This document shows, one piece after another, positions 1-64,000 of a stretch of DNA of 64,000 nucleotides. The position numbers were made by a program, and so were the translations under genes. A model generated the notes under the pieces. It did not search any database. It saw nothing but the letters and a program-made list of their open reading frames with translations, and was not told where the DNA came from. Position 1 is the stretch's first letter. Each line of letters begins with the position of its first letter. This DNA comes from Spirochaetia bacterium (lineage in GTDB: Bacteria > Spirochaetota > Spirochaetia > SZUA-6 > Bin103). The stretch lies in contig OZ241863.1 of NCBI GenBank assembly GCA_965203055.1, positions 2,688,001 to 2,752,000 of the forward strand, written 5' to 3'.

Positions 1-352
1 CCACCACGACCCGCGCGCTTCGCTGGTGTGGTACGGCAACCCGCTGGGCGAGCACGTCACGCCGGAGAACCGCGCCGCGGCGGAGCGGCAGATGGAGCTG
101 ATCGACGCCGCCAAGACCGCGCGCGACCCGGAGACCTACCGCCGGCGGTGGACCGAGCTGTACCTGCACACCCTGGAGGAAGCGTGGCACATCTCCGGCG
201 TCACGGTGGAGAATCACGTCTATTGGCAGCCATGGGTGAAGGGCTTCGGCGGCGCCGTGGGCGACCTGAGTTCGCAGGCCAACATCAGCAAGTGGTGGTG
301 GGTCGACTGCAACGCGAAGCGGTCGAGCAGCGGACGCGCCTGCGCCGACTGA
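1..352 (+). CDS. ABC peptide/nickel transporter substrate-binding protein, C-terminal part (5' end outside window)
   Basis: ORF 26..352 resembles a family-5 SBP tail (LIDAAKTARDPETYRRRWTELY...YWQPWVKGF); lies directly upstream of permease and ATPase genes. Confidence 0.7.
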   Translation, partial: HHDPRASLVWYGNPLGEHVTPENRAAAERQMELIDAAKTARDPETYRRRWTELYLHTLEEAWHISGVTVENHVYWQPWVKGFGGAVGDLSSQANISKWWWVDCNAKRSSSGRACAD

Positions 353-377
353 CGGCGGCGGCCGATCGCTGACCTGC

Positions 378-416
378 GGTAACGGGAGGCCGACCCGGGC
401 GCGGCCTCCCGTTGCC
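378..416 (+). terminator. Stem-loop after the SBP gene (mRNA stabiliser or partial terminator)
   Basis: GGTAACGGGAGGCCG (378-392) pairs with CGGCCTCCCGTTGCC (402-416); no U-tract. Confidence 0.6.
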
Positions 417-433
417 GGCCAGGCAGGACATAC

Positions 434-1390
434 ATGCTGGCCTACCTCGTTCGGCGGCTGCTGCTGATCGTTCCCACCCTGCTGCTCATCACCGTGATCG
501 TGTTCGCCGGACTGCGGTTCGTTCCCGGCGACGCGGTCGACATCATGGTGACGCTCACCAGCTACAAGACCGGCGACGAGGATCCGCGCGTGGTGTTGCG
601 GCGCGAGCTGGGGCTGGATCAGCCGATCCACGTCCAGTACGGCCGCTGGCTGGCGGGCGTGGCACGCGGCGACCTGGGCACCTCGTTCTGGTCCAAGCTG
701 CCGGTGACGCAGCAGATCGTGATCGGGCTTCCGGTCTCGCTGGAAGTAGGCGCGCTGGCGCTGGTATTCTCGCTGCTGCTCGCGCTGCCGGTGGCGATCT
801 ATTCCGGCATCCGGCCGGACAGCGTTACCGACCAGGCGCTGCGCGCCGTCGCCATTACCTTCATCTGCATTCCGAGCTTCTGGATCGGTACCATGGTGCT
901 GATCTATCCGCCGATCTGGTGGGGATGGGCGCCGCGCCTGTCGTGGATTCCGTTCACCGCCAATCCGGTGGCGCACACGATCATGGTGGTGATTCCGGCC
1001 TTCATCCTCGGGATGTGGCTGTCCGGGATCACCATGCGGCTGACGCGCAATATGATGCTGGAGGTGTTGCGGCAGGACTACATCAGGACCGCCTGGGCGA
1101 AGGGGCTGAAGGAACGGCTGGTGATCGCGCGCCACGCGTTGAAGAATGCGCTCATCCCGGTGCTGACGATGATCGGGCTGCAACTTCCGGTGCTGGTGGG
1201 CGGCGCGGTGGTGGTGGAGTCGATCTTCAATCTTCCGGGGATTGGCGGCATCATGGTGCAGGCGATGGAGAAGCGCGACTATGCAATCGTCTCGGGCCTG
1301 AACCTGATCGCGGCCACGTTCATCCTGTTCGTGAATCTGATCATCGACCTCAGCTACGCGTGGCTCGACCCGCGCATTCGCTACCGGTGA
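434..1390 (+). CDS. Peptide ABC transporter permease (DppB/OppB family)
   Basis: N-terminus YLVRRLL..PGD; EAA loop DYIRTAWAKGL; C-terminus LDPRIRY. Confidence 0.95.
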   Translation: MLAYLVRRLLLIVPTLLLITVIVFAGLRFVPGDAVDIMVTLTSYKTGDEDPRVVLRRELGLDQPIHVQYGRWLAGVARGDLGTSFWSKLPVTQQIVIGLPVSLEVGALALVFSLLLALPVAIYSGIRPDSVTDQALRAVAITFICIPSFWIGTMVLIYPPIWWGWAPRLSWIPFTANPVAHTIMVVIPAFILGMWLSGITMRLTRNMMLEVLRQDYIRTAWAKGLKERLVIARHALKNALIPVLTMIGLQLPVLVGGAVVVESIFNLPGIGGIMVQAMEKRDYAIVSGLNLIAATFILFVNLIIDLSYAWLDPRIRYR

Positions 1391-2337
1391 GCGTGGCTTC
1401 GACCGGCGAATCGGAACGAGTCGCCGGCGCGGCGGCGGCGCGGCGCGGACTCGCCCTCTTCTTCAAGCGGTTGTTCAAGGAAAAGCCGGCCGGCGCCGCG
1501 GGCCTGATCGTGGTGCTGCTGTTCTTCCTGACCGGGGTGTTCGCGCACCGGTTGGCGCCGCACGACTACGCCGACCAGGACGTGCCCCGGCGCCTGGAGG
1601 GACCGTCCGCCGAGTTCCTGCTCGGCACCGATCAGTTCGGCCGCGACTCGCTGAGCCGCATCATCCACGGCGCCCGCATCTCGATGGTCGTCGGCCTGCT
1701 GGCGAGCGCCTTCACCGTCACCACCGCCACCCTGCTCGGCGTGATCTCCGGCTACTGGGGCGGCACGTTCGATCTGATGCTGCAGCGCCTGGTCGACGCG
1801 GTGATGAGCTTTCCGTGGCTGTTCCTGGTGCTGACGGCGATGCTGCTGCTCGGACCGAGCATCCTGTCGATCGCGGTGGTGATCGGCGTGCCATGGGGAA
1901 TCGCCAACGTGCGCACCATTCGCAGCGTGGTGCTGAGCGTCAGGGAAGACGCCTACGTCGTGGCGGCGCGCGCCACCGGCGCCCGGCCGCGGCGCATCCT
2001 CGCCCGGCACGTGCTGCCGCAGACCATCGCCCCGAACATCATTCTGTTCACCGTCACGCTCGGCTCGGCGATCATCGGCGAGGCGACGGTGAGCTTCCTC
2101 GGGTTCGGGATTCCGCCGCCGCAACCGACCTGGGGCGGCATGCTCAGCGCGGAGGGCCGCAAGTACCTGGAGGCGGCGCCGGCGCTGGCCCTGTGGCCGG
2201 GATTGTGCCTGGCGATCGTGGTATTCGCCATCAACATCTTCGGCGATGCCCTGCGCGATCTGCTCGACCCGCGCCTGCGCGGCGGCGCCGGCCGGTTCGA
2301 CCATGCCCGCGGCGGCGCGGCGGGCGCGCAGCAGTGA
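1387..2337 (+). CDS. Peptide ABC transporter permease (DppC/OppC family)
   Basis: GTGA overlap start; LGTDQFGRDSLSRIIHGARIS, PPQPTWGGML, GDALRDLLDP. Confidence 0.93.
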   Translation: MSVASTGESERVAGAAAARRGLALFFKRLFKEKPAGAAGLIVVLLFFLTGVFAHRLAPHDYADQDVPRRLEGPSAEFLLGTDQFGRDSLSRIIHGARISMVVGLLASAFTVTTATLLGVISGYWGGTFDLMLQRLVDAVMSFPWLFLVLTAMLLLGPSILSIAVVIGVPWGIANVRTIRSVVLSVREDAYVVAARATGARPRRILARHVLPQTIAPNIILFTVTLGSAIIGEATVSFLGFGIPPPQPTWGGMLSAEGRKYLEAAPALALWPGLCLAIVVFAINIFGDALRDLLDPRLRGGAGRFDHARGGAAGAQQ

Positions 2338-3401
2338 GCGGCCGCGGTGGTGGCAGCGGCGCGGCGGGCGCCGGCGTTCTGCTGGAGGTCAGGAACCTCA
2401 AGACCCACTTCAAGCTGCGCCAGGGGATCGTGCGTTCGGTCGACGGCGTGGACCTGACCATCTACCGCGGCCGGACGCTGGGCGTGGTGGGCGAGAGCGG
2501 CTGCGGCAAGAGCGTCACCGCGCAGTCGATCCTGCGCATCGTGCCCCGTCCCGGGGCGATCGTCGGCGGGCAGATCCTGCTGCATGACAAGGCGGGCGGC
2601 GAGGCGGTCGATCTGGCGGCGCTGCCGCCCAAGGGCCAGCGCATCCGCGAGGTGCGCGGGGGCGAGATCGGCATGATCTTTCAGGAGCCGATGGCGTCGC
2701 TGAGCCCGGTGCACAGCGTCGGCAACCAGATCATCGAGATGGCGCTGCTGCACCGCTCCGGCGGCAAGGATGCGGCGCGCGCCGCGGTGCTCGACATGCT
2801 GAATCGGGTCGGCTTCTCCGCGCCGGCGCGCACCTTCGACGCCTACCCGCATCAACTGAGCGGCGGCATGCGCCAGCGCGCCGTGATCGCCATGGCGCTG
2901 GTCGGGCGTCCCAGTCTGCTGATCGCCGACGAACCCACCACCGCCCTCGACGTCACCACCGAGGCGCAGATCCTGCGTTTGCTGCGCCGCCTGCAGGCCG
3001 AGCTGGGCATGGCGATCATGTTCATCACCCACGATCTGGGCGTGATCGCAAGGATGGCCGACCACGCCGCGGTGATGTATCTGGGCAAGGTGGTGGAACA
3101 CTCCGACGTGGACTCCCTGTTCTACGATCCCCGGCACCCCTACCTGCGCGCCCTGCTCGCCTCGGTGCCGCGCTTCGGCGGCCGCGCGCAGGCGCGGCTG
3201 CAGTCGATCGAGGGCATGGTTCCCGATCCCTTCCACCTGCCGGCGGGCTGCCCGTTTCATCCCCGCTGCCCGGAGTCGATCGCCGGCCGGTGCGAGACCG
3301 AGGCGCCGGTGTACCGCCCGCTGCCGGCGGCGCCGCAGCGCGGCGCCGCCTGTCATCTGCAGGCGGCCGCCGAGGCCGCGGCGCCGGGCGCGGCGCGATG
3401 A
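2334..3401 (+). CDS. Peptide ABC transporter ATP-binding protein (DppD/OppD)
   Basis: Walker A GESGCGKS, signature [18 protein letters not shown]-terminal GCPFHPRC. Confidence 0.95.
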
Positions 3402-4456
3402 GCGCCGCGCCCGCGCCGGACGGCCTGCTGCTGAAGGTGAGCGGCCTGCGCAAGCACTTTCCGATTCGACGCGGCCTGTTCGGGCGCAGCGCGGGGCAGG
3501 TGAAGGCGGTCGACGGCGTCGACTTCGCGATCCGCAAGGGGGAGACCCTCGGACTGGTTGGGGAAAGCGGCTGCGGCAAGTCCACCACCGGGCGCTGCCT
3601 GCTGCGCGGCCACGACCTGACCGGCGGCGAGATCTGGTTCGACGACCAGGACCTGGGTTGGGTCGACGTGTTTCGCCTCGACCGCGCCCAGCTCAAGGTG
3701 TTCCGGCGCCACGCGCAGATGATCCTGCAAGACCCGTTTCACTCCCTCAACCCGCGCATGACGCTGCTCGACATCGTCGGCGAGGGGTTGACCATCGCCG
3801 GCGTCAGGGGGCAGGAGCGCAGCGACCGGGTGGCGGCCGCGCTGGAGGTGGTCGGCCTGCGGCGCGAGTACCTGAGCCGCTATCCGCACGCGTTCTCCGG
3901 CGGCCAGCGGCAGCGCATCGGCATCGCCCGAGCGCTGGCGCTCAACCCGCAGTTCGTGGTGTGCGACGAGCCGGTGTCGGCGCTCGACGTGTCGATCCAG
4001 GCGCAGATCCTCAACCTGCTGCAGGACCTGCAGGACCGGTTCCAGCTCACCTACCTGTTCGTCGCCCACCAGCTCAACGTGGTGCAGCACATCTGCGACC
4101 GGGTCGCGGTGATGTACGTCGGGCGCGTGGTGGAGGTAGCCGACACGCAGACCCTGTTTCGGAACCCGCGCCATCCCTACACCGAGGCGCTGCTGTCGGC
4201 GGTGCCGCAGCCGGACCCGCGCCACCGGTCGGCGGAGATCGTGCTGCGCGGCGAGGTGGCCAACCCGGCCGCGCCGCCCGGCGGCTGTTACTTTCACCCG
4301 CGCTGCAACTACACTGCCGAGCAGTGTTCCACGCTGGCGCCGGCGCTGGAAGCGCTCCCGGCCCTTGAAGCGCTTCCGGCGCCGGAAGGGGTTGCCCCGG
4401 AGCACTCCGTGCGCTGCCACCGGGCGGCGGAACTGACCCTGGCGGGAGTCGATTGA
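3398..4456 (+). CDS. Peptide ABC transporter ATP-binding protein (DppF/OppF)
   Basis: ATGA overlap; [33 protein letters not shown]. Confidence 0.95.
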
Positions 4457-5445
4457 TGGGCGCCTACGTGATTCGGCGGCTGCTGCTGTTCGTACCGATG
4501 CTGGTCGCGATCAGCGTGCTCGCCTTCGTACTGATCCAGCTCCCGCCGGGGGATTACCTGACCAGCGAGATCATGGCGATGGCCGAGCGCGGCGAAGAGG
4601 TGGACGAGGCGGTGATCGCGGCGCTGAAGCTGCGCTACGGGCTCGACCGCCCGCTGGTGCAGCAGTACTTCCGCTGGATCACCAACATCGTGTTCGAGGG
4701 CGACTTCGGGCGCTCCTTCCACTGGAAGCAGCCGGTGTCGGCGCTGATCTGGGAGCGGCTGCTGTGGACGATCGTGATCTCCTTCGGCAGCCTCCTGTTC
4801 ACCTGGGCGGTGGCGTTCCCGATCGGCATCTACGCGGCCACCAATCAATACTCGATCGCCGATTACCTGTTCACCTTCTTCGGATTCCTCGGCAAGGCCA
4901 CCCCCAACTTCCTGCTGGCGCTGGTGCTGATGTGGCTCGGCTACGTCTACTTCGACTTCAACATGGGCGGCCTGTTCTCGGCGCAGTACCAGAACGCTCC
5001 CTGGAGCCTGGCCAAGCTGGGCGACCTGCTCAGCCACCTCTGGGTGCCGCTGGTGGTGCTGGGAACCGCCGGCACCGCCGACCTGATCCGAACCCTGCGC
5101 GCCAACCTGCTCGACGAGCTGGCCAAGCCCTACGTCACCGCGGCCCGCGCCAAGGGTCTCACCGAACTCAAGCTGATCGCCAAGTACCCGGTGCGCATCG
5201 CCATCAACCCGTTCGTCAGCAGCATCGGCGGCGTGCTGCCGGAGCTGATCTCGGGCGCCGCCATCGTGTCGGTGGTGCTGAGCCTGCCCACCACCGGGCC
5301 GCTGATGCTCAACGCGCTGTTGACGCAGGACATGTTCCTGGCCGGGAGCTTCCTGATGATGCTCACCGCGCTGTCGCTGATCGGCACGCTGCTGTCGGAC
5401 ATCCTGCTGGCGGTGCTGGATCCGCGCATCCGCCAGACGGTGTAG
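4456..5445 (+). CDS. Second peptide ABC permease (DppB family)
   Basis: YVIRRLL...IQLPPGDY; PYVTAARAKGL; LDPRIR. Confidence 0.93.
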   Translation: MGAYVIRRLLLFVPMLVAISVLAFVLIQLPPGDYLTSEIMAMAERGEEVDEAVIAALKLRYGLDRPLVQQYFRWITNIVFEGDFGRSFHWKQPVSALIWERLLWTIVISFGSLLFTWAVAFPIGIYAATNQYSIADYLFTFFGFLGKATPNFLLALVLMWLGYVYFDFNMGGLFSAQYQNAPWSLAKLGDLLSHLWVPLVVLGTAGTADLIRTLRANLLDELAKPYVTAARAKGLTELKLIAKYPVRIAINPFVSSIGGVLPELISGAAIVSVVLSLPTTGPLMLNALLTQDMFLAGSFLMMLTALSLIGTLLSDILLAVLDPRIRQTV

Positions 5446-5461
5446 GAGAGGATCAGCGCGC

Positions 5462-6592
5462 ATGGCGGCCCCTGATCCCGGGCAGAGCAGCCCGGCGTCC
5501 ACCCACCGCACCGAGACCGCGTCGCAGTGGCAGTTGATGCGCTGGCGGTTTCTGCAGCACAAGGCGGCGGTGGTCAGCCTGGCGGTGCTGGTCATCCTCT
5601 ACCTGATCGCCCTGGCGGTGGAGTTCATCGCCCCCTACGCCACCGACCGCTACGACATCAAGTATCTGCTGGCGCCGCCGCAGCGGGTGCGCTTCTTCGA
5701 CGCCGCCGGGCGCTTCCACCTGCGCCCGTTCGTGTACGACTACACCACCACGCGCGACCCCACCAGCCTGCGCATCGTGCAGGTGGTCGACACCGGGACG
5801 CGGCATCCGATCCGCTTCTTCGTGCGCGGCGACGAGTACCGCTTCTGGGGTCTGTGGCGCGGCAACCTGCACCTGTTCGGGATCGACGACCCGGAGGCGA
5901 TGATCCTGTTGTGGGGCGCGGACGACCAGGGCCGCGACCTGTTCTCGCGGGTGATCTACGGCGCGCGGCTGTCGCTGTCGATCGGCTTCGTCGGCGTGAT
6001 TCTGAGCCTGGTGCTCGGCATCCTGCTCGGCGGCATCTCCGGTTACTTCGGCGGGACCGCGGATTTGGTGATTCAGCGCGTCATCGAGCTGCTGCAGGCG
6101 ATTCCGCGCATTCCGCTGTGGCTCACGTTGTCGGCGGCGCTGCCGCGAGACTGGGGCACCGTCGAGGTGTACTTCGGCATCACCATCATCCTGTCGGTGC
6201 TGGGCTGGACCGATCTGGCGCGCACCGTGCGCGGCAAGTTCCTGGCCCTGCGCGAGGAGGACTTCACGCAGGCGGCCAAGTACCTGGGGGCCGGCGAGCT
6301 GCGCATCATCATCCGGCACATGGTGCCGTCGTTCAGCAGCCACCTGATCGCCGTACTCACTCTGCGGGTACCGGAGATGATCCTGGCGGAGACCAGCCTG
6401 AGCTTCCTCGGGCTGGGGCTGCGCGAGCCGGTGATAAGCTGGGGGGTGCTGTTGACCGGGGTGCAGAACATCCGCGCCGTGGCGCTGGCGCCGTGGCTGT
6501 TCCTGCCCGGCGCGGCGATCGTGGTCACCGTGCTGGCCTTCAACTTCGTCGGCGACGGCCTGCGCGACGCCGCCGACCCCTACTCCCACTAG
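5462..6592 (+). CDS. Second peptide ABC permease (DppC family)
   Basis: GADDQGRDLFSRVIYGARLSL; ETSLSFLGLG; GDGLRDAADPY. Confidence 0.93.
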   Translation: MAAPDPGQSSPASTHRTETASQWQLMRWRFLQHKAAVVSLAVLVILYLIALAVEFIAPYATDRYDIKYLLAPPQRVRFFDAAGRFHLRPFVYDYTTTRDPTSLRIVQVVDTGTRHPIRFFVRGDEYRFWGLWRGNLHLFGIDDPEAMILLWGADDQGRDLFSRVIYGARLSLSIGFVGVILSLVLGILLGGISGYFGGTADLVIQRVIELLQAIPRIPLWLTLSAALPRDWGTVEVYFGITIILSVLGWTDLARTVRGKFLALREEDFTQAAKYLGAGELRIIIRHMVPSFSSHLIAVLTLRVPEMILAETSLSFLGLGLREPVISWGVLLTGVQNIRAVALAPWLFLPGAAIVVTVLAFNFVGDGLRDAADPYSH

Positions 6593-6619
6593 CCCGCCGC
6601 GCGCCCGGGCTCACGGGCG

Positions 6620-7738
6620 CTAGGCGAGTCGGCTCAGCAGCAGGTGAGCGGGCGCCAGGCGCACGCCCTCGGCCGTGCGCGCGTCCTTGCTCCCGGTAGC
6701 GCTGATCTGCCACGCGTCGGCCGCCGGAAAGCGCTGCTTCAGGTAGCGCAGGCTGCGGTCCACCTTGGCGTCGGCCCACTTCGTCTCCACCAGCAGCGCG
6801 GGCGCGCGGCGGTCAGTCACCACGAAGTCGACTTCGCGGCCGTCCCGGTCGCGGAAGTAGCGCAGGTCCAGCTCCCGGCCCTCGGCGTCCTGCTGCTGAT
6901 GCACCCACTTGAGCAGCGCCAGCGCGACGAGGTTCTCGAACCGCTGCGGGAGCTCCGGCACCTGGGTCCAGTCGAACAGATAGTGCTTCTGCGCCTTCTT
7001 GATGGCGCGGATGGCCGGCGCGCCGAACGGACTCAGCCGCACCACGGCGTACAGCCGCTCCAGCGCCGCGACCCAGCGCTGCACCGCGTCGTGGCTCACC
7101 GCCAGATCCTCGCGCAACGCGTTGATCGACAGCGGCGCGCCCACCAGCTCCGGCAGCCGGAGCGCCAACAGTTCCAGATTGCCAAGATCCACGATCTGTT
7201 CGAGGGAGGTAATCTCCTCGCGGATCAGCAGCGTTCGATAGTCCCGCGACCAGCGCCGCGCGGTGCGCTCGGAGCCGGCGAAGAACGGCTCGGGGAACCC
7301 GCCGAGGCGCAACAGTTCGGGTAACGAGGCAGGATCGCCAAGCTCCGCCACCGACAGCGGATGCAGCCGATGCAGGTGATAGCGCCCCGGCAGCGAATCC
7401 CCGCCGCGCCGACAGGCGTCGAGCCGGGCGCTGCCGGTCACCAGGATGCGCAGGCGGTGTCCGGCGCCGGCGACGGCGCCGTCGTACAGGCCCTTCAGGT
7501 AGTTGCGCCACGACCGGTACTTGTGCAGCTCGTCGAACGCCACCACCGGCACCGGCGGCAGTTCCCCGGTCAGAATCAGTTCGCGCTGGCTGGCGACGTC
7601 CCAATTCAGATAGCCCGCCGGATCGGGCAATATCTCTTTCGCCAGCGTGGTCTTGCCAACCTGCCGCGGGCCCGCGACGAAGACCATCTTGGCGGCCAGG
7701 TCGGCGCGCACCACCGCATCCAGATAACGCCGCTGCAC
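6620..7738 (-). CDS. AAA+ ATPase (AAA_14) with C-terminal DUF4143 restriction-endonuclease-like domain
   Basis: GPRQVGKT, FDELHK, VTGS, GGFPE, FEN, YFRDRDGREVDFVV..LVETK. Confidence 0.9.
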   Translation of the reverse strand: MQRRYLDAVVRADLAAKMVFVAGPRQVGKTTLAKEILPDPAGYLNWDVASQRELILTGELPPVPVVAFDELHKYRSWRNYLKGLYDGAVAGAGHRLRILVTGSARLDACRRGGDSLPGRYHLHRLHPLSVAELGDPASLPELLRLGGFPEPFFAGSERTARRWSRDYRTLLIREEITSLEQIVDLGNLELLALRLPELVGAPLSINALREDLAVSHDAVQRWVAALERLYAVVRLSPFGAPAIRAIKKAQKHYLFDWTQVPELPQRFENLVALALLKWVHQQQDAEGRELDLRYFRDRDGREVDFVVTDRRAPALLVETKWADAKVDRSLRYLKQRFPAADAWQISATGSKDARTAEGVRLAPAHLLLSRLA

Positions 7739-7744
7739 GCACCA

Positions 7745-7773
7745 AGAATACGGACGTTTCTAGCGGGAGGCAA
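7745..7773 (-). promoter_or_regulatory. Sigma70-type promoter, probably giving a leaderless transcript
   Basis: Minus strand TTGCCT(7773-7768)-N17-TATTCT(7750-7745)-N6-GTG(7738). Confidence 0.6.
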
Positions 7774-7880
7774 AATCGTACGCGGACGAATTCGGCGGGC
7801 GCTAGAATCGGCCGCGGTGCCCTACGCTCCGTGCGTGCCGTGCGTGCCGCGCGGGGCGCCGCGCGCAGGCGTGGTTTGAC

Positions 7881-8972
7881 ATGAGCGCGCTGGTCCCGTA
7901 CCCCTGGCGCATGGAGAACCGCACCTTCAGCTTCGACTTCGACGCGCACTTCGAGAGCCTGATGGGCGCCTGCGAGGGAGAGTTCCGCTGCCGCGCGGAG
8001 ACGCCGGCGGCGGTGCGGCAGTGGCAGGATCCGTTTCGGGAACGCCTGCGAACGATCCTGGGGCTGACCAACATCGAGCGCGACCTGGCCGGATTCACGC
8101 CCGCCGCGCAGCGCTTCGAGGCGGAGGACCTCGGCTCGTACGTCCGGGAGTCGTGGCGCCTCCTCACCGAACCGACGGTGCCGCTGCCGTTCTATCTGTT
8201 GCGCCCCAAGCACACGACCGGCGCCCTGCCGCTGGTGCTCACCCCCCACGGCCACGGCCAGCCGCACCTCTACGCCGGGATTGCGCGCAACCGCGCGGAG
8301 GAGGCGCAGATCCGCGACGGCGAGCGCGACGTCGCGGTGCAGGCGGCGGCGCAGGGGTACCTGGTGATTGCGCCCACGACGCGGGCGTTCGGCGAGACCC
8401 GCGCCGCGGCGGACCGGGAGAAGCAGGCGCTCTCCTCCTGCCGGCTGCAGCTCATGCACGACCTGCTAGTCGGACGCACCCCGATCGGCGACCGGGTGTG
8501 GGACATGGAGCGGCTGATCGACTGGGCGATTGCGCACCAGGGCGCGGACCCCCGGCGAATCGCGATCACCGGCAATTCCGGCGGCGGCACGGTCTCGCTG
8601 TTCGCCGCCGCCTGCGACCCCCGCATCGCGGTCGCCGTGCCCGGCTGCTACTTCAACACCTTCGCCGGCAGCATCGGCTCGATCATCCACTGCGACTGCA
8701 ACTACGTGCCCGGCATCATGCGCCTCGGCGAGATGCACGACGTCGCCGGCCTCATCGCGCCGCGCCACTTCCTCGCCGTCGCCGGGCGCGAGGATCCGAT
8801 CTTCCCGGTCGCCCACACCAAGGCCGCGTTCGAGCAGCTTTCCCGGATCTACCGGGCCGCGGCGGTCCCGCAGCGCTGCGAGCTGTACGTCGGCGACGGC
8901 GGGCACCGCTACTACAAGGAACGGGTATGGACCTTCGTAGCCGAAGCATTTTCAAGTCTGCTGCCTGACTAG
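7881..8972 (+). CDS. Alpha/beta hydrolase (dienelactone hydrolase / esterase-like); start may be ATG 7911
   Basis: PLVLTPHGHG, nucleophile elbow GNSGGG, GREDPIFP, GDGGHRY. Confidence 0.85.
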   Translation: MSALVPYPWRMENRTFSFDFDAHFESLMGACEGEFRCRAETPAAVRQWQDPFRERLRTILGLTNIERDLAGFTPAAQRFEAEDLGSYVRESWRLLTEPTVPLPFYLLRPKHTTGALPLVLTPHGHGQPHLYAGIARNRAEEAQIRDGERDVAVQAAAQGYLVIAPTTRAFGETRAAADREKQALSSCRLQLMHDLLVGRTPIGDRVWDMERLIDWAIAHQGADPRRIAITGNSGGGTVSLFAAACDPRIAVAVPGCYFNTFAGSIGSIIHCDCNYVPGIMRLGEMHDVAGLIAPRHFLAVAGREDPIFPVAHTKAAFEQLSRIYRAAAVPQRCELYVGDGGHRYYKERVWTFVAEAFSSLLPD

Positions 8973-8973
8973 A

Positions 8974-10611
8974 CTAGAAGCGGGATCGGCGGGCTTCGAC
9001 GTTGGCGCGCACGTCGATGAGGACGGTGGTGCCGGCGGCGTTCAGGCGCTGCGCTTCGGCCAGCGCCCGGTGCAGATCGGCCGCGCTGCGCACCTCGATG
9101 CCGCGCGCGCCGAGGGCTTCCGCCAGCGCCGCGTAGTTGCCGCCCATGGCGGACACCCCGGCGGCGCGCGCGGCCGGGCCGATCATGTCCCGCGCCCCGC
9201 TGTAGGTGGCCATGGCGCCGTTGTTGAGCACCACGGTGGTGATGGGGATGCCGGCGCGGGCCGCGGTCTCCAGGTCGAAGCCGGACATGCCGAAGGCGCC
9301 GTCGCCCATCAGGTTGAGGCAGAACTTGTCGGGATGGGCCAGCTTGGCGCCGATCATCAGCGGCAGTCCGAATCCCAGGTGGGTGGTCTTGCCCCAGCCG
9401 ACGTAGCTGTGCGGGACGGTGGCCCGGTAGAACGGCACCAAGCAGTCGCGCGGCGCGCCGGCGTCGTGGGTGACGATGCTGGCGTCGGCGTCCAGCACCT
9501 CGTTCAGGGCGTGCACGACCCGGTAGTAGCTCAGCGGCTGCTCGTCGGCGGTGAGCACTGGGGTCCATTCGGCCAGCCACTGGTCGCGCAGGGCGCCGAC
9601 CCGGGCCGCGGTGGCCGCCACCGCGGCGGCTCCGGCCGGCTGTTGGCCGAGCTCCTCCAGCAGCGCCCGGATGGTGAGCCTGGCATCGCCGGGCAGCGCG
9701 ACCGCGGCGGCCTCGTCCTTGTTCAGGTCGGCGACGTCGACGGTGTTGTGGATGATGCGGATCTCCGGGCGCAGCGCCTGGGCGTAGGGGCTGCGGGTGA
9801 GGCTGCTGCCGAGCGCCAGCAGCACGTCGCATTCCTGCAGCCAGCGGTGCGCCGCCAGCGTAGTGGTCCCGCTGCCGGCCCCCAGGCACAGCGGATGGGC
9901 GTCGGGCAGCGCCGACTTGCCGGGCATGGTGCAGAACACCGGCGCGGCCAGCAGTTCCGCGAGCCGCGCCAGTTCGGCGCTGGCCCCGGCCGCCAGCACC
10001 CCGCCGCCGGCCCACAGCAGCGGGCGCTCGGCGGCGCGCAGCAGCGCCGCGGCGGCGCTCACCTCGGCCGCGGCCGGCACCTGGCGCGCCGGCGGCGGCG
10101 ACCGATAGGTGCGTTCCTCGGGCGGTATCTCCTGGGCGCATACGTCCGCGGTCAGCTCCACCACCACCGGACCGGGCGCGCCGTTGCGCAGGCCGTGGAA
10201 CGCGCGCCGCATTACCGCCCCGAGCTGGTCGCGGCGCAGGACCGGCTCCACCTGCCTGGCCACGCCCCGGTAGGTGAGCGCCGCCTGAAAGTTGGGCCGC
10301 GTCACGGCGGTGCGCGGGTTGCCGGCCGGCAACACCAGCACCGGGACGTTGTCGGCCGCGGCCTGCGCCAACCCGCCGAGCGCGTTCTCCGCGCCGGCCT
10401 GGCTCTGCACCGCCGCCACCCCGAAGCGGCGGCGGCCGCTGGTGCGGCTGTAGCCGTCGGCCGCCATCACCGCGCCGCGCTCGTGGCGGAACGCGATCGG
10501 CCGGATGCCCGCCGCGGCGGCGGCTTCGATCATCGGGGTCTGGGGAAAGCAGGCCAGCCACTGCACCCCTTCGGACTTGAGAATCTGCGCGATGTAGTCG
10601 TATCCGGTCAT
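8974..10611 (-). CDS. Thiamine-pyrophosphate-dependent enzyme (acetolactate synthase large subunit-like family)
   Basis: RHERGAVMAADGYSR, GPVVVEL, TPP motif MGDGAFGM...VLNNG; start taken as MTGYDY. Confidence 0.9.
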   Translation of the reverse strand: MTGYDYIAQILKSEGVQWLACFPQTPMIEAAAAAGIRPIAFRHERGAVMAADGYSRTSGRRRFGVAAVQSQAGAENALGGLAQAAADNVPVLVLPAGNPRTAVTRPNFQAALTYRGVARQVEPVLRRDQLGAVMRRAFHGLRNGAPGPVVVELTADVCAQEIPPEERTYRSPPPARQVPAAAEVSAAAALLRAAERPLLWAGGGVLAAGASAELARLAELLAAPVFCTMPGKSALPDAHPLCLGAGSGTTTLAAHRWLQECDVLLALGSSLTRSPYAQALRPEIRIIHNTVDVADLNKDEAAAVALPGDARLTIRALLEELGQQPAGAAAVAATAARVGALRDQWLAEWTPVLTADEQPLSYYRVVHALNEVLDADASIVTHDAGAPRDCLVPFYRATVPHSYVGWGKTTHLGFGLPLMIGAKLAHPDKFCLNLMGDGAFGMSGFDLETAARAGIPITTVVLNNGAMATYSGARDMIGPAARAAGVSAMGGNYAALAEALGARGIEVRSAADLHRALAEAQRLNAAGTTVLIDVRANVEARRSRF

Positions 10612-10667
10612 CGCGTTCAGCGTAGCGCAGGCGCTCCTGGTTGGTCGATCCACACCCGCGCAGGAGG

Positions 10668-10877
10668 TTAGCGGGGCGCGGCCTGCTCCGCGCCGTCGGC
10701 CGAGTCGCGTTTGAAGGCGCGGTAGGTCTGCTCGTCGATGCCGGTGGCGGACCGGATCACCGGCCACCCGAATCCCGCCCGCAGCAGCCCGTCGATGGTC
10801 TCCAGCCGGCCCTTAAGCTCACCCTCTTGCCGGCCCTCCCGGCGGCCTTGTTGCTTGATTTCCTCGAGGTAGTTCAT
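10668..10877 (-). CDS. Putative nested in-frame small protein (Rpn_S antitoxin-like), 69 aa
   Basis: Internal AAGGAG (10888-10883) 5 nt before in-frame ATG (MNYLEEIKQQGRREG...). Confidence 0.6.
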   Translation of the reverse strand: MNYLEEIKQQGRREGRQEGELKGRLETIDGLLRAGFGWPVIRSATGIDEQTYRAFKRDSADGAEQAAPR

Positions 10878-11633
10878 CGCGTCTCCTTCCGGTCCCGGTA
10901 TCTGCCGCTGCAGTTCCTTCGCAAATCGCCCCCGCAACGGTTCCCTTTGCGTCGCCAGCACGTACCACACGAACATGCTCTGCTCCCCACCCCCGCGGCG
11001 CGCCAGTTCCGCCAGCAGCGGCAGCGCCCGCTCCAACGCCGGCCATGCCACCGCCGCCCGGTATACCGCCAGCATCATCAGCTGCGCCAGCCGCCCCTTC
11101 AACTTGCCCCGCACCCCTTCCGGATCCGTCTCCGAATGGTCGATCAGCACGTGCTCGAAGCTCGGCAGCCACCGCCACCCGCGCACCTCACGCGGGAACA
11201 ACTCCGAAAACTCGGTCGCGTAGCGCCAGCGTCCGCTTCCCAGATAGAACACCATCGGCACGATCGGGCGCAACTCCGTCTCCGCAGGATAGCGCCGCCG
11301 GTCGCGGTCCCAGATCCGGCAGCAGTACTGCAACAGCCGCAGGCGCATCCAGCGGTCACGGCGCCGCACCGTGGACTGATGCTCCAGCAGCACGTACAGC
11401 CAGGCCGGCGCGCCGCCCGCGCGGCGCCGGATGGAGTACAGCAGATCAGACTCGGTGGCGCGCAGGTCCGGGGCGATGAAGGAGCTGTTCTCGGCGGCCA
11501 GGGTGGACCACTCCAGGCCGTTGGCGATGGCCGGCGGCAGATGCGCGCGCAGCAGGCCGACCGCCTCGGCGGGTTCGCCGAACACGGCGCGGAACAGGTT
11601 GTCGTGCGGCTGCGCCAAGTCGTCGTTCGCCAT
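10668..11633 (-). CDS. rpn: Rpn family recombination-promoting nuclease / YhgA-like putative transposase
   Basis: PHDNLFRAVF, ESDLLYS, YVLLEHQS, PIVPMVFYLG, C-terminal EGRQEGELKG repeats. Confidence 0.92.
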   Translation of the reverse strand: MANDDLAQPHDNLFRAVFGEPAEAVGLLRAHLPPAIANGLEWSTLAAENSSFIAPDLRATESDLLYSIRRRAGGAPAWLYVLLEHQSTVRRRDRWMRLRLLQYCCRIWDRDRRRYPAETELRPIVPMVFYLGSGRWRYATEFSELFPREVRGWRWLPSFEHVLIDHSETDPEGVRGKLKGRLAQLMMLAVYRAAVAWPALERALPLLAELARRGGGEQSMFVWYVLATQREPLRGRFAKELQRQIPGPEGDAMNYLEEIKQQGRREGRQEGELKGRLETIDGLLRAGFGWPVIRSATGIDEQTYRAFKRDSADGAEQAAPR

Positions 11634-11928
11634 GCTTCAGACCAGTTCCCCGCTGCCCGCGGGGCGCGGCCTGCGCCGTGCCCGGGGAGCAATCGCGTCC
11701 GAGACGCCGCGGCGGTGCGAGTCCCGCGGGCCGGCGCGGACGCCGGCGGTGGCCGCCGCGAGACCGGTAAACACCAAGCGGATCAGATAATCGTGGTGGG
11801 GCTGACACAGGAGCGGTATCATCTCTCTGACTGTTACTACGGCGCGGCGTCCGCGCCGCTTTTCTGTTCGGGCGAACTCGTGGAAGGAAAATCGCACGCC
11901 TGCGGCGGCAGGCAGACGGGGACTCCGG

Positions 11929-13527
11929 TCACTCGCCCCCGCCTACCTGCACCCGAAGCTGCTGGCCGGCCAGGGTCTGGCGCGCCCAGAACAGGTTCTG
12001 GCTCGCGTCGTTGCCGCCCGCCGCCAGGTTCGCGGTGCCGGTCGCGTCGGTGCCGCCACTCGGCGCCGCCGTAAAGGTCACGCTCGGGGCGGTCACGTAG
12101 CCGCTCCCCCCGTTGGTGATCCTCACCGACCGGATGACGTATTCAAAGACCGCGGTGCCGACCGCCGTGGTGCCGCCGCTCGGCGCCGCCGAAAAGGAGA
12201 CGGTGGGGGCCGAGGTGTAGCCGCTGCCGGGGTTGGTGACCGTCGCCGTCGGGACGGCGTAGGCCATCACCGCGGTGGCGGTCGCCCCGCCGCCGCCGCC
12301 GCCCGAAAAGGAGACGGTGGGCGCCGAGGTGTAGCCGCTCCCCGCGGTCCCGGCCGTCACCGAGCCGACCCCGTAGGCCATCACCGCGGTGCCGGTCGCC
12401 GCGGTGCCGGACGCCGGCGTCGAAAAGGTCACGGTGGGGGCCGAGGTGTAGCCGCTCCCCCGGTTGGTCACCGTCACCGATCCTGCCCCGTAGACCACGC
12501 TGGCGGTGGCGGTCGCCCCGCTGCCGCCGCCGCCGGAAAAGGAGACGGTGGGCGCCGAGGTGTAGTCACTCCCGCCGTTCGTGACCATCGCCGACGCTAC
12601 GCCGCTTTGCAGCACCGCGGCGCCCCTTGCCTCCCAACCAACGCCGCCCGGCGAGGCTGAAAAGGTCACGGTTGGGGTAGACGTGTAGCCGCTCCCCGGG
12701 TCGTGATCGTCACTCCATCTACCCTGGAGTTCAGCATCACCGCGGTGCCGGCCGCACCGCCGCCGCCGCCGGTAAAGGAGATGGTGGGCGCCTCCGCGTA
12801 GCCGGCGCCGGCGGTCGTGACGTTCACCGAACCGACGCCGAAGCCGCCCGCTACGGCGCCGATTGCCTGCGTCCCGCCGGCCGGCGGCGCCGACAAGGTC
12901 ACGCTGGGCGCCGAAGTGTAGCCACTGCCCCGCTCGGTAATCGTGACCGACTCGACGGTGTCCGAGGCGCCCGACTGATCCGGGGCGGTGAGCACCAGCA
13001 CGATCGCGCCCGCGCTCACTTCGGCGCCAACCGTCCACTGCGCGCCGCTGAGGTCGCCCGCGAAGGCCGGCGCGGTCGCCGTGCTCGTGAACGGCAGCTC
13101 GTTGCCGCCAATCGACACGCTCACCTTTTCGCCCTCGACGCCGGTGAGCCCGTCCCAGGCGAACGGCTCGGAGCGGATCGTCAAGGCGCTCGGGTCCGCT
13201 GCGGCGGGCAGCGGCAGCGCCGATGACCAGGCATCCTCCCCGAGGGGCCAGCTCTTCGTGGCCGGCGCCGGAGTCGGGGCTGGCGGAGTCGGGGCCGGCG
13301 TGGTCGGCGACCCGCCATTGCCGCCGGCGCCGGTACCGCCGGTTGCTGGCGGCCGGGCCGCCTGCTGGCACGCCAGCAGGGCGACGCCGGCGACTACCGC
13401 CAGCGCCGGGAGCGCGGCCTTGCAGAATCCTCCTTTGACCTTCGCCGGCGGAAGCTGCCGAGGTCGGCCCGAACTCTTCGGTCTATGGGGGGGGGGTAAG
13501 CGCTAGCTTGTTGTTGTTACCGGTCAC
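11929..13527 (-). pseudogene. GSGYT-repeat surface lipoprotein, copy 1 (8 repeats), interrupted at a poly-C tract and by a 1-nt deletion at about 12701
   Basis: GGAGG-N7-GTG start at 13527; lipobox [13 protein letters not shown] in the -1 frame; Pro/Thr linker; colinear with 41500-43494 including the [10 protein letters not shown] tail. Confidence 0.8.
13487..13496 (-). repeat. C10 homopolymer in the 5' coding region of the lipoprotein gene
   Basis: Ten consecutive G on the plus strand; C9 or C12 would restore the frame into the signal peptide. Confidence 0.85.
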
Positions 13528-13717
13528 TTGAAGTCCTCCGAAACTGAGACAGACGCCGCCAAGGCGGCCCGGCCAACGCCCGCGAGATGGCGGATCAGCG
13601 GCAAAGGCTGGATTCGACGTTCCACCAGTGGAACGCATGCGTTTCAGTATCGGCGTCGGTCGAATCGGTGTCAACGCAGGGTGCGAACGCCGCGCCCGGC
13701 CATGCTATGGTGTAGCG

Positions 13718-14596
13718 ATGAACCGCCTGCTCGCGGCGCTGCGACAGGAGCGCCCGTTGCAGATCGCCGGCGCGGTCAACGCCTACGCCGCGCTGCTGGC
13801 GCAGGACGCCGGGTTTCGCGCGCTCTACCTGTCGGGCAGCGGCGTGGCGAGCGCCTGCTTCGGCCTCCCGGACCTTGCCTTGACCACCCTCTCGGAAGTG
13901 GCCGCGGAGACGCGGCGGATCACCGCGGCGACGGAGCTGCCGCTGCTGGTCGACGCCGACACCGGCTTCGGCGACGGGCTCGGCATCGCGCGCATGGTGC
14001 GCGAGCTGACCCGCGCCGGCGCCGCCGGGGTGCACCTGGAGGATCAGGCGGCGGCCAAGCGCTGCGGCCACCGCCCGGGCAAGGAGCTGGTGAGCGGCGC
14101 CGAGATGGAGGAGCGCATCGCCGCCGCGGCCGCGGCGCGCGGCGGCGGCGGCCTGCTGCTCATGGCGCGCACCGACGCGCTGGCGGTGGAGGGGCTGGAG
14201 GGCGCCGTGGAACGCGCCCGCGCCTACGCCGCGGCGGGAGCCGACGCGATCTTCTTCGAGGCGGCGCGCGAGCTGCGCGACTACGCCCGGGTCGCCGCCG
14301 CGGTAGGGGTGCCGGTGCTGGCCAACATGACCGAGTTCGGGGTGAGCCCGCTGTTCACCCTGGCCCAGTTGCGCGACCATGGCGTGGCGATGGTGCTGTA
14401 TCCGCTCACCGCGTTCCGCGCCATGAGCCAGGCCGCGCAGCGGGTGTATCGGGCGCTGCGGGCGGACGGCGGGCAGCATTCTGTGCTGGACGAGCTGCAG
14501 CCGCGGAGGGAGATGTATCGGGTGCTGAACTACGAGGCGTACGAACGCCGGATGGACGCGCTGCTGCGGCGCCGTCGAGCGGGGGGCGCGCGATGA
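13718..14596 (+). CDS. prpB: 2-methylisocitrate lyase
   Basis: LYLSGSG, LLVDADTGFG, HLEDQ..AKRCGHRPGK, LANMTEFG. Confidence 0.93.
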   Translation: MNRLLAALRQERPLQIAGAVNAYAALLAQDAGFRALYLSGSGVASACFGLPDLALTTLSEVAAETRRITAATELPLLVDADTGFGDGLGIARMVRELTRAGAAGVHLEDQAAAKRCGHRPGKELVSGAEMEERIAAAAAARGGGGLLLMARTDALAVEGLEGAVERARAYAAAGADAIFFEAARELRDYARVAAAVGVPVLANMTEFGVSPLFTLAQLRDHGVAMVLYPLTAFRAMSQAAQRVYRALRADGGQHSVLDELQPRREMYRVLNYEAYERRMDALLRRRRAGGAR

Positions 14597-15726
14597 GCGG
14601 GAGTAGCGCCGGGCTGGCGGGGGTGACCGCCGGCGAGACCGCGGTCAGCACGGTGGGCAAGAGCGGCGCCGGGCTGACCTACCGCGGCTACGCGATCGAA
14701 GATCTGGCTTCCCGCGCCGGCTACGAGGAGTGCGCCTACCTGCTGATCCACGGCGCGCTGCCGGCGCCGGAAGAGCTGGCGGCGTACCGGCGGCGGCTGG
14801 CCGCGGGGCGGGTGCCGAGCGCCGCAACGCGCGCCATGCTGGAACTGCTGCCCGCCGCCTGCGATCCGATGGACGCGCTGCGCAGCGCCTGTTCCTTCAT
14901 CGGCGCCGAGGCCGCCGCGGCCGGCGCGCGGCCCGCCGCCGGGAACGAGGTCCGGGCGCAGGCCGACGCGCTGCTCGCCGCGCTGCCGGGGGCGCTGCTC
15001 TACCAGCAGGCCTTCGCGCAGCGGCGCGAGCGGCTGGACACCGACACCGGAGAGGGCTCCCTGGCCGCGCACTGCCTGCGCCTGCTGCGCGGCGCCGGCG
15101 CCGCCGGCAGCGAGCAGGTTGCGGCCCTGGATGCGGCTCTGATCCTGTACGCCGAGCACGAGTTCAACGCCTCGACCTTCGCCGCGCGCATCGTGGCGTC
15201 CACGCGCAGCGACTTCCACTCGGCGATGACCGCCGGCATCGGCGCGCTGCGCGGACCGCTGCACGGCGGCGCCAATGAGGCGGCGATGGCGCTGATCGCC
15301 CGCTGCCGCACTCCGGACGAGGCGGAACGGGAGGTGCTGCGGATGCTGGCGCGGCGCGAGCTGGTGATGGGCTTCGGCCACCGCGTCTACCGCGCCGGCG
15401 ATCCGCGCAGTCCGATAGCGCAGCGCTGGGCGCAGCGGCTGATCTCGAATGCGGCGCAGGAGCGGCACTACGCGGTGGCGCAGCGCATCGAGGCGGTGAT
15501 GCGGCGGGAGAAGGGGCTGTTTCCGAATCTCGACTTCTACAGCGCCCTGCTGTTCCACAACTGCGGCATCCCGACCGCGCTGTTCACGCCGCTGTTCGCG
15601 CTCAGCCGGGTGGCCGGTTGGGCCGCCCACTTCATCGAACAGCGCGAACGCAACCGCCTGATCCGCCCCACCGCGCGCTATACCGGACCGCCGCCGCGGC
15701 GGCTGCCGGACGCCGCCGGAGCATGA
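14593..15726 (+). CDS. prpC: 2-methylcitrate synthase
   Basis: GLAGVTAGET, LTYRGY, YAEHEFNASTF, GPLHGGANE, MGFGHRVY, FPNLDFYSA; lies between prpB and prpD. Confidence 0.92.
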   Translation: MSGSSAGLAGVTAGETAVSTVGKSGAGLTYRGYAIEDLASRAGYEECAYLLIHGALPAPEELAAYRRRLAAGRVPSAATRAMLELLPAACDPMDALRSACSFIGAEAAAAGARPAAGNEVRAQADALLAALPGALLYQQAFAQRRERLDTDTGEGSLAAHCLRLLRGAGAAGSEQVAALDAALILYAEHEFNASTFAARIVASTRSDFHSAMTAGIGALRGPLHGGANEAAMALIARCRTPDEAEREVLRMLARRELVMGFGHRVYRAGDPRSPIAQRWAQRLISNAAQERHYAVAQRIEAVMRREKGLFPNLDFYSALLFHNCGIPTALFTPLFALSRVAGWAAHFIEQRERNRLIRPTARYTGPPPRRLPDAAGA

Positions 15727-17216
15727 CGGCGCCGGCCGCGCCCGATCCGGTCCTGGCGCGGATCGCCGACTACGTGACCGCGCCGCCGGCGTTCGGCGAC
15801 CGGGCATACGACGCCGCCCGCCTCAGTCTGCTCGATTCGCTGGGCTGCGCGGTGCGCGCGCTCGAGGCGCCCGAGTGCCGCCGCCTCCTCGGCTCGCCGG
15901 GCGGCCGCTTCGGGCCGTCCGGAGCGGCGCGGGTGCCCGGCACCCGGCTGCAGCTCGATCCCGTCAGCGCGGCGTTCGACATCGGCGCCATGATCCGCTG
16001 GCTGGACTTCAACGACACCTGGCTGGCGGCCGAGTGGGGGCACCCGTCCGACAACCTGGGCGCGCTGCTGGCGCTGGCCGACGCCCGCTGCCGGGCCGCT
16101 CCCGGCGCCGCGGCGGGCGGCCCGGCGGCCGGCGCCCCCGCCGGCGCGCTGACGGTGCGCGACCTGCTGCGCGCCCAGATCCAGGCCTACGAGATCCAGG
16201 GCGTGCTGGCCCTGGAAAACAGCTTCAACCGGCTGGGGCTGGATCACGTGCTGCTGGTGCGGGTGGCGAGCGCCGCGGTCGCCGCCCGCATGCTGGGCGG
16301 CGATGCCGGGCGCGTGCTGGCGGCGCTGGCGCACGCGTTCCTCGACGGCGGGGCGCTGCGCGCCTACCGCCACGGCGCCACCGCCGGGCCGCGCAAGTCG
16401 TGGGCCGCCGGCGACGCCGCCAGCCGCGGGCTGTGGCTGGCCTGCCTGGCGCTGCGCGGCGAGCCGGGCTGCCCGACCGCCCTGAGCGCGCCGCGCTGGG
16501 GCTTCGAGGACGTGGTGCTGCGCGGCGGCGAGCTGCGGCTGGCGCGGCCGCTGGGCAGCTACGTGGCGGAGAACGTCCTGTTCAAGGTGGCCTTCCCGGC
16601 CGAGTTCCACGGCCAGACCGCGGTCGAGGCGGCCTTGGCGCTGCATCCGCAGGTACGCGGGCGGCTCGACGAGGTGGCCGAGGTGGCGATCGCCACGCAG
16701 GAATCGGCAATGCGGATCATCGATCAGCGGGGTCCGCTCACCTCCCCCGCGGCGCGCGATCACTGCCTGCAGTACATGGTCGCCGCGGCCCTGCTGCACG
16801 GCGAGCTGCGCGCCGAGCACTACCGGGACGCCGCCGCCGCCGACCCCCGCCTCGAGCGCCTGCGGCGCTGCGCCGCGGTGCGCGAGGAACCGCGCTACAC
16901 CCGCGAGTACCTGGACCCGGCCAAGCGCGCCATCGCCAACCGCGTGCAGGTGCGCTTCCGCGACCGCTCGGCCACGCCGGCCGTGGAGGTGACCTATCCG
17001 CTGGGCCATCCGCGCCGCCGCGGCGAGGCGCTGCCGCGCTTGCGCCGCAAGTTCGCGGCCGGCGTCAGCGCGCGGTTCAGCCCGGCGGGCGCCGCGGCAA
17101 TCGCGCGCCTGTGGGACGAACCGGAGCGCACCGACCGGCTGCGCGTCGATCAGCTCGTCGACTGCTTCACCCGCGAGCTGACCGCCGCCGGCGGCGGCGC
17201 GGAGGGTTGCATCTGA
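15723..17216 (+). CDS. prpD: 2-methylcitrate dehydratase
   Basis: IRWLDFNDTWLAAEWGHPSDNLG, RKSWAAGDA, FKVAFPAEFHGQTA, YPLGHPRRR. Confidence 0.95.
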   Translation: MTAPAAPDPVLARIADYVTAPPAFGDRAYDAARLSLLDSLGCAVRALEAPECRRLLGSPGGRFGPSGAARVPGTRLQLDPVSAAFDIGAMIRWLDFNDTWLAAEWGHPSDNLGALLALADARCRAAPGAAAGGPAAGAPAGALTVRDLLRAQIQAYEIQGVLALENSFNRLGLDHVLLVRVASAAVAARMLGGDAGRVLAALAHAFLDGGALRAYRHGATAGPRKSWAAGDAASRGLWLACLALRGEPGCPTALSAPRWGFEDVVLRGGELRLARPLGSYVAENVLFKVAFPAEFHGQTAVEAALALHPQVRGRLDEVAEVAIATQESAMRIIDQRGPLTSPAARDHCLQYMVAAALLHGELRAEHYRDAAAADPRLERLRRCAAVREEPRYTREYLDPAKRAIANRVQVRFRDRSATPAVEVTYPLGHPRRRGEALPRLRRKFAAGVSARFSPAGAAAIARLWDEPERTDRLRVDQLVDCFTRELTAAGGGAEGCI

Positions 17217-17242
17217 GGCCGGGAACGGCGCAGGATCGCGCC

Positions 17243-18091
17243 ATGGCCTACCCGTTCAAGAAGGGCATGATGTATCTGATGCCCACCCACTTCGGCCCCA
17301 TGGCGGGGCCGCGCCAGGGCGCGGACGGCGAACGCTTCGCGTGCCGGGACAATCCCCGCTCGACCAGCTACTCGGTGAGCTTCCTGACCAACGCCGAACA
17401 GCTCGAAGCGCTGCTGCCGGAGGGCTTCGCGCTGCACGGCGAGCCGGTGGTGACCGTCGATCAGACCCACATGAAGGAAATCGAGTGGCTCGCCGGGCGC
17501 GGCTACAACGTCATGGGGGTCACCTTCCCGGTCAGCTACACCGGGACCCGCGACCGCGCGGTCGGTCCGTTCCTTACGGTGCTGTGGGAGAACCTCACCG
17601 ATCCGATCCTGACCGGGCGCGAACAGCTTGGCTTTGCCAAGATCTACTGCGAGCTGCCGGACCCGGCCGTGTGCCGGGGCGAGACCCACGTCACCGCGAG
17701 CTGGCTCGGCTACCGCTTCCTGGACATGAAGCTGCGCGGCATGCAGCCGGTGGCGGCGGCCGACTACCCGACCGCCGCGGCGCCGCCCGCCGGCGGCGCG
17801 CTCACCGGGCAGCTCCATTACAAGTACATTCCCCGCACCGGCGGCGACTGGGATCAGGCCGACGCCGCCTACGCCACCCTTACCCCCGCGGCCGGAGCGC
17901 ACCGCCGCATCACCGCCATGTGGCGCGGCGAGGGGAGCGTGCAGTTCCACCGCGCCCGCTGGGAGGACATGCCGACCCAGTTCATGATCGTCAACGCGCT
18001 GCAGCAGTTGGAGGTCAAGGAATACCGGGGGGCCGCCATTACCCAGGCAGTCGGCGGCAAGGACCTGAGCGACCAGCGCAAGCTGGAATGA
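17243..18091 (+). CDS. Acetoacetate decarboxylase family protein
   Basis: LEALLPEGF..GEPVVTV, WLAGRGYN, VLWENLTDPILTGREQLGFAKIY (conserved Lys). Confidence 0.8.
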   Translation: MAYPFKKGMMYLMPTHFGPMAGPRQGADGERFACRDNPRSTSYSVSFLTNAEQLEALLPEGFALHGEPVVTVDQTHMKEIEWLAGRGYNVMGVTFPVSYTGTRDRAVGPFLTVLWENLTDPILTGREQLGFAKIYCELPDPAVCRGETHVTASWLGYRFLDMKLRGMQPVAAADYPTAAAPPAGGALTGQLHYKYIPRTGGDWDQADAAYATLTPAAGAHRRITAMWRGEGSVQFHRARWEDMPTQFMIVNALQQLEVKEYRGAAITQAVGGKDLSDQRKLE

Positions 18092-20175
18092 CGCCCGCGC
18101 CCGTGGAGCGGCCGCTTGCCCTCGAAGACCTGCTCGCCGCCGGCGCGGAGCGAGCGCAGGCGCATGCCATCCGGGAGCGGGTGAACCGCCTGCCCGCCGC
18201 GGCGGAAACCGGCGCCGGCGGCCAGGCGGCCGCGCAATGCTGCTGGCACGAGCTGGCGCGCACGGTGCTGACGCCCGCCACGCCGTTCGCCGTGCACAAG
18301 CTGCTCTACGAGCGCATCTACCGGCAGCGCGATCCGGCGCCGGCCTGGATTCCCACCGCCGAGGAGATCCGCGCCAGCAACCTGCATGCGCTGATGCGGG
18401 AGCGGGGGTGCGCCACCTATGAGGAGCTGTTCGCCTGGTCGGTGACGCGGCGCATGGAGTTCTGGGGCCACCTCGCGCGGCGGTTGCGCATCCGCTTCGC
18501 CCGTCCCTGGCTCGCCGTCGCCGACCTGTCCGACCTGCGCGCGCCGCGCTGGTTTCCCGGCGCCCGGCTGAACATCGCGGAAAGCTGCTTCAACGCGCCC
18601 GCCGAGGCGGTGGCAATCGTGCACCAGGCGGAGGAGGGCGCCCCGGCCGCGGTCAGCTACGGCGAGCTGCGCGCGTTGGCCAACCGGGTAGCCAACGGAC
18701 TGTATGCGGCCGGATACCAACCCGGCGACCGCATCGCCCTGGACCTGCCAATGACGGCGCAAGCGGTCGCCATCTATCTCGGCATCGTGCTCGCGGGGTG
18801 CACCGCGGTGGGCATCGCCGACAGCTTCGCCGCCGCGGAGATCGGCGTGCGGCTGCGGATTACCGGCGCCAGGGCGATCTTCACCCAGGACGAGATGCGG
18901 CGCGGCGGCAAGGTGCTGCCCCTGTACGCCAAGGTGCTGCAGGCGGAGGCGCCGCCCGCCATCGTGCTCGCGCGCGGCAGCGCGCCGGCCGCGGTCAGCC
19001 GCCGCGGCGACCTGAGCTGGGAGGAATTTCTCAGCGGCGACGCCGACTTCGGCCCGCGGCCGTGCGACCCGGAGGCGGCCACCAACATCCTGTTCTCGTC
19101 CGGCACTACCGGCGAACCGAAGGCGATCCCGTGGACCCACGCCACGCCGCTGAAGTGCGCCGCCGACGGCTGGCTGCATCAGGACATCCGGGCGGGCGAC
19201 GTCGCGGCGTGGCCCACCAGCCTGGGCTGGATGATGGGGCCGTGGCTGATCTACGCCAGTCTCATCAACCGCGCCGCCATGGCGCTGTTCGACGGCGCGC
19301 CCACCGGGCGCGAGTTCGGGGAGTTCGTGCAGCGCGCCGGCGTCACCATGCTGGGGGTGGTGCCCAGTCTGGTGCGGGAGTGGCGCCGCTCCGGCTGCAT
19401 GGAGGGACTGGACTGGCGCGCGATCCGCGCCTTCAGTTCCACCGGCGAGCCTTCCAACGGCGACGATTACCTCTATCTGATGGCCCTGGCAGGCTACCGC
19501 CCGGTGATCGAGTACTGCGGCGGCACCGAGATCGGCGGCGCCTACGTCACCGGAACCGTGGTGCAACCCTCCGCTCCCACCGCCTGCACCACGCCGGCGC
19601 TGGGAATCGACTTCCTGCTCCTCGACGCCGCCGGCCAACCGGCCGCCAACGGCGAGGTGTTCCTGCGGCCGCCCTCCGTCGGCTTGTCCAATACCCTGCT
19701 CAACCAGGATCATCACGCGGTGTACTTCGACGCCGCGCCGGCGCCGGCCGGCACCAGCGCGCCGTTGCGCCGCCACGGCGACCAGCTCGAACGGCTCGCC
19801 GGCGGCGGCTACCGGATCCATGGACGGGTGGACGACACCATGAACCTGGGCGGCATCAAGGTCAGCTCGGCGGAGATCGAGCGCGTGCTCAACAAGGTGC
19901 CGGGCGTCAAGGAGACCGCCGCGGTGGCGGTGCCGCCGGCGGCCGGCGGTCCCGGCCGGCTGGTGATCTACGCCGTGCCGTACCCCGGCGCCGAGCTGCC
20001 GGCGGGCGAGCTGCGCGCGCGCCTGCAGCGCGCCCTCCGCGAGCAGCTCAATCCGCTGTTCCGCATCCACGAGGCGGTGCCGGTGACGGCCCTGCCGCGC
20101 ACCGCATCCAACAAGACCCTGCGGCGGGTGCTGCGCGCCGGCTATCGGGCGGCCGCCGCCGAGCGCCGGCCATGA
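18088..20175 (+). CDS. AMP-forming acyl-CoA synthetase (acetate/acetoacetate-CoA ligase-like)
   Basis: ILFSSGTTGEPKAI, WPTSLGWMM, EYCGGTEIGG, GRVDDTMNLGG, LPRTASNK. Confidence 0.9.
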   Translation: MTPAPVERPLALEDLLAAGAERAQAHAIRERVNRLPAAAETGAGGQAAAQCCWHELARTVLTPATPFAVHKLLYERIYRQRDPAPAWIPTAEEIRASNLHALMRERGCATYEELFAWSVTRRMEFWGHLARRLRIRFARPWLAVADLSDLRAPRWFPGARLNIAESCFNAPAEAVAIVHQAEEGAPAAVSYGELRALANRVANGLYAAGYQPGDRIALDLPMTAQAVAIYLGIVLAGCTAVGIADSFAAAEIGVRLRITGARAIFTQDEMRRGGKVLPLYAKVLQAEAPPAIVLARGSAPAAVSRRGDLSWEEFLSGDADFGPRPCDPEAATNILFSSGTTGEPKAIPWTHATPLKCAADGWLHQDIRAGDVAAWPTSLGWMMGPWLIYASLINRAAMALFDGAPTGREFGEFVQRAGVTMLGVVPSLVREWRRSGCMEGLDWRAIRAFSSTGEPSNGDDYLYLMALAGYRPVIEYCGGTEIGGAYVTGTVVQPSAPTACTTPALGIDFLLLDAAGQPAANGEVFLRPPSVGLSNTLLNQDHHAVYFDAAPAPAGTSAPLRRHGDQLERLAGGGYRIHGRVDDTMNLGGIKVSSAEIERVLNKVPGVKETAAVAVPPAAGGPGRLVIYAVPYPGAELPAGELRARLQRALREQLNPLFRIHEAVPVTALPRTASNKTLRRVLRAGYRAAAAERRP

Positions 20176-21359
20176 AGCGTAATCGGGTCGCTCTGATGAG
20201 CGCGGTGCGGACCGCGCACGGCGCGTTCGGCGGCGCCCTGAAGGAGTGTTCCGGGCCGTTCCTGGGCTCGGTGGTGATCCGCGAGGCGCTGCGGCGGGCC
20301 GGCAGCGCCGGGGAGCAGGTGGACGAGGTGATCATGGGCAACGTCTACCAGGCCGGCAACGGGCCGAACCCGGCGCGGGTGGCGGCGGTGAAGGCGGCGC
20401 TGCCCTACTCCGTCCCCGCCATGACGGTCAACAAGGTGTGCGGGTCGGGGCTGAAGGCGATCAGCCTGGCGGCCCAGGCCATTGCCCTGGGCGACGCCGA
20501 CGGCATCGTCGCCGGCGGCATGGAGTCGATGAGCGGGGCGCCCTACCTGATCAGCGCCGGCCGCTGGGGAGCGCGCATGGGCCACGGCACGCTGGTGGAC
20601 GTGATGCTGCGCGACGGCCTGTGGGATTGCTTCGTCGACTGCCACATGGGCACCACCGCCGAGACGCTGGCGGCGCGCTATGAGGTGACGCGCGCCGCGC
20701 AGGACCGCTACGCGCTGCGGAGTCAGCGGCGCTATCAGGCGGCGCTGCAGGCGGATCGGTTCCGCGCGGAGATCACGGCGGTGCCGGTGGGCCGCGGCAA
20801 GGCCCCGCCGCGGGAGTTCAGCGCCGACGAGCCGCCGCGCCCGGACAGCAGCCCGGAGGGCCTCGCCGCTCTGCGCCCCGCGTTCGAGCCCAACGGCACG
20901 GTTACCGCGGCGAACGCCGCCAAGTTGAGCGACGGCGCCGCCGCGCTGGTGGTGACGAGCGAGGCGCGGGCCGCGGCGAGCGGGCGCGAGCCGCTGGCCT
21001 GGGTGGGCGGCTACGCCGCCGCCGGAGTGGACCCGGCGATCATGGGCATCGGACCGGCCTTCGCCATCCGCAAGCTGCTCGCGGACACCGGGCTTACCCT
21101 GGCCGACATCGACCTGCTGGAGGTCAACGAGGCGTTCGCCGGGCAGGTGCTGGCGGTGGGGCGCGAGTTGGGGTGGGACGAGTCACGGGTGAACGTCAAC
21201 GGCGGGGCGCTGGCCATGGGCCATCCGTTGGGCGCCAGCGGCGCCCGCATCGCGGTCACCCTGCTCCACGAGATGGGGCGGCGCGCGGCGCGGCGCGGCA
21301 TCGCCGCCCTCTGCATCGGCGGCGGCATGGGGTTTGCGCTGCTGTTGGAGCGCGGCTGA
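20172..21359 (+). CDS. Acetyl-CoA C-acetyltransferase (thiolase)
   Basis: TVNKVCGSG, EVNEAFA, NVNGGALAMGHPLGASG, ALCIGGGMG. Confidence 0.95.
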   Translation: MKRNRVALMSAVRTAHGAFGGALKECSGPFLGSVVIREALRRAGSAGEQVDEVIMGNVYQAGNGPNPARVAAVKAALPYSVPAMTVNKVCGSGLKAISLAAQAIALGDADGIVAGGMESMSGAPYLISAGRWGARMGHGTLVDVMLRDGLWDCFVDCHMGTTAETLAARYEVTRAAQDRYALRSQRRYQAALQADRFRAEITAVPVGRGKAPPREFSADEPPRPDSSPEGLAALRPAFEPNGTVTAANAAKLSDGAAALVVTSEARAAASGREPLAWVGGYAAAGVDPAIMGIGPAFAIRKLLADTGLTLADIDLLEVNEAFAGQVLAVGRELGWDESRVNVNGGALAMGHPLGASGARIAVTLLHEMGRRAARRGIAALCIGGGMGFALLLERG

Positions 21360-22181
21360 GGGCGGCCGGCGCCGCTGGCGCAGCGCCTCGAACAGCAGCG
21401 CGGCGCCCGCCATGGCCACGTTGATCGAATCGGCGCGGCCCAGCAGGGGAATCGATACCGCGGCCGGCGCGGCGCGCAACCAGGCGGCGTCCAGGCCGCA
21501 CTGCTCGTTGCCCAGCACCACCGCGAGCGCGCCGGTAAGGTCATGGTCGGTGTAGCAGCGCGCGGCCGCGGGCGAGGTGACCACGGTGCGCACGCCGCGC
21601 GCGGCCAGCCAGCAGCGGGTGGCCGCGGCCGGGGCCTGCGCCGCCGGCACCGTGAACAGCGTGCCGACGCTGGCGCGCACCACGTTGGGATTGAACAGGT
21701 CGGTGACCGGATCGCAGCAGATCAGTCCGGCGGCGCCCACCGCGTCCGCGGTGCGCAGCAGCGTTCCGAGGTTGCCCGGCTTCTCGAGGGCGGCGGCGAC
21801 CACGTAGAGGGCGTCCGCCGGCGGCGGCGGCAGGTGGTCGAGCGTCCAGGCCGGCAGCGGGGCCACGGCCAGCAGACCGTCCGGGCGGTCGCGGTAGGAG
21901 AGCTTGGCGAACACCGCGGGCGCGGCTTCGATCAGGCGGGCGCCGCAGGCCGCGGCGGCTCGGGCCAGCAGCGCCGGTTCATTGCTGCCCAGGTAGAACG
22001 CCGGACAGTGGTATACCGATTCCAGCGGCAGCCCGGCTTCCACCGCCCGCGACAGTTCACGGTAGCCTTCGATCAGAAACGCCTGCTCGCGGTTGCGCCC
22101 CCGCCGGCGGCGCAACCGCACCGCCCGCTTCACCCCGGCGTTCCGCATGCTGGCGACCGGCTGGGCGACCGGCAGCATCAC
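21183..22181 (-). CDS. TrmH/SpoU family RNA 2'-O-methyltransferase (stop lies 177 nt inside the convergent thiolase gene)
   Basis: FLIEG, EKPGNLGTLLRTADAVG, VLGNEQCGL, IPLLGRADSINVAMA. Confidence 0.9.
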   Translation of the reverse strand: MMLPVAQPVASMRNAGVKRAVRLRRRRGRNREQAFLIEGYRELSRAVEAGLPLESVYHCPAFYLGSNEPALLARAAAACGARLIEAAPAVFAKLSYRDRPDGLLAVAPLPAWTLDHLPPPPADALYVVAAALEKPGNLGTLLRTADAVGAAGLICCDPVTDLFNPNVVRASVGTLFTVPAAQAPAAATRCWLAARGVRTVVTSPAAARCYTDHDLTGALAVVLGNEQCGLDAAWLRAAPAAVSIPLLGRADSINVAMAGAALLFEALRQRRRPPSAALQQQRKPHAAADAEGGDAAPRRAPPHLVEQGDRDAGAAGAQRMAHGQRPAVDVHP

Positions 22182-23119
22182 GGCAGCTCGACGGGAACCA
22201 CCCCCAGGCCGGCGTCGAGCTGCGCCAGGACGTGGCCGGCGTCGTGCTGGAACAACAGCAGCCAGCGGTGCGCGGCAATCAGTTCCAGGTAGCGGCGGCG
22301 GGTCGCCATGGTACGCCGCGGGTCCACGTCCAGGGCGGGCACGTAGTGCGGCTTGAGATGCGCCGCGAACGGAAACAGATCGGCGGTGAACAGCAGCGTG
22401 CGCCCGCCGCCGGTGACGGTCACCACCTGGTGGTGATCGGTGTGCCCCGGCGCGGCGCGCAGCCACAGCCCCGGAATCACCTCCAGCTCGCCGGCCACCG
22501 GGTCGAGCACCCCGGCCGCGGCCAGCGGTTCCCAGGTCTCCGCCCGGTAGCTCGCCTGACTGCGGCGGTCGGGCGCGCGCGCGTAGGCCAGCTCGCCGCG
22601 GTGAACCAGGTAGCGCGCCGCCGGGAAGGTGGGGCGCGCGCCGGGGCCGGCGCCGCGCACCGCGCCGCCGGCGTGGTCGAAGTGCAGGTGGGTCAGCACC
22701 ACGTGGGTCACCGCCTCCGGCGCCACCCCCAGCGCCGCCAGTTCCGCCAGCAGCCGCCAGGGCGGATCGGCAACGCCGTACAGCTCCCGGAACCGGGCGC
22801 CCGCGGCCAGGTCGCCCAGACCGGTGTCGACCAGCACCAGCGCCGGGTTGCCGGCAGCGTCGCGGCCGCGCACCAGCATGCTGCGCGCGGCCACCGCCAC
22901 CCGGTTGCGCTGGTCCGGCGCGGCGCAGCGTTCCCACATCACCCGCGGCACGGTGCCGAACATCATCCCGCCGTCAAGGCGAAAGGTCACGTCGGCGCAC
23001 ACCAGCACCTCCAGCTCGCCGAAGCGCAACGGCGCGCCGCGGCGGCCCGCGCCGCTCGCTGCGGATTGCGGCCCCGGCATTGCCCCGGCTACCGCAGCAC
23101 CGACTTCGCAGAATGCCAC
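22178..23119 (-). CDS. MBL-fold metallo-hydrolase (start uncertain, possibly ATG 23080)
   Basis: FRLDGGMMFGTVP, VDTGLG, THLHFDHAGG, PGHT. Confidence 0.9.
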   Translation of the reverse strand: MAFCEVGAAVAGAMPGPQSAASGAGRRGAPLRFGELEVLVCADVTFRLDGGMMFGTVPRVMWERCAAPDQRNRVAVAARSMLVRGRDAAGNPALVLVDTGLGDLAAGARFRELYGVADPPWRLLAELAALGVAPEAVTHVVLTHLHFDHAGGAVRGAGPGARPTFPAARYLVHRGELAYARAPDRRSQASYRAETWEPLAAAGVLDPVAGELEVIPGLWLRAAPGHTDHHQVVTVTGGGRTLLFTADLFPFAAHLKPHYVPALDVDPRRTMATRRRYLELIAAHRWLLLFQHDAGHVLAQLDAGLGVVPVELP

Positions 23120-23221
23120 CCTGTACCTCCCGTGCGGCGCGCATCGTAGCGCGGATCGGCGCCGCGGTCAGCACCCGCGGCGCCGGCGCGCCCGGACGGG
23201 TTGCGGTAGAATGACGGCGCC

Positions 23222-24169
23222 ATGATGACAGCCCGGATGAGCCGCCGCAGCTTCACCTTTCCGAGCGACTACCTCGGCGAGCTGACCGCCAGCGGCGCCG
23301 ACCTCGAGGCGGCCGACTTGCGGCGGCGGATGGAGCGGGACGGCTACCTGCTGCTGCGCGGCTTCGCCGACCGGCAGGCGGTGCTGGCCGTGCGCCGCGC
23401 CATCGTGGAACGGATTGCCGCCGAGGGCTGGCTGGCGGCCGGCAGCGATCCGCCGGCGGCGCGTATCGATCCGCAGCGCAGCGGCGCGCCGAGCGTGGAC
23501 TCCCGGCTGCCGGCCATCGCCCGCTTCTACGACGAGCAGCCGTTCCTGCCGTTCTTCGACCGCTACTTCGCTGCGCCGGCGATGCGCTATCCGAAGATCC
23601 TGACCCGCATCAAGGCGACCGGCGGGCGCACCGGCATCCACTTCGACAACGTCTATATCGGCCGCGGTTCGGCGCGGGTCCTGAGCTGCTGGCTGCCGTG
23701 GGGCGACGTCGAGGTGGCGCAGGGGCCGCTGGCGATCTGCGCCGGCTCCCACCGGCGGGCGGAATTCGAGCGCTTGCGGCGCACCTACGGGCGCCACGAC
23801 CCGGATCGTGACTTCGTGCGGGGGGCGGACAACGCCCCCGGCCACTTCTCGTTCGACCTGCGGGAGGTGACCGAGCGGTTCGGCGGGCGCTGGCTGACCG
23901 CCAACTTCCGCGCCGGCGACGCGCTGATCTTCGGGCGGTTCACCCTGCACTGCGCCTTGGAGAACACCACCAATCGCTATCGCATCAGCTCCGACAGCCG
24001 CTTTCAGCCGGCCGCGGATACGGTCGACCCGCGCTTCATGAGCGGCCCGGAGCCGGAGCGGCTGCTGCGCCACCGGTATCAGGTGCGCGACGGTGCCGTA
24101 GCCGCGGCGACGATGGCCGAGGCGCGGGCCAGGTGGGGCCTGGAGCGGACGCCGCGCGACCGCACCTGA
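23222..24169 (+). CDS. Phytanoyl-CoA dioxygenase (PhyH) family 2OG-Fe(II) oxygenase
   Basis: DGYLLLRG, HFD, WLPWGD...GPLAICAGSH, GDALIF..TLH, RISSDSR. Confidence 0.88.
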   Translation: MMTARMSRRSFTFPSDYLGELTASGADLEAADLRRRMERDGYLLLRGFADRQAVLAVRRAIVERIAAEGWLAAGSDPPAARIDPQRSGAPSVDSRLPAIARFYDEQPFLPFFDRYFAAPAMRYPKILTRIKATGGRTGIHFDNVYIGRGSARVLSCWLPWGDVEVAQGPLAICAGSHRRAEFERLRRTYGRHDPDRDFVRGADNAPGHFSFDLREVTERFGGRWLTANFRAGDALIFGRFTLHCALENTTNRYRISSDSRFQPAADTVDPRFMSGPEPERLLRHRYQVRDGAVAAATMAEARARWGLERTPRDRT

Positions 24170-24206
24170 TCGGATATTTCCGATATTCTGAGCGCCGAGG
24201 CAACGC

Positions 24207-25214
24207 ATGCAGATCACACCGTTCATCGTGGGCCGCGGCATGTCCGGGCAGGCGATCGCCAAGGCGCTCGCGGTCATCGACCTCATCGATCCCGAGATCA
24301 GCGTCGCACCGCCGGTGCGGCTCGCCCGCGGCCAGCCGCTGGCCGGGCTGGCGGCCGGCCACGACCTGCCGCTGCTCTGCATCGGCAACCCGCACGGCCT
24401 GCACGCCCGCTACGTGCTGGAGGCGCAGCGCGCCGACTTCCGCGCCATCGTCCTCGACAAGCCGCCCTGCGTGAACCGCGCGGAGCTGGCCGAACTGCGC
24501 GCGCTGGCGGACGCGCACGGCGACCGGCTGCAGGTGGCGGTGCTCCACGGCTACCGCCAGATGTGGGGGCCGCAGCGCATGCGGGCGCTGGCGGCGGCCG
24601 GAGAACTGGGCGAGCTGATCGCCATCGAGGGCACCTACTGGCAATCTTCCGCCGCCGAACTCGCGGTGCGGGACCAGCCGCCGGCGGACAAGCCGTGGAA
24701 GAGCGACCCGGCGCTGGGCGGCCCCTACGACTCCTACGTCGACCTGGGCAGTCATTGGGTCGACCTGGTGACGTTCGTGGCCGGGGAACGGCCGCAGGCG
24801 GCGCGGAGCTGGCTCTCCTACGTCAACGCGCCGGCTCCGAACCGCGATACCTACGCGCAGATCTACCTGCAGTTCCCCGGCTGCCGCTCGTTCGGCTCGG
24901 TCGCCAAGGCAGTTCACGGCGCCAATCACCTGCAGCTTGCGGCAATCGGCAGTGAACGCGCGGCGCGCTGGTCGCTCGGCGCGCCGGACCAACTGGAAGT
25001 AGGGCGCGGCGACCGGGTTACCCGCCTGCGCCGCGGCGCGGGCCGCTACGGCTCCCAACAGCCGCCGTTCCACGGCATGGGCTGGATCGAAGGGTACATC
25101 GAGGTGATCCATTGCCTGCTGCAGCGCCTGGCCGGGCGGGACGCGCCGGCGCCGCCCTCGCTGCGCGAGGCGCTCGACGTCATGGACGTGCTGCTGACCG
25201 CGGCCGACCTGTAG
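24207..25214 (+). CDS. Gfo/Idh/MocA family oxidoreductase (divergent)
   Basis: IVGRGMSG, NPHGLH, LDKP, GELGEL, DLGSHWVD. Confidence 0.8.
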   Translation: MQITPFIVGRGMSGQAIAKALAVIDLIDPEISVAPPVRLARGQPLAGLAAGHDLPLLCIGNPHGLHARYVLEAQRADFRAIVLDKPPCVNRAELAELRALADAHGDRLQVAVLHGYRQMWGPQRMRALAAAGELGELIAIEGTYWQSSAAELAVRDQPPADKPWKSDPALGGPYDSYVDLGSHWVDLVTFVAGERPQAARSWLSYVNAPAPNRDTYAQIYLQFPGCRSFGSVAKAVHGANHLQLAAIGSERAARWSLGAPDQLEVGRGDRVTRLRRGAGRYGSQQPPFHGMGWIEGYIEVIHCLLQRLAGRDAPAPPSLREALDVMDVLLTAADL

Positions 25215-25227
25215 CCAGGAGGCGTTG

Positions 25228-26325
25228 ATGGCAGACCCCCGAGACGGTCTCTTCTTCGTGCCGCGCGGCGCGGCGCGCGCGGTGGCGCAGCCCGGCGAGT
25301 TCCCGTTTGCCGCCGCGTTCCTCGATCACGGACACATCTACGGTCAGACCACCGGGTTGCTGCAGGCCGGCGCTACCTTGCGCCGCGTGTTCGACCCCGA
25401 CCCGGCCAAGGTGGCCGCGTTCCGCAAGCAGTTCCCGCAGGCGCAGCCGGCCGCCTCGTTCGCCGCGATCCTCGACGACCCGGCCATCCGGCTGGTCGCC
25501 GCCGCGGCGGTGCCGTCCGAGCGCGCCGCAATCGGCATGCAGGTGCTGGCCGCCGGCAAGGACTACTTCACCGACAAGTCGCCCGTCACCACCCTGCAGC
25601 AGCTTGCCGCGGTGCGCGCCGCGGTGGCCGCCAGCGGGCGCAAGTATCTGGTCTACTACGCCGAACGGCTGCACAACGCCCCCACCTTCTACGCCGGCGA
25701 GCTGATCAGCGGCGGGGCGATCGGGCGGGTGCTGCAGGTGCTGCTCCTGGCGCCGCACAATCTGAATCCGAAGTCACGCCCCGCCTGGTTCTTCGACAAG
25801 GCGCGCTACGGCGGCATCCTCACCGACATCGGCAGCCATCAGTTCGAGCAGTTCCTGTACTACGCCGGCGCCGCCGGCGGGCGCATCAACTACGCCCGCG
25901 CGGCCAATCTGGGGCATCCCGAAACCCCGGGGCTGGAGGACTTCGGCGAAGCCTCCGCGACCCTCGACGGCGGCGCCTCCGCCTACTGCCGCGTGGACTG
26001 GTTCAACCCGGCGGCGTCGCGTACCTGGGGCGACGGCCGCGCCTTCGTGCTCGGCACCGGCGGCTACCTGGAGGTGCGCAAGAACGTGGACGCCGGCAAT
26101 CCCGCCGGCGCGCCGTGCGTGATCCTGGTCAACGACCGCGAGGAGCGGGTGATCACCTTCGATGGCAGCGAACCGTTCCCCTTCTTCGGGCGCATGATCC
26201 TGGACTGCCTGCACCGTACCGAAGAGGCGATGTCCCAGGAACACGCCTTCGCCGCGGCCGAGCTTTCGCTCCGGGCCCAGGCCGCCGCCGACGCCGCCAA
26301 CGCCGGACGCGGCCCTGATGGCTGA
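25228..26325 (+). CDS. Gfo/Idh/MocA family oxidoreductase
   Basis: LDHGHIYG, GKDYFTDKSP, GGILTDIGSHQ, VDWF. Confidence 0.88.
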   Translation: MADPRDGLFFVPRGAARAVAQPGEFPFAAAFLDHGHIYGQTTGLLQAGATLRRVFDPDPAKVAAFRKQFPQAQPAASFAAILDDPAIRLVAAAAVPSERAAIGMQVLAAGKDYFTDKSPVTTLQQLAAVRAAVAASGRKYLVYYAERLHNAPTFYAGELISGGAIGRVLQVLLLAPHNLNPKSRPAWFFDKARYGGILTDIGSHQFEQFLYYAGAAGGRINYARAANLGHPETPGLEDFGEASATLDGGASAYCRVDWFNPAASRTWGDGRAFVLGTGGYLEVRKNVDAGNPAGAPCVILVNDREERVITFDGSEPFPFFGRMILDCLHRTEEAMSQEHAFAAAELSLRAQAAADAANAGRGPDG

Positions 26326-26578
26326 CGGGAACCGCACCCCCGAACAGCTCGCGCGCGACGCCATCGACGCGAAGCTGGAGCAGGCCGGCTGGCGCGACCG
26401 CCCGCTGCGTCAAGCGATCCTGAAGAAGGCTCTTTCCGGTCGGCTGGTGGCGCAGGACCCGAACGACGAGCCCGCAGCGGTCCTCCTGGACCGGATCGGG
26501 GCCGAGCGAAAGCAGGTCGAAAAGCGCAACGCCCGCCGCAGGGCCGGCAAGCGGCCGGAACCGAAGAAAGCCGTATGA
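26318..26578 (+). pseudogene. Chimeric remnant: type I R-M HsdR N-terminus fused to HsdS C-terminus
   Basis: TPEQLARDAIDAKLEQAGW (HsdR start) joined to LRQAILKKALSGRLVAQDPNDEPAAVLLDRI (HsdS end). Confidence 0.8.
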
Positions 26579-28142
26579 CTGCGAAGCTCCCGATCAATCT
26601 TTACGATCTGCTGCGCCAACGTACCATCGAAGGCGAGCGTGTCGAGTACAAGGCCGGCTGGAATCCGCAGAGCGTGCTGCGCACCATCTGCGCGTTCGCC
26701 AACGACTTCCATAACCTCGGCGGCGGCTACGTGGTGCTGGGGGTCGAGGAACGCCACGGGCAACCGCGGTTGCCGCCGGCAGGCATCGCCGCCGGACGAG
26801 TCGAAGCGGTGCAGAACGAGTTGCTGCGTCTGGGGCAATCCGCCATCCAGCCGCCCTACCATCCGCTCACGGGCGTCTACGACGTCGAAGGCCGGACGAT
26901 CCTGGTGTTGTGGGCTCCCGGCGGGGAAACGCGCCCCTACAAGGCCAGAGTCGATCTGACGCGAGGCGGGACGGAGTGGGCCTACTACATTCGCCGGCAC
27001 AGCAGCACGGTGCGCGCGCGCGGCGCCGACGAACGGGAGTTGCTGTCCCTGGCCGCCACCGTGCCGTTCGACGACCGCTATAATCAGTCGTCATCGCCGG
27101 AGGACCTGTCCGATCGGCTGCTCGAGCGGTTTCTGCGGGACGTGGGCAGCGACCTCGCGCGGGAAACGGGGCTTTCGATCGAAGCGCTGGGCCGGCGCCT
27201 GAACATCGTCGGCGGGCCTGCCGAGGCATGCTTTCCGAAGAACGTCGGGTTGCTGTTCTTCAACGAGGCGCCGCACCGCTTCTTTCCCGCCACCCAGATC
27301 GACGTCGTGTGGTTTCCCGACGGCGCCGGCGGCGATCGCTTCGACGAGAAGGAGTTTCGCGGCCCGTTGGCCGTCATCCTGCGCGAGGCCATCGACTTCA
27401 TCGCGCGGAATTATCTCAAGGAGACCGTCGTCAAACATCCCGACCGGGCGGAAGCGGAGCGATTCTGGAATTATCCCATCGCCGCGGTCGAGGAAGCCCT
27501 GGTCAACGCCATCTACCATCGATCGTACGAGGAGCGCGAGCCGGTCGAGGTACGCATCACCCCGCAGGAACTCACGATCCTGAGCTTTCCCGGCGCCGAC
27601 CGTTCGATCCGCATGGCAGATCTGCAGACGGGCGGGCCGTCAGCCGCCGCTACCGCAATCGCCGCATCGGCGAGTTTCTGAAGGAGCTCGACCTGGCCGA
27701 GGGGAGGTCTACGGGGATACCGAGGATCCTGCGCGCGATGCGCGAAAACGGGTCACCGGCCCCGCTCTTCGAAAGCGACGACGACCGTACCTGGTTCCTG
27801 ACCCGTATCCCGGTACACGAACGATCCCACCACCTCGGCCCAACCGAACATGAGACCGAACATGAGACCGAACATGAGACCGAACATGTCGCCAGCGTGG
27901 TGGCCGCCCTGACCGGCGAGATGGGCCGCGCCGAATTGCAGGCCGCCCTGCGAATCACTCACCGCCCCCACTTCATTGCCTCGTATCTCCGCCCCGCCCT
28001 CGAAGCCGGTCTGGTCGAGATGACGCTCCCCGACAAACCGACGAGCCGGAACCAGCGCTATCGGCGCACCGCTGCCGGCGAAGCCCTGGGGCAACAGGCC
28101 AAGGCGCAGCAAGCCGCGGGCCGCACCTCCGAACGCCGATAG
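26575..28142 (+). pseudogene. Schlafen/AlbA_2 + HATPase_c_4 + C-terminal HTH protein (often mislabelled RecG), 1-nt frameshift at about 27633
   Basis: VEYKAGW..ICAFAND..GGYVVLGV; EALVNAIYHRSY; continues in another frame as SRRYRNRRIGEFLKELDLAEGRSTGI and TLPDKPTSRNQRY. Confidence 0.85.
27843..27888 (+). repeat. 12-bp coding tandem repeat (ACCGAACATGAG) x3.8, encoding a TEHE linker
   Basis: Three exact units plus a 10-nt partial unit. Confidence 0.95.
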
Positions 28143-28275
28143 CTTCGTTAGTTAGCTTAGCTTAGCCGCCGCAAGGAGCGACTCCATGTGGGTGGTCGTC
28201 AAGCACCCCGACCGGACGGAAGCAGAGCGATTCTGGAACGCGCGGTGCCTTGGTCGCTTCACAATCAATGCGTCG

Positions 28276-28626
28276 ATGAACACTGCCCCGATCGTCTCCA
28301 GAGTCTGGAGATTCTGCACTACCCTGCGCGATGACGGCGTCAGCTACGGGGACTACCTGGAGCAGCTTACCTTCCTGATCTTCCTCAAGATGGCCGATGA
28401 ATACGGCAAGGCGCCCTACCACCGTGACGTAGGTATTCCGGCCGCGTACGACTGGCCGAGCCTGCGGCGCAAGCGCGGCGCGGCGCTCGAACTTCATTAC
28501 GTCACGCTGCTGCGCGAACTCGGCGCCGGGCAGGGAATGCTCGGCCAGATCTTCGCCAAGGCGCAGAACAAGATTCAGGACCCGGCGAAGCTCTACCGCC
28601 TCATCGACACCGGGGGGGCGAGGTAG
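28276..28626 (+). pseudogene. hsdM: Type I R-M methyltransferase HsdM, N-terminal fragment only
   Basis: IVSRVWRFCTTLRDDGVSYGDYLEQLTFLIFLKM...AQNKIQDPAKLYRLID, then runs into the convergent gene; no catalytic motifs. Confidence 0.88.
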
Positions 28627-29471
28627 CGGGCGGCGAAGCCGTCGACGTTGATGCCCACGCGGCCCGGCAGGTAGCGCTGCGCGACGCGCGCCATACGGTC
28701 GCGGTAGGCCAGGCCGAGGGAGCCGGGCTCCACCGCCGCCATTGCCTGCGGCAGCGTGGTGCGCCGGGTGCGGCCGCCGTCCGCCGAGCCATCGCCCCCG
28801 ATGAAGTGGTCGATCACCACCGCCGACGCGCACTCCGCCACCCGTGCGAAGAAGCGTTCGGGATCGCGGATCGGCAGCAGCGGCGCCACGGTGATCACGG
28901 TTTCGAGGCCGGCGTCGGTCAGGGCGCGGGCCGCCCGGAAGCGCTGCTCCACCGGGCTGGCATGGGGCGGCAGGCCGGGGAACCGCTCGCGGTCGGTCTC
29001 GATGGAAAGATGCACGCGCAGCCGGCAGCGCCGGCTCAGCTCGCGGCACAGATCGAGACAGGCGGTCACCCGGTGGGAATGGGTCTGCAGGATCAACAGG
29101 TCGGGCGGCTCCTCCAGCATGGCGCAGAGCAGCCCGCGGGTCACGCCGTAGCGCGCTTCCTGCGGCAGGAACGGCTCGGTGGAGCTGGACAGGAAGATGC
29201 TGAAGGCGCCGCGCGCCCGTTGCGCCCAGCGCCGCTCGCGCGCCGCGCCGGCGCGGTACGAGGCCGCGGCGTTGGCGCGCACCTCGAGAAACGAGCCCCA
29301 CGGCCGGCCGCGGGTAACGTGGCCGTTGTGGCGCACGTAGCAGCCGACTCCGCACAGCGCGTTGCCGAACGCGCAGCCGCGGTAGGGCTGCAGCGAGTGG
29401 GAGGTCACGGTGCGCAGGAATCCGCTGGTGCGGGTGAGTATGTTGCGGACTTCGGTCACCGTGACGCGCAT
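28593..29471 (-). CDS. Radical SAM protein, spore photoproduct lyase (SplB)-like family
   Basis: SLQPYRGCAFGNALCGVGCYV, FLSSSTEPF.PQE, LSIETD, ITVAPLLP. Confidence 0.8.
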   Translation of the reverse strand: MRVTVTEVRNILTRTSGFLRTVTSHSLQPYRGCAFGNALCGVGCYVRHNGHVTRGRPWGSFLEVRANAAASYRAGAARERRWAQRARGAFSIFLSSSTEPFLPQEARYGVTRGLLCAMLEEPPDLLILQTHSHRVTACLDLCRELSRRCRLRVHLSIETDRERFPGLPPHASPVEQRFRAARALTDAGLETVITVAPLLPIRDPERFFARVAECASAVVIDHFIGGDGSADGGRTRRTTLPQAMAAVEPGSLGLAYRDRMARVAQRYLPGRVGINVDGFAARYLAPPVSMRR

Positions 29472-29508
29472 CGTCGGCGCCCTTAGAATAGGCCGGCCGG
29501 AGGTCGAC

Positions 29509-30645
29509 ATGCCACTACGCGCCGGAATCGTTGGCTGCGGCGGCATCAGCCGCAGTCATGCCACCGCCTACGCCCACCTTGGCGCCGCCACCCTGGCCGC
29601 GGTGTGCGACGTCGACCCGCAGCGGCTGCAGGCGCGCGCCGACGAGTTCGCGGTGCCCGGGCGCTATGCCGACTACCGCGAGATGTTCGCCCGCGAACGG
29701 CTCGACCTGGTCAGCGTCTGCACCCACGCCCCGCTGCACGCCGCGGTCACCTGCGCCGCGGCCGACGCCGGCATCCACGTGCTGTGCGAGAAGCCGCTGG
29801 CACTCGACCTGGAGAGCGCCGACCGCATGGTGGCGCACTGCGCCGCGGCCGGCGTACAGCTCGCGGTGAGCCACCAGTTCCGCTTCACTCCGGCGCTGCG
29901 GCTGGCCCGGCGGCTGGTGGCGGAGGGCCGCATCGGCGCGCTGCGCTGCGTGCGGGAAATCGGCAAGGGGCGCCCCGCCGGCTTCGAGCTGATGGAGATG
30001 GGCGTCCACTACTTCGACGAGCTGGCCTTCTTCCTGGACGGCATCGCCTGGATCTTCGCGCGCATCAGCTACCGCGGCCGCGACGCCGGCGCGGGCGACG
30101 TCATGCACAGCAGCGAGCTGTGCAACAGCGACCGGCGCGACAACGGCATGGTGGCGGGCGATACGATGTTGATCCAGGCCGGCGGGCGCGGCGGCGCCGC
30201 GGGGTTGGTGGAACTCTATCCGCGCGCCTCCCGCGACAACTGGATCGCCGGCCCGCACCTGCTGGGGGACCGCGGCCAACTGATGATCAAGGGCAACCCG
30301 CGCAGCTACGACTACGAACTGTGGTACTGTCCGAGCGACGTGTCGTTCGCCGCCCATACGCCGGCCTGGGAGCGAGTCGAGATTCCCGCGCCGGACTATC
30401 TCATCGAGGGCAAGGCGTGGCCCGGGCACCCCTCCATCTGGAGCGTGCGGGACATGCTGCAGGCGCTGCTGGAAGGACGGCCGCCGGAGCTGGGCGGGGC
30501 CAACGCCGGCAACTCGCTGGAGTGCGTCAGCGCGGTGTACGAATCCCACTTCACCGGCGCGCGCGCCACCCTGCCGCTGGCCGAGCGCCGCCACCCGCTG
30601 ACCCGCCGGCTCGCCGCGGCCGGCAACGACGCTTCCGCGCGGTGA
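29509..30645 (+). CDS. Gfo/Idh/MocA family oxidoreductase
   Basis: GGAGG RBS; GIVGCGGIS, HVLCEKPLA, EMGVHYFD. Confidence 0.9.
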   Translation: MPLRAGIVGCGGISRSHATAYAHLGAATLAAVCDVDPQRLQARADEFAVPGRYADYREMFARERLDLVSVCTHAPLHAAVTCAAADAGIHVLCEKPLALDLESADRMVAHCAAAGVQLAVSHQFRFTPALRLARRLVAEGRIGALRCVREIGKGRPAGFELMEMGVHYFDELAFFLDGIAWIFARISYRGRDAGAGDVMHSSELCNSDRRDNGMVAGDTMLIQAGGRGGAAGLVELYPRASRDNWIAGPHLLGDRGQLMIKGNPRSYDYELWYCPSDVSFAAHTPAWERVEIPAPDYLIEGKAWPGHPSIWSVRDMLQALLEGRPPELGGANAGNSLECVSAVYESHFTGARATLPLAERRHPLTRRLAAAGNDASAR

Positions 30646-30697
30646 CGCGCCCGCCGTTGGTCACGTGCGGTTTGACCTTCGACGCGTGACGTATTGA

Positions 30698-30732
30698 CGT
30701 GATATTGTCACTGGAAGAATGACAATATCACG
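30698..30732. promoter_or_regulatory. Perfect 13-bp AT-rich inverted repeat (operator-like, or terminator between convergent genes)
   Basis: CGTGATATTGTCA-N9-TGACAATATCACG. Confidence 0.7.
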
Positions 30733-30840
30733 CGCCCTTCTGCGCGCCAAGCTCACCGAGTCGCTGGCCCTGGCGCCGGCGCGCCTTACGCGCTCGACCT
30801 GCCCGAACCCGGCGCGCTACCGTTCGTGGCGCCGCGGCGT

Positions 30841-31815
30841 TCACTTGTACAGGTAACAGGAAGCGTAGTGGCCGTCTTCTCCGACCTGATAGAGCGGCGG
30901 CCGGCCAAGCTGGCACTCCGCCATCGCGTGGGGGCAGCGGCTATGGAACTTGCAACCCGCCTTGTCATCCTTGCCCAGTTCTTCCGCGGTCGATACCTCG
31001 ATATCTTCTTCCCACTTGAGGGCCGGATCAGGGTTGGGAACGGAACCGATGAGAAGCTGGGTATAGGGGTGCTGGGGATTGCTGATTACCCCGGTGGCAT
31101 CGCCGGTCTCGGACACCGACCCTTCGTACAGAATGAAGATACGATCGCTGATCTGATACGCGGTCGAGAGGTCATGGGTGATGTAGAGGAAGCTGATGCC
31201 GAACTCTTCCTTCAACTTGAGCATGATGTCGAGGATCATCGCTCTGAGTGAGGCATCGATCATCGAAACCGGCTCGTCGGCAACGATCAGCCGCGGTTTG
31301 GGCAGGAAGGCGCGCGCCACGATGATCCGCTGCCTCTGGCCGCCTGAGAGCTGGTGCGGGTATTTTCCCAGAATCTCCTGCGGCCGCAAGCCAACCACCC
31401 GCAGCGCGTCATCGACGATCTCCGCAGCCTCGGCCTTGCTGCGCGCCAGGTTGAATTCCGCTATCGCCATGTGGAATACGTGATCGACCCGGTAGAAGGG
31501 GTTGAACGCGGCGTAGGGATCCTGGAACACGGCCTGGCACTGGCGCCGGTAGAACATCAGTTCCTTTCTCGACATCCGGTGCAGGTCGCGGCCCTGCCAC
31601 AGGATCTCGCCCGAGGTCGGCTTGATGAAGTCGAGAATCAGGCGGGCAAGAGTGGTCTTGCCGCTGCCCGACTCCCCGGCGATCGCCGTAATCATCGGTT
31701 GGTCGTCGTACAGAGTAAGGGAGAAGTCATCGAGCGCTACCGTTTGATGGCGCCTCCCCAAACCGCCGCCGAAGACTTTGGTAAGGTTCCTTACTTCGAG
31801 TAATCGGTTCGTCAT
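30841..31815 (-). CDS. Oligopeptide/oligosaccharide ABC transporter ATP-binding protein (OppF-like)
   Basis: GESGSGKT, LSGGQRQR, ADEPVSMIDAS, GCKFHSRC. Confidence 0.93.
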   Translation of the reverse strand: MTNRLLEVRNLTKVFGGGLGRRHQTVALDDFSLTLYDDQPMITAIAGESGSGKTTLARLILDFIKPTSGEILWQGRDLHRMSRKELMFYRRQCQAVFQDPYAAFNPFYRVDHVFHMAIAEFNLARSKAEAAEIVDDALRVVGLRPQEILGKYPHQLSGGQRQRIIVARAFLPKPRLIVADEPVSMIDASLRAMILDIMLKLKEEFGISFLYITHDLSTAYQISDRIFILYEGSVSETGDATGVISNPQHPYTQLLIGSVPNPDPALKWEEDIEVSTAEELGKDDKAGCKFHSRCPHAMAECQLGRPPLYQVGEDGHYASCYLYK

Positions 31816-31828
31816 CTTCTCAAGGGTC

Positions 31829-32788
31829 TCAAGGGTAGAGATGGCAGGCTACCATGCGCCCCGGCCTGACCTCGCGATATTCCGGCACTTCCTTGCCGCA
31901 TCGCTCCATCGCTTGCGGGCAGCGCGGATGAAAGATGCAACCCGACGGCGGCGACAGCAGCGTCGGCGGCAGGCCCGGTATTCCCGCCAGCCGCTTCTTC
32001 TCCTTGACCGAAGGCACCGAACCGATGAGGAGCTGGGTATAGGGATGAAGGGGATCTTTGTAGATGTCCTCCGCCGGACTCACTTCGGCCACCTTGCCGG
32101 CGTACATCACCGCCAGGCGGTCCACCAATTGAGCGAGGAGCCCCATGTCGTGTCCGATGATTACCAGAGACGCGCCCAGGCGTTCCTGCACCTTGATGAG
32201 AGTCTGGGTAACGACGCGCTGGACCACGACGTCGAGAGCGCTGGTCGGCTCGTCGGCGATTATGACCTGGGGCTGGAGGACGATCGCCATGGCAATGCAG
32301 ACCCGCTGCTTCATACCGCCCGAAAGCTCATGCGGGTACATGTTGTAGACGCGGGCCGGCAAGCCGACCATGCCCAGCAGTTCGACGATCCTCTCCTTCG
32401 ACTCAGCGCGTCCCCCGGATCCGCCATGGGCGGTAACCGCGTCCGTAATCTGACTGCCTATCTTCACAACCGGGTTCAGGGAGTTCATCGACCCCTGGGG
32501 AATCAACGAGATACGGCTCCAGCGCACCGCCCGCATCTCCTCGTCATCCAGTTGGAGCAGGTCGGCGCCGTCCAGGACGATGCGTCCCTGCTCGATCGAG
32601 CCTGGCGGCTTGATCAGCCGCAACAGCGACATCGCCGTAGTCGACTTGCCGCAGCCCGACTCGCCGACGATGCCGAAACGCTCCCCCTTTCCTACTTCCA
32701 GGTTGATGCCGTCCACCGCCTTGATCGGTCCAAGACCGGTCCAGTAATAGACCTTGAGATCCTCGATGCGGAGCGCATGCCCGTTCAT
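31829..32788 (-). CDS. ABC transporter ATP-binding protein (OppD-like)
   Basis: [33 protein letters not shown]. Confidence 0.93.
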   Translation of the reverse strand: MNGHALRIEDLKVYYWTGLGPIKAVDGINLEVGKGERFGIVGESGCGKSTTAMSLLRLIKPPGSIEQGRIVLDGADLLQLDDEEMRAVRWSRISLIPQGSMNSLNPVVKIGSQITDAVTAHGGSGGRAESKERIVELLGMVGLPARVYNMYPHELSGGMKQRVCIAMAIVLQPQVIIADEPTSALDVVVQRVVTQTLIKVQERLGASLVIIGHDMGLLAQLVDRLAVMYAGKVAEVSPAEDIYKDPLHPYTQLLIGSVPSVKEKKRLAGIPGLPPTLLSPPSGCIFHPRCPQAMERCGKEVPEYREVRPGRMVACHLYP

Positions 32789-33666
32789 GACTGCGTCCCC
32801 CCCTTTCTGACCCTGGGGTTGTAGACCTCGTCGAGGCCGATGTTGATGAGCTGCAGGCCAACGAACACGAGAACGATGGCGATCATGGGCGGCAGCACCC
32901 ACCAGAGTATGCCGCGGATCAACGCCCCCCGCCACATGGCCCAGTAGATCATGACGCCCAAGGTGGTGGTGTTCTGCGGCCCCAATCCGAGGATTTCGAG
33001 GAACACCTCGGCCAGGATGGCGCCGGACACCGCGTTGGCGAAGGTGGTTCCGACGTATGGCAGCATGTTGGGAAGGATCTCTCTGAAGACGATCTTCAGG
33101 TCGCTCATCCCGGACAGCTTGGCCATGTTGATGAACTCCCGCTTTCTCAGGCTGAGGACCTGGGAGCGGAAGGTCCGGGCCGGAAACGGCCAGGCGAATA
33201 CCGCCAGGATCAGGACCAGGGCCGGGATCGTCAGGAATCGCACGTAGGAAGAAAGCACGACGAGCAGCGGTATCGTCGGGATTACCAGAAATACGTCGGT
33301 GATGCTGCGCAGGGAATCATCGACGAATCCGCCTCGGTAGCCGCTGATGATGCCCACCGCCGAGCCGACGACGAGGCCGACCAGACCGGTAAAGAAACCG
33401 ATGATGAGCGACTGCCTTACGGAGTGGACCAGTTGGTCGAATATGTCCCTTCCAAGGGTATCGGTGCCCAGCAGGTTTTCGAAGGAGGGGGGAAGATCGG
33501 GCGCGTTCAATCCTATCGTCGCAACGTCGTACGGAGCCAGGAAGTCAGCGCTGGCGGCGATGATCACGAGCACGATTATGATGATGAAGCCGGACGACAG
33601 CTTGGAGTTGCGGAGGAAGACGAAGCCGACGGCGCGCTTGAGGGAAGAAGAGAGGGAGCCTGTCAA
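32785..33666 (-). CDS. ABC transporter permease (OppC-like)
   Basis: LGTDTLGRDIF, hydrophobic helices, GLDEVYNPR. Confidence 0.92.
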   Translation of the reverse strand: MTGSLSSSLKRAVGFVFLRNSKLSSGFIIIIVLVIIAASADFLAPYDVATIGLNAPDLPPSFENLLGTDTLGRDIFDQLVHSVRQSLIIGFFTGLVGLVVGSAVGIISGYRGGFVDDSLRSITDVFLVIPTIPLLVVLSSYVRFLTIPALVLILAVFAWPFPARTFRSQVLSLRKREFINMAKLSGMSDLKIVFREILPNMLPYVGTTFANAVSGAILAEVFLEILGLGPQNTTTLGVMIYWAMWRGALIRGILWWVLPPMIAIVLVFVGLQLINIGLDEVYNPRVRKGGTQS

Positions 33667-33669
33667 CGG

Positions 33670-34677
33670 TCAATCGCCTCCATGGCTGATTCGTGGATCT
33701 ATGATCGGATACAACAGCTCGAGGATCAGGTTTGCGGTAAGGACGGCAAGGATGGTCAGCAGCAATATCCCCTGCAACAGGTTGTAGTCGAGGTTGCCGA
33801 TCGCCGACAGCAGCAGCGCCCCGATGCCGGGATAATTGAAGATGGTCTCCGTCAGGATCGAGCCGTTCATGACGAACCCGAGATATATCCCGAACGCCGC
33901 TGCCTGCGGCAGGAGGGCATTCCTCAGGGCGTACTTGAGCAGCACGACTTGTCGCTTCAGCCCTTTGGCCTCGGCCAGAAGGATGTAGTCTTCGCCGAGC
34001 GTGGTCAGGATCATCGACCTCATGGTGATGACCCAGAACCCTATTGACGCAATCACGATCGAGAGCGCGGGCAGCGTAGCGTGGTAGATGATGTCCCACA
34101 CCAGCCTGATGCCTTCGGGACGGCCGCCGATCAGCCTGAACCCGCCGGAGGAAGGGAAGATCGGTATGTTGTAGGCAAAGAAGAATACCAGGAGCATGGC
34201 CACGAAGTAGTAGGGAATCTGATTCAGACCCAGGCTCAACACGACGATTGCCGAGTTGGTCTTCGACTCCCGTCTCCAGCCTACCACCGCTCCGAGAAGG
34301 TTGCCGAGAATCCAGCTGATGACGGTCGCAACCAGGAGCAGCCCCATCGTCCAGGGGATGGCGGTAAACAACAGCTCCTGCACGGTGGTGGGAAACGCCA
34401 TGATCGAAGGTCCCAGGTCGCCCCGGAACAGACTCCAGAGGTACCGGACGTATTGTTCGAACCAGCTCCCGTTCAGGCCGAACTGCTCCTTGTATGCCTC
34501 GATGATCTCGGTTCCGCCGGAAACGATCTCGCCGTGCTGCGCCATCTGCGCCAGGAGCGCGGAGATCGGGTCACCGGGGATCAGTCGGGGAATGAAGAAA
34601 TTCGCGCTGATGGCGATGAAGACCGTCAACAGATACGCGACCAACCTCCTCCCGATATATCTCACGAGAACGGGCAT
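33670..34677 (-). CDS. ABC transporter permease (OppB-like)
   Basis: NFFIPRLIPGDP, EDYILLAEAKGL, IDPRI. Confidence 0.93.
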   Translation of the reverse strand: MPVLVRYIGRRLVAYLLTVFIAISANFFIPRLIPGDPISALLAQMAQHGEIVSGGTEIIEAYKEQFGLNGSWFEQYVRYLWSLFRGDLGPSIMAFPTTVQELLFTAIPWTMGLLLVATVISWILGNLLGAVVGWRRESKTNSAIVVLSLGLNQIPYYFVAMLLVFFFAYNIPIFPSSGGFRLIGGRPEGIRLVWDIIYHATLPALSIVIASIGFWVITMRSMILTTLGEDYILLAEAKGLKRQVVLLKYALRNALLPQAAAFGIYLGFVMNGSILTETIFNYPGIGALLLSAIGNLDYNLLQGILLLTILAVLTANLILELLYPIIDPRISHGGD

Positions 34678-34703
34678 TTCTCAGAGCGCTCCTTCTAGGG
34701 AAT

Positions 34704-34738
34704 CCTCTGCTCCAGGGAGGGTGTCCCTGGAGCAGAGG
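34704..34738 (-). terminator. 15-bp stem-loop between the SBP and permease genes
   Basis: CCTCTGCTCCAGGGA / TCCCTGGAGCAGAGG with a 5-nt loop. Confidence 0.7.
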
Positions 34739-34765
34739 GGAATGAGACTGGCCAAACTACCGAGC

Positions 34766-36478
34766 TTATTGAGGCTCGACCTCCAGCAGCACGAAGAGGA
34801 AGTGAGGCCACCAATGGTTCGGGGTCATGTAGGGGTCGTCGGCGCTTGGGAAGCCCTTCCAATGGAGGGTATCGAAGGTGCTCGAGAAGTAGGTTTGCAG
34901 GGTGCCGATGACGGGCAGGTCGCGCAAGTAGATCTCCTGCGCCTGCTTGAGAATCACCTGCGCCCTGGGATCGTCCGGCAACAGCCCGGTCAGCTCGTCG
35001 ATCAACCGGTCGTACTCAGGGTCCGAGTAGCGGATCTGGTTCTGGTCGGCCGACTCGCCTTCCGGCATCGCATACTTGCTGTGGAAGCCTTCCAGCCAGG
35101 CGTAGGGATCCCAGGCATGACCCAGGCCCTGAGCGCAGGCCCAGGCAACGTTCATGTCGTAATTGTTGCGCCGCCAGGCTTCGCCATGCGGGGCCGGTTC
35201 CAGGACTTTCCACGATGCGTCTACCCCAATGGCCTTGAGATCTTCGCTGATGCTCTGCGCCATCTCGCGGTGACCGGACCACGGCGGAGAGATGATGACC
35301 CAGGAGAGACGGTCTCCTTCCGGGGTCACGTAGATTCCGTCCCGGCCCTTCTCGAATCCCAGCTTCTCGAACATCGCCACCGATCTCTTGGGGTCGTGCA
35401 ACTCGGTGTCGTACTTCTCCAGGATATCCTTCCACTCTTCGAGGTAGGGCGTGATCGTGCCGTAGTAGGGATACGGCAGCTTGGTACCCGTGGTGGTCCC
35501 TTCGAAGGCGGCGAAGTTCAGCTTGTTCTTGTTGATGGCATACGATATCGCCCAGCGCACTTCAGGGTTGTCGAGCGGCGGCCGCTGGATGTTGAACCAC
35601 AGCGCCCTGGTGCAGGGGTCGAGAGCGTTCCACAATACCACGTCCTCGTTGCGGCGCATGATGGTCTCGTACTGGGACTTGGTGAAGCCGGACCAGACGT
35701 CCATGCGGTGCTCGATCTGTTCGATCATCATCTTCTCGGCCGGCCCCGGACCGGTGACCAGCAGGAACTTCGCACCGGGGGATTTGCCCATCACGTCCTT
35801 GGCCCAATAGTCTTCCCGGCGTTCCCAGGTGACCGCCTCGGCGCTGGACTCCAGCAGCCGGTAGGGACCGGTCCACACCGGGTCGGGGAAGTTCTTGTAG
35901 GTGGTTGGATCCTCCTTCGACCAAATGTGTTCGGGGACGATCGGCGGCACCCACAGTCCGATCAGGAAGGTGTAGTGAGCTCTGGTATTGGGCTCCTTGA
36001 GGCGAATGAACACGGTGTGGGAATCTTCCGCCCGGATCTCACTCATCCACTCCCTTATCCACACCGACCAGCGCAGCGTGGGAGCATTCTCCTTCAACAT
36101 GTTGTAGGTGAAGACCACGTCGTCGGCGTTGAAGTCTTCGCCGTCGTTCCACTTGACACCCTCCCGCAACTTGATGGTGATGGTGTCGTGGTTGGGTCCA
36201 TACTCGAATTCGGTGCCGAGCCAGGGCACTATCTCTCCCTGGTAGAGGTTCATGTAGAACAGATTCTCCGCCGCCCACCAGTTTCCATTTTCGCCGCGGT
36301 GTCCGGCCAGGTATGGGTTGTAGAGCTCGGGTGCGCCAAACTTCCGTCCGGCTCTGACGATCAAGGTATCTTCCCGGGGCATCGTCTGGGCAAGTACCGG
36401 CTCCGCCGCGAGGATCAGAGTAAATACCGCCGCCAGAGATGACGCGAAAAGCCTCATTGACTTCGAGGTCAAGTTCAT
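34766..36478 (-). CDS. Family-5 ABC substrate-binding protein with signal peptide
   Basis: Signal peptide; LREGVKWNDGEDFNADDVVFT; PVWTGPY; VRWAISYAIN. Confidence 0.93.
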   Translation of the reverse strand: MNLTSKSMRLFASSLAAVFTLILAAEPVLAQTMPREDTLIVRAGRKFGAPELYNPYLAGHRGENGNWWAAENLFYMNLYQGEIVPWLGTEFEYGPNHDTITIKLREGVKWNDGEDFNADDVVFTYNMLKENAPTLRWSVWIREWMSEIRAEDSHTVFIRLKEPNTRAHYTFLIGLWVPPIVPEHIWSKEDPTTYKNFPDPVWTGPYRLLESSAEAVTWERREDYWAKDVMGKSPGAKFLLVTGPGPAEKMMIEQIEHRMDVWSGFTKSQYETIMRRNEDVVLWNALDPCTRALWFNIQRPPLDNPEVRWAISYAINKNKLNFAAFEGTTTGTKLPYPYYGTITPYLEEWKDILEKYDTELHDPKRSVAMFEKLGFEKGRDGIYVTPEGDRLSWVIISPPWSGHREMAQSISEDLKAIGVDASWKVLEPAPHGEAWRRNNYDMNVAWACAQGLGHAWDPYAWLEGFHSKYAMPEGESADQNQIRYSDPEYDRLIDELTGLLPDDPRAQVILKQAQEIYLRDLPVIGTLQTYFSSTFDTLHWKGFPSADDPYMTPNHWWPHFLFVLLEVEPQ

Positions 36479-37167
36479 TTCTCTCCTTTATTTCCTTTGA
36501 AGAGGTCGTACGAATCGATATCCGAGATAACGGATCCCTCCTGCAGTTGTCCTGTTCCTCCTGTCTAAGCCACTACCTCCCTTGTTTCAGATACCGACCG
36601 CAAGGTCAAACAGGACCCGTGTATAGCGTGTCGTTTCACCTCTGTCAAGACGCGGCGCGGCCGGCAACGGCCGGCAACCGGGCCGCCGGTCGAGGCGGCA
36701 TACGGGTATGAGGGGGCCGACCGTTGCCGCGGCCCCGGCGCAGCGCGTCTGCCGGGGCCGCGGATCGGCAGTCCGCGTCACCGGGCGGTCGCCGCCAGGC
36801 GCCGGCGCGCCGGGCCGGGCAACCCGGCGCGGCGCCAGGGTCGCGCCGCACGCGCTCCGTCACCACCGACGGATCCACGATCGCCCGCAGCTCGCCGCCG
36901 GCGCACCGATTCCGGAATGGTCTGCCGCCGAGCGGCGTTGGTCACGGCCGGGGCCGACAGGCCGCATTCACGCGATTACGTCAAGATGGCGTGAATGGAG
37001 GGCTTTTATTGAGGGTCATTCACGCCCTTTCGCCGGTCCACTGCGGACCGGGGCCGCCGCCGGGGCGGGCCTCCCTTGTCGGCGCGGCAGGGAGGCGCGA
37101 GCCAATGCGGGCCGCGTCCCGGGCGCCGCCTGCGCCGCGGCGGTTGTGGGGTATGGTAGGGGCAGCG

Positions 37168-38058
37168 ATGGGAGACCCGGTGGCGTTGCGTGATTCTCGT
37201 GCCTTGCCGTTCCGGCAATCGACGATCCCGGCGGTCAACGTAGCCGCCGTTCCCCAACGCAGCCCGCTGCGGTATCCCGGCGGGAAGACGTGGCTGGTTC
37301 CTCATGTTCGCCACTGGCTGCGTGACCGCAGCACGGCGCTTCTGGTCGAGCCGTTCGCCGGCGGGGGCATCGTATCCTTGACCGCGGTGATGGAAGAACT
37401 GGCGGAACGGGCGCACATGGTGGATCTGGATCGCGACGTGGCCGCGTTCTGGCGCGCTGCCTTGGAGCGCAACGCCGAGCTGATCACGAAGATACGTCGT
37501 TTCGTTCCTGACCGGGAGAGCGTCGAGAAGCTGTCACGGCGCGCTCCGGGAGACTTGCTGGAACATGGGTTCCGTACGCTGGTGCTGAACCGCACGCGGC
37601 GCGGCGGCGTACTTGCGCCCGGGGCATCGCTGATCAGGCATGGAGAAAACGAGCAAGGGGTTTCTTCGCGCTGGTATCCGGCCACGCTGGAGAACCGCCT
37701 GCGCGCAATTGCGGCGTATGCGGGCCGATTGACCTTCCACGAAGGTGACGGCGTTCGCGTGTTGCAGGAGACCCTCGCCGAGCGCCGCGGGAAAGCGCGC
37801 TTCTTCGTCGATCCGCCATACACCGGGGCTGGCGGCAAGCGCGCCGGCTCACGCCTGTATGCGCACAACGAGGTAGATCATCAGCGCATCTTCAGCCTGT
37901 TGGCGGATAGCGGAGCCGATTTTCTGATGACCTACGATTGCAGCGACGAAATCGTCGATCTGGTAGGCAGGTTCGATTTCCACGCCGCGCTGGTCGAGAT
38001 GAAGACCGGTCATCACGCTCGCCTTGCCGAGCTGATCATCACCCGGGACCGGCTGTGA
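37168..38058 (+). CDS. DNA adenine methyltransferase (Dam/D12 class), no adjacent endonuclease
   Basis: SPLRYPGGK, motif I VEPFAGGG, motif IV FVDPPY, MTYD. Confidence 0.92.
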   Translation: MGDPVALRDSRALPFRQSTIPAVNVAAVPQRSPLRYPGGKTWLVPHVRHWLRDRSTALLVEPFAGGGIVSLTAVMEELAERAHMVDLDRDVAAFWRAALERNAELITKIRRFVPDRESVEKLSRRAPGDLLEHGFRTLVLNRTRRGGVLAPGASLIRHGENEQGVSSRWYPATLENRLRAIAAYAGRLTFHEGDGVRVLQETLAERRGKARFFVDPPYTGAGGKRAGSRLYAHNEVDHQRIFSLLADSGADFLMTYDCSDEIVDLVGRFDFHAALVEMKTGHHARLAELIITRDRL

Positions 38059-38093
38059 CTTCAGTGCGGGCCTAACACCGGCGCCCGCGCCGG

Positions 38094-38660
38094 TCAGCCG
38101 CCGAGGTGCTCCACCCGCACTTCTTCGAGCAGGATTCCCCAGGTCTTGCCGGGGTGATCGCGCAGGTCGTGCACCACCAGGTCGAAGGTCACCTGCGTGA
38201 CCCGGTCGGCGCGCACCCGGATGTCGGTCCGCGCCGGGGACAGCTCCAGCGGCACCTCCACGTGCCGGCCGCGCACCACGCCGCGCGCGGCCGAAGCCAG
38301 TACCTCGGCCGCGTCGTAGCGCCCGGCGGGCACCCACTGCCGGGTCAGCTCGACGGTCGCGCCGTCCTGGTAGCGCGTCAGATCGATCTCCTGCGGGTCC
38401 ACGGCGACCGCCAGCCAGCCGGCGTCGTTCCCGGCACCGCGGCGGTGCAGGCGCGCGCCGTCCACGGTGACGACCAGCGCGGTGAAGTCGTCGATCGCCT
38501 CGCGATGGTCGGTGATCAGCACGACCACCTCGCCGCTTTCCTCCTCGCCGGAGGCGGACGCCGGCGCCGGGGCGGCGCTCAGCAGACCCAGCAGCAAGGC
38601 GCCGGCCGCCATGGCGCACCGCCCGCGCCGGGCGCCCGCCCTCAGACGCACGCGTGCCAT
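38094..38660 (-). CDS. Secreted protein, DUF4382-like (start 38660 or 38612)
   Basis: Signal peptide ALLLGLLSAAPAPASA; VVVLITDH..IDDF.ALVVTV...LH; IDLT; VPAGRY. Confidence 0.6.
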   Translation of the reverse strand: MARVRLRAGARRGRCAMAAGALLLGLLSAAPAPASASGEEESGEVVVLITDHREAIDDFTALVVTVDGARLHRRGAGNDAGWLAVAVDPQEIDLTRYQDGATVELTRQWVPAGRYDAAEVLASAARGVVRGRHVEVPLELSPARTDIRVRADRVTQVTFDLVVHDLRDHPGKTWGILLEEVRVEHLGG

Positions 38661-39844
38661 GGCCGCGTCGTGTGGCCGCGGCGGCGCTGCCACCGGTCGC
38701 CGCCGTATACCAGTACGCCATGCCGGGCAGCCGGGCTGCCGCGGGCGCAGAACCAGTCCAGCCCATCGTAGAGCGCGCCGCTGAGCGTGAGTCCCGCCTT
38801 CATCTCCACCGGCAGCAGGCGCGCGCCGTCGTCGATCACCAGATCGACTTCGTGACCGCTGCGGTCGCGCCAGAAATAGAGCGGCGAGCGGACGCCCCGG
38901 TGGGTGAACGCCTTGAGGTATTCGCCCACCACGAAGGTCTCGAATATCGCTCCGCGATTGGCGTGCAGCGCGAGCTGCTCGGGTTCCCGGATGCGCAGCA
39001 GGTTGCACAACAGGCCGGTGTCCAGAAAGTAGAGCTTGGGACTCTTGATCACGCGCTTGGCGAAGTTGCGGTGATGCGGCGGCAGCAGGTGCACCACGAA
39101 CAGCGCCTGCAGCACGGAGAGCCAGGCGCCGGCCGTGGTGTGCGAGACGCCGCAGTCGGAACCGAGCGATGACAGATTCAGAAGCTGCCCGCTGCGGCCC
39201 GCGCAGAGCAGCGCGAAGCGGCGGAAGGTGTCCAGGTCGCCCACGCCGCCAAGCTCGCGCACGTCGCGTTCCACGTAGGTAGTGTAGTAGGAACCGAGCC
39301 AGTCCGCGGCGTCGAGCCGGCGGTCGTGGATGCGCGGGAACAGCCCCTGGTAGAGGACGCCATGCAGATCGAGTCCGGCCGGCGCCGGCGGGTCGCCGGC
39401 AACCGGTTCATGCGGGCGCCATGGGTCGCCGCCCGGCGCCCCGGTCAGCTCCGACAAGCCGAGCGGCAGCAGCACGCACACCGCGGCCCGCCCGGCCAGC
39501 GTCTGGCTTACCGAGCGGGTGAGGGGGAGCTGCTGCGAGCCGGTAAGAACGTAACGGCCGGGTGTCGGGTCCTCGTCCACCAGTGCCTGGACGTAGGACA
39601 GGAGCTCCGGCGCCCGCTGCACTTCGTCCAGAATCACCCCCGAACGGTGCGCCGCCAGCAATCCGCGCGGGTCGTCCAGCGCATGATCCCTGGTGTCCGG
39701 CTCCTCCAGGTTCAGATAGGCATGGGCGGCGAACACCGACTTGGCGAGCGTCGTCTTGCCCGATTGACGCGGCCCGGTCAGAAACAGCGCCGGGAACTGG
39801 CCGGCCAACCGCCGCAGCCGGGCCTCGAGGGTGCGCCGAAACAT
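38642..39844 (-). CDS. AAA_14 ATPase with DUF4143 domain
   Basis: GPRQSGKT, ILDEVQ, LTGS, LAGR, KSPKLYFLDTGL, FWRDRSGHEVDLVI..PVEMK. Confidence 0.92.
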   Translation of the reverse strand: MFRRTLEARLRRLAGQFPALFLTGPRQSGKTTLAKSVFAAHAYLNLEEPDTRDHALDDPRGLLAAHRSGVILDEVQRAPELLSYVQALVDEDPTPGRYVLTGSQQLPLTRSVSQTLAGRAAVCVLLPLGLSELTGAPGGDPWRPHEPVAGDPPAPAGLDLHGVLYQGLFPRIHDRRLDAADWLGSYYTTYVERDVRELGGVGDLDTFRRFALLCAGRSGQLLNLSSLGSDCGVSHTTAGAWLSVLQALFVVHLLPPHHRNFAKRVIKSPKLYFLDTGLLCNLLRIREPEQLALHANRGAIFETFVVGEYLKAFTHRGVRSPLYFWRDRSGHEVDLVIDDGARLLPVEMKAGLTLSGALYDGLDWFCARGSPAARHGVLVYGGDRWQRRRGHTTRPWHACV

Positions 39845-39850
39845 GCGCTC

Positions 39851-39900
39851 AAGGTACCGCAGCGCAGCCTGAACGGCAAATTGAAAGCACCCCTTTCAAT
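39851..39900 (-). promoter_or_regulatory. Sigma70-type promoter (probably leaderless) with adjacent inverted repeat
   Basis: TTGCCG(39879-39874)-N17-TACCTT(39856-39851)-N6-ATG; inverted repeat ATTGAAAG-N5-CTTTCAAT at 39880-39900. Confidence 0.62.
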
Positions 39901-40012
39901 CAGCCAACCGACTCCGGGCCGGTGGACGGCTGCGGCGCGCAGGGCGTGGATCCGGTTCGCCAAGCGACCGGTCCCGGCGAGCAGCGCTGCCGGCGTCCCG
40001 GACAGGTCGATT

Positions 40013-40350
40013 TCAAGCGCGCCGACGGAGCATGAAGACTACCGACTGCGCTTCGAGGAGGTTGCGCGGCCATTCGAGTCCACGCGCCCGAGCTTCCTCT
40101 ATCAACTGGTCGAGAAACCCCAACGCGTGCTCATACAGAGTCGCCTCGTCCGCATTATCGTGCGGCTTGGGGTGGTGCGTAAAATCGTATGCCGTCGCGA
40201 ACATTCTCACCCCGAACGGAGGGTAATGTTCGATCGAAATCCTTATGAGCAGGGCGGCGATCAGCCCCATGCGCCCTCCTGCTCCCATGAGATTCCTTAT
40301 TCACGCGGATTCGCAGATTCACCAGGGAATTGCCGTTCTCCTCGCCTGCC
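40013..40350 (-). pseudogene. Lower-GC gene fragment of unknown family
   Basis: Globular-looking translation YPPFG..AYDF..P..ADEATLYEHALGFLDQLIEEARARGL..RNLLEAQSVV; no clean 5' end. Confidence 0.4.
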
Positions 40351-40359
40351 ACTGCGGAA

Positions 40360-41302
40360 GCCGGCGCCGGTGCTGGACCCGGAGGCGCGGCGGGAGCTGG
40401 TGGAGCAGGCGTCCGGCAAGAGCAGCCGGGAGGTGATGCAGTTGCTGGCCGAGGTAGACCCGGAGCTGGCGGCGGCGGCGGATCGGGTGCGGCCTCTGGG
40501 CGGCGGGCGTTGGGAACTCAAGGCGGTGATCGACGATGAGTGCCGGCGCGGCTTGGAGCGGCTGAAGGGCCTCCTGTCCCACGTCGATCCGCACCTGACG
40601 ATGGGGCAGCTCATGGGGCGGCTGGTGCGGGAAGGGCTCGACCGTCACGACCCGGCCCGGCCGCCGCGCGGGCGGCGCGCGGCGCCGGCCAAAGGGGCCG
40701 AGCAAACTTCGGCGCCGAAGACGCAGGCGGCCTCGGCTCGCGGCGCCGCCTCGGCAGCGAAGCAAGAGGCCGGCGCGGACAGCGCCGCTCCTTCGGCGGC
40801 GAAGGTATCGGCTCAGGCGGCGGCGCAGCCGGGAGACGAAGCCGCTTCGCCGCTGCAGGCGAACCGCGGCCCGGACCGCCCGGACACTTCGGCGGTGAAA
40901 CCGGCAGTGAAACCGGCGGGCGACACCACTTCGGCGCCGAAGACGCGGCGCCCCGGCCGGCAGGCTGCACCGGCGGGCGCGGCGCGGGCTGCGCGGCCGG
41001 CGCGGACCGAAACTTCGGCAGCGAAGGCCGGCGGCGTGACCGGCCGCGCCATCCCGGCGGCGGTCAAGCGCGAGGTCTGGCGGCGCGACCGGGGCCGCTG
41101 CCGCTACGTGGACCGCACCAGCGGGCGCCGTTGCGGCTCCCAACACCTGCTGCAGATCGATCACGTCGTGCCGTATGCCCGCGGCGGCGCCGCCGAGCCG
41201 AACAATCTCCGCCTGCTGTGCGCCGCCCATCACCGCTACCGCCACGCCGGCGCCCGATTCGGGCGCCCCGGCGAGGATCGTCAGGCGCCCGTAGACCGGT
41301 GA
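40360..41302 (+). pseudogene. HNH endonuclease with zinc-finger Cys pairs, 5'-truncated
   Basis: RAIPAAVKREVWRRDRGRC..RCGS..LQIDHVVPYARGG..NNLRLLCAAHH; Ala/Pro-rich linker; GC-rich coding style begins abruptly near 40360. Confidence 0.8.
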
Positions 41303-41499
41303 TCAAGATCGCCGAGAAACGTCATCCTGCGCTAGGACTTGGGCTTGGCCGCCAAGCGGTCTGACGCTCACCTACATTTTGGGAAATGCGCCGTGAGTGA
41401 GTGCGGGCTGGCTGATGGGGTCGATGGTCAGCTTGGCGGGCGCATGGTACCATGCGCCCGGCGCGAGGCCAGCAGCCGGCCGGCGCGGAGGGAATCTTA

Positions 41500-43494
41500 T
41501 TGTTGTTGAGTAAAGCGTTGAAGTTATCGCTGTTGATGGCCGCCGGCATCGCCGCGCTGATGGCGTGCGAGCCGGCGGCGCGGCCGCCCGCCATGGCCGC
41601 CGCCCCAGCCCAAGGGGGAGGGGAGCCTCCGAGCGAGCCGACGCCAACTCCGCAGCCGGCAGAGAAGAGGGAGAAGAGCTGGACGATCGGGACGGCTGAC
41701 TTTGGCAATGATGAACTGAACCTGGTGGGCGAAGTGTCCAACCGTGCATCGTTTGACTGGGAGCCGATCACCGCCGGCGCCGAAGTGAGCGTTTCGATTG
41801 GCGGGCATGACCTGCCGTTCACCAGCACGGCGGCAAAGCCGGTCTTCGCGTCCGATATCTCCGGCGCCGAGTGGAAGGTTGCCGCGGAAGTCCGTGCGGG
41901 AGCGATCGTGCTCGTGCTCACGGCCCCGGATCAGTCGGGCGGCGGCGCTGTCGAGTTGGTCACGATCACGAACCCGGGCAGCGGCTACACCTCGCCCCCG
42001 ACCGTCAGCTTTTCCGCCCCGCCGCCCGGCGGCGCCGCGGCAACCGGCACCGCGGTGGGGCCCGATCGCGTCGCCTCCGTGACGGTCGACACCGCCGGCA
42101 GCGGCTACACGTCCCTCCCGACCGTCAGCTTTTCCGCCCCGCCATCCGGCGGCGCCACGGCAACCGGCACCGCGGCGGCAGGGCCCGGCAGCGTCGCTTC
42201 CGTGGACGTTGTCACCCCCGGCAGCGGCTACACCTCGGTCCCAACCGTCACCTTCTCGGCAGCGCCTGCAGGCGGCACCACGGCAACCGGCACCGCGGTG
42301 GCAGGGCCCGGCAGCGTCGCTTCCGTGGACGTTGTCACCCCCGGCAGCGGCTACACGTCCCTCCCGACCGTCAGCTTTTCCGCCCCGCCGTCCGGCGGCG
42401 CCACGGCAACCGGCACCGCGGTGGCAGGGCCCGGCAGCGTCGCTTCCGTGGACGTTGTCACCGCCGGCAGCGGCTACACCTCGGTCCCAACCGTCACCTT
42501 CTCGGCAGCGCCTGCAGGCGGCACCACGGCAACCGGCACCGTGGTGGGGAACGGTCGAGTCCATTCGGTGACGGTCACGAACGGGGGTACCGGCTACGTC
42601 CCTAGCACGGCTACCGTTACGATTTCGGCGCCGCCCTCCGGCGGCACCAGGGCAATGGCCCAAGTGATAGCCCTAGGCGTCGGTGTCATCCAGGGAGTGG
42701 AGGTCAGGAACCGGGGGAGCGGCTACACCTCGGTCCCGACCGTTACGTTTGGCGCACCGTCCAGCGGCACCACGGCCACCGGCACCGCGGCGTTGCGCTA
42801 CGGTGTCGGGTTGGTAACGATCGCCACCGCCGGCGGCGGCTACACCTCGGTCCCAACCGTCACCTTTTCGGCAGCGCCGAGCGGCGGCACCACGGCCGCC
42901 GGCACCGCGGTGCTGCAATACGGTGTCGGGTCGGTAGACGTCACCGGCGGCGGGAGCGGCTACACGTCGGCCCCGACCGTTACCTTTTCGGCCCCGCCAA
43001 GCGGCACCACGGCGACCGGCACCGCGGCGTTGCGCTACGGCGTCGGGTCGGTAACGATCGCCACCGCCGGCGGCGGCTACACCTCGGTCCCAACCGTCAC
43101 CTTTTCGGCAGCGCCGAGCGGCGGCACCACGGCCGCCGGCACCGCGGTGTTGCAATACGGTGTCGGGTCGGTAGACGTCACCGGCGGCGGGAGCGGCTAC
43201 ACGTCGGCCCCGACCGTTACCTTTTCGGCCCCGCCAAGCGGCGGCGGCGCCACCACCGCAGCCGGCACCGCGGTGTTGCACTCCACCGTCACGGCAGTGC
43301 GGATCACGAACCAGGGGAGCGGCTACGCGTCGGCCCCAACCGTTACGCTTTCCGCGCCGACCGGCGGGAGCGGCACCACGGCGACCGCCGAGGCAACGCT
43401 GCGTCCACCCGGCAACGACCAGTACCAAAACCTGTATTGGGCGCGCCATACGCTGAACGGCAAGAAGCTTCTGGTTAAGATCGTGAGCAACTGA
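41500..43494 (+). CDS. GSGYT-repeat surface lipoprotein, copy 2 (12 repeats, intact)
   Basis: GGAGG-N8-TTG; signal peptide and lipobox AGIAALMA-C; Pro-rich linker; 12 units of about 40 aa, VxxVTVxxxGSGYTSxPTVTFSAPPxGGxTATGTA. Confidence 0.85.
   Translation: MLLSKALKLSLLMAAGIAALMACEPAARPPAMAAAPAQGGGEPPSEPTPTPQPAEKREKSWTIGTADFGNDELNLVGEVSNRASFDWEPITAGAEVSVSIGGHDLPFTSTAAKPVFASDISGAEWKVAAEVRAGAIVLVLTAPDQSGGGAVELVTITNPGSGYTSPPTVSFSAPPPGGAAATGTAVGPDRVASVTVDTAGSGYTSLPTVSFSAPPSGGATATGTAAAGPGSVASVDVVTPGSGYTSVPTVTFSAAPAGGTTATGTAVAGPGSVASVDVVTPGSGYTSLPTVSFSAPPSGGATATGTAVAGPGSVASVDVVTAGSGYTSVPTVTFSAAPAGGTTATGTVVGNGRVHSVTVTNGGTGYVPSTATVTISAPPSGGTRAMAQVIALGVGVIQGVEVRNRGSGYTSVPTVTFGAPSSGTTATGTAALRYGVGLVTIATAGGGYTSVPTVTFSAAPSGGTTAAGTAVLQYGVGSVDVTGGGSGYTSAPTVTFSAPPSGTTATGTAALRYGVGSVTIATAGGGYTSVPTVTFSAAPSGGTTAAGTAVLQYGVGSVDVTGGGSGYTSAPTVTFSAPPSGGGATTAAGTAVLHSTVTAVRITNQGSGYASAPTVTLSAPTGGSGTTATAEATLRPPGNDQYQNLYWARHTLNGKKLLVKIVSN
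42090..42540 (+). repeat. Near-identical coding tandem repeat, 123-nt unit with 246-nt higher-order period
   Basis: GGGCCCGGCAGCGTCGCTTCCGTGGACGTTGTCACC starts at 42181, 42304 and 42427; A/B variants alternate. Confidence 0.92.
42781..43243 (+). repeat. Near-identical 237-nt tandem duplication (two protein repeats per unit)
   Basis: GGCACCGCGGCGTTGCGCTACGG starts at 42781 and 43018; the following sequence is almost identical. Confidence 0.92.
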
Positions 43495-43508
43495 ACTCGC
43501 GCGGCTGG

Positions 43509-44744
43509 CTACGGTCCCAGCGCGCCGATGGGAATGACGCCGATGCCGTCGCCGCGCACGTAGCCGTAGCCGCCCGCGACGATGACCGCCAGGGCCGCGG
43601 GAGCCCGGCTGCGGGCCGGGTCCACCCGCCTGGCGAAGCGCAGCAGAGTAGCCGCCGCGGCGTCGATCATTCCCGCTCCCAGCTTGACCTCGAATGCGGC
43701 CCAGGTTCCGTCCGCGGCCTGCACGATGGCGTCCACCTCCAGGCCGGTGTTGTCACGGTACTGCAGCACTTCGGCGTCACGATGCTGGGCGTAGACGCGC
43801 AGGTCGCGGACGACCAGCGACTCGAACAGGAACCCGAACCAGGCAAGGTCCCGCAGCAGCCGATCAGGGTCGGCGCGGAGCGCCGCGACCGCGAGAGAGG
43901 GGTCGACGAAGTGCCGCTTGGGGGCGCCCCTGAGCCGCGACCGCGAGCGCAGGTGCGGCGCCCAGGCCGGTTGATCCTCGACGATCATGAGCCGTTCGAG
44001 CGCCGTCAGGTAGGCATCCGCGGTGTGGTTGTTCAAGTCGGCGGCCATGGTCGAAGCCGCGGCGTAGGTAGCGACGTTGCGGGCGAACGAGCGGAGCAGG
44101 TCGCCGACCTTGGCGGGGTCGCGCCGCGTCTCGTCGACGCGGCCGACGTCGACGCGGCGGATCTCGTCGAGGTAGGCGCGATTGGCCTGCAGCGCCTGGT
44201 TGACGGAGCGTTGCAGATTCCCCGGCCAACCGCCGCGGCAGACCTGCCCGGCAAGTGCCTCGATGGAGAGGGCCGACTCCGCGCTGCGCGGCGCCGCTCC
44301 GGCCAGGAGTGCGCGCAGGGAAACCGCGCCGGAGGAGCGGCCGGTTTCGAACAGGGACATGGGGCGCAGCCGGAGCCGCGTCAGGCGTCCCGCGCCGGTA
44401 TGCCGGGTGACGTCGTCGGCCGGCACCGCGGAGCCGGTGAGGATGAACTGGCCGGGCCGGGCGCGGTCGTCGACGGCGCGGCGCACGTGATTCCAGATCG
44501 CCGGTTCGGTCTGCCACTCGTCGATCAGGCGCGGCGCGGCTCCCGCCAGCACCAGGGCCGGATCGATCGCTACGGCGCGCCGGGCGTTGGCGTCGACGTC
44601 GAGCAGCACTTCGCTGGCCGCCGCCCGCCGGGCGGTGGCCGTCTTGCCGCACGCCTTGGGGCCTTCGATGACCACCGCCCCGGCAGCGCCGAGCCGCTGC
44701 CGCAGCTCGTGGTCCGCAAGGCGCGCCCGGTAGCGCGCCATCAC
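43509..44744 (-). CDS. AAA_14 ATPase with DUF4143 domain
   Basis: EGPKACGKT, LIDEWQ, ILTGS, HTGAGR, PKRHFVDPS, YRDNTGLEVDAIV..FEVK. Confidence 0.92.
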   Translation of the reverse strand: MMARYRARLADHELRQRLGAAGAVVIEGPKACGKTATARRAAASEVLLDVDANARRAVAIDPALVLAGAAPRLIDEWQTEPAIWNHVRRAVDDRARPGQFILTGSAVPADDVTRHTGAGRLTRLRLRPMSLFETGRSSGAVSLRALLAGAAPRSAESALSIEALAGQVCRGGWPGNLQRSVNQALQANRAYLDEIRRVDVGRVDETRRDPAKVGDLLRSFARNVATYAAASTMAADLNNHTADAYLTALERLMIVEDQPAWAPHLRSRSRLRGAPKRHFVDPSLAVAALRADPDRLLRDLAWFGFLFESLVVRDLRVYAQHRDAEVLQYRDNTGLEVDAIVQAADGTWAAFEVKLGAGMIDAAAATLLRFARRVDPARSRAPAALAVIVAGGYGYVRGDGIGVIPIGALGP

Positions 44745-44758
44745 CGCTCCAGTAACAT

Positions 44759-44814
44759 CATTGCAATGTCTCCGGTATCATCATCGCAACGATGATGATA
44801 ACAACATTGCAATG
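44759..44814. promoter_or_regulatory. Nested AT-rich palindrome immediately upstream of the AAA gene
   Basis: CATTGCAATGT...TATCATCATCG-caa-CGATGATGATA...ACATTGCAATG. Confidence 0.7.
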
Positions 44815-44867
44815 TATTCAATAGCAGAATTGCAACGCTCGTCGCGCTGCCGCTGCCGCCGGTTACG

Positions 44868-45656
44868 TTACCAGCGCGGAATCCCGCCGAGCAGCAGCTT
44901 CCGTTGCGGCGTGCCGTGGTCCCGCATGGCGGTCATCTTCGGCCCGTCGAAGGTCTCGCGGGACTTCATCCAGGCGTTCTGGTAGCACATCAGGCAGACG
45001 CGGCGGTTGGCGGGCGAGTGGTTGGCTGCCCCGCGGTGATAGATCCAGCCGTTGAACAGCACCGCCTGGCCCGGCTTGGCGAACACGTACAACTCGTCGG
45101 GGAACACCGCGGCGCTGTCCTTGGGCGGCCGGAAGAGCGCCCGGTGGCTGCCGGGGACGATGACGATCGGGCCGTTGTCGATGGTCAGCTCATCCAGGTA
45201 GTAGCCGCAGTTGATCTGCCCCGGGATCGAACCGAACGGGGTGCCGTCAGGGTCTTGCGGCCACGGCCCGTCGCGGTGCCAGTTCTGTTCCGGCGTACCG
45301 GGCCGGGTCACGCGGCCGGTGGCGCTGTGAAGCTGCACCGCGTTGCCGAGGATGGCCGTCACGCGGGTGAGGACCGGCGGGGTGTCGAGCAGGAACGCGA
45401 AGCGGTCGTCCTCCTCCAGGAGCCGGCTGAAGAAGCTCCCGTACGGCCCCGGGTTGGGCTCTCCTCCCCAGCCCACGGTGGCGCGGGAATGGGCGTCGTC
45501 CATGGCATCGCGGAGCGTCTCGACCTGCTCCGCGGTGAGCGCATCGTCGATGACGAGGTATCCCCATTTCTGGAAGAAACGAACCTCCCGCTCCAGCTCG
45601 GGCGTGAGATCGGGGTTCAGGCGCTGCGGAACGATCGAGAAGTCGGCTGCGGCCAT
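44868..45656 (-). CDS. Phytanoyl-CoA dioxygenase (PhyH) family protein
   Basis: GYLVIDDAL, WHRD, YLDELTIDNGP..VPGSH, IYHRG..N. Confidence 0.9.
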   Translation of the reverse strand: MAAADFSIVPQRLNPDLTPELEREVRFFQKWGYLVIDDALTAEQVETLRDAMDDAHSRATVGWGGEPNPGPYGSFFSRLLEEDDRFAFLLDTPPVLTRVTAILGNAVQLHSATGRVTRPGTPEQNWHRDGPWPQDPDGTPFGSIPGQINCGYYLDELTIDNGPIVIVPGSHRALFRPPKDSAAVFPDELYVFAKPGQAVLFNGWIYHRGAANHSPANRRVCLMCYQNAWMKSRETFDGPKMTAMRDHGTPQRKLLLGGIPRW

Positions 45657-45750
45657 CGCATTCTCCGGGTCGTGGTTTCAATGATTAGGGCGCTTGCCCG
45701 GCCCGGTGGTCAAGCCTCGGGGAGTCCGCCATCATGGCGCTGAAGACGCG

Positions 45751-47316
45751 ATGATCGACCAACCGATGATCGAACGGCGCTTCAGCGACCTCTGGGGGCA
45801 GTTGCAGGGCAAGAAGCCGCATCTGCCGCACTTCCTGGCGGAGATACACCTGCAGGGGATACGCGGGATCGACGACCTGCGCGTGGTGCTGGACTATCCG
45901 GTCAGCGTGATCGCCGGCGGCAACGCCAGCGGCAAGTCGACCGTGCTGTTCGCGGCGGCGTGCGCCTATCGGGTGCCGGGCGCCGGGGTCAGGGACTTCG
46001 TGCCGTCCACGCTGTTTCCCGACTACCGCCCGCGGCACGGCGGACGCGAGGACGAGAAGCGCGCGGTCACCATCGAGTTCGACTACGCCACCCCGGACGG
46101 CCGCCGTTCCATGCGCTGGCGGCGCGCCAAAGGCTGGAACCGCAGCTTCCTGGGGCGCAAGAACGCCAGCCAGCCGGAGCGTCCGGTCTACCTGCGGACG
46201 CTCAGCAACCTCAGCAACCCGTCGGAGGCGCGCGGCGTGCTCAGCATGTCGCAGCGGAGCTCGCCGGCGCAGGAGAGGCCGCTGACCGCCTCGCAGATCG
46301 AGTTCGCGCAACAGCTTCTGCCGTTCCGCTACGCCGAGGTGGTCGATCTGTCCAGCGGCAACAAGAACCTGCTGTTTGCCGCCCAGGAGCGCGGCCCGGC
46401 CTACTCGGAGCTGCACATGGCGGCCGGCGAGCGCGCCATCCTGCGGTTGGCGCAGGAGATCGCGCAGCGCAGCGGGGTGCTGGTGTTGATCGACGAAGTG
46501 GAGGCCGGGCTGCACCCCTGGGTCCAGCAACTGCTGATGCTGCAGTTGCAACAGCTCGCGCTGCGCAACGACCTGCAGATCATCGTCACCACCCACAGCC
46601 CGGTGGTGCTGGACTCGGTGCCGGCCAACGGGCGCATCTTCCTGGACCGCGGCGAGAGCGGGCGGGTAACGGTGCAGCAGGCGCACGTCGACGTGGTGCA
46701 GGACGCGCTGTACGGCCGCTCGCGGGAGGTGCTCAACCTGCTGTGCGAGGACGACGCGGCGCAGGCGGTGGTGCAGGGGGTGCTGGATCACGTGGTGCCG
46801 AAGCGGCGCATCAGAGGGGATTCGGTGCGCATTGGCCGCGATACCGGCGCCGACGAGTTTCCCGCGCACGCCGCGGCGTTCCGCAAGTTCGGGCAGATCG
46901 CCAACTTCGTCTTCATCCTCGACGGCGATCAGCGCGGCAGCGGCATCGACGAGCGCATCCGGGAGCAGGCCGGACGCGCGGTGCCGACCCTGTTCCTGCC
47001 CGGCCGCGAGGCGCCGGAGGCGTGGGTATGGGAACGGCTGCGGCAGGCCGCCGGGCCGATGGCCGTCGGGCTGAGCGTCGATCCGGGGGAGCTGGCCAGC
47101 CGGCTGCACCGGCTCGACGCGGTGTACGACACCGCCTCCGACCGGCCCGCGGCGATCGCCAAGGCGAAGCTGCGCGGCCTGGGCGAGGCCCTGCGCCGGG
47201 AGGCGGCGGACATCTGCCGCACCGTCGCCCGGCTGGAAGCGGAACGTCCCGAAAGCGATCTGCAGCCGTTCGCGGAGGGGCTCGAGACCGTGCTGCTGCA
47301 ATGGCGCGCCGGATGA
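45751..47316 (+). CDS. ABC-type (AAA_15/21) ATPase fused to a TOPRIM-like domain; OLD/PARIS-like putative defence nuclease
   Basis: GGNASGKS, MAAGE, VLIDEVEAGLHP, TTHSP; C-terminal LLCEDDAA and ILDGD. Confidence 0.8.
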   Translation: MIDQPMIERRFSDLWGQLQGKKPHLPHFLAEIHLQGIRGIDDLRVVLDYPVSVIAGGNASGKSTVLFAAACAYRVPGAGVRDFVPSTLFPDYRPRHGGREDEKRAVTIEFDYATPDGRRSMRWRRAKGWNRSFLGRKNASQPERPVYLRTLSNLSNPSEARGVLSMSQRSSPAQERPLTASQIEFAQQLLPFRYAEVVDLSSGNKNLLFAAQERGPAYSELHMAAGERAILRLAQEIAQRSGVLVLIDEVEAGLHPWVQQLLMLQLQQLALRNDLQIIVTTHSPVVLDSVPANGRIFLDRGESGRVTVQQAHVDVVQDALYGRSREVLNLLCEDDAAQAVVQGVLDHVVPKRRIRGDSVRIGRDTGADEFPAHAAAFRKFGQIANFVFILDGDQRGSGIDERIREQAGRAVPTLFLPGREAPEAWVWERLRQAAGPMAVGLSVDPGELASRLHRLDAVYDTASDRPAAIAKAKLRGLGEALRREAADICRTVARLEAERPESDLQPFAEGLETVLLQWRAG

Positions 47317-48665
47317 TGGATGCGAACGCGGCGGCGGACGGCCTGATCGGGCGCGTGCTGCGCTCACCCGTAGCGCGGCTGCTGGGCCTCGGCGTCCTGG
47401 CGCTGGCGCTGCAGGCCCCGGTGCTCTACGTCGGCGAGCTGGTGCGCGAACGGCAGGGTACGCGCGACGCCGCGGTGGCGGAGATGGCGGCGGCCTGGGG
47501 CGGCGCGCAACGGCTTGCCGGACCGTTCCTGCTGGTGCCCTACCGCACGCCGGCGGAGCGGGACGGCGCCCGGCAGGGGGAGGCGGCGGCCACCTTCCTG
47601 CCGGTCGAGCTGCGGGTGACCGCCGACCTGAAGACCGAGCGCCTGCGGCGCGGGTTGTTCCAGGCGCCGGTCTACCGGTCGATCATCGAGCTGTCCGGGA
47701 GGTTCGAGCCGCCGGACTTCCGGCAGTGGGCGGTGGCCGCCGATCAGGTGCTCGGCGAGCGCGCCGAACTGGTATTCGAGGTATCCGACGTGCGGACGAT
47801 TCAGACCGGCGCGCGCCTGCGGTGGGAGGGCAGCGATCTGGAATGGCGGCCGGGTACCGGGCTGCGCGGCGACGGCCGGCCCGGCATACACGCGCGGCTG
47901 CCCGAGCTGGCGGCGGGCGCGCCGGCCGAAGGCGCGCCGGCGGATGGCGCCGGCGGCTGGACGTTCCAGGCAACGCTGGAGCTGGCGGGCAGCGCCGGCC
48001 TGCGGATGGCGCCGGCGGCCGCGGCGACCGCCGTGGAGATCACCGGCGACTGGCCCGCTCCGAGCTTTCAGGGGGCTTGGCTGCCGGCGGAGCGCGAGCT
48101 CCGCGACGGCGGCTTCAGCGCCTCGTGGCGCATCTCCCATCTCGGCCGCGGCTTCCCGCAAAGCTGGCGGGCCGGCGCCTACGGCGAGCAGATCGACGCG
48201 GCCATGGTCGGCGTCGACCTGCTGACGCCGGTCGATCCCTACCGGCAGGCGGTGCGCAGCCTCAAGTACTCGCTGCTGTTCCTGGCGCTGACCTTCGGCA
48301 CCGCGTGGCTGTTCGAGGTGCTGGGCGGCGCCCGGCTGCACCTGATCCACTACGCGCTGATCGGCGCCGCCATGTGCCTGTTCTACCTGCTGGAGTTGGC
48401 GCTCAGCGAGCACCTGGGGTTTCCCGCGGCCTATGCGATCGCCGCCGCTCTGGTAGTCGTCACCAACGGGGCGTACGCCCGGTCGCTACTGTCCACGGGC
48501 CGGGCGGCGCTCCTGGCGGGCGTGCTCGGCGCGCTGTACGCCGGCATGTACGCGCTGCTGCAGCTCGACGACTACGCCCTGCTGGCCGGCGTGGGCGCGC
48601 TGTTTCTCATCCTGGCCGCGGTCATGTACGCCACGCGCCGCGTCGATTGGCACGCCGCCGGCTGA
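47313..48665 (+). CDS. creD: Inner membrane protein CreD family
   Basis: LVRERQ, WGGAQRLAGPFLLVPY, RRGLF, WPAPSFQG.WLP, VDPYRQ..RSLKYSLLF, MYATRRVDW. Confidence 0.92.
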   Translation: MMDANAAADGLIGRVLRSPVARLLGLGVLALALQAPVLYVGELVRERQGTRDAAVAEMAAAWGGAQRLAGPFLLVPYRTPAERDGARQGEAAATFLPVELRVTADLKTERLRRGLFQAPVYRSIIELSGRFEPPDFRQWAVAADQVLGERAELVFEVSDVRTIQTGARLRWEGSDLEWRPGTGLRGDGRPGIHARLPELAAGAPAEGAPADGAGGWTFQATLELAGSAGLRMAPAAAATAVEITGDWPAPSFQGAWLPAERELRDGGFSASWRISHLGRGFPQSWRAGAYGEQIDAAMVGVDLLTPVDPYRQAVRSLKYSLLFLALTFGTAWLFEVLGGARLHLIHYALIGAAMCLFYLLELALSEHLGFPAAYAIAAALVVVTNGAYARSLLSTGRAALLAGVLGALYAGMYALLQLDDYALLAGVGALFLILAAVMYATRRVDWHAAG

Positions 48666-48701
48666 CCCACGCCGCTCGCCGCGCCATGCCGGCGCCATGT
48701 T

Positions 48702-49883
48702 TCAGATTCCGGTCTTCAGCCGCGATTCCATCCAGAAATACAAGGCATGCAGGCGGTTGGGAAACCGGTAGCCGCCGCGCGCTTCGGGATCGAGCTGCAC
48801 CGCGCCCAGCTTTCTCATCCGCCGCAGGAAGTTGTCCAGAACCTGCCGCTCGGCCGGCGCAAGGCGGGCCGCCAGTTCGCCGCGCTGAAACGTCATCCGC
48901 GCTGGCTGATCGGCCATCTTGCACAGGATCGATCGATAGCGGTCGCTCTGTATCGCTTGAAAGATCTGAGGCTCCAGGAGCTTTCTCCCGACGATCCCGG
49001 CTGCCCTGACGATGCCTGCGACCAGTTCCTTGCGCGCTATGGTCTGCGCCGTTGCGGTGCGCCACACGGCGTCGCCGATTTCGTGCGCCAGCACCGGCAG
49101 TCCGCCGGTATACCGAACCATAAAATCGAGATCGGCTGCGGACACCACGGCGTTGCCTGCGGCGAACGACGCCCGATAGAACTGCTCCACCTCGGCATTC
49201 CGCCAAGGGACGATGTCAACCAGATCGAAGATCCGAGCCAGGGACGGTTGATTGCCGATCAGGTCCTGGCGTCGTTCTTCGAGCCCGACCAGCAGGATGC
49301 ACAGCCGCATCGGTTCCGAGGTCGCCACGTCATCGACGATGCTCTTCAGCCAGTGGGCGAAGTCCGCGGAGCTCGCCAAGCCGTTCACGTCGTCCAGAAT
49401 GAGGAGCAGCGAGGCGCGAGGTGTCAGCCGCTTCAGGAGTTCGCGCACGGAGCGGGTGAAGTTGCCCGCAATCGCGCGCAGGTCGTCGCCGCTCAGTGCC
49501 AGCTCTACCGAGACGCCGAACAGGCCGATCTTGCGGACGCGATCCCCGAAGAACTCCAGTACCTGCCGGTGCCACGGCCGGTCGATGCTGTCCTTGAGCA
49601 GCCGGTCGAAGATGCGGCCCGCCATCTCGTGCAGGTCGCGCACGCCTCCCAGGTAGACGTGACAGCCGGTAACGTCGCTGTCCCGCTCGCACAGGCGGCG
49701 CACGAACGAAGCCAGCGAACTCTTGCCGATGCCCCGTTCGCCGCTGATGAACCCGATCTTGAACACGCCGCGGCCGGCGGCGCGCACCAAGCCGCGCAAG
49801 CGTTCGATTGCGTCGCGCCGCCCGACGAACAGCTCGGCCGGGACCGGTTGGCCGGGCCGGAACGGACTGGATTCTGGCGTCAC
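48702..49883 (-). CDS. AAA_16/STAND-like ATPase with winged-helix C-terminus
   Basis: SPFRPG.PV..ELFVGR, GERGIGKS, LILDDV, TGGLP, GGYRF. Confidence 0.82.
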   Translation of the reverse strand: MTPESSPFRPGQPVPAELFVGRRDAIERLRGLVRAAGRGVFKIGFISGERGIGKSSLASFVRRLCERDSDVTGCHVYLGGVRDLHEMAGRIFDRLLKDSIDRPWHRQVLEFFGDRVRKIGLFGVSVELALSGDDLRAIAGNFTRSVRELLKRLTPRASLLLILDDVNGLASSADFAHWLKSIVDDVATSEPMRLCILLVGLEERRQDLIGNQPSLARIFDLVDIVPWRNAEVEQFYRASFAAGNAVVSAADLDFMVRYTGGLPVLAHEIGDAVWRTATAQTIARKELVAGIVRAAGIVGRKLLEPQIFQAIQSDRYRSILCKMADQPARMTFQRGELAARLAPAERQVLDNFLRRMRKLGAVQLDPEARGGYRFPNRLHALYFWMESRLKTGI

Positions 49884-49947
49884 TCGCGGGCAGATTAGCC
49901 GAGCGGGCGGCCGGTGTCGAATGGTACCGGTGGTACCGGCGACGCGG

Positions 49948-50735
49948 TCAGCCGCCGCCCGCGCCGGCGGCCAGAATCGAGGGCAGGCAGCGCAGCGCCT
50001 CGGCCAGCGGCCACACTTCGATGCCGCCCTGATACTCGCGCCGGTCGCCCCCGTACAGCAGGAAGCACTTCGCCGGCGGATAGTCGCGGGCGAACTGGCG
50101 CAGTCCCGCCCCGTCCTCGCGGCGCAGGCGCCCGGTCCGCTTTACCTCGAAGGCCAGCAGGCCGCGTTCGCCGTACGCCACCAGGTCCACCTCGGCGCCG
50201 GCGGTCGTGCGCCAGTAGGAGAGGGCGTAGCCCAGGCCCTCGTAGTCGTTGACCGCGCGCACCTCCTGCTGGAGCAGCGTCTCCCACCCCGCTCCCTCGG
50301 CCTCTTCCGGGCGGTCGAGCGGTCCGCGCGGGCGGATCCGGCGGTAGACGCCGGCGTCGAACAGGAAGAACTTGGGATGGCCGGTCACGCGGCGCGCGGC
50401 CCGCCGCGTGAAGGCCGGCAGGCGCCACGCCAGGAGCAGGTCTTCGAGCACCTGGAAATAGTTGGCGACCGTGCGCCGCTCCATCCCCGCGTCGCGCGCC
50501 ACCGCCGCTACGTTGAGCGGCGCCGCCTGCGAAAAGCTGGCGGCTTCCAGGAAGCGGCCGAACGCCGCCAAGTTGCGGGTCAGCCCCTCCTGCATCACCT
50601 CCTCGCGCAGATAGGTCTCCACAGGGCATCGGGCAGGCGCTGCTTCAGCCACGTGGTCTTGCCGGTTCCGCGCGGTCCGAACAGGAAGAAGCTGTGGCCC
50701 AACTCCAGCGGCCTGCGCAGCGCTCTGGCATACAT
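49948..50735 (-). pseudogene. AAA_14/DUF4143 ATPase with an internal out-of-frame deletion at about 50623
   Basis: MYARALRRP..SFFLFGPRGTGKTTWL..PDAL joined directly to VETYLREEVMQEGLTRNL; Walker B region absent; DUF4143 tail YWRTTAGAEVDLV..FEVK intact. Confidence 0.85.
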
Positions 50736-50876
50736 GGTTCCAATATACATCGATTTCTGGAACTGACGATTCCGTTATGACGTCCGGCGTACACCGGCAG
50801 TCCGACGCCGCCCTCCGAAGGGGCGGCGCGGAACGGCCGGCAGCGCGGCGCTCGCGGTGGTACACTTGGCCAACCC

Positions 50877-52448
50877 ATGCGTTCGTTCAACACTGCCGGT
50901 CCGGTCGATCCGGCCGACCATTACCTGATCCCGCCGCTGTCGCGGATCGACCTGGACGAAGTGCTCGGCCTGGTGCGGGACAAGAAGTACTTCGTGCTGC
51001 ATGCGCCGCGGCAGACCGGCAAGACCTCGGCGCTGCTGGCGCTGGCCGACTTGCTGAATGAACGCGGCTACCACTGCGTGTACGTCACCGTGGAAACTGC
51101 CCGCACCGCCCGCGACGACGTGCAGCAGGCGGTGCAGGTGGTGCTCGCCTCGCTGGCGGAGGCGGCGGACGACGCGTTGGACGATCGCTTCCTGGCGGGT
51201 GTCCGGGCCGAGATTCTCGCCGATTTCGGGCCGAACATGGCGTTGCGCACCGCCTTGCGGCGCTGGGCGCAGGCGGCGCCGCGCCCGCTGGTGCTGCTGA
51301 TCGACGAGATCGATACGCTGGTCGGCGACTCGCTGCTGTCGGTGCTGCAGCAACTCCGCGCCGGCTACCCCGGCCGCCCGGAGCGCTTCCCGCAGAGCGT
51401 CGTGCTGTGCGGCCTGCGCGACGTGCGCGACTACCGCATGGGCGCCACCGGCAGCCCGTTCAACATCGCCGCGGCGTCGTTGCGGCTGGGCGACTTCTCG
51501 CGCGCGGAGACGCTGGCCCTGCTCGGCCAGCATACCGAGGCGACCGGCCAGGAGTTCGCGCCGGAGGCGCTGGAGGCGGTGTGGACGCAGACCTGCGGCC
51601 AGCCATGGCTGGTCAACGCGCTGGCCTACGGCGCCTGCTTCAAGAACAAGGCGCTGCGCGACGACCGCTCGCGCCCGGTCACCGCCGCCGCGGTCGCCGC
51701 GGTCCGCGAGGAGCTGATCGTCGAACGGGTGACCCACCTCGACTACCTGGCCGACAAGCTGCGCGAGGAGCGCGTGCGGCGGGTGATCGAGCCGATGCTG
51801 ACCGGCGCCGACCGCTACGCCATCAGCGACCGCGACCTGGGCTACGCGCGCGACCTGGGGCTGCTCGCCCGCGATCAGCCGGTGCGCATCGCCAACCCGA
51901 TCTACGCCGAGGTGCTGCCGCGCGAACTGTCGTGGGCAGCGCAGGAGACGCTCGACCTGTCGCCGCCGCGTTACGTGCGCGCGGACGGCAGCCTGAACGT
52001 GGACTTGCTGCTGGAGGAGTTCCAGAGCTTCTTCCGGCGCCACTCCGAGCACTGGCGCGACCGCTTCGCCTACGCGGAGGCGTGGCCGCAGTTGCTGCTG
52101 CAGGCCTACCTGCAGCGGGTGGTGAACGGGGGCGGGCGCATCGAGCGGGAGTACGCGCTGGGCCGCGGGCGGGTCGACCTGCTGATCGTGTGGCCGGTGG
52201 GGGAGCGGTCGCTGGCGCAGCGGGCGCAGGAGGTGGTGGTGGAGTGCAAGGTGGTGCGGGAGCGGGACGGGCTGGAGCGGACCATTGCCGAAGGAGTGGA
52301 GCAGACGGCGGGGTACGCGGCGCGCTGCGCGGCGGAGGCGGCGCACCTGGTGGTGATCGACTGCCGGGAGGACCGCACCTGGGAGGAGAAGATATTCCAC
52401 CACCGGCGCGGCGCCGCGGCGGCCTCGGTGGAGGTGTGGGGCATGTGA
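50877..52448 (+). CDS. AAA-like ATPase with C-terminal PD-(D/E)xK nuclease-like domain
   Basis: FNTAGP, HAPRQTGKT, LLIDEID, SPFNI, GQPWLVNAL, REYALGRGRVDLLI..VVECK. Confidence 0.88.
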   Translation: MRSFNTAGPVDPADHYLIPPLSRIDLDEVLGLVRDKKYFVLHAPRQTGKTSALLALADLLNERGYHCVYVTVETARTARDDVQQAVQVVLASLAEAADDALDDRFLAGVRAEILADFGPNMALRTALRRWAQAAPRPLVLLIDEIDTLVGDSLLSVLQQLRAGYPGRPERFPQSVVLCGLRDVRDYRMGATGSPFNIAAASLRLGDFSRAETLALLGQHTEATGQEFAPEALEAVWTQTCGQPWLVNALAYGACFKNKALRDDRSRPVTAAAVAAVREELIVERVTHLDYLADKLREERVRRVIEPMLTGADRYAISDRDLGYARDLGLLARDQPVRIANPIYAEVLPRELSWAAQETLDLSPPRYVRADGSLNVDLLLEEFQSFFRRHSEHWRDRFAYAEAWPQLLLQAYLQRVVNGGGRIEREYALGRGRVDLLIVWPVGERSLAQRAQEVVVECKVVRERDGLERTIAEGVEQTAGYAARCAAEAAHLVVIDCREDRTWEEKIFHHRRGAAAASVEVWGM

Positions 52449-52487
52449 CGAGGGCGGCGCGTCTCTTGCTCGGCGATACTCCGGGTG

Positions 52488-53348
52488 CTATGCGGGGCCG
52501 GGGGTGGTGTTGGCGGCGAGCCAGCGCGCGGCATTGGCGATGATGCGCAAGGGGATCGGCTGCCGGTAGATCGGGTAGGTCTCGTGGCCGGGACGGAAGT
52601 AGAACAGCCGGCCGCGGCCAATCTGCCACACCATGCCGCTGCGGAACCACTCGCCGGTGGGCCAGCGATCCTCGAAGATCACCTCGTCCGGGGCAGGGAC
52701 GTGGAGCGGTTCGTCATACATCTCGGACTGCGGGAGCGAGAACTGGTCGGGGATGCCCTCGGCGATCGGGTGTTCGGGCAGCAAGGTGCGGGAGAAGCTC
52801 GGCTTGCCGTCGGCGCGCCATGCCGGGAAGCAGCAGATCGGAAGCCGGACGCGGACGCGAGTGATGCCGTCCGGGAACTTGCGCACCTGATGGGAGGGCG
52901 TGACCGCGGCGTCCCTGGCGGGAGCCTGGTAGCGGTTCTCGGGCGGGACGAACTCCAGCTCGACCCGTTCGCCGCGGCCGTCCGGGAACAGACGTTGCGC
53001 GTCTTCGCGGGCGCGATGGTCCATCGCCGCGACGAACGGCGTGGCCCAGTGAGCCGAGTGCAGCACGATGAGCGACAGCCGCCCCGCGATGACCCGGTCC
53101 AGGATCCTCCGGCCGGTCTCGGCGGATACTTCGCGGTGCCGCACGTGACCCCACCAGACGAGCACCTGACTGGCCTCGAGGGCGGCGTCGGAAAGACCCT
53201 GGTCGGGATCGTCCAACCCGACTGACTGCACTGCCATGCCGCCCTGGGCGCGCAGATGGGAGGCGATTGCGTTGCCGAGAAAGTTGGCGTACGCCTCCTG
53301 CTGGCGCGGCTGGCGCTCGTCCCATACCAGGACCCCAAGGTCACTCAT
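52488..53348 (-). CDS. ThuA-like (trehalose utilisation) domain protein
   Basis: VLVWDE, VLVWWGHVRH, LIVLHSAHW, EMYDEP, GEWFRSG, FYFRPGHETYP. Confidence 0.9.
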   Translation of the reverse strand: MSDLGVLVWDERQPRQQEAYANFLGNAIASHLRAQGGMAVQSVGLDDPDQGLSDAALEASQVLVWWGHVRHREVSAETGRRILDRVIAGRLSLIVLHSAHWATPFVAAMDHRAREDAQRLFPDGRGERVELEFVPPENRYQAPARDAAVTPSHQVRKFPDGITRVRVRLPICCFPAWRADGKPSFSRTLLPEHPIAEGIPDQFSLPQSEMYDEPLHVPAPDEVIFEDRWPTGEWFRSGMVWQIGRGRLFYFRPGHETYPIYRQPIPLRIIANAARWLAANTTPGPA

Positions 53349-53436
53349 GCGGGACAGTAAAGACGATCCGCCGGCCCGCGGCAAGCCCGGATCGCCGCCG
53401 GAGCGCGGCGCAGGGCGGGCGGAGCAGTCTCGGTGG

Positions 53437-54948
53437 TCAGCCGCCGGGCGGCGGGAAGCGGGCGCTCCGGTCGAGCGGATAGAGGCCGGGGCGCAGGCGC
53501 CGGTAGCGGTAGCCGGCGAAGTCGGGGCGGTGCACGCCCGGCGTGTCCAGGTCGAAGATGCGCTCGGCGATCGACTGGTAGGTGCTGCGGAAGTGCACCG
53601 CCGACTTGAGCGCCACCAGCCGCTGCGCCCGCGGCTCGATGCCGACGCTGCGCAGCAGCTCGGCGTCGAGCGGCTGCACGCGGCGCTCGGTCACCACCAC
53701 TCGGACGCCGCGGCACTGCAGCACCGCAGTGCGGCCCATTTCGGTGGTGCCGCCCTCCCCCATGCGGCTGCGCGTCACGAAGCGGCCATCCGCCAGCAGC
53801 CGGACCACCGCCCGCAGCGCCACCGGATCGCCGTGGCGGCGGTCGGTCTTGCCGCCGAGGCGCACGGCGATCGTCTCCCCCACCCCGGCCGCGGCGGCCG
53901 CGGCCACCACTTCGGGATCGGCGATCACCGCCACGACCGCGTCCTCCACGCCGCCCGCCAGCAGCTCGCGCAACACGACCGTGCCGTCGCACGGGGCGCC
54001 CCCGCCGGGGTTGTCGGAACCGTCGGCCAGCACCACCAGGCCGGCCGCTTCCTCGCGCGCGTATCGGACCGCCTCCCGCACCGGAGTCAGGGTCACGTCG
54101 AAGTCGCGCCGCCGCCGCCAGACGGCGCGGGCCAACTCGCCGGCCCGCGCCGCGGCCAATTCCGCCGAGCCGTCCGCGGTGACCAGCACCGAAGCGCCGG
54201 CGTCGCGGACGTCGGCAAACGGAAAGCCGTAGGCGATGGTGGCGTCCAGCACCGCCGGCTCCCGCTCCATGGCCTGCGCCCGGCGCAACAGGGCGCGGGC
54301 CGGCGAGATCAGCGTGCACTGCCGCGGCGGCATGGTGACGAGCGGCAACTGCACGTACGCCAGCCGCGGGCGTACCTCGCCTGCCGCCGCGGCATGGACC
54401 AGCCGCCCCGCCTGCAGGCCGCGCTCGAAGGCATCCACGTGGGGATACTCCTCGAACCCGATGATGGCGTCGGCGTGCGCCGCCATGCGCGCGGTGACGT
54501 TGGCATGCAGGTCCAGGGTCACCACCAGCGGCGTCGCCTCCCCCACTACCGCCCGCGTTCGTTCGATCAGATCGCCCTCCGCGTCCTCCAGGTGTTCGCT
54601 CACCATGGCTCCGTGCAGGTCGAGCAGCACCCCGCGGCAGCCGGCCGCGCGCCGGGCGAGACGCTCCAGCAGCACTCCGGCGAGCTCTTCGTAGGCGTAC
54701 CGCGTCACCACTCCCGAGGGCGTGGCGAACGCCCACAGCAGCGGCTCCAGCTCGAAGCCCAGCTCCTCAGCGGCCGCCAGATACCCGCCGTGCACGGTGC
54801 GGGTGCCGCGGAAGTAGCGCCGGATCTGCTCCGCCGCGGCGGCCGCCGCCGGCCGCCCGCCAAAGTCGAAGTCGGGCAGCCGGGTCGGCGTGACGGCGAA
54901 GGTGTTGGTTTCGTGGCCGAGGGCGGCGCTGAAGAAGATGGCGGCCAT
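53437..54948 (-). CDS. M81 family metallopeptidase (MlrC-like)
   Basis: HETNTF, LDLHGAM, DAEGD, TLDLHAN, YPHVD, DNPGGG, LKSAVHFR. Confidence 0.93.
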   Translation of the reverse strand: MAAIFFSAALGHETNTFAVTPTRLPDFDFGGRPAAAAAAEQIRRYFRGTRTVHGGYLAAAEELGFELEPLLWAFATPSGVVTRYAYEELAGVLLERLARRAAGCRGVLLDLHGAMVSEHLEDAEGDLIERTRAVVGEATPLVVTLDLHANVTARMAAHADAIIGFEEYPHVDAFERGLQAGRLVHAAAAGEVRPRLAYVQLPLVTMPPRQCTLISPARALLRRAQAMEREPAVLDATIAYGFPFADVRDAGASVLVTADGSAELAAARAGELARAVWRRRRDFDVTLTPVREAVRYAREEAAGLVVLADGSDNPGGGAPCDGTVVLRELLAGGVEDAVVAVIADPEVVAAAAAAGVGETIAVRLGGKTDRRHGDPVALRAVVRLLADGRFVTRSRMGEGGTTEMGRTAVLQCRGVRVVVTERRVQPLDAELLRSVGIEPRAQRLVALKSAVHFRSTYQSIAERIFDLDTPGVHRPDFAGYRYRRLRPGLYPLDRSARFPPPGG

Positions 54949-54962
54949 CCGGGCGCCCGCGT

Positions 54963-56444
54963 CTACGCCGCAACGACCCGCAGCTCGAGGCCGGCGATAG
55001 CGGCGAATTTCTCGATCCGCGGGAGAACGTGACCCACGCCCAGGGCGAAGTGGTGGGTCGGCCCCTCATGGCACCAGGCGTCCATGAACTCCGCCGGGCC
55101 CAGGCTGAACTGCAGGCGGCTGTCGGTGTTGCCGATCTGCAGTCCCGGGCCGGGGATGCTCTCGCCCTGCGCCGCCACCAGCCGGAGGTTGCCGGCGCGG
55201 GTCTGGGTCATCGACAACAAGGTCACCGGACCGTGCCGGACCTGCGTTTCGACGCCGATGCCCGCGCCGCGCTTGCCGTGAAACATCTCCAGGCCGCGCA
55301 GCAGCGGCCGCGCCGACGAGATGGCGAGATGGAACGGCCCGTCGTGGCCGGCCAGGATGAACTTCTCGCGGAAGTCCATCGCCGTCACTTCGGAGTAGCT
55401 GCCGCCGGCGCCGAAGCTGTCGACGATCTTCATCGCCTGGCAGTTCTTCAGATCACCCTCTCCGCTGCACGGCACCCCGCGTGAGGTCAGCAGCGAGCAG
55501 CCGAGGGCGAAGCCGGCGGCAATGCGCTCGTATTCGTTGTGGTCCAGCCCGCGGTAGTAGTAGGTCAGCCCGTCGAGGGCATGGTCCGCCGCCAGCTTGT
55601 CCAGCCCCACGGCTACCCGGCAGGCCCAGGCGAGCGCCTCGGGCGTCGGCCTGACGGCCAGCGGGTCCGACGGCGAATCCTCGGCCAACTCGAAGATCGC
55701 GAGCGCTTCCTCCTCCTTGGCCTTGACTTCAGGTTCGGTTGCGGCGCGCACCAGCGCCGCCAGATCGCACATCTCCAGGATCTCGACGTGGGTTCCGAGC
55801 TGTCCCTGGTGCTGGGTGAAGTCGCTGTACATGTCGAGCATGCCGGGGTATACGTGGCCGAGTACGCCGATGCGGCTGCCGCGCACGGTACGCAGCACGC
55901 CGGCCGCCTCGGTCCACTCCCGAATCTCCGCCCAGGCGCGCCGCGCGGGCTCACGGCAACCCGGCTCCTCCCGCAGCATGCCCGACACCAGGTGGAAGTC
56001 GACGTCGCAGCGGCGAAACGCGCAGGCGATTTCCGGCACGCAGCAGGCGCAGCAGTTGGCCAGCCACTCCCTGGTGCCGGTACGGGCGTAGTCCAGGGCG
56101 GCGCTCGGCTGCAGATTGAGGACCAGCACCGGCGCCTGCGGAATCCGCACCGCCGGCAGCACCTGGGAACTGGTGGCGTAGGTGCCGACGTAGCAGTAGA
56201 CCATGTCGACCTGGCGGCGCTGGAACAGGTTGCCCGCCTCGACCGCGCGCGGCGCCGAATCCACCAGCCCGGCGGATACCACCTCGGCCCACCGTCCGAC
56301 GCGCTCCTCGACCAAGCGCTGATAGCCCTCGAGCTGCTCCTTCAGGCCGGGAAACTGCGGCCAGTAGGCGGCCAGCCCAATGCCGAAGATGCCGATGCGC
56401 GGCCTCACCCCGCGCTGCCGGTCCGTCACGGTCGTCACGATCAT
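54963..56444 (-). CDS. L-fucose/L-arabinose isomerase family protein
   Basis: GLAAYWPQF, GTYATSS, YPGMLDMYSD, GEGDLK, GHDGP.H, GPTHHFALGVGH. Confidence 0.88.
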   Translation of the reverse strand: MIVTTVTDRQRGVRPRIGIFGIGLAAYWPQFPGLKEQLEGYQRLVEERVGRWAEVVSAGLVDSAPRAVEAGNLFQRRQVDMVYCYVGTYATSSQVLPAVRIPQAPVLVLNLQPSAALDYARTGTREWLANCCACCVPEIACAFRRCDVDFHLVSGMLREEPGCREPARRAWAEIREWTEAAGVLRTVRGSRIGVLGHVYPGMLDMYSDFTQHQGQLGTHVEILEMCDLAALVRAATEPEVKAKEEEALAIFELAEDSPSDPLAVRPTPEALAWACRVAVGLDKLAADHALDGLTYYYRGLDHNEYERIAAGFALGCSLLTSRGVPCSGEGDLKNCQAMKIVDSFGAGGSYSEVTAMDFREKFILAGHDGPFHLAISSARPLLRGLEMFHGKRGAGIGVETQVRHGPVTLLSMTQTRAGNLRLVAAQGESIPGPGLQIGNTDSRLQFSLGPAEFMDAWCHEGPTHHFALGVGHVLPRIEKFAAIAGLELRVVAA

Positions 56445-56481
56445 GCCTCCTCGATGCTGCGTGCGCGGCGAGGAAAGCGAA

Positions 56482-56509
56482 TTGACGCAGCGTTTCTTCT
56501 CAGTACAAT
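56482..56509 (+). promoter_or_regulatory. Sigma70-type promoter
   Basis: TTGACG-N16-TACAAT, 10 nt upstream of ATG 56520. Confidence 0.65.
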
Positions 56510-56519
56510 AGTATGAACA

Positions 56520-57062
56520 ATGCGCGCATTGACAGAGGGCCTGTTGCCCAACTGGGATCCTCCGGGAGAAACGTGGCCGTTGCTGTTCACCTACGCGTAC
56601 TTGGTCGATGCCGAATCGTTCCGGGCAACGGTCAAGATCAACGGTGCCCTCCTCGCCACCATCAATCCCGCCGACGGACGCTGCTGGCTCGACGGTGTGT
56701 ACCCGGGAGGTACCGCCGCCGGCGGCACCGGCGTCGATGATGCTTACGCCAACTTCACGAAGTTCGTCGCCGGGATAATCGATGACATGGCCGACGACTG
56801 CGGCACACTCGCGGCATTCGAGGAATGGCTGCGCGCATTCGTGACGAGCACCGACGATCTCACGCTCGGTAGTTGGCAGGAAGGCGTGTTGAAGGTCCGC
56901 AGCAACGCGCCGGGGTCACCCCCGAAGCTTGAGCGGCGTGACTCCGAGGGATGGACTCCTGACGCTTCGATTGAGATGACTACTCCGCCGGTTGCGCGCG
57001 CCACAGGTGCCGCATCTCGGCGCTGCCGGCCAGCAGCTCGTCCAGGCCGCCGCGCGCGCTGA
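56520..57062 (+). CDS. Hypothetical protein, possibly HicB-like fold; 3' end overlaps the convergent ABC gene
   Basis: Own promoter; lower [27 protein letters not shown] resembles the HicB beta-beta-beta-alpha pattern. Confidence 0.55.
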
Positions 57063-58818
57063 CCCGGCCATCCTGCAGCACCACGATGCTGTCGGCGCGC
57101 TGCAGCAGGGCGCGGCTGTGGGACACCGCCACCACCGACGCTTCCGGGTTGTGGGTGAACAGATTGCTCCACAGCAGCGCTTCGGTCTCCACGTCGAGCG
57201 CGCTCGACAGGTCGTCCACTACCAGCAGCTCGGCGTTGCGGACGAACATCCGGGCGGCGGCGATGCGCTGCGCCTGACCGCCCGAGACGCGCACCCCGCG
57301 CGGTCCGACGATGGTCTGCAGCCCCTGCTCCAGGGTGGCGACGTCGGTCTCCAGCATGGCGGCGCGCACCGCCCCGGCCAGGTCCACCTGCTCTTCCGGC
57401 AGCCCGACCAGCACGTTGTCGATCAGCGGCGCGCTGAGCAGCGCCGGCACCTGCGGCGTATAGGCGACCCGCGGCGGCACCAGCAGCGCGCCGGGATCGG
57501 TCACCGGCGCGCCGTTCCACAACACGCGCCCGGAGTCCGCGCTGAGCAGCCCCAACAACACCCGCAGCAAGGTCGACTTGCCGGCTCCGATGCGTCCCAC
57601 CACGGCCACGCGCTGGCCGCGCCGCACCGTCAGATCGACGTTGCGAATGCCATGCGCCGAGCCGGCGTAGGTAAAGGAAATGTCTTCGAGGGAAATGCTC
57701 ACGAACCGGTCGGCCGCGGTCTTGGGGCGGTAGGGAAGCTCGGGCAACGGACCGCGCAGGTGCATGCTGCTCGGGGCGGTCAAGGTATCGGGCGGCGCCC
57801 CTCCCAGCATCGTCAACAGCCGTTGCAGCGACACCGAAACCTGCCGCAGGCGGGTCAGGAAGTTGCCGAACCCGCCGGCCGCCTGCTGCGACAGAAAGGT
57901 AAGGTTGTACACGAACAGGGAGAAGTCGCCGACGCTGAAGCTGCCGTCGACCAGGGCGCCGGCGGCCACTATCAGAATCACGCCGGCGCCGATCTGGGCC
58001 ACGTTGTCGAAGCCGGAAGTGAGAATCTTCGTCAGGAGCTGGTCGCGCACCGCGCCCTGCAGGCGGGCGGCGTTGAGCTGTTCGAAGCGCCGCACCGCGC
58101 GCTGCTCCGCGGACAGCGCCTGCACCGCGCCGATGGCGCCGTACAGCTCGGCGATGAAGCTGGTCACCGCGCCGGTGTCGCGGCGAAACCGTTCGTGGTA
58201 GCGGCTGATGCGCTGCCGCAGTACGCGCACCGCGACCACGATCACTACCAGCGGGGCGAACACCAGCGCCGTCAACGGAGCGTCGATGCGCGCCATGGCC
58301 ACGCCGCCGATCACGGCGAACGCCAGCGTGCCGAGTTGGAAGTTGAGGTCCATCAGCAGGCGAACCACGGCATCCACGTCGTCGCGCAGGCGGCTGATCG
58401 CCTCGCCCGGGGTGTGCGGCAGGGCGTGGCCGGCGGCCTGCCCCAGGGTGCGCTCGATCACGTTCTTCCGCAACAGCGAGGTAAGCGCGAACTCGGTGCG
58501 GAAGAACAGCGGGAGATCGATGAACACTATCACCGCGCGCGCCAAGGCGATGCCGATCAGCGCGGCGCACAGCAGCCAGGGACCGAATACCAGCGGCCGG
58601 TCGCCGCTCAACTCATCCAGCAGCACGCGCGCCACCAGCCCGATCATCTGAAACGACACGCCGAATACCAGCAGGTGGGCGACGCCCAGAAACAGGTAGT
58701 TCCACTTGCGAAACCAGAGCAGCCGGAGCAGGGCCCTGACCGCGGTGGCGGGACGGCCGCGCCGCGCCGCCCCGCCGCCGTCGGCCGCCCGCCGGCGCGC
58801 GCGGCGCGGGCGGATCAC
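56980..58818 (-). CDS. ABC exporter half-transporter (permease + ATPase)
   Basis: TM domain; [16 protein letters not shown], degenerate Walker [11 protein letters not shown]. Confidence 0.92.
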
Positions 58819-60680
58819 TGCAGCACCTCCGCCGAACCGTGCCGCAGCAGCCGCGCCAGGCGCGAGCGCGGATCCGCCATCAGGGCGGCGCGGCGCCCGA
58901 ACTCCGCCAGTCGGCCGTTGTCCAACAGGGCGATCCAGTCGGCGCGCAGCACGGTGCTCAGGCGATGGGCGATGATGATCGCGGTGCGCCCGGCGACCAG
59001 CCGGTCGACCGCGTGCTCGATGGAACGCTCGGTGCCGGGGTCCAGACGGGACGACGCCTCGTCCAGCACCACCACCGCCGGATCGCTGAGCAGGAACACG
59101 CGCCCGAAGGCGAGCAGCTGCGCCTGGCCGGCTGACAGCTCGGCGTTCTGGCCGGCCAACTCGGTGCGCACGCCGTGCGGCAGCGCGCGCCACCAGCGCC
59201 CCAGTCCCAGCTCGTCCAGCACCTCGATGATCCGTTCGTCGGGCAGCGTGGTGTCGAACAGCGTGAGATTGTCGCGCACCGATCCATGGACCAGGTCCAC
59301 CCGCTGATTCACCATCGCCAGCCGCGACCGCAGCGCCGCGAGGTCGAGGCCGCGCACGTCGTGGCCGCCGAGCCGGACGCTGCCGCGGTCCACGTCGTAG
59401 AAGCGGAACAGCAACCGGGACAAGGTGGTCTTGCCGCTGCCGGTGCGCCCGATCAGACCGAGCACGTCACCGGCGGGCAGCTCCAGCGAGAGGTCATGCA
59501 GCACCGGCAGGGCGGGGTCGTAGCCAAAGGTGACGCCGTCGAAGCGTACCGCCAATGCGCCGGGCGGCAGCGCCTCGGGCGGCCCGTCGGGCGCCGCGCC
59601 GCCGCCGCCCGGCGCGGCGCCCGCCACCCGCGGGCCGGGCCGGATCAGCGCGGAGCGCTCGGCCAGCAGCCGCAGCGCGCGCCGTGCGGCCGCCGCGGCG
59701 CGCTGGAAGTCCTCCATCTGAAATACCACCATGCGCAACGGGCGTGAGATCATGCCGGCATAGTGGAACACCAGGTAGGCCATCCCCAGCGTCGCCAGGT
59801 CGTTCAGGTAGAGCCACGCGCCGAGCCCCAGCCCCACCGCGTAGCCGGCGGTGTCCACCAGCAGCCAGGCGTTGACCATCACGTTGGTGCGCATGGCGGC
59901 CTTGATCTGATGCCGCAGGTAGCGCCGCGTCAGCCCGTAGAAGCGGCGGATCACGTAGGGCTTGCCGGCGCTGGTGTGGATGTCCTCGATCCCGGTCAGC
60001 GTCTCCTCCAGGAACCCGAACAGTTCGCCGCTCGCCTGCCGGGTCCGCTGCCACGGCTCCACGCCGATCCGGCGCAGGCTCAGCAGCACCGCCCATGACA
60101 CCGCGACGAACCCGCCGAACACGGCCGCCACCCGCCAGTCCTGCAGCAGGATCACCACCAGCACCCCGGCGATCACCAGCACGCTGCCGGCGATCTGGAC
60201 TACGAACTCCGAGAAGTAGTTGCTCAACAGGGTAACGTCGCCGTCCACGCGCTCGATCATCTCGCCCGGGGTATGGGCGTTGTGGTACCGCTGATCCAAC
60301 CCCACCGAGTGGCGCAGCAGGTCCACGCGCAAGGCGTTGGTGGCCTGCCAGCCGAGCTGCACGCTCAGGTAGGTCGCCAGCACCGCTACCGCCTGGGCGC
60401 CGATCGCGGCGCCGACGAAGGCCAGCGCCCACAGCACCAGGGTGTTCAGCGGCGCCCCGGCCAGGGCCGCGTCCAGCACGTGGCGCACGATGAGCGGGTT
60501 GAACGACTGCGCGCCGCTGCCGGCCAGCAGCAGCACCCCCAGCAGCGCGACCTGCCGGCGCTGGTGGCGCAGGTAGTGGCGCAGCATCCCGAACAGGGTG
60601 CCGGGAATCGCGGCGGGCGGAGCGGAAGCCGGGGCGGATGGGGCGGCGGATGGGGCGGAGGAAGTCACGGGCGGCCGCAA
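58815..60680 (-). CDS. ABC exporter half-transporter (permease + ATPase); start 60680 or 60668
   Basis: [43 protein letters not shown]. Confidence 0.93.
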
Positions 60681-60766
60681 GGTAAGCGGCCGCCCGCGGC
60701 GCCGGCAACCAAAACCGGCAACCGAAACGGATGCGGAACGGATGCCGGGAGCCGGCTACCGCCGGA

Positions 60767-62086
60767 TCACGCGAAGTCGGGAGGCCGTTCGGTATACGCC
60801 CACAGCGCCTTGGGGTCGACGTCGTCGGGCCGGCTGACGGTGGCGCCTTCCGGCTCGGGGATGGGACCGTTCAGGATCGGGTCGTCGGTCTCCTCCATCC
60901 ACCGCGTCAGCCGCTCCCGCATCTCCGCCAGGGTATCGGCATGACGCGCGTCGCCCGCCAGATTGGCCGCCTCGTTGGGATCGAACACCAGATCGTAGAG
61001 CTGCTCCTCGGCCATCGGCAGATCGGCCCAGCCGCGGCGCAGCAGCAGCTCCTTGCTCAGGCTGTTGTCGCAATTGGCGAGCGACGGGACGCGCCGGTCG
61101 AGGTAGCGGCGGATGTACTTCCAACGCCGCGTGCGGATCATCCGCTGCGGCTCGTACTGGCCGTGGTAGTTGACTTCGGCGAATACCGCGTCGTTGATCT
61201 CCTCCGTTTCGCCGCGTACCAGGGGCAGCAGCGAGCGGCCCTGCAGCCATGCCGGCGGCGCGATCGCCAGCAGTTCGCAGAGGGTCGGGAACAGGTCGAT
61301 CTGCGACACCAGCGCGTCGCTTACCCGGCCGCCGCCGAAGCCCCCCGGACCGCGCAGGATCAGCATCACCCCGGTGCCGTGGTCGGTCAGATTGCACTTC
61401 ATGCGGGGAAAGGGCAGGCCATGGTCGGTAGTGCAGATCACCAGGGTGTCGTCGGCCAGTCCGGCCTCCTGCAGCGCGCCGAGCACCAAGCCGATGCCCT
61501 GGTCCAAGGCGGTGACGCTGGCCTGGTAGGCGGCCATGTCGGCGCGCGTCTGCGGGGTGTCGGGCAGCGGCGCCGGCGGGCGCAGGTAGCGGGCGTCGTC
61601 GGCCGGGGCCGGCGGGGGGAACTCGCGGTGGGTTTCGCTGAAGCCGACCGTCAGGAAGAAGGGCTGCGCCGGCGCCGCGCCAAGGAACTCTGCCGCCGCC
61701 GGCGCCACCTCGCGCGCCTTGCGCCCGCCGGTCTCCAGAATCTGATGATAGCCGATGGTACGCGGGTCACGGCGCACGTGCTGCACGCCGGCCAGCGCGG
61801 TGTGATAGCCCGCCGCCCGCAGCGTGCGCACCAGATGACGGCTTGGGTCGGCCAGGTCGAAGCCGCGGTTCACCAGCCCGAACTGGCCCGCGCTGTGCGG
61901 GCACATGCCGGTGAGCAGCGCGGCCCGGCTCGGCGAACAGGTGGGCGCCGCGTTGTGGGCCTGGCGAAACAGCATGCCCTGCTCCGCCAGCCGCTGCAGG
62001 TTGGGCGTGCGAATGGCATAGCCGTAGGGCTCGACGTAACGGCCGGTATCATGCGAATGCAGATAGATGATGTTGGGTCGGCTCAT
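60767..62086 (-). CDS. Sulfatase (Cys-type; N-sulfoglucosamine sulfohydrolase-like)
   Basis: RPNIIYLHSHD, formylglycine motif CSPSRAALLTG, TTDHG, EQLYDLVFDPNE. Confidence 0.93.
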   Translation of the reverse strand: MSRPNIIYLHSHDTGRYVEPYGYAIRTPNLQRLAEQGMLFRQAHNAAPTCSPSRAALLTGMCPHSAGQFGLVNRGFDLADPSRHLVRTLRAAGYHTALAGVQHVRRDPRTIGYHQILETGGRKAREVAPAAAEFLGAAPAQPFFLTVGFSETHREFPPPAPADDARYLRPPAPLPDTPQTRADMAAYQASVTALDQGIGLVLGALQEAGLADDTLVICTTDHGLPFPRMKCNLTDHGTGVMLILRGPGGFGGGRVSDALVSQIDLFPTLCELLAIAPPAWLQGRSLLPLVRGETEEINDAVFAEVNYHGQYEPQRMIRTRRWKYIRRYLDRRVPSLANCDNSLSKELLLRRGWADLPMAEEQLYDLVFDPNEAANLAGDARHADTLAEMRERLTRWMEETDDPILNGPIPEPEGATVSRPDDVDPKALWAYTERPPDFA

Positions 62087-62157
62087 GGCCCGCTACTGTG
62101 CAGCGTATCGGAGCCACCTTCAACTCGCGGCCGCCATCGTCGGACCGAGGCCGGCGG

Positions 62158-63951
62158 TCAGGAGGCGCCGAGGGCGAGCAATTCGTTCAGGCGCGAGGCG
62201 GGATCGTCCAGCAGCGCCTGGCGGGGTCCGTACTCCGCCATTCCGCCGCGCTCCAGGATCAGTACGTCATCCACCTTCTCGACCGACCGCAGGCGGTGGG
62301 CGATCACCACCCCGGTACGGCCTGCCAGCAGTGTCTTGAGAGCGTGTTCCACGTCGCGCTCGGTGGCCGGATCGAGGCGCGCCGCGGCCTCGTCCAGAAC
62401 CACGATCGCCGGGTCGCGCAGGAATGCCCGCGCCACCGCCAAGCGCTGCGCTTCGCCCGCGGACAGGGCGAGTTGCGCGCTGCTGATGACCGTATCCAGG
62501 CCCTCCGGTTGCCGCGCCAGCCACGGCGCCATGCCGAGCCGGTCGCAGGCCTGCAGCAGGCGGCCGTCGCCGACCGCGGGGTCGAACAGACTCAGGTTGT
62601 CGCGGATGGTGCCGCGGAAGAACTGGACGTCCTGGGTCACCACGGCGATGCCCGCGCGCAGGGCCGACAGCCGGAATTCGCGCAGATCGACCCCGTTCAG
62701 CGTCACGCGGCCGGCGGTGGGATCGTACAGCCGCGCCAGCAGCCGGGTCACGGTGGTCTTGCCGCTGCCGGTGCGGCCGAGGATGCCCAGGACGCGGCCC
62801 GCCTCGATGCTGAACGAAAGATCGCGCAGCGCTTCCGCGGCTGCTTCCGCCGCGCCGTTCCCGGCCGCGGCCTCCCGCCCGCCGGCCCCGGCCGACGCGC
62901 CGGCAGGATAGCGGAAGCTCACCTGGTGGAAGGCGACTCCCACCGGGCGCGCGGGAAGCCGGCCGCGGGCGCCGTCCGCCAGCGAGCTGCGGTGGGCGAA
63001 CAGGCGCTGGATGCGCACCAGGTTGCCGCCCGCCTTCTGCAGCTCCTCCATCTGATGCGCCAGATCCTCGAACGGCCAGAACATCAGGTTGAGGTAGCTG
63101 AACAGCAGATACACGGTGCCGATGGTCATCTCCCCGCGCAGCGCCAGCGCGCCGCCCCAGGCCAGCATCAGTCCGGTGCCGATCCCCATCGCCACGTTCA
63201 CCGCCGGCCACACCAGGGCGCCCAGGCTGAAGGCGCGCTTGGCGCGCTCCACCTGAACGGCCACCAGCTCAGTCATCCGGCGCAGCGCGGGCACCAGGCC
63301 GCCGAGCGCCTTGAGGTCTTCGAGCCCGGCCAGACGCTCCTCCACGAAGCCGTGCAGGTGCGCCGCCGCGGCGCGCAACCGCTCGTGGTAGGGCACGCCG
63401 AAGCTGCGCAGCTTGACCAGGATCAAGGTCACCGCGGCCGCGAACCCCAGCAGCGCCAGGCACAGCCGCCAATCCTCGAGCAGCAGCGCGATCAAGATGC
63501 CCGCCAGCAGCAGAATCCCGCGCAGCAGACGCAGCGAGAGCTGGGAGAAGAAGGTGGCGAGCTGATTGCTGTCGCCGTCGATCCGCTCCAGCATCACCCC
63601 CGGCGTATGGCGATTGACGAAGCTCAGATCGAGCCCGACGGTGTGGCGCAGCAGGTCGGTGCGCAGCCGATTGGTGGCGCTCCAGGCGACGCTCTCGCCG
63701 AAGTACGCGATGAGGCCGCGGCTGAGCTGCCGCCCCGCGGCCACCGCCAGGAACAGCGCCGCCGCCCGCGCCAACGCCGGCGCCGCGCTGCCGGCCGCTA
63801 CCCCGTCGATGAAGCCGCGCAGCACTTGCGGCGCGTACACGCTGGTCACGGTATGCGCCAGCAGCATCGTCCCGAGCAGCGCGACCTGCGCCCGGCAGTG
63901 CGCCAGGTAACGGGTAAGAAATCGCCGGTAGAGGGCAAACGTCGGCTTCAC
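62158..63951 (-). CDS. ABC exporter half-transporter, paralogue of 58815-60680
   Basis: [43 protein letters not shown]. Confidence 0.93.
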   Translation of the reverse strand: MKPTFALYRRFLTRYLAHCRAQVALLGTMLLAHTVTSVYAPQVLRGFIDGVAAGSAAPALARAAALFLAVAAGRQLSRGLIAYFGESVAWSATNRLRTDLLRHTVGLDLSFVNRHTPGVMLERIDGDSNQLATFFSQLSLRLLRGILLLAGILIALLLEDWRLCLALLGFAAAVTLILVKLRSFGVPYHERLRAAAAHLHGFVEERLAGLEDLKALGGLVPALRRMTELVAVQVERAKRAFSLGALVWPAVNVAMGIGTGLMLAWGGALALRGEMTIGTVYLLFSYLNLMFWPFEDLAHQMEELQKAGGNLVRIQRLFAHRSSLADGARGRLPARPVGVAFHQVSFRYPAGASAGAGGREAAAGNGAAEAAAEALRDLSFSIEAGRVLGILGRTGSGKTTVTRLLARLYDPTAGRVTLNGVDLREFRLSALRAGIAVVTQDVQFFRGTIRDNLSLFDPAVGDGRLLQACDRLGMAPWLARQPEGLDTVISSAQLALSAGEAQRLAVARAFLRDPAIVVLDEAAARLDPATERDVEHALKTLLAGRTGVVIAHRLRSVEKVDDVLILERGGMAEYGPRQALLDDPASRLNELLALGAS

Positions 63952-64000
63952 GCCGTGCGTCGTCAGCGACGGTCGCCGTCCGGGCCGCCGTCCCAGATGC

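Follow-up and report, generated by a model that had tools for sequence, protein, structure and literature searches.

Surface repeat stalks of bacteria are usually taken to be rows of beads, in which a change in length amounts to one bead gained or lost. Within the window, the whole 64,000-nucleotide stretch of spirochaete DNA that was analysed, one gene raises the question of whether such an array can be built in another way, as it encodes a putative lipoprotein whose 12 repeats fall into two halves of six. The original prediction held that repeat i pairs with repeat 13-i to form a hairpin rod on a common base, with changes in length matched in both arms. Our analysis suggests that the protein is probably a lipid-anchored stalk in which out-and-back repeats pair as a zipped hairpin. 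Predictions for a 4-repeat paralogue favour the pairing of its repeats 1 and 4 and the closure of the base, while the arm-matched rule of length was not supported.

Anatomy of the lipoprotein and its repeat array

The open reading frame of the repeat lipoprotein (41452..43494, plus strand, stop codon included) specifies 680 amino acids, and the ORF of its orthologue (L009) begins at the equivalent TTG. The original prediction began at a TTG at 41500, and this alternative start leaves the core of the signal peptide unchanged. The leader, ...KALKLSLLMAAGIAALMAC, has the positively charged n-region, hydrophobic core and lipobox ([LVI][ASTVI][GAS]C) of the lipoprotein signature. Read from the sequence, the signal peptide (41452..41568, plus strand) ends in the lipobox LMAC (41557-41568), with a predicted lipidated cysteine at residue 39, and most paralogues carry the same leader. 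A proline-rich tether, AAPAQGGGEPPSEPTPTPQPAEKREK (41569..41673, plus strand), follows and includes GGGGGAGGGGAG at 41614-41625; lipobox and tether are both present as first described. Two non-repetitive parts enclose the array. A conserved N-domain of about 93 amino acids (residues 75-167; 41674..41952, plus strand) was defined by paralogue search, alignment and a paralogue model, and a conserved C tail, LRPPGNDQYQNLYWARHTLNGKKLLVKIVSN (43399..43491, plus strand), by paralogue search and the same kind of model.

Splitting the array at its G-x-G-Y motif gave 12 units of 39-43 amino acids, and an HMM of the repeat core recovered the identical 12 units with nothing left over, in agreement with the 12 GSGYT repeats originally counted. 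Repeats 1-6, the putative outbound arm (41953..42690, plus strand; starts at 41953, 42073, 42196, 42319, 42442 and 42562), are joined by G/P-type linkers, which behind repeats 1-5 read GPDRV, AGPGSV (three times) and GNGRV. Repeats 7-12, the putative return arm (42691..43398, plus strand; starts at 42691, 42808, 42928, 43045, 43165 and 43291), carry linkers of the L-x-Y-G-V type, namely LRYGV, LQYGV, LRYGV, LQYGV and LHSTV behind repeats 7-11. Motif split, HMM and an arm classifier agree on both arms. Behind repeat 6 the first two place a unique junction, ALGVGVI (42670..42690, plus strand), which is predicted to form the distal turn; conservation reaches its minimum in the adjoining repeats 6 and 7. 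All the elements of the two-linker layout that had been claimed, the central junction included, were found. Trained on the three outermost units at either end of the other members, the arm classifier switches exactly behind repeat 6 in the target; in most members it places the split near the middle yet in a fuzzy manner, and an exact switch is confined to the target and a small number of other members.

Each half was also said to hold its own two-unit duplication, and Tandem Repeats Finder recovered both. The outbound arm has a period of 246 nt (41973..42549, plus strand; 2.4 copies at 90 % matches), the return arm one of 237 nt (42715..43242, plus strand; 2.2 copies at 95 % matches). The duplications keep partner repeats alike (2 and 4, 3 and 5, and 8 and 10 correspond, and 9 resembles 11), and at the DNA level the repeats run ABAB.

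Searches of sequence and structure libraries returned no Pfam family at E ≤ 1 other than a sub-threshold DUF3370 match, no NCBIfam family, no PDB chain by sequence below E 0.5, no Foldseek match in the PDB at E ≤ 0.001 and no usable match in the ESM Atlas. The likeness of the GSGYT-type repeats to phage structural proteins was borne out: the repeat matches the virion families PHROG 460 ('head closure Hc2'), 5342 ('tail fiber') and 701 and 19630 ('virion structural protein') in 4-9 stretches each, with E values from 3.3e-47 to 8.8e-40. The likeness lies in a G-S-G-Y repeat of about 40 amino acids with clear sequence similarity, whereas the lipobox, N-domain and C tail belong to a lipoprotein family present in 5 of 41 related genomes. 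The flanking genes within about 4 kb per side (HNH, AAA_14/DUF4143, PhyH and AAA_21/AAA_15) include no phage structural gene, unlike the surroundings expected of a virion protein. Since the protein has a lipobox, its paralogues are scattered and these neighbours are not of phage type, a prophage structural gene was rejected as the identity of the locus.

The phage matches do lend something to a different assembly, in which repeats of two or three chains pair as they do in trimeric tail fibres and a hairpin within one chain is an artefact of single-chain folding. The PHROG annotations matched by the repeat include tail fibre, baseplate wedge and virion structural protein; the model of a 4-repeat paralogue brings up modelled phage proteins in BFVD at E values down to 5e-11, and the repeat has 2521 representative matches at E ≤ 0.001, many in proteins of 1000-4500 amino acids. 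We consider such an oligomer very improbable, as it leaves without reason the even repeat counts, the central junction and the docking of N-domain and C tail within one chain, all described here; it could nevertheless coexist with the hairpin.

Repeat number and conservation across the family

The genome of the target (G000) has about 30 paralogues of the family, the target among them; there the N-domain occurs in 32 ORFs, the C tail in 36 and both in 27, with the target as the top-scoring phmmer match. The non-repeat parts had been noted as conserved in a paralogue, and they are, but in far more than one. One paralogue lies within the window itself (about 11932-13502, minus strand), split across two frames. 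Full-length alignment was obtained with eight 12-repeat members, and a word-indexed search for homologues of the N-domain returned only 14 proteins. Contigs of four public sequencing runs cover the gene only as fragments of 75-383 nt, interspersed with joints that stem from paralogues, and no RNA run was listed as containing it. The organism occurs in sequencing runs labelled sponge and marine metagenome.

Collecting homologues and counting their repeats, as the original prediction had proposed, gave even numbers in 92 of 96 intact members of five genomes, a figure that does not represent 96 independent trials because the paralogues share ancestry. Even sizes range from 4 to 14 repeats (22 members with 4, 14 with 6, 19 with 8, 6 with 10, 13 with 12 and 18 with 14). 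By genome, even counts were found in 27 of 27 intact members of G000, 24/27 of G011, 20/20 of G010, 17/17 of G012 and 4/5 of G015. The odd members are L036 (9 repeats), L039 (11), L102 and one ORF in L034 (one repeat each); L036 has three return-arm repeats fewer than its near-identical orthologue in G000. Of 30 database representatives that contain both end parts, 27 have an even count, the others having 5, 5 and 7 repeats.

Repeat number is largely stable between orthologues. The target and its orthologue have 12 repeats each, and 18 of 20 reciprocal-best pairs of the family show no change. The orthologue L029 has gone from 12 to 10 repeats through loss of repeats 4 and 5, in the outbound arm only. 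This one-arm loss, together with the 9- and 11-repeat members, speaks against the claim that any change in length has to occur equally in the two arms, and parity rather than strict arm matching is therefore the rule. Either pairing is promiscuous and L029 re-zips, or repeat number is constrained by something other than pairing. Between paralogues, repeat-level alignment shows a 10-repeat member with one repeat fewer per arm than a 12-repeat one, an 8-repeat member without two repeats per arm, the central pair among them, and a 14-repeat member with two additional repeats at the centre.

Could parity arise in an ordinary head-to-tail rod, beads on a string of the periscope kind, with the N- and C-terminal parts far apart? 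Shared ancestry and slippage of two units at the DNA level would then account for the even numbers. The ABAB order and the two-unit length of both duplications fit such an origin, and the 18 unchanged orthologue pairs imply that few independent events stand behind the parity. However, single-repeat changes do occur, yet they come one per arm, and the number is even in all six size classes. Taken with the structural predictions below, these observations make the head-to-tail rod quite unlikely.

The conservation profile likewise singles out the centre of the array. In every size class the lowest conservation falls on the central pair, at repeat 2 of 4, 3 of 6, 4 or 5 of 8, 5 of 10, 7 of 12 and 7 of 14, and in the 12-repeat group of the target it is 0.62 for repeat 6 and 0.57 for repeat 7 against 0.70-0.81 elsewhere. 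Two other signals were flat: loop-length classes (short GGGGSG, long AAPSGG) of presumed partner repeats showed no association (phi 0.02, with larger values at shifted registers), and an HMM built on the 4-repeat tip pair and scanned along longer arrays gave almost uniform scores.

Predicted pairing of the two arms

An AlphaFold model of the target from nine aligned 12-repeat members was unusable (pLDDT 44.7, pTM 0.50), and the structural check suggested at the outset was therefore made on a 4-repeat paralogue of 307 residues, the N-domain of which is about 58 % identical to that of the target. Its model, from a 28-sequence alignment, reached pLDDT 88.8 with a pTM of only 0.57. When this paralogue was cut at its centre and the halves were docked by ESMFold2, ipSAE values of 0.73, 0.73 and 0.68 were obtained in three runs, against a best of three of 0.00 for the controls, with at least 97 % contact agreement, a partner pLDDT of at least 87 and about 500 contacts. 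Of the 157 solved complexes used to calibrate the tool, 116 reach the ipSAE mark, as do 2 of the 215 mismatched pairs; these counts hold only roughly here because our own alignment was supplied. In the contacts of top confidence the C-terminal strand 287-291 lies against N-domain strands 5-9 and 46-49, and repeat 1 meets repeat 4 through residues 102-104 with 262-264 and 134-137 with 234-240. The predictions for this paralogue thus give the anti-diagonal contact map, and the packing of the N-terminal segment on the C tail, that had been foreseen for the target. The N-domain is modelled as a beta domain whose sheet takes in the C-terminal strand, and the C tail as a helix plus a last strand that pairs with N-domain strands, so that the base appears closed by the C tail.

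These contacts bear on readings in which the chain runs in one direction. An explanation by sequential two-repeat modules alone was rejected, because repeat 1 contacts repeat 4 and there is a single central junction. For the head-to-tail rod, the modest pTM is a point in favour; the docking of the split halves, which extends to the N-domain and C-terminal strand, stands opposed, and in the predictions the halves of the paralogue interlock where independent domains would not. Structural matches to single small domains, of 58-91 aligned residues, also stretch over model residues 1 to about 295, which a row of separate beads would not lead one to expect.

The proposed fold search against phage tail and baseplate proteins returned phage tail, neck and sheath proteins as the nearest folds of the paralogue model, all weak and at Z < 8, the range of common arrangements according to the tool. 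The best match of the repeat region is domain I of T4 gp18 (Z 5.8, rmsd 2.7 Å, 72 aligned residues, below the distinctive level), and it covers model residues 101-267, repeat 1 through repeat 4.

A closed loop of beads shares more with these results. Here the ends would be tied together (N-domain with C tail, repeat 1 with repeat 12), while inner repeats would pair with their neighbours (2 with 3, 4 with 5), giving a necklace and no zipped rod. Neighbour pairing is conceivable because the tip repeats 2 and 3 of the 4-repeat model are neighbours in sequence; a necklace would also need an even repeat number, and the two-unit duplications and the adjacent-pair loss in L029 would add or remove whole beads. 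It predicts linkers of period two, however, whereas the target has one type behind repeats 1-5, another behind 7-11 and a single unique junction, and it foresees neither the central conservation minimum in all size classes nor the losses of one repeat per arm. We regard the necklace as unlikely.

In the preferred zipped hairpin, the lipidated cysteine and tether would be followed by a single base domain in which N-domain and C tail co-fold, and the chain would run out through repeats 1-6, turn at ALGVGVI and return through repeats 7-12. Each repeat may be a three-stranded half unit, with repeat i joining repeat 13-i by its first and third strands into a six-stranded barrel-like rung, so that the target would comprise six rungs stacked on the base. 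Complete pairing would require an even number of repeats. The two linker types would be the outbound and returning connectors between rungs, and repeats 6 and 7, the most variable part, would form the distal tip. Extending the pairing from 4 to 12 repeats in this manner, as well as exposure at the cell surface and contact of the tip with a ligand, is what we infer from the paralogue model. Across the family, the members may serve as stalks that range from 2 to 7 rungs and differ in their tips.

Related stalks, putatively switchable paralogues and the meaning of the family

We found no description in print of a hairpin repeat stalk of paired out-and-back repeats, and the nearest known systems each share part of the layout. 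In the antigen I/II adhesins SspB, SpaP and AspA, an N-terminal and a later repeat region associate into a stalk and so hold what lies between them away from the anchor, according to the account in PMC3178794 (citing Larson et al. 2010 and Brady et al. 2010). The likeness to the target is one of topology, two repeat regions jointly making the stalk. In these adhesins the A repeats form an alpha-helix that winds together with a polyproline helix formed by the P repeats, a wall anchor lies at the C terminus and a large V domain sits at the tip, whereas in the target both arms are homologous beta repeats of predicted barrel-like rungs, the lipid anchor is at the N terminus and the tip would be the central repeat pair only. 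The Ala-rich and Pro-rich repeats and the V and C domains of antigen I/II were not recognisable in the target by Pfam at E ≤ 1.

Periscope proteins (SasG, Rib and the SHIRT arrays of Sgo_0707) consist of highly similar units of high DNA identity that vary in number, a variation proposed to set the distance of projection from the cell (Whelan et al. 2021, PMC8201768). The target resembles them in its tandem units of high DNA identity (the duplications above), and the family in a repeat number that differs between genes; between orthologues it differs in 2 of 20 reciprocal-best pairs, the pair of the target not among them. In periscope proteins whole domains follow head to tail with a binding domain at the free end, whereas a rung of the target is predicted to combine two distant half units; length would therefore change by two repeats at a time, and the chain would have its two ends at the base. 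The tail sheath protein gp18 of T4 offers an out-and-back chain path through nested insertion, domain I being inserted in II, II in III, and III between the termini that form IV, with domain I a six-stranded barrel, in the description of PMC3004832. The domains of gp18 are however mutually unrelated and fixed in number, while the target family nests 4 to 14 homologous repeats, and the weak Z score of domain I does not imply homology.

Many members of the family also carry sequence features of switchable genes. Uninterrupted G/C tracts of at least 8, in the 5′ coding region or upstream, were found at 22 paralogue loci of G000 (22 of 32 N-domain ORFs, about two thirds; 22 of the 49 homopolymer runs counted lie at family genes). 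Some sit where the signal peptide meets the mature protein, others upstream of the gene, and their lengths vary between orthologues. In 11 paralogues a poly-G tract occupies the tether position, of which GGGGGAGGGGAG of the target is an interrupted version; no uninterrupted tract of this length occurs in the 5′ coding region or upstream of the target or its orthologue. Variable lipoproteins of mycoplasmas are switched by poly-G or poly-A tracts, and Treponema tpr genes are linked to poly-G. The paralogues resemble both in their homopolymer tracts; the target differs in having no intact tract, and its host, a spirochaete from runs labelled sponge or marine metagenome, differs in not being a known pathogen. 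Expression of the tract-bearing paralogues of G000 thus looks switchable, and the target may be a constitutive member.

We tentatively propose a new mode of stalk building, in which half units borrowed from phage virions would zip into a self-nested hairpin that grows in pairs, has both ends at the base and carries a variable far tip. Some 30 genes of 2 to 7 rungs, many switched by poly-G/C tracts, may then provide a repertoire of length, tip and on/off state directed at a host or at phages. If the fold is as predicted, it would represent a second solution to the stalk, an array of half units read out and back, with repeat number tied to parity and a hypervariable tip farthest from both chain ends. 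Repeat counts of such genes would need to be interpreted differently, protein designers would gain a naturally extensible nested scaffold, and the 307-residue member would offer a compact system for asking how near-identical repeats avoid mispairing. Large repertoires of switchable surface genes are, to our knowledge, known mainly from pathogens. The family marks an uncultured, apparently sponge-associated spirochaete as rich in switchable genes for putative surface proteins.

Anatomy and relatives of the twelve-repeat lipoprotein

The 12-repeat lipoprotein gene encodes 680 amino acids on the forward strand (window 41452-43494), beginning with a signal peptide whose last residues are the lipobox LMAC (Cys 39); a Pro-rich tether comes next, and then a non-repetitive segment (~93 aa) that ends [15 protein letters not shown]. 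Directly after this segment lies an array of 12 repeats of 39-43 aa each, with the consensus V-x-V-T-x-x-G-S-G-Y-T-S-x-P-T-V-T-F-S-A-x-P-S-G-G-T-T-A-T-G-T-A, and the C-terminal tail is LRPPGNDQYQNLYWARHTLNGKKLLVKIVSN. Linkers behind repeats 1-5 are G/P-rich (GPDRV, AGPGSV three times, GNGRV), those behind repeats 7-11 read LRYGV, LQYGV, LRYGV, LQYGV and LHSTV, and the linker behind repeat 6, ALGVGVI, is unique in the array. Tandem Repeats Finder identified a two-unit duplication in each half, of 246 nt (window 41973-42549, 90 % matches) and 237 nt (window 42715-43242, 95 % matches). The layout given in the original prediction, from lipobox and tether to linker types, central junction and duplications, is confirmed in all its features.

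In the proposed out-and-back stalk, repeats 1-6 would form an outbound arm and repeats 7-12 a return arm, each rung pairing an outbound with a returning repeat via their first and third strands, with the base domain completed by the C-terminal tail. The duplications leave repeat 2 equal to 4 and 3 to 5 in one arm, and 8 equal to 10 and 9 similar to 11 in the other, so that antiparallel pairing would always bring like repeat to like. This pattern is consistent with a hairpin but would suit a parallel register equally and does not discriminate between them.

No family for the protein was found in Pfam or NCBIfam, and no solved chain matches it by sequence search. PHROG families that resemble its repeat (E 3e-47 to 1e-10) bear the annotations head closure, tail fibre, baseplate wedge and virion structural protein, and repeat matches occur in 2521 representative proteins (E ≤ 0.001), of which many have lengths of 1000-4500 aa. 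In the genome containing the window (4.56 Mb, single contig, 68.75 % G+C), the N-domain occurs in 32 ORFs and the C tail in 36, and 27 ORFs combine the two; the paralogue originally noted thus exists but is one of many. The N-domain was present in five of 41 related genomes searched (32, 29, 26, 22 and 5 matches), one of which carries an orthologue of the target with 99 % identity and likewise 12 repeats. We regard the lipoprotein family as new.

Within about 4 kb on either side, neighbours of the target carry HNH, AAA_14/DUF4143, PhyH and AAA_21/AAA_15 domains, with no phage structural genes among them. On the forward strand, the HNH endonuclease (window 39326-41302) has a long N-terminal part of low complexity, and the AAA_21/AAA_15 ATPase (window 45694-47316) is of a type found in abortive-infection and OLD-like systems. 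Sequencing runs labelled as sponge or marine metagenome contain words of the target gene (20 rows, 8 studies), and its central unique part (window ~42483-42865) showed 0-5 differences in contigs from four runs (X1, X2, X6 and X8) of four studies. A second family member within the window, belonging to the 14-repeat subfamily (~11932-13502, reverse strand), changes reading frame behind its second repeat; six repeats and the tail are read in the other frame, and a C10 tract lies upstream (~13487-13496). Either this gene is a pseudogene or the assembly is wrong here. In a six-repeat subfamily (contig C1:1533854-1535152 of the window's own genome and relatives, including database proteins P0002-P0011) repeat 2 contains a conserved Y-Y-x-S-G-C-C, whose two adjacent cysteines are unusual since the family is otherwise Cys-free.

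Repeat number and the variable centre

Repeats were counted in every ORF with both N-domain and C tail using a repeat-core HMM iterated over all members, leaving out L078, a duplicate of a gene in L076. As originally predicted, counts are even in 92 of 96 members (4 in 22, 6 in 14, 8 in 19, 10 in six, 12 in 13 and 14 in 18), although these are paralogues and not independent cases, and in five of the four-repeat members the HMM hit three times and left a gap of 77-86 aa in which a degenerate repeat was read by eye. The odd members are L036 (nine repeats), L039 (eleven) and two one-repeat forms (L102 and one ORF in L034) without an in-frame lipobox. Database representatives with both end parts were even in 27/30 cases, the odd ones being P0015 (7), P0020 (5) and P0025 (5); some of these representatives are genes already counted in the five genomes. 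Between the window's genome and G011, 18 of 20 orthologue pairs that are reciprocal best hits have the same repeat number. An even count in all six size classes would be hard to get by chance, despite the kinship of the paralogues.

Repeat-level alignments indicate how repeats are gained and lost. Compared with a 12-repeat paralogue, a 10-repeat one has one repeat fewer per arm and an 8-repeat one two fewer per arm, the central pair among them, while a 14-repeat paralogue has two additional copies at its centre. The expectation that length changes be matched in both arms holds for these losses but not for L029 (repeats 4 and 5 lost, outbound arm only), L036 (three return-arm repeats lost) or L039 (one outbound and two return repeats lost). 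Parity is therefore strongly favoured, and arm-for-arm matching is not strict; unbalanced arms may either re-zip in a shifted register or belong to impaired or mis-assembled copies.

In all size classes, mean pairwise identity per repeat position is lowest in the middle pair (position 2 of 4, 3 of 6, 4/5 of 8, 5 of 10, 7 of 12 and 7 of 14), except for a flat profile in the eight-repeat members of G010 and G012. Within the 12-repeat group of the target, identity is 0.78 in the N-domain, 0.70-0.74 in repeats 1-5, 0.62 in repeat 6, 0.57 in repeat 7, 0.70-0.81 in repeats 8-12 and 0.82 in the tail, a profile that fits a base under conservation and a distal tip that varies. Such a central minimum is predicted neither by a row of equivalent beads nor by a closed necklace in which neighbouring repeats pair. 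The necklace likewise requires even repeat numbers, but it predicts alternating linkers and none such are seen in the target.

Predicted folding of a four-repeat paralogue

AlphaFold gave no usable model of the target (606 aa, 9 sequences, pLDDT 44.7). The smallest complete paralogue, with four repeats (C1:4122246-4123442), was modelled as a stand-in from an alignment of 28 members with four repeats each, drawn from four genomes plus the protein library (mean column identity 42 %), with pLDDT 88.8 and pTM 0.57. Its topology was read indirectly, from the spans of structural matches and from a prediction for its split halves as a complex. Structural matches to representatives align 58-91 residues spanning model residues 1 to ~295 (rmsd 2.1-6.0 Å; 2.1-2.8 Å in the top five), which places the N-domain and last strand in a single compact domain. 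Domain I of T4 gp18, described as a six-stranded barrel (PMC3004832), matched residues 101-267, reaching from repeat 1 into repeat 4 (Z 5.8, 72 aligned). All Z values in this search lie below 8 and do not indicate homology. A phage-like oligomer may exist, in place of the hairpin or in addition to it.

When the paralogue was cut at its centre (1-188 and 189-296) and predicted as a complex with ESMFold2, the halves scored ipSAE 0.73, 0.73 and 0.68, and the best of three controls reached 0.00. In the tool's calibration, 116 of 157 solved complexes reach the mark, as do 2 of 215 mismatched pairs; these figures are rough here, our own alignment having been used, and the score is the model's own confidence rather than a measurement. 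At least 97 % of contacts agree between runs, with partner pLDDT of at least 87. Contacts of lowest expected error join N-domain residues 5-9 and 46-49 with 287-291, and repeat 1 with repeat 4 (102-104 with 262-264; 134-137 with 234-240), so that both the base closed by the C tail and the outbound/return pairing originally proposed are predicted in this paralogue. We know of no complex similar to this arrangement, which makes memory of a solved structure by the model unlikely. The predicted docking of the split halves contradicts a plain rod. The out-and-back reading drew support, within limits, from every test that could be run, and a zipped hairpin is rather probable for the target itself.

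Putative switching tracts and comparison with known stalks

A G/C tract of 8-16 lies between lipobox and tether in 11 paralogues; the signal peptide is in frame with G8, G11 and G14 (same flanks) and out of frame with G10 (three paralogues) and with G16 in a different sequence context. Another 11 paralogues have a tract of 10-20 upstream of the gene, and 22 of the 49 G/C runs ≥ 8 in the genome lie in or ≤ 300 nt from family ORFs. Tract length differs in 15/15 tract-bearing orthologue pairs with G011, although any single length may carry assembly homopolymer error. At this site the target carries GGGGGAGGGGAG and the orthologue lacks a tract, which would make the target a constitutive member. 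Other very long G/C runs (21-26 bases) lie away from the family (C1 205565, 1667450, 1891480, 3986337 and others); in two of them the flank GAAAACCCGACC or GGAAACCCGACC recurs, which suggests other switchable loci.

Homologous tandem half units zipped antiparallel were not found described in the open-access literature searched. Closest in function is the stalk of streptococcal antigen I/II, in which an N-terminal repeat region associates with a later one and the intervening part is projected (PMC3178794). T4 gp18 has a nested chain path like that of the predicted hairpin (PMC3004832). Periscope proteins share the variable length of this family but are linear, unlike the predicted hairpin (PMC8201768). 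The stalk principle is a new variation on known variable-length surface proteins.
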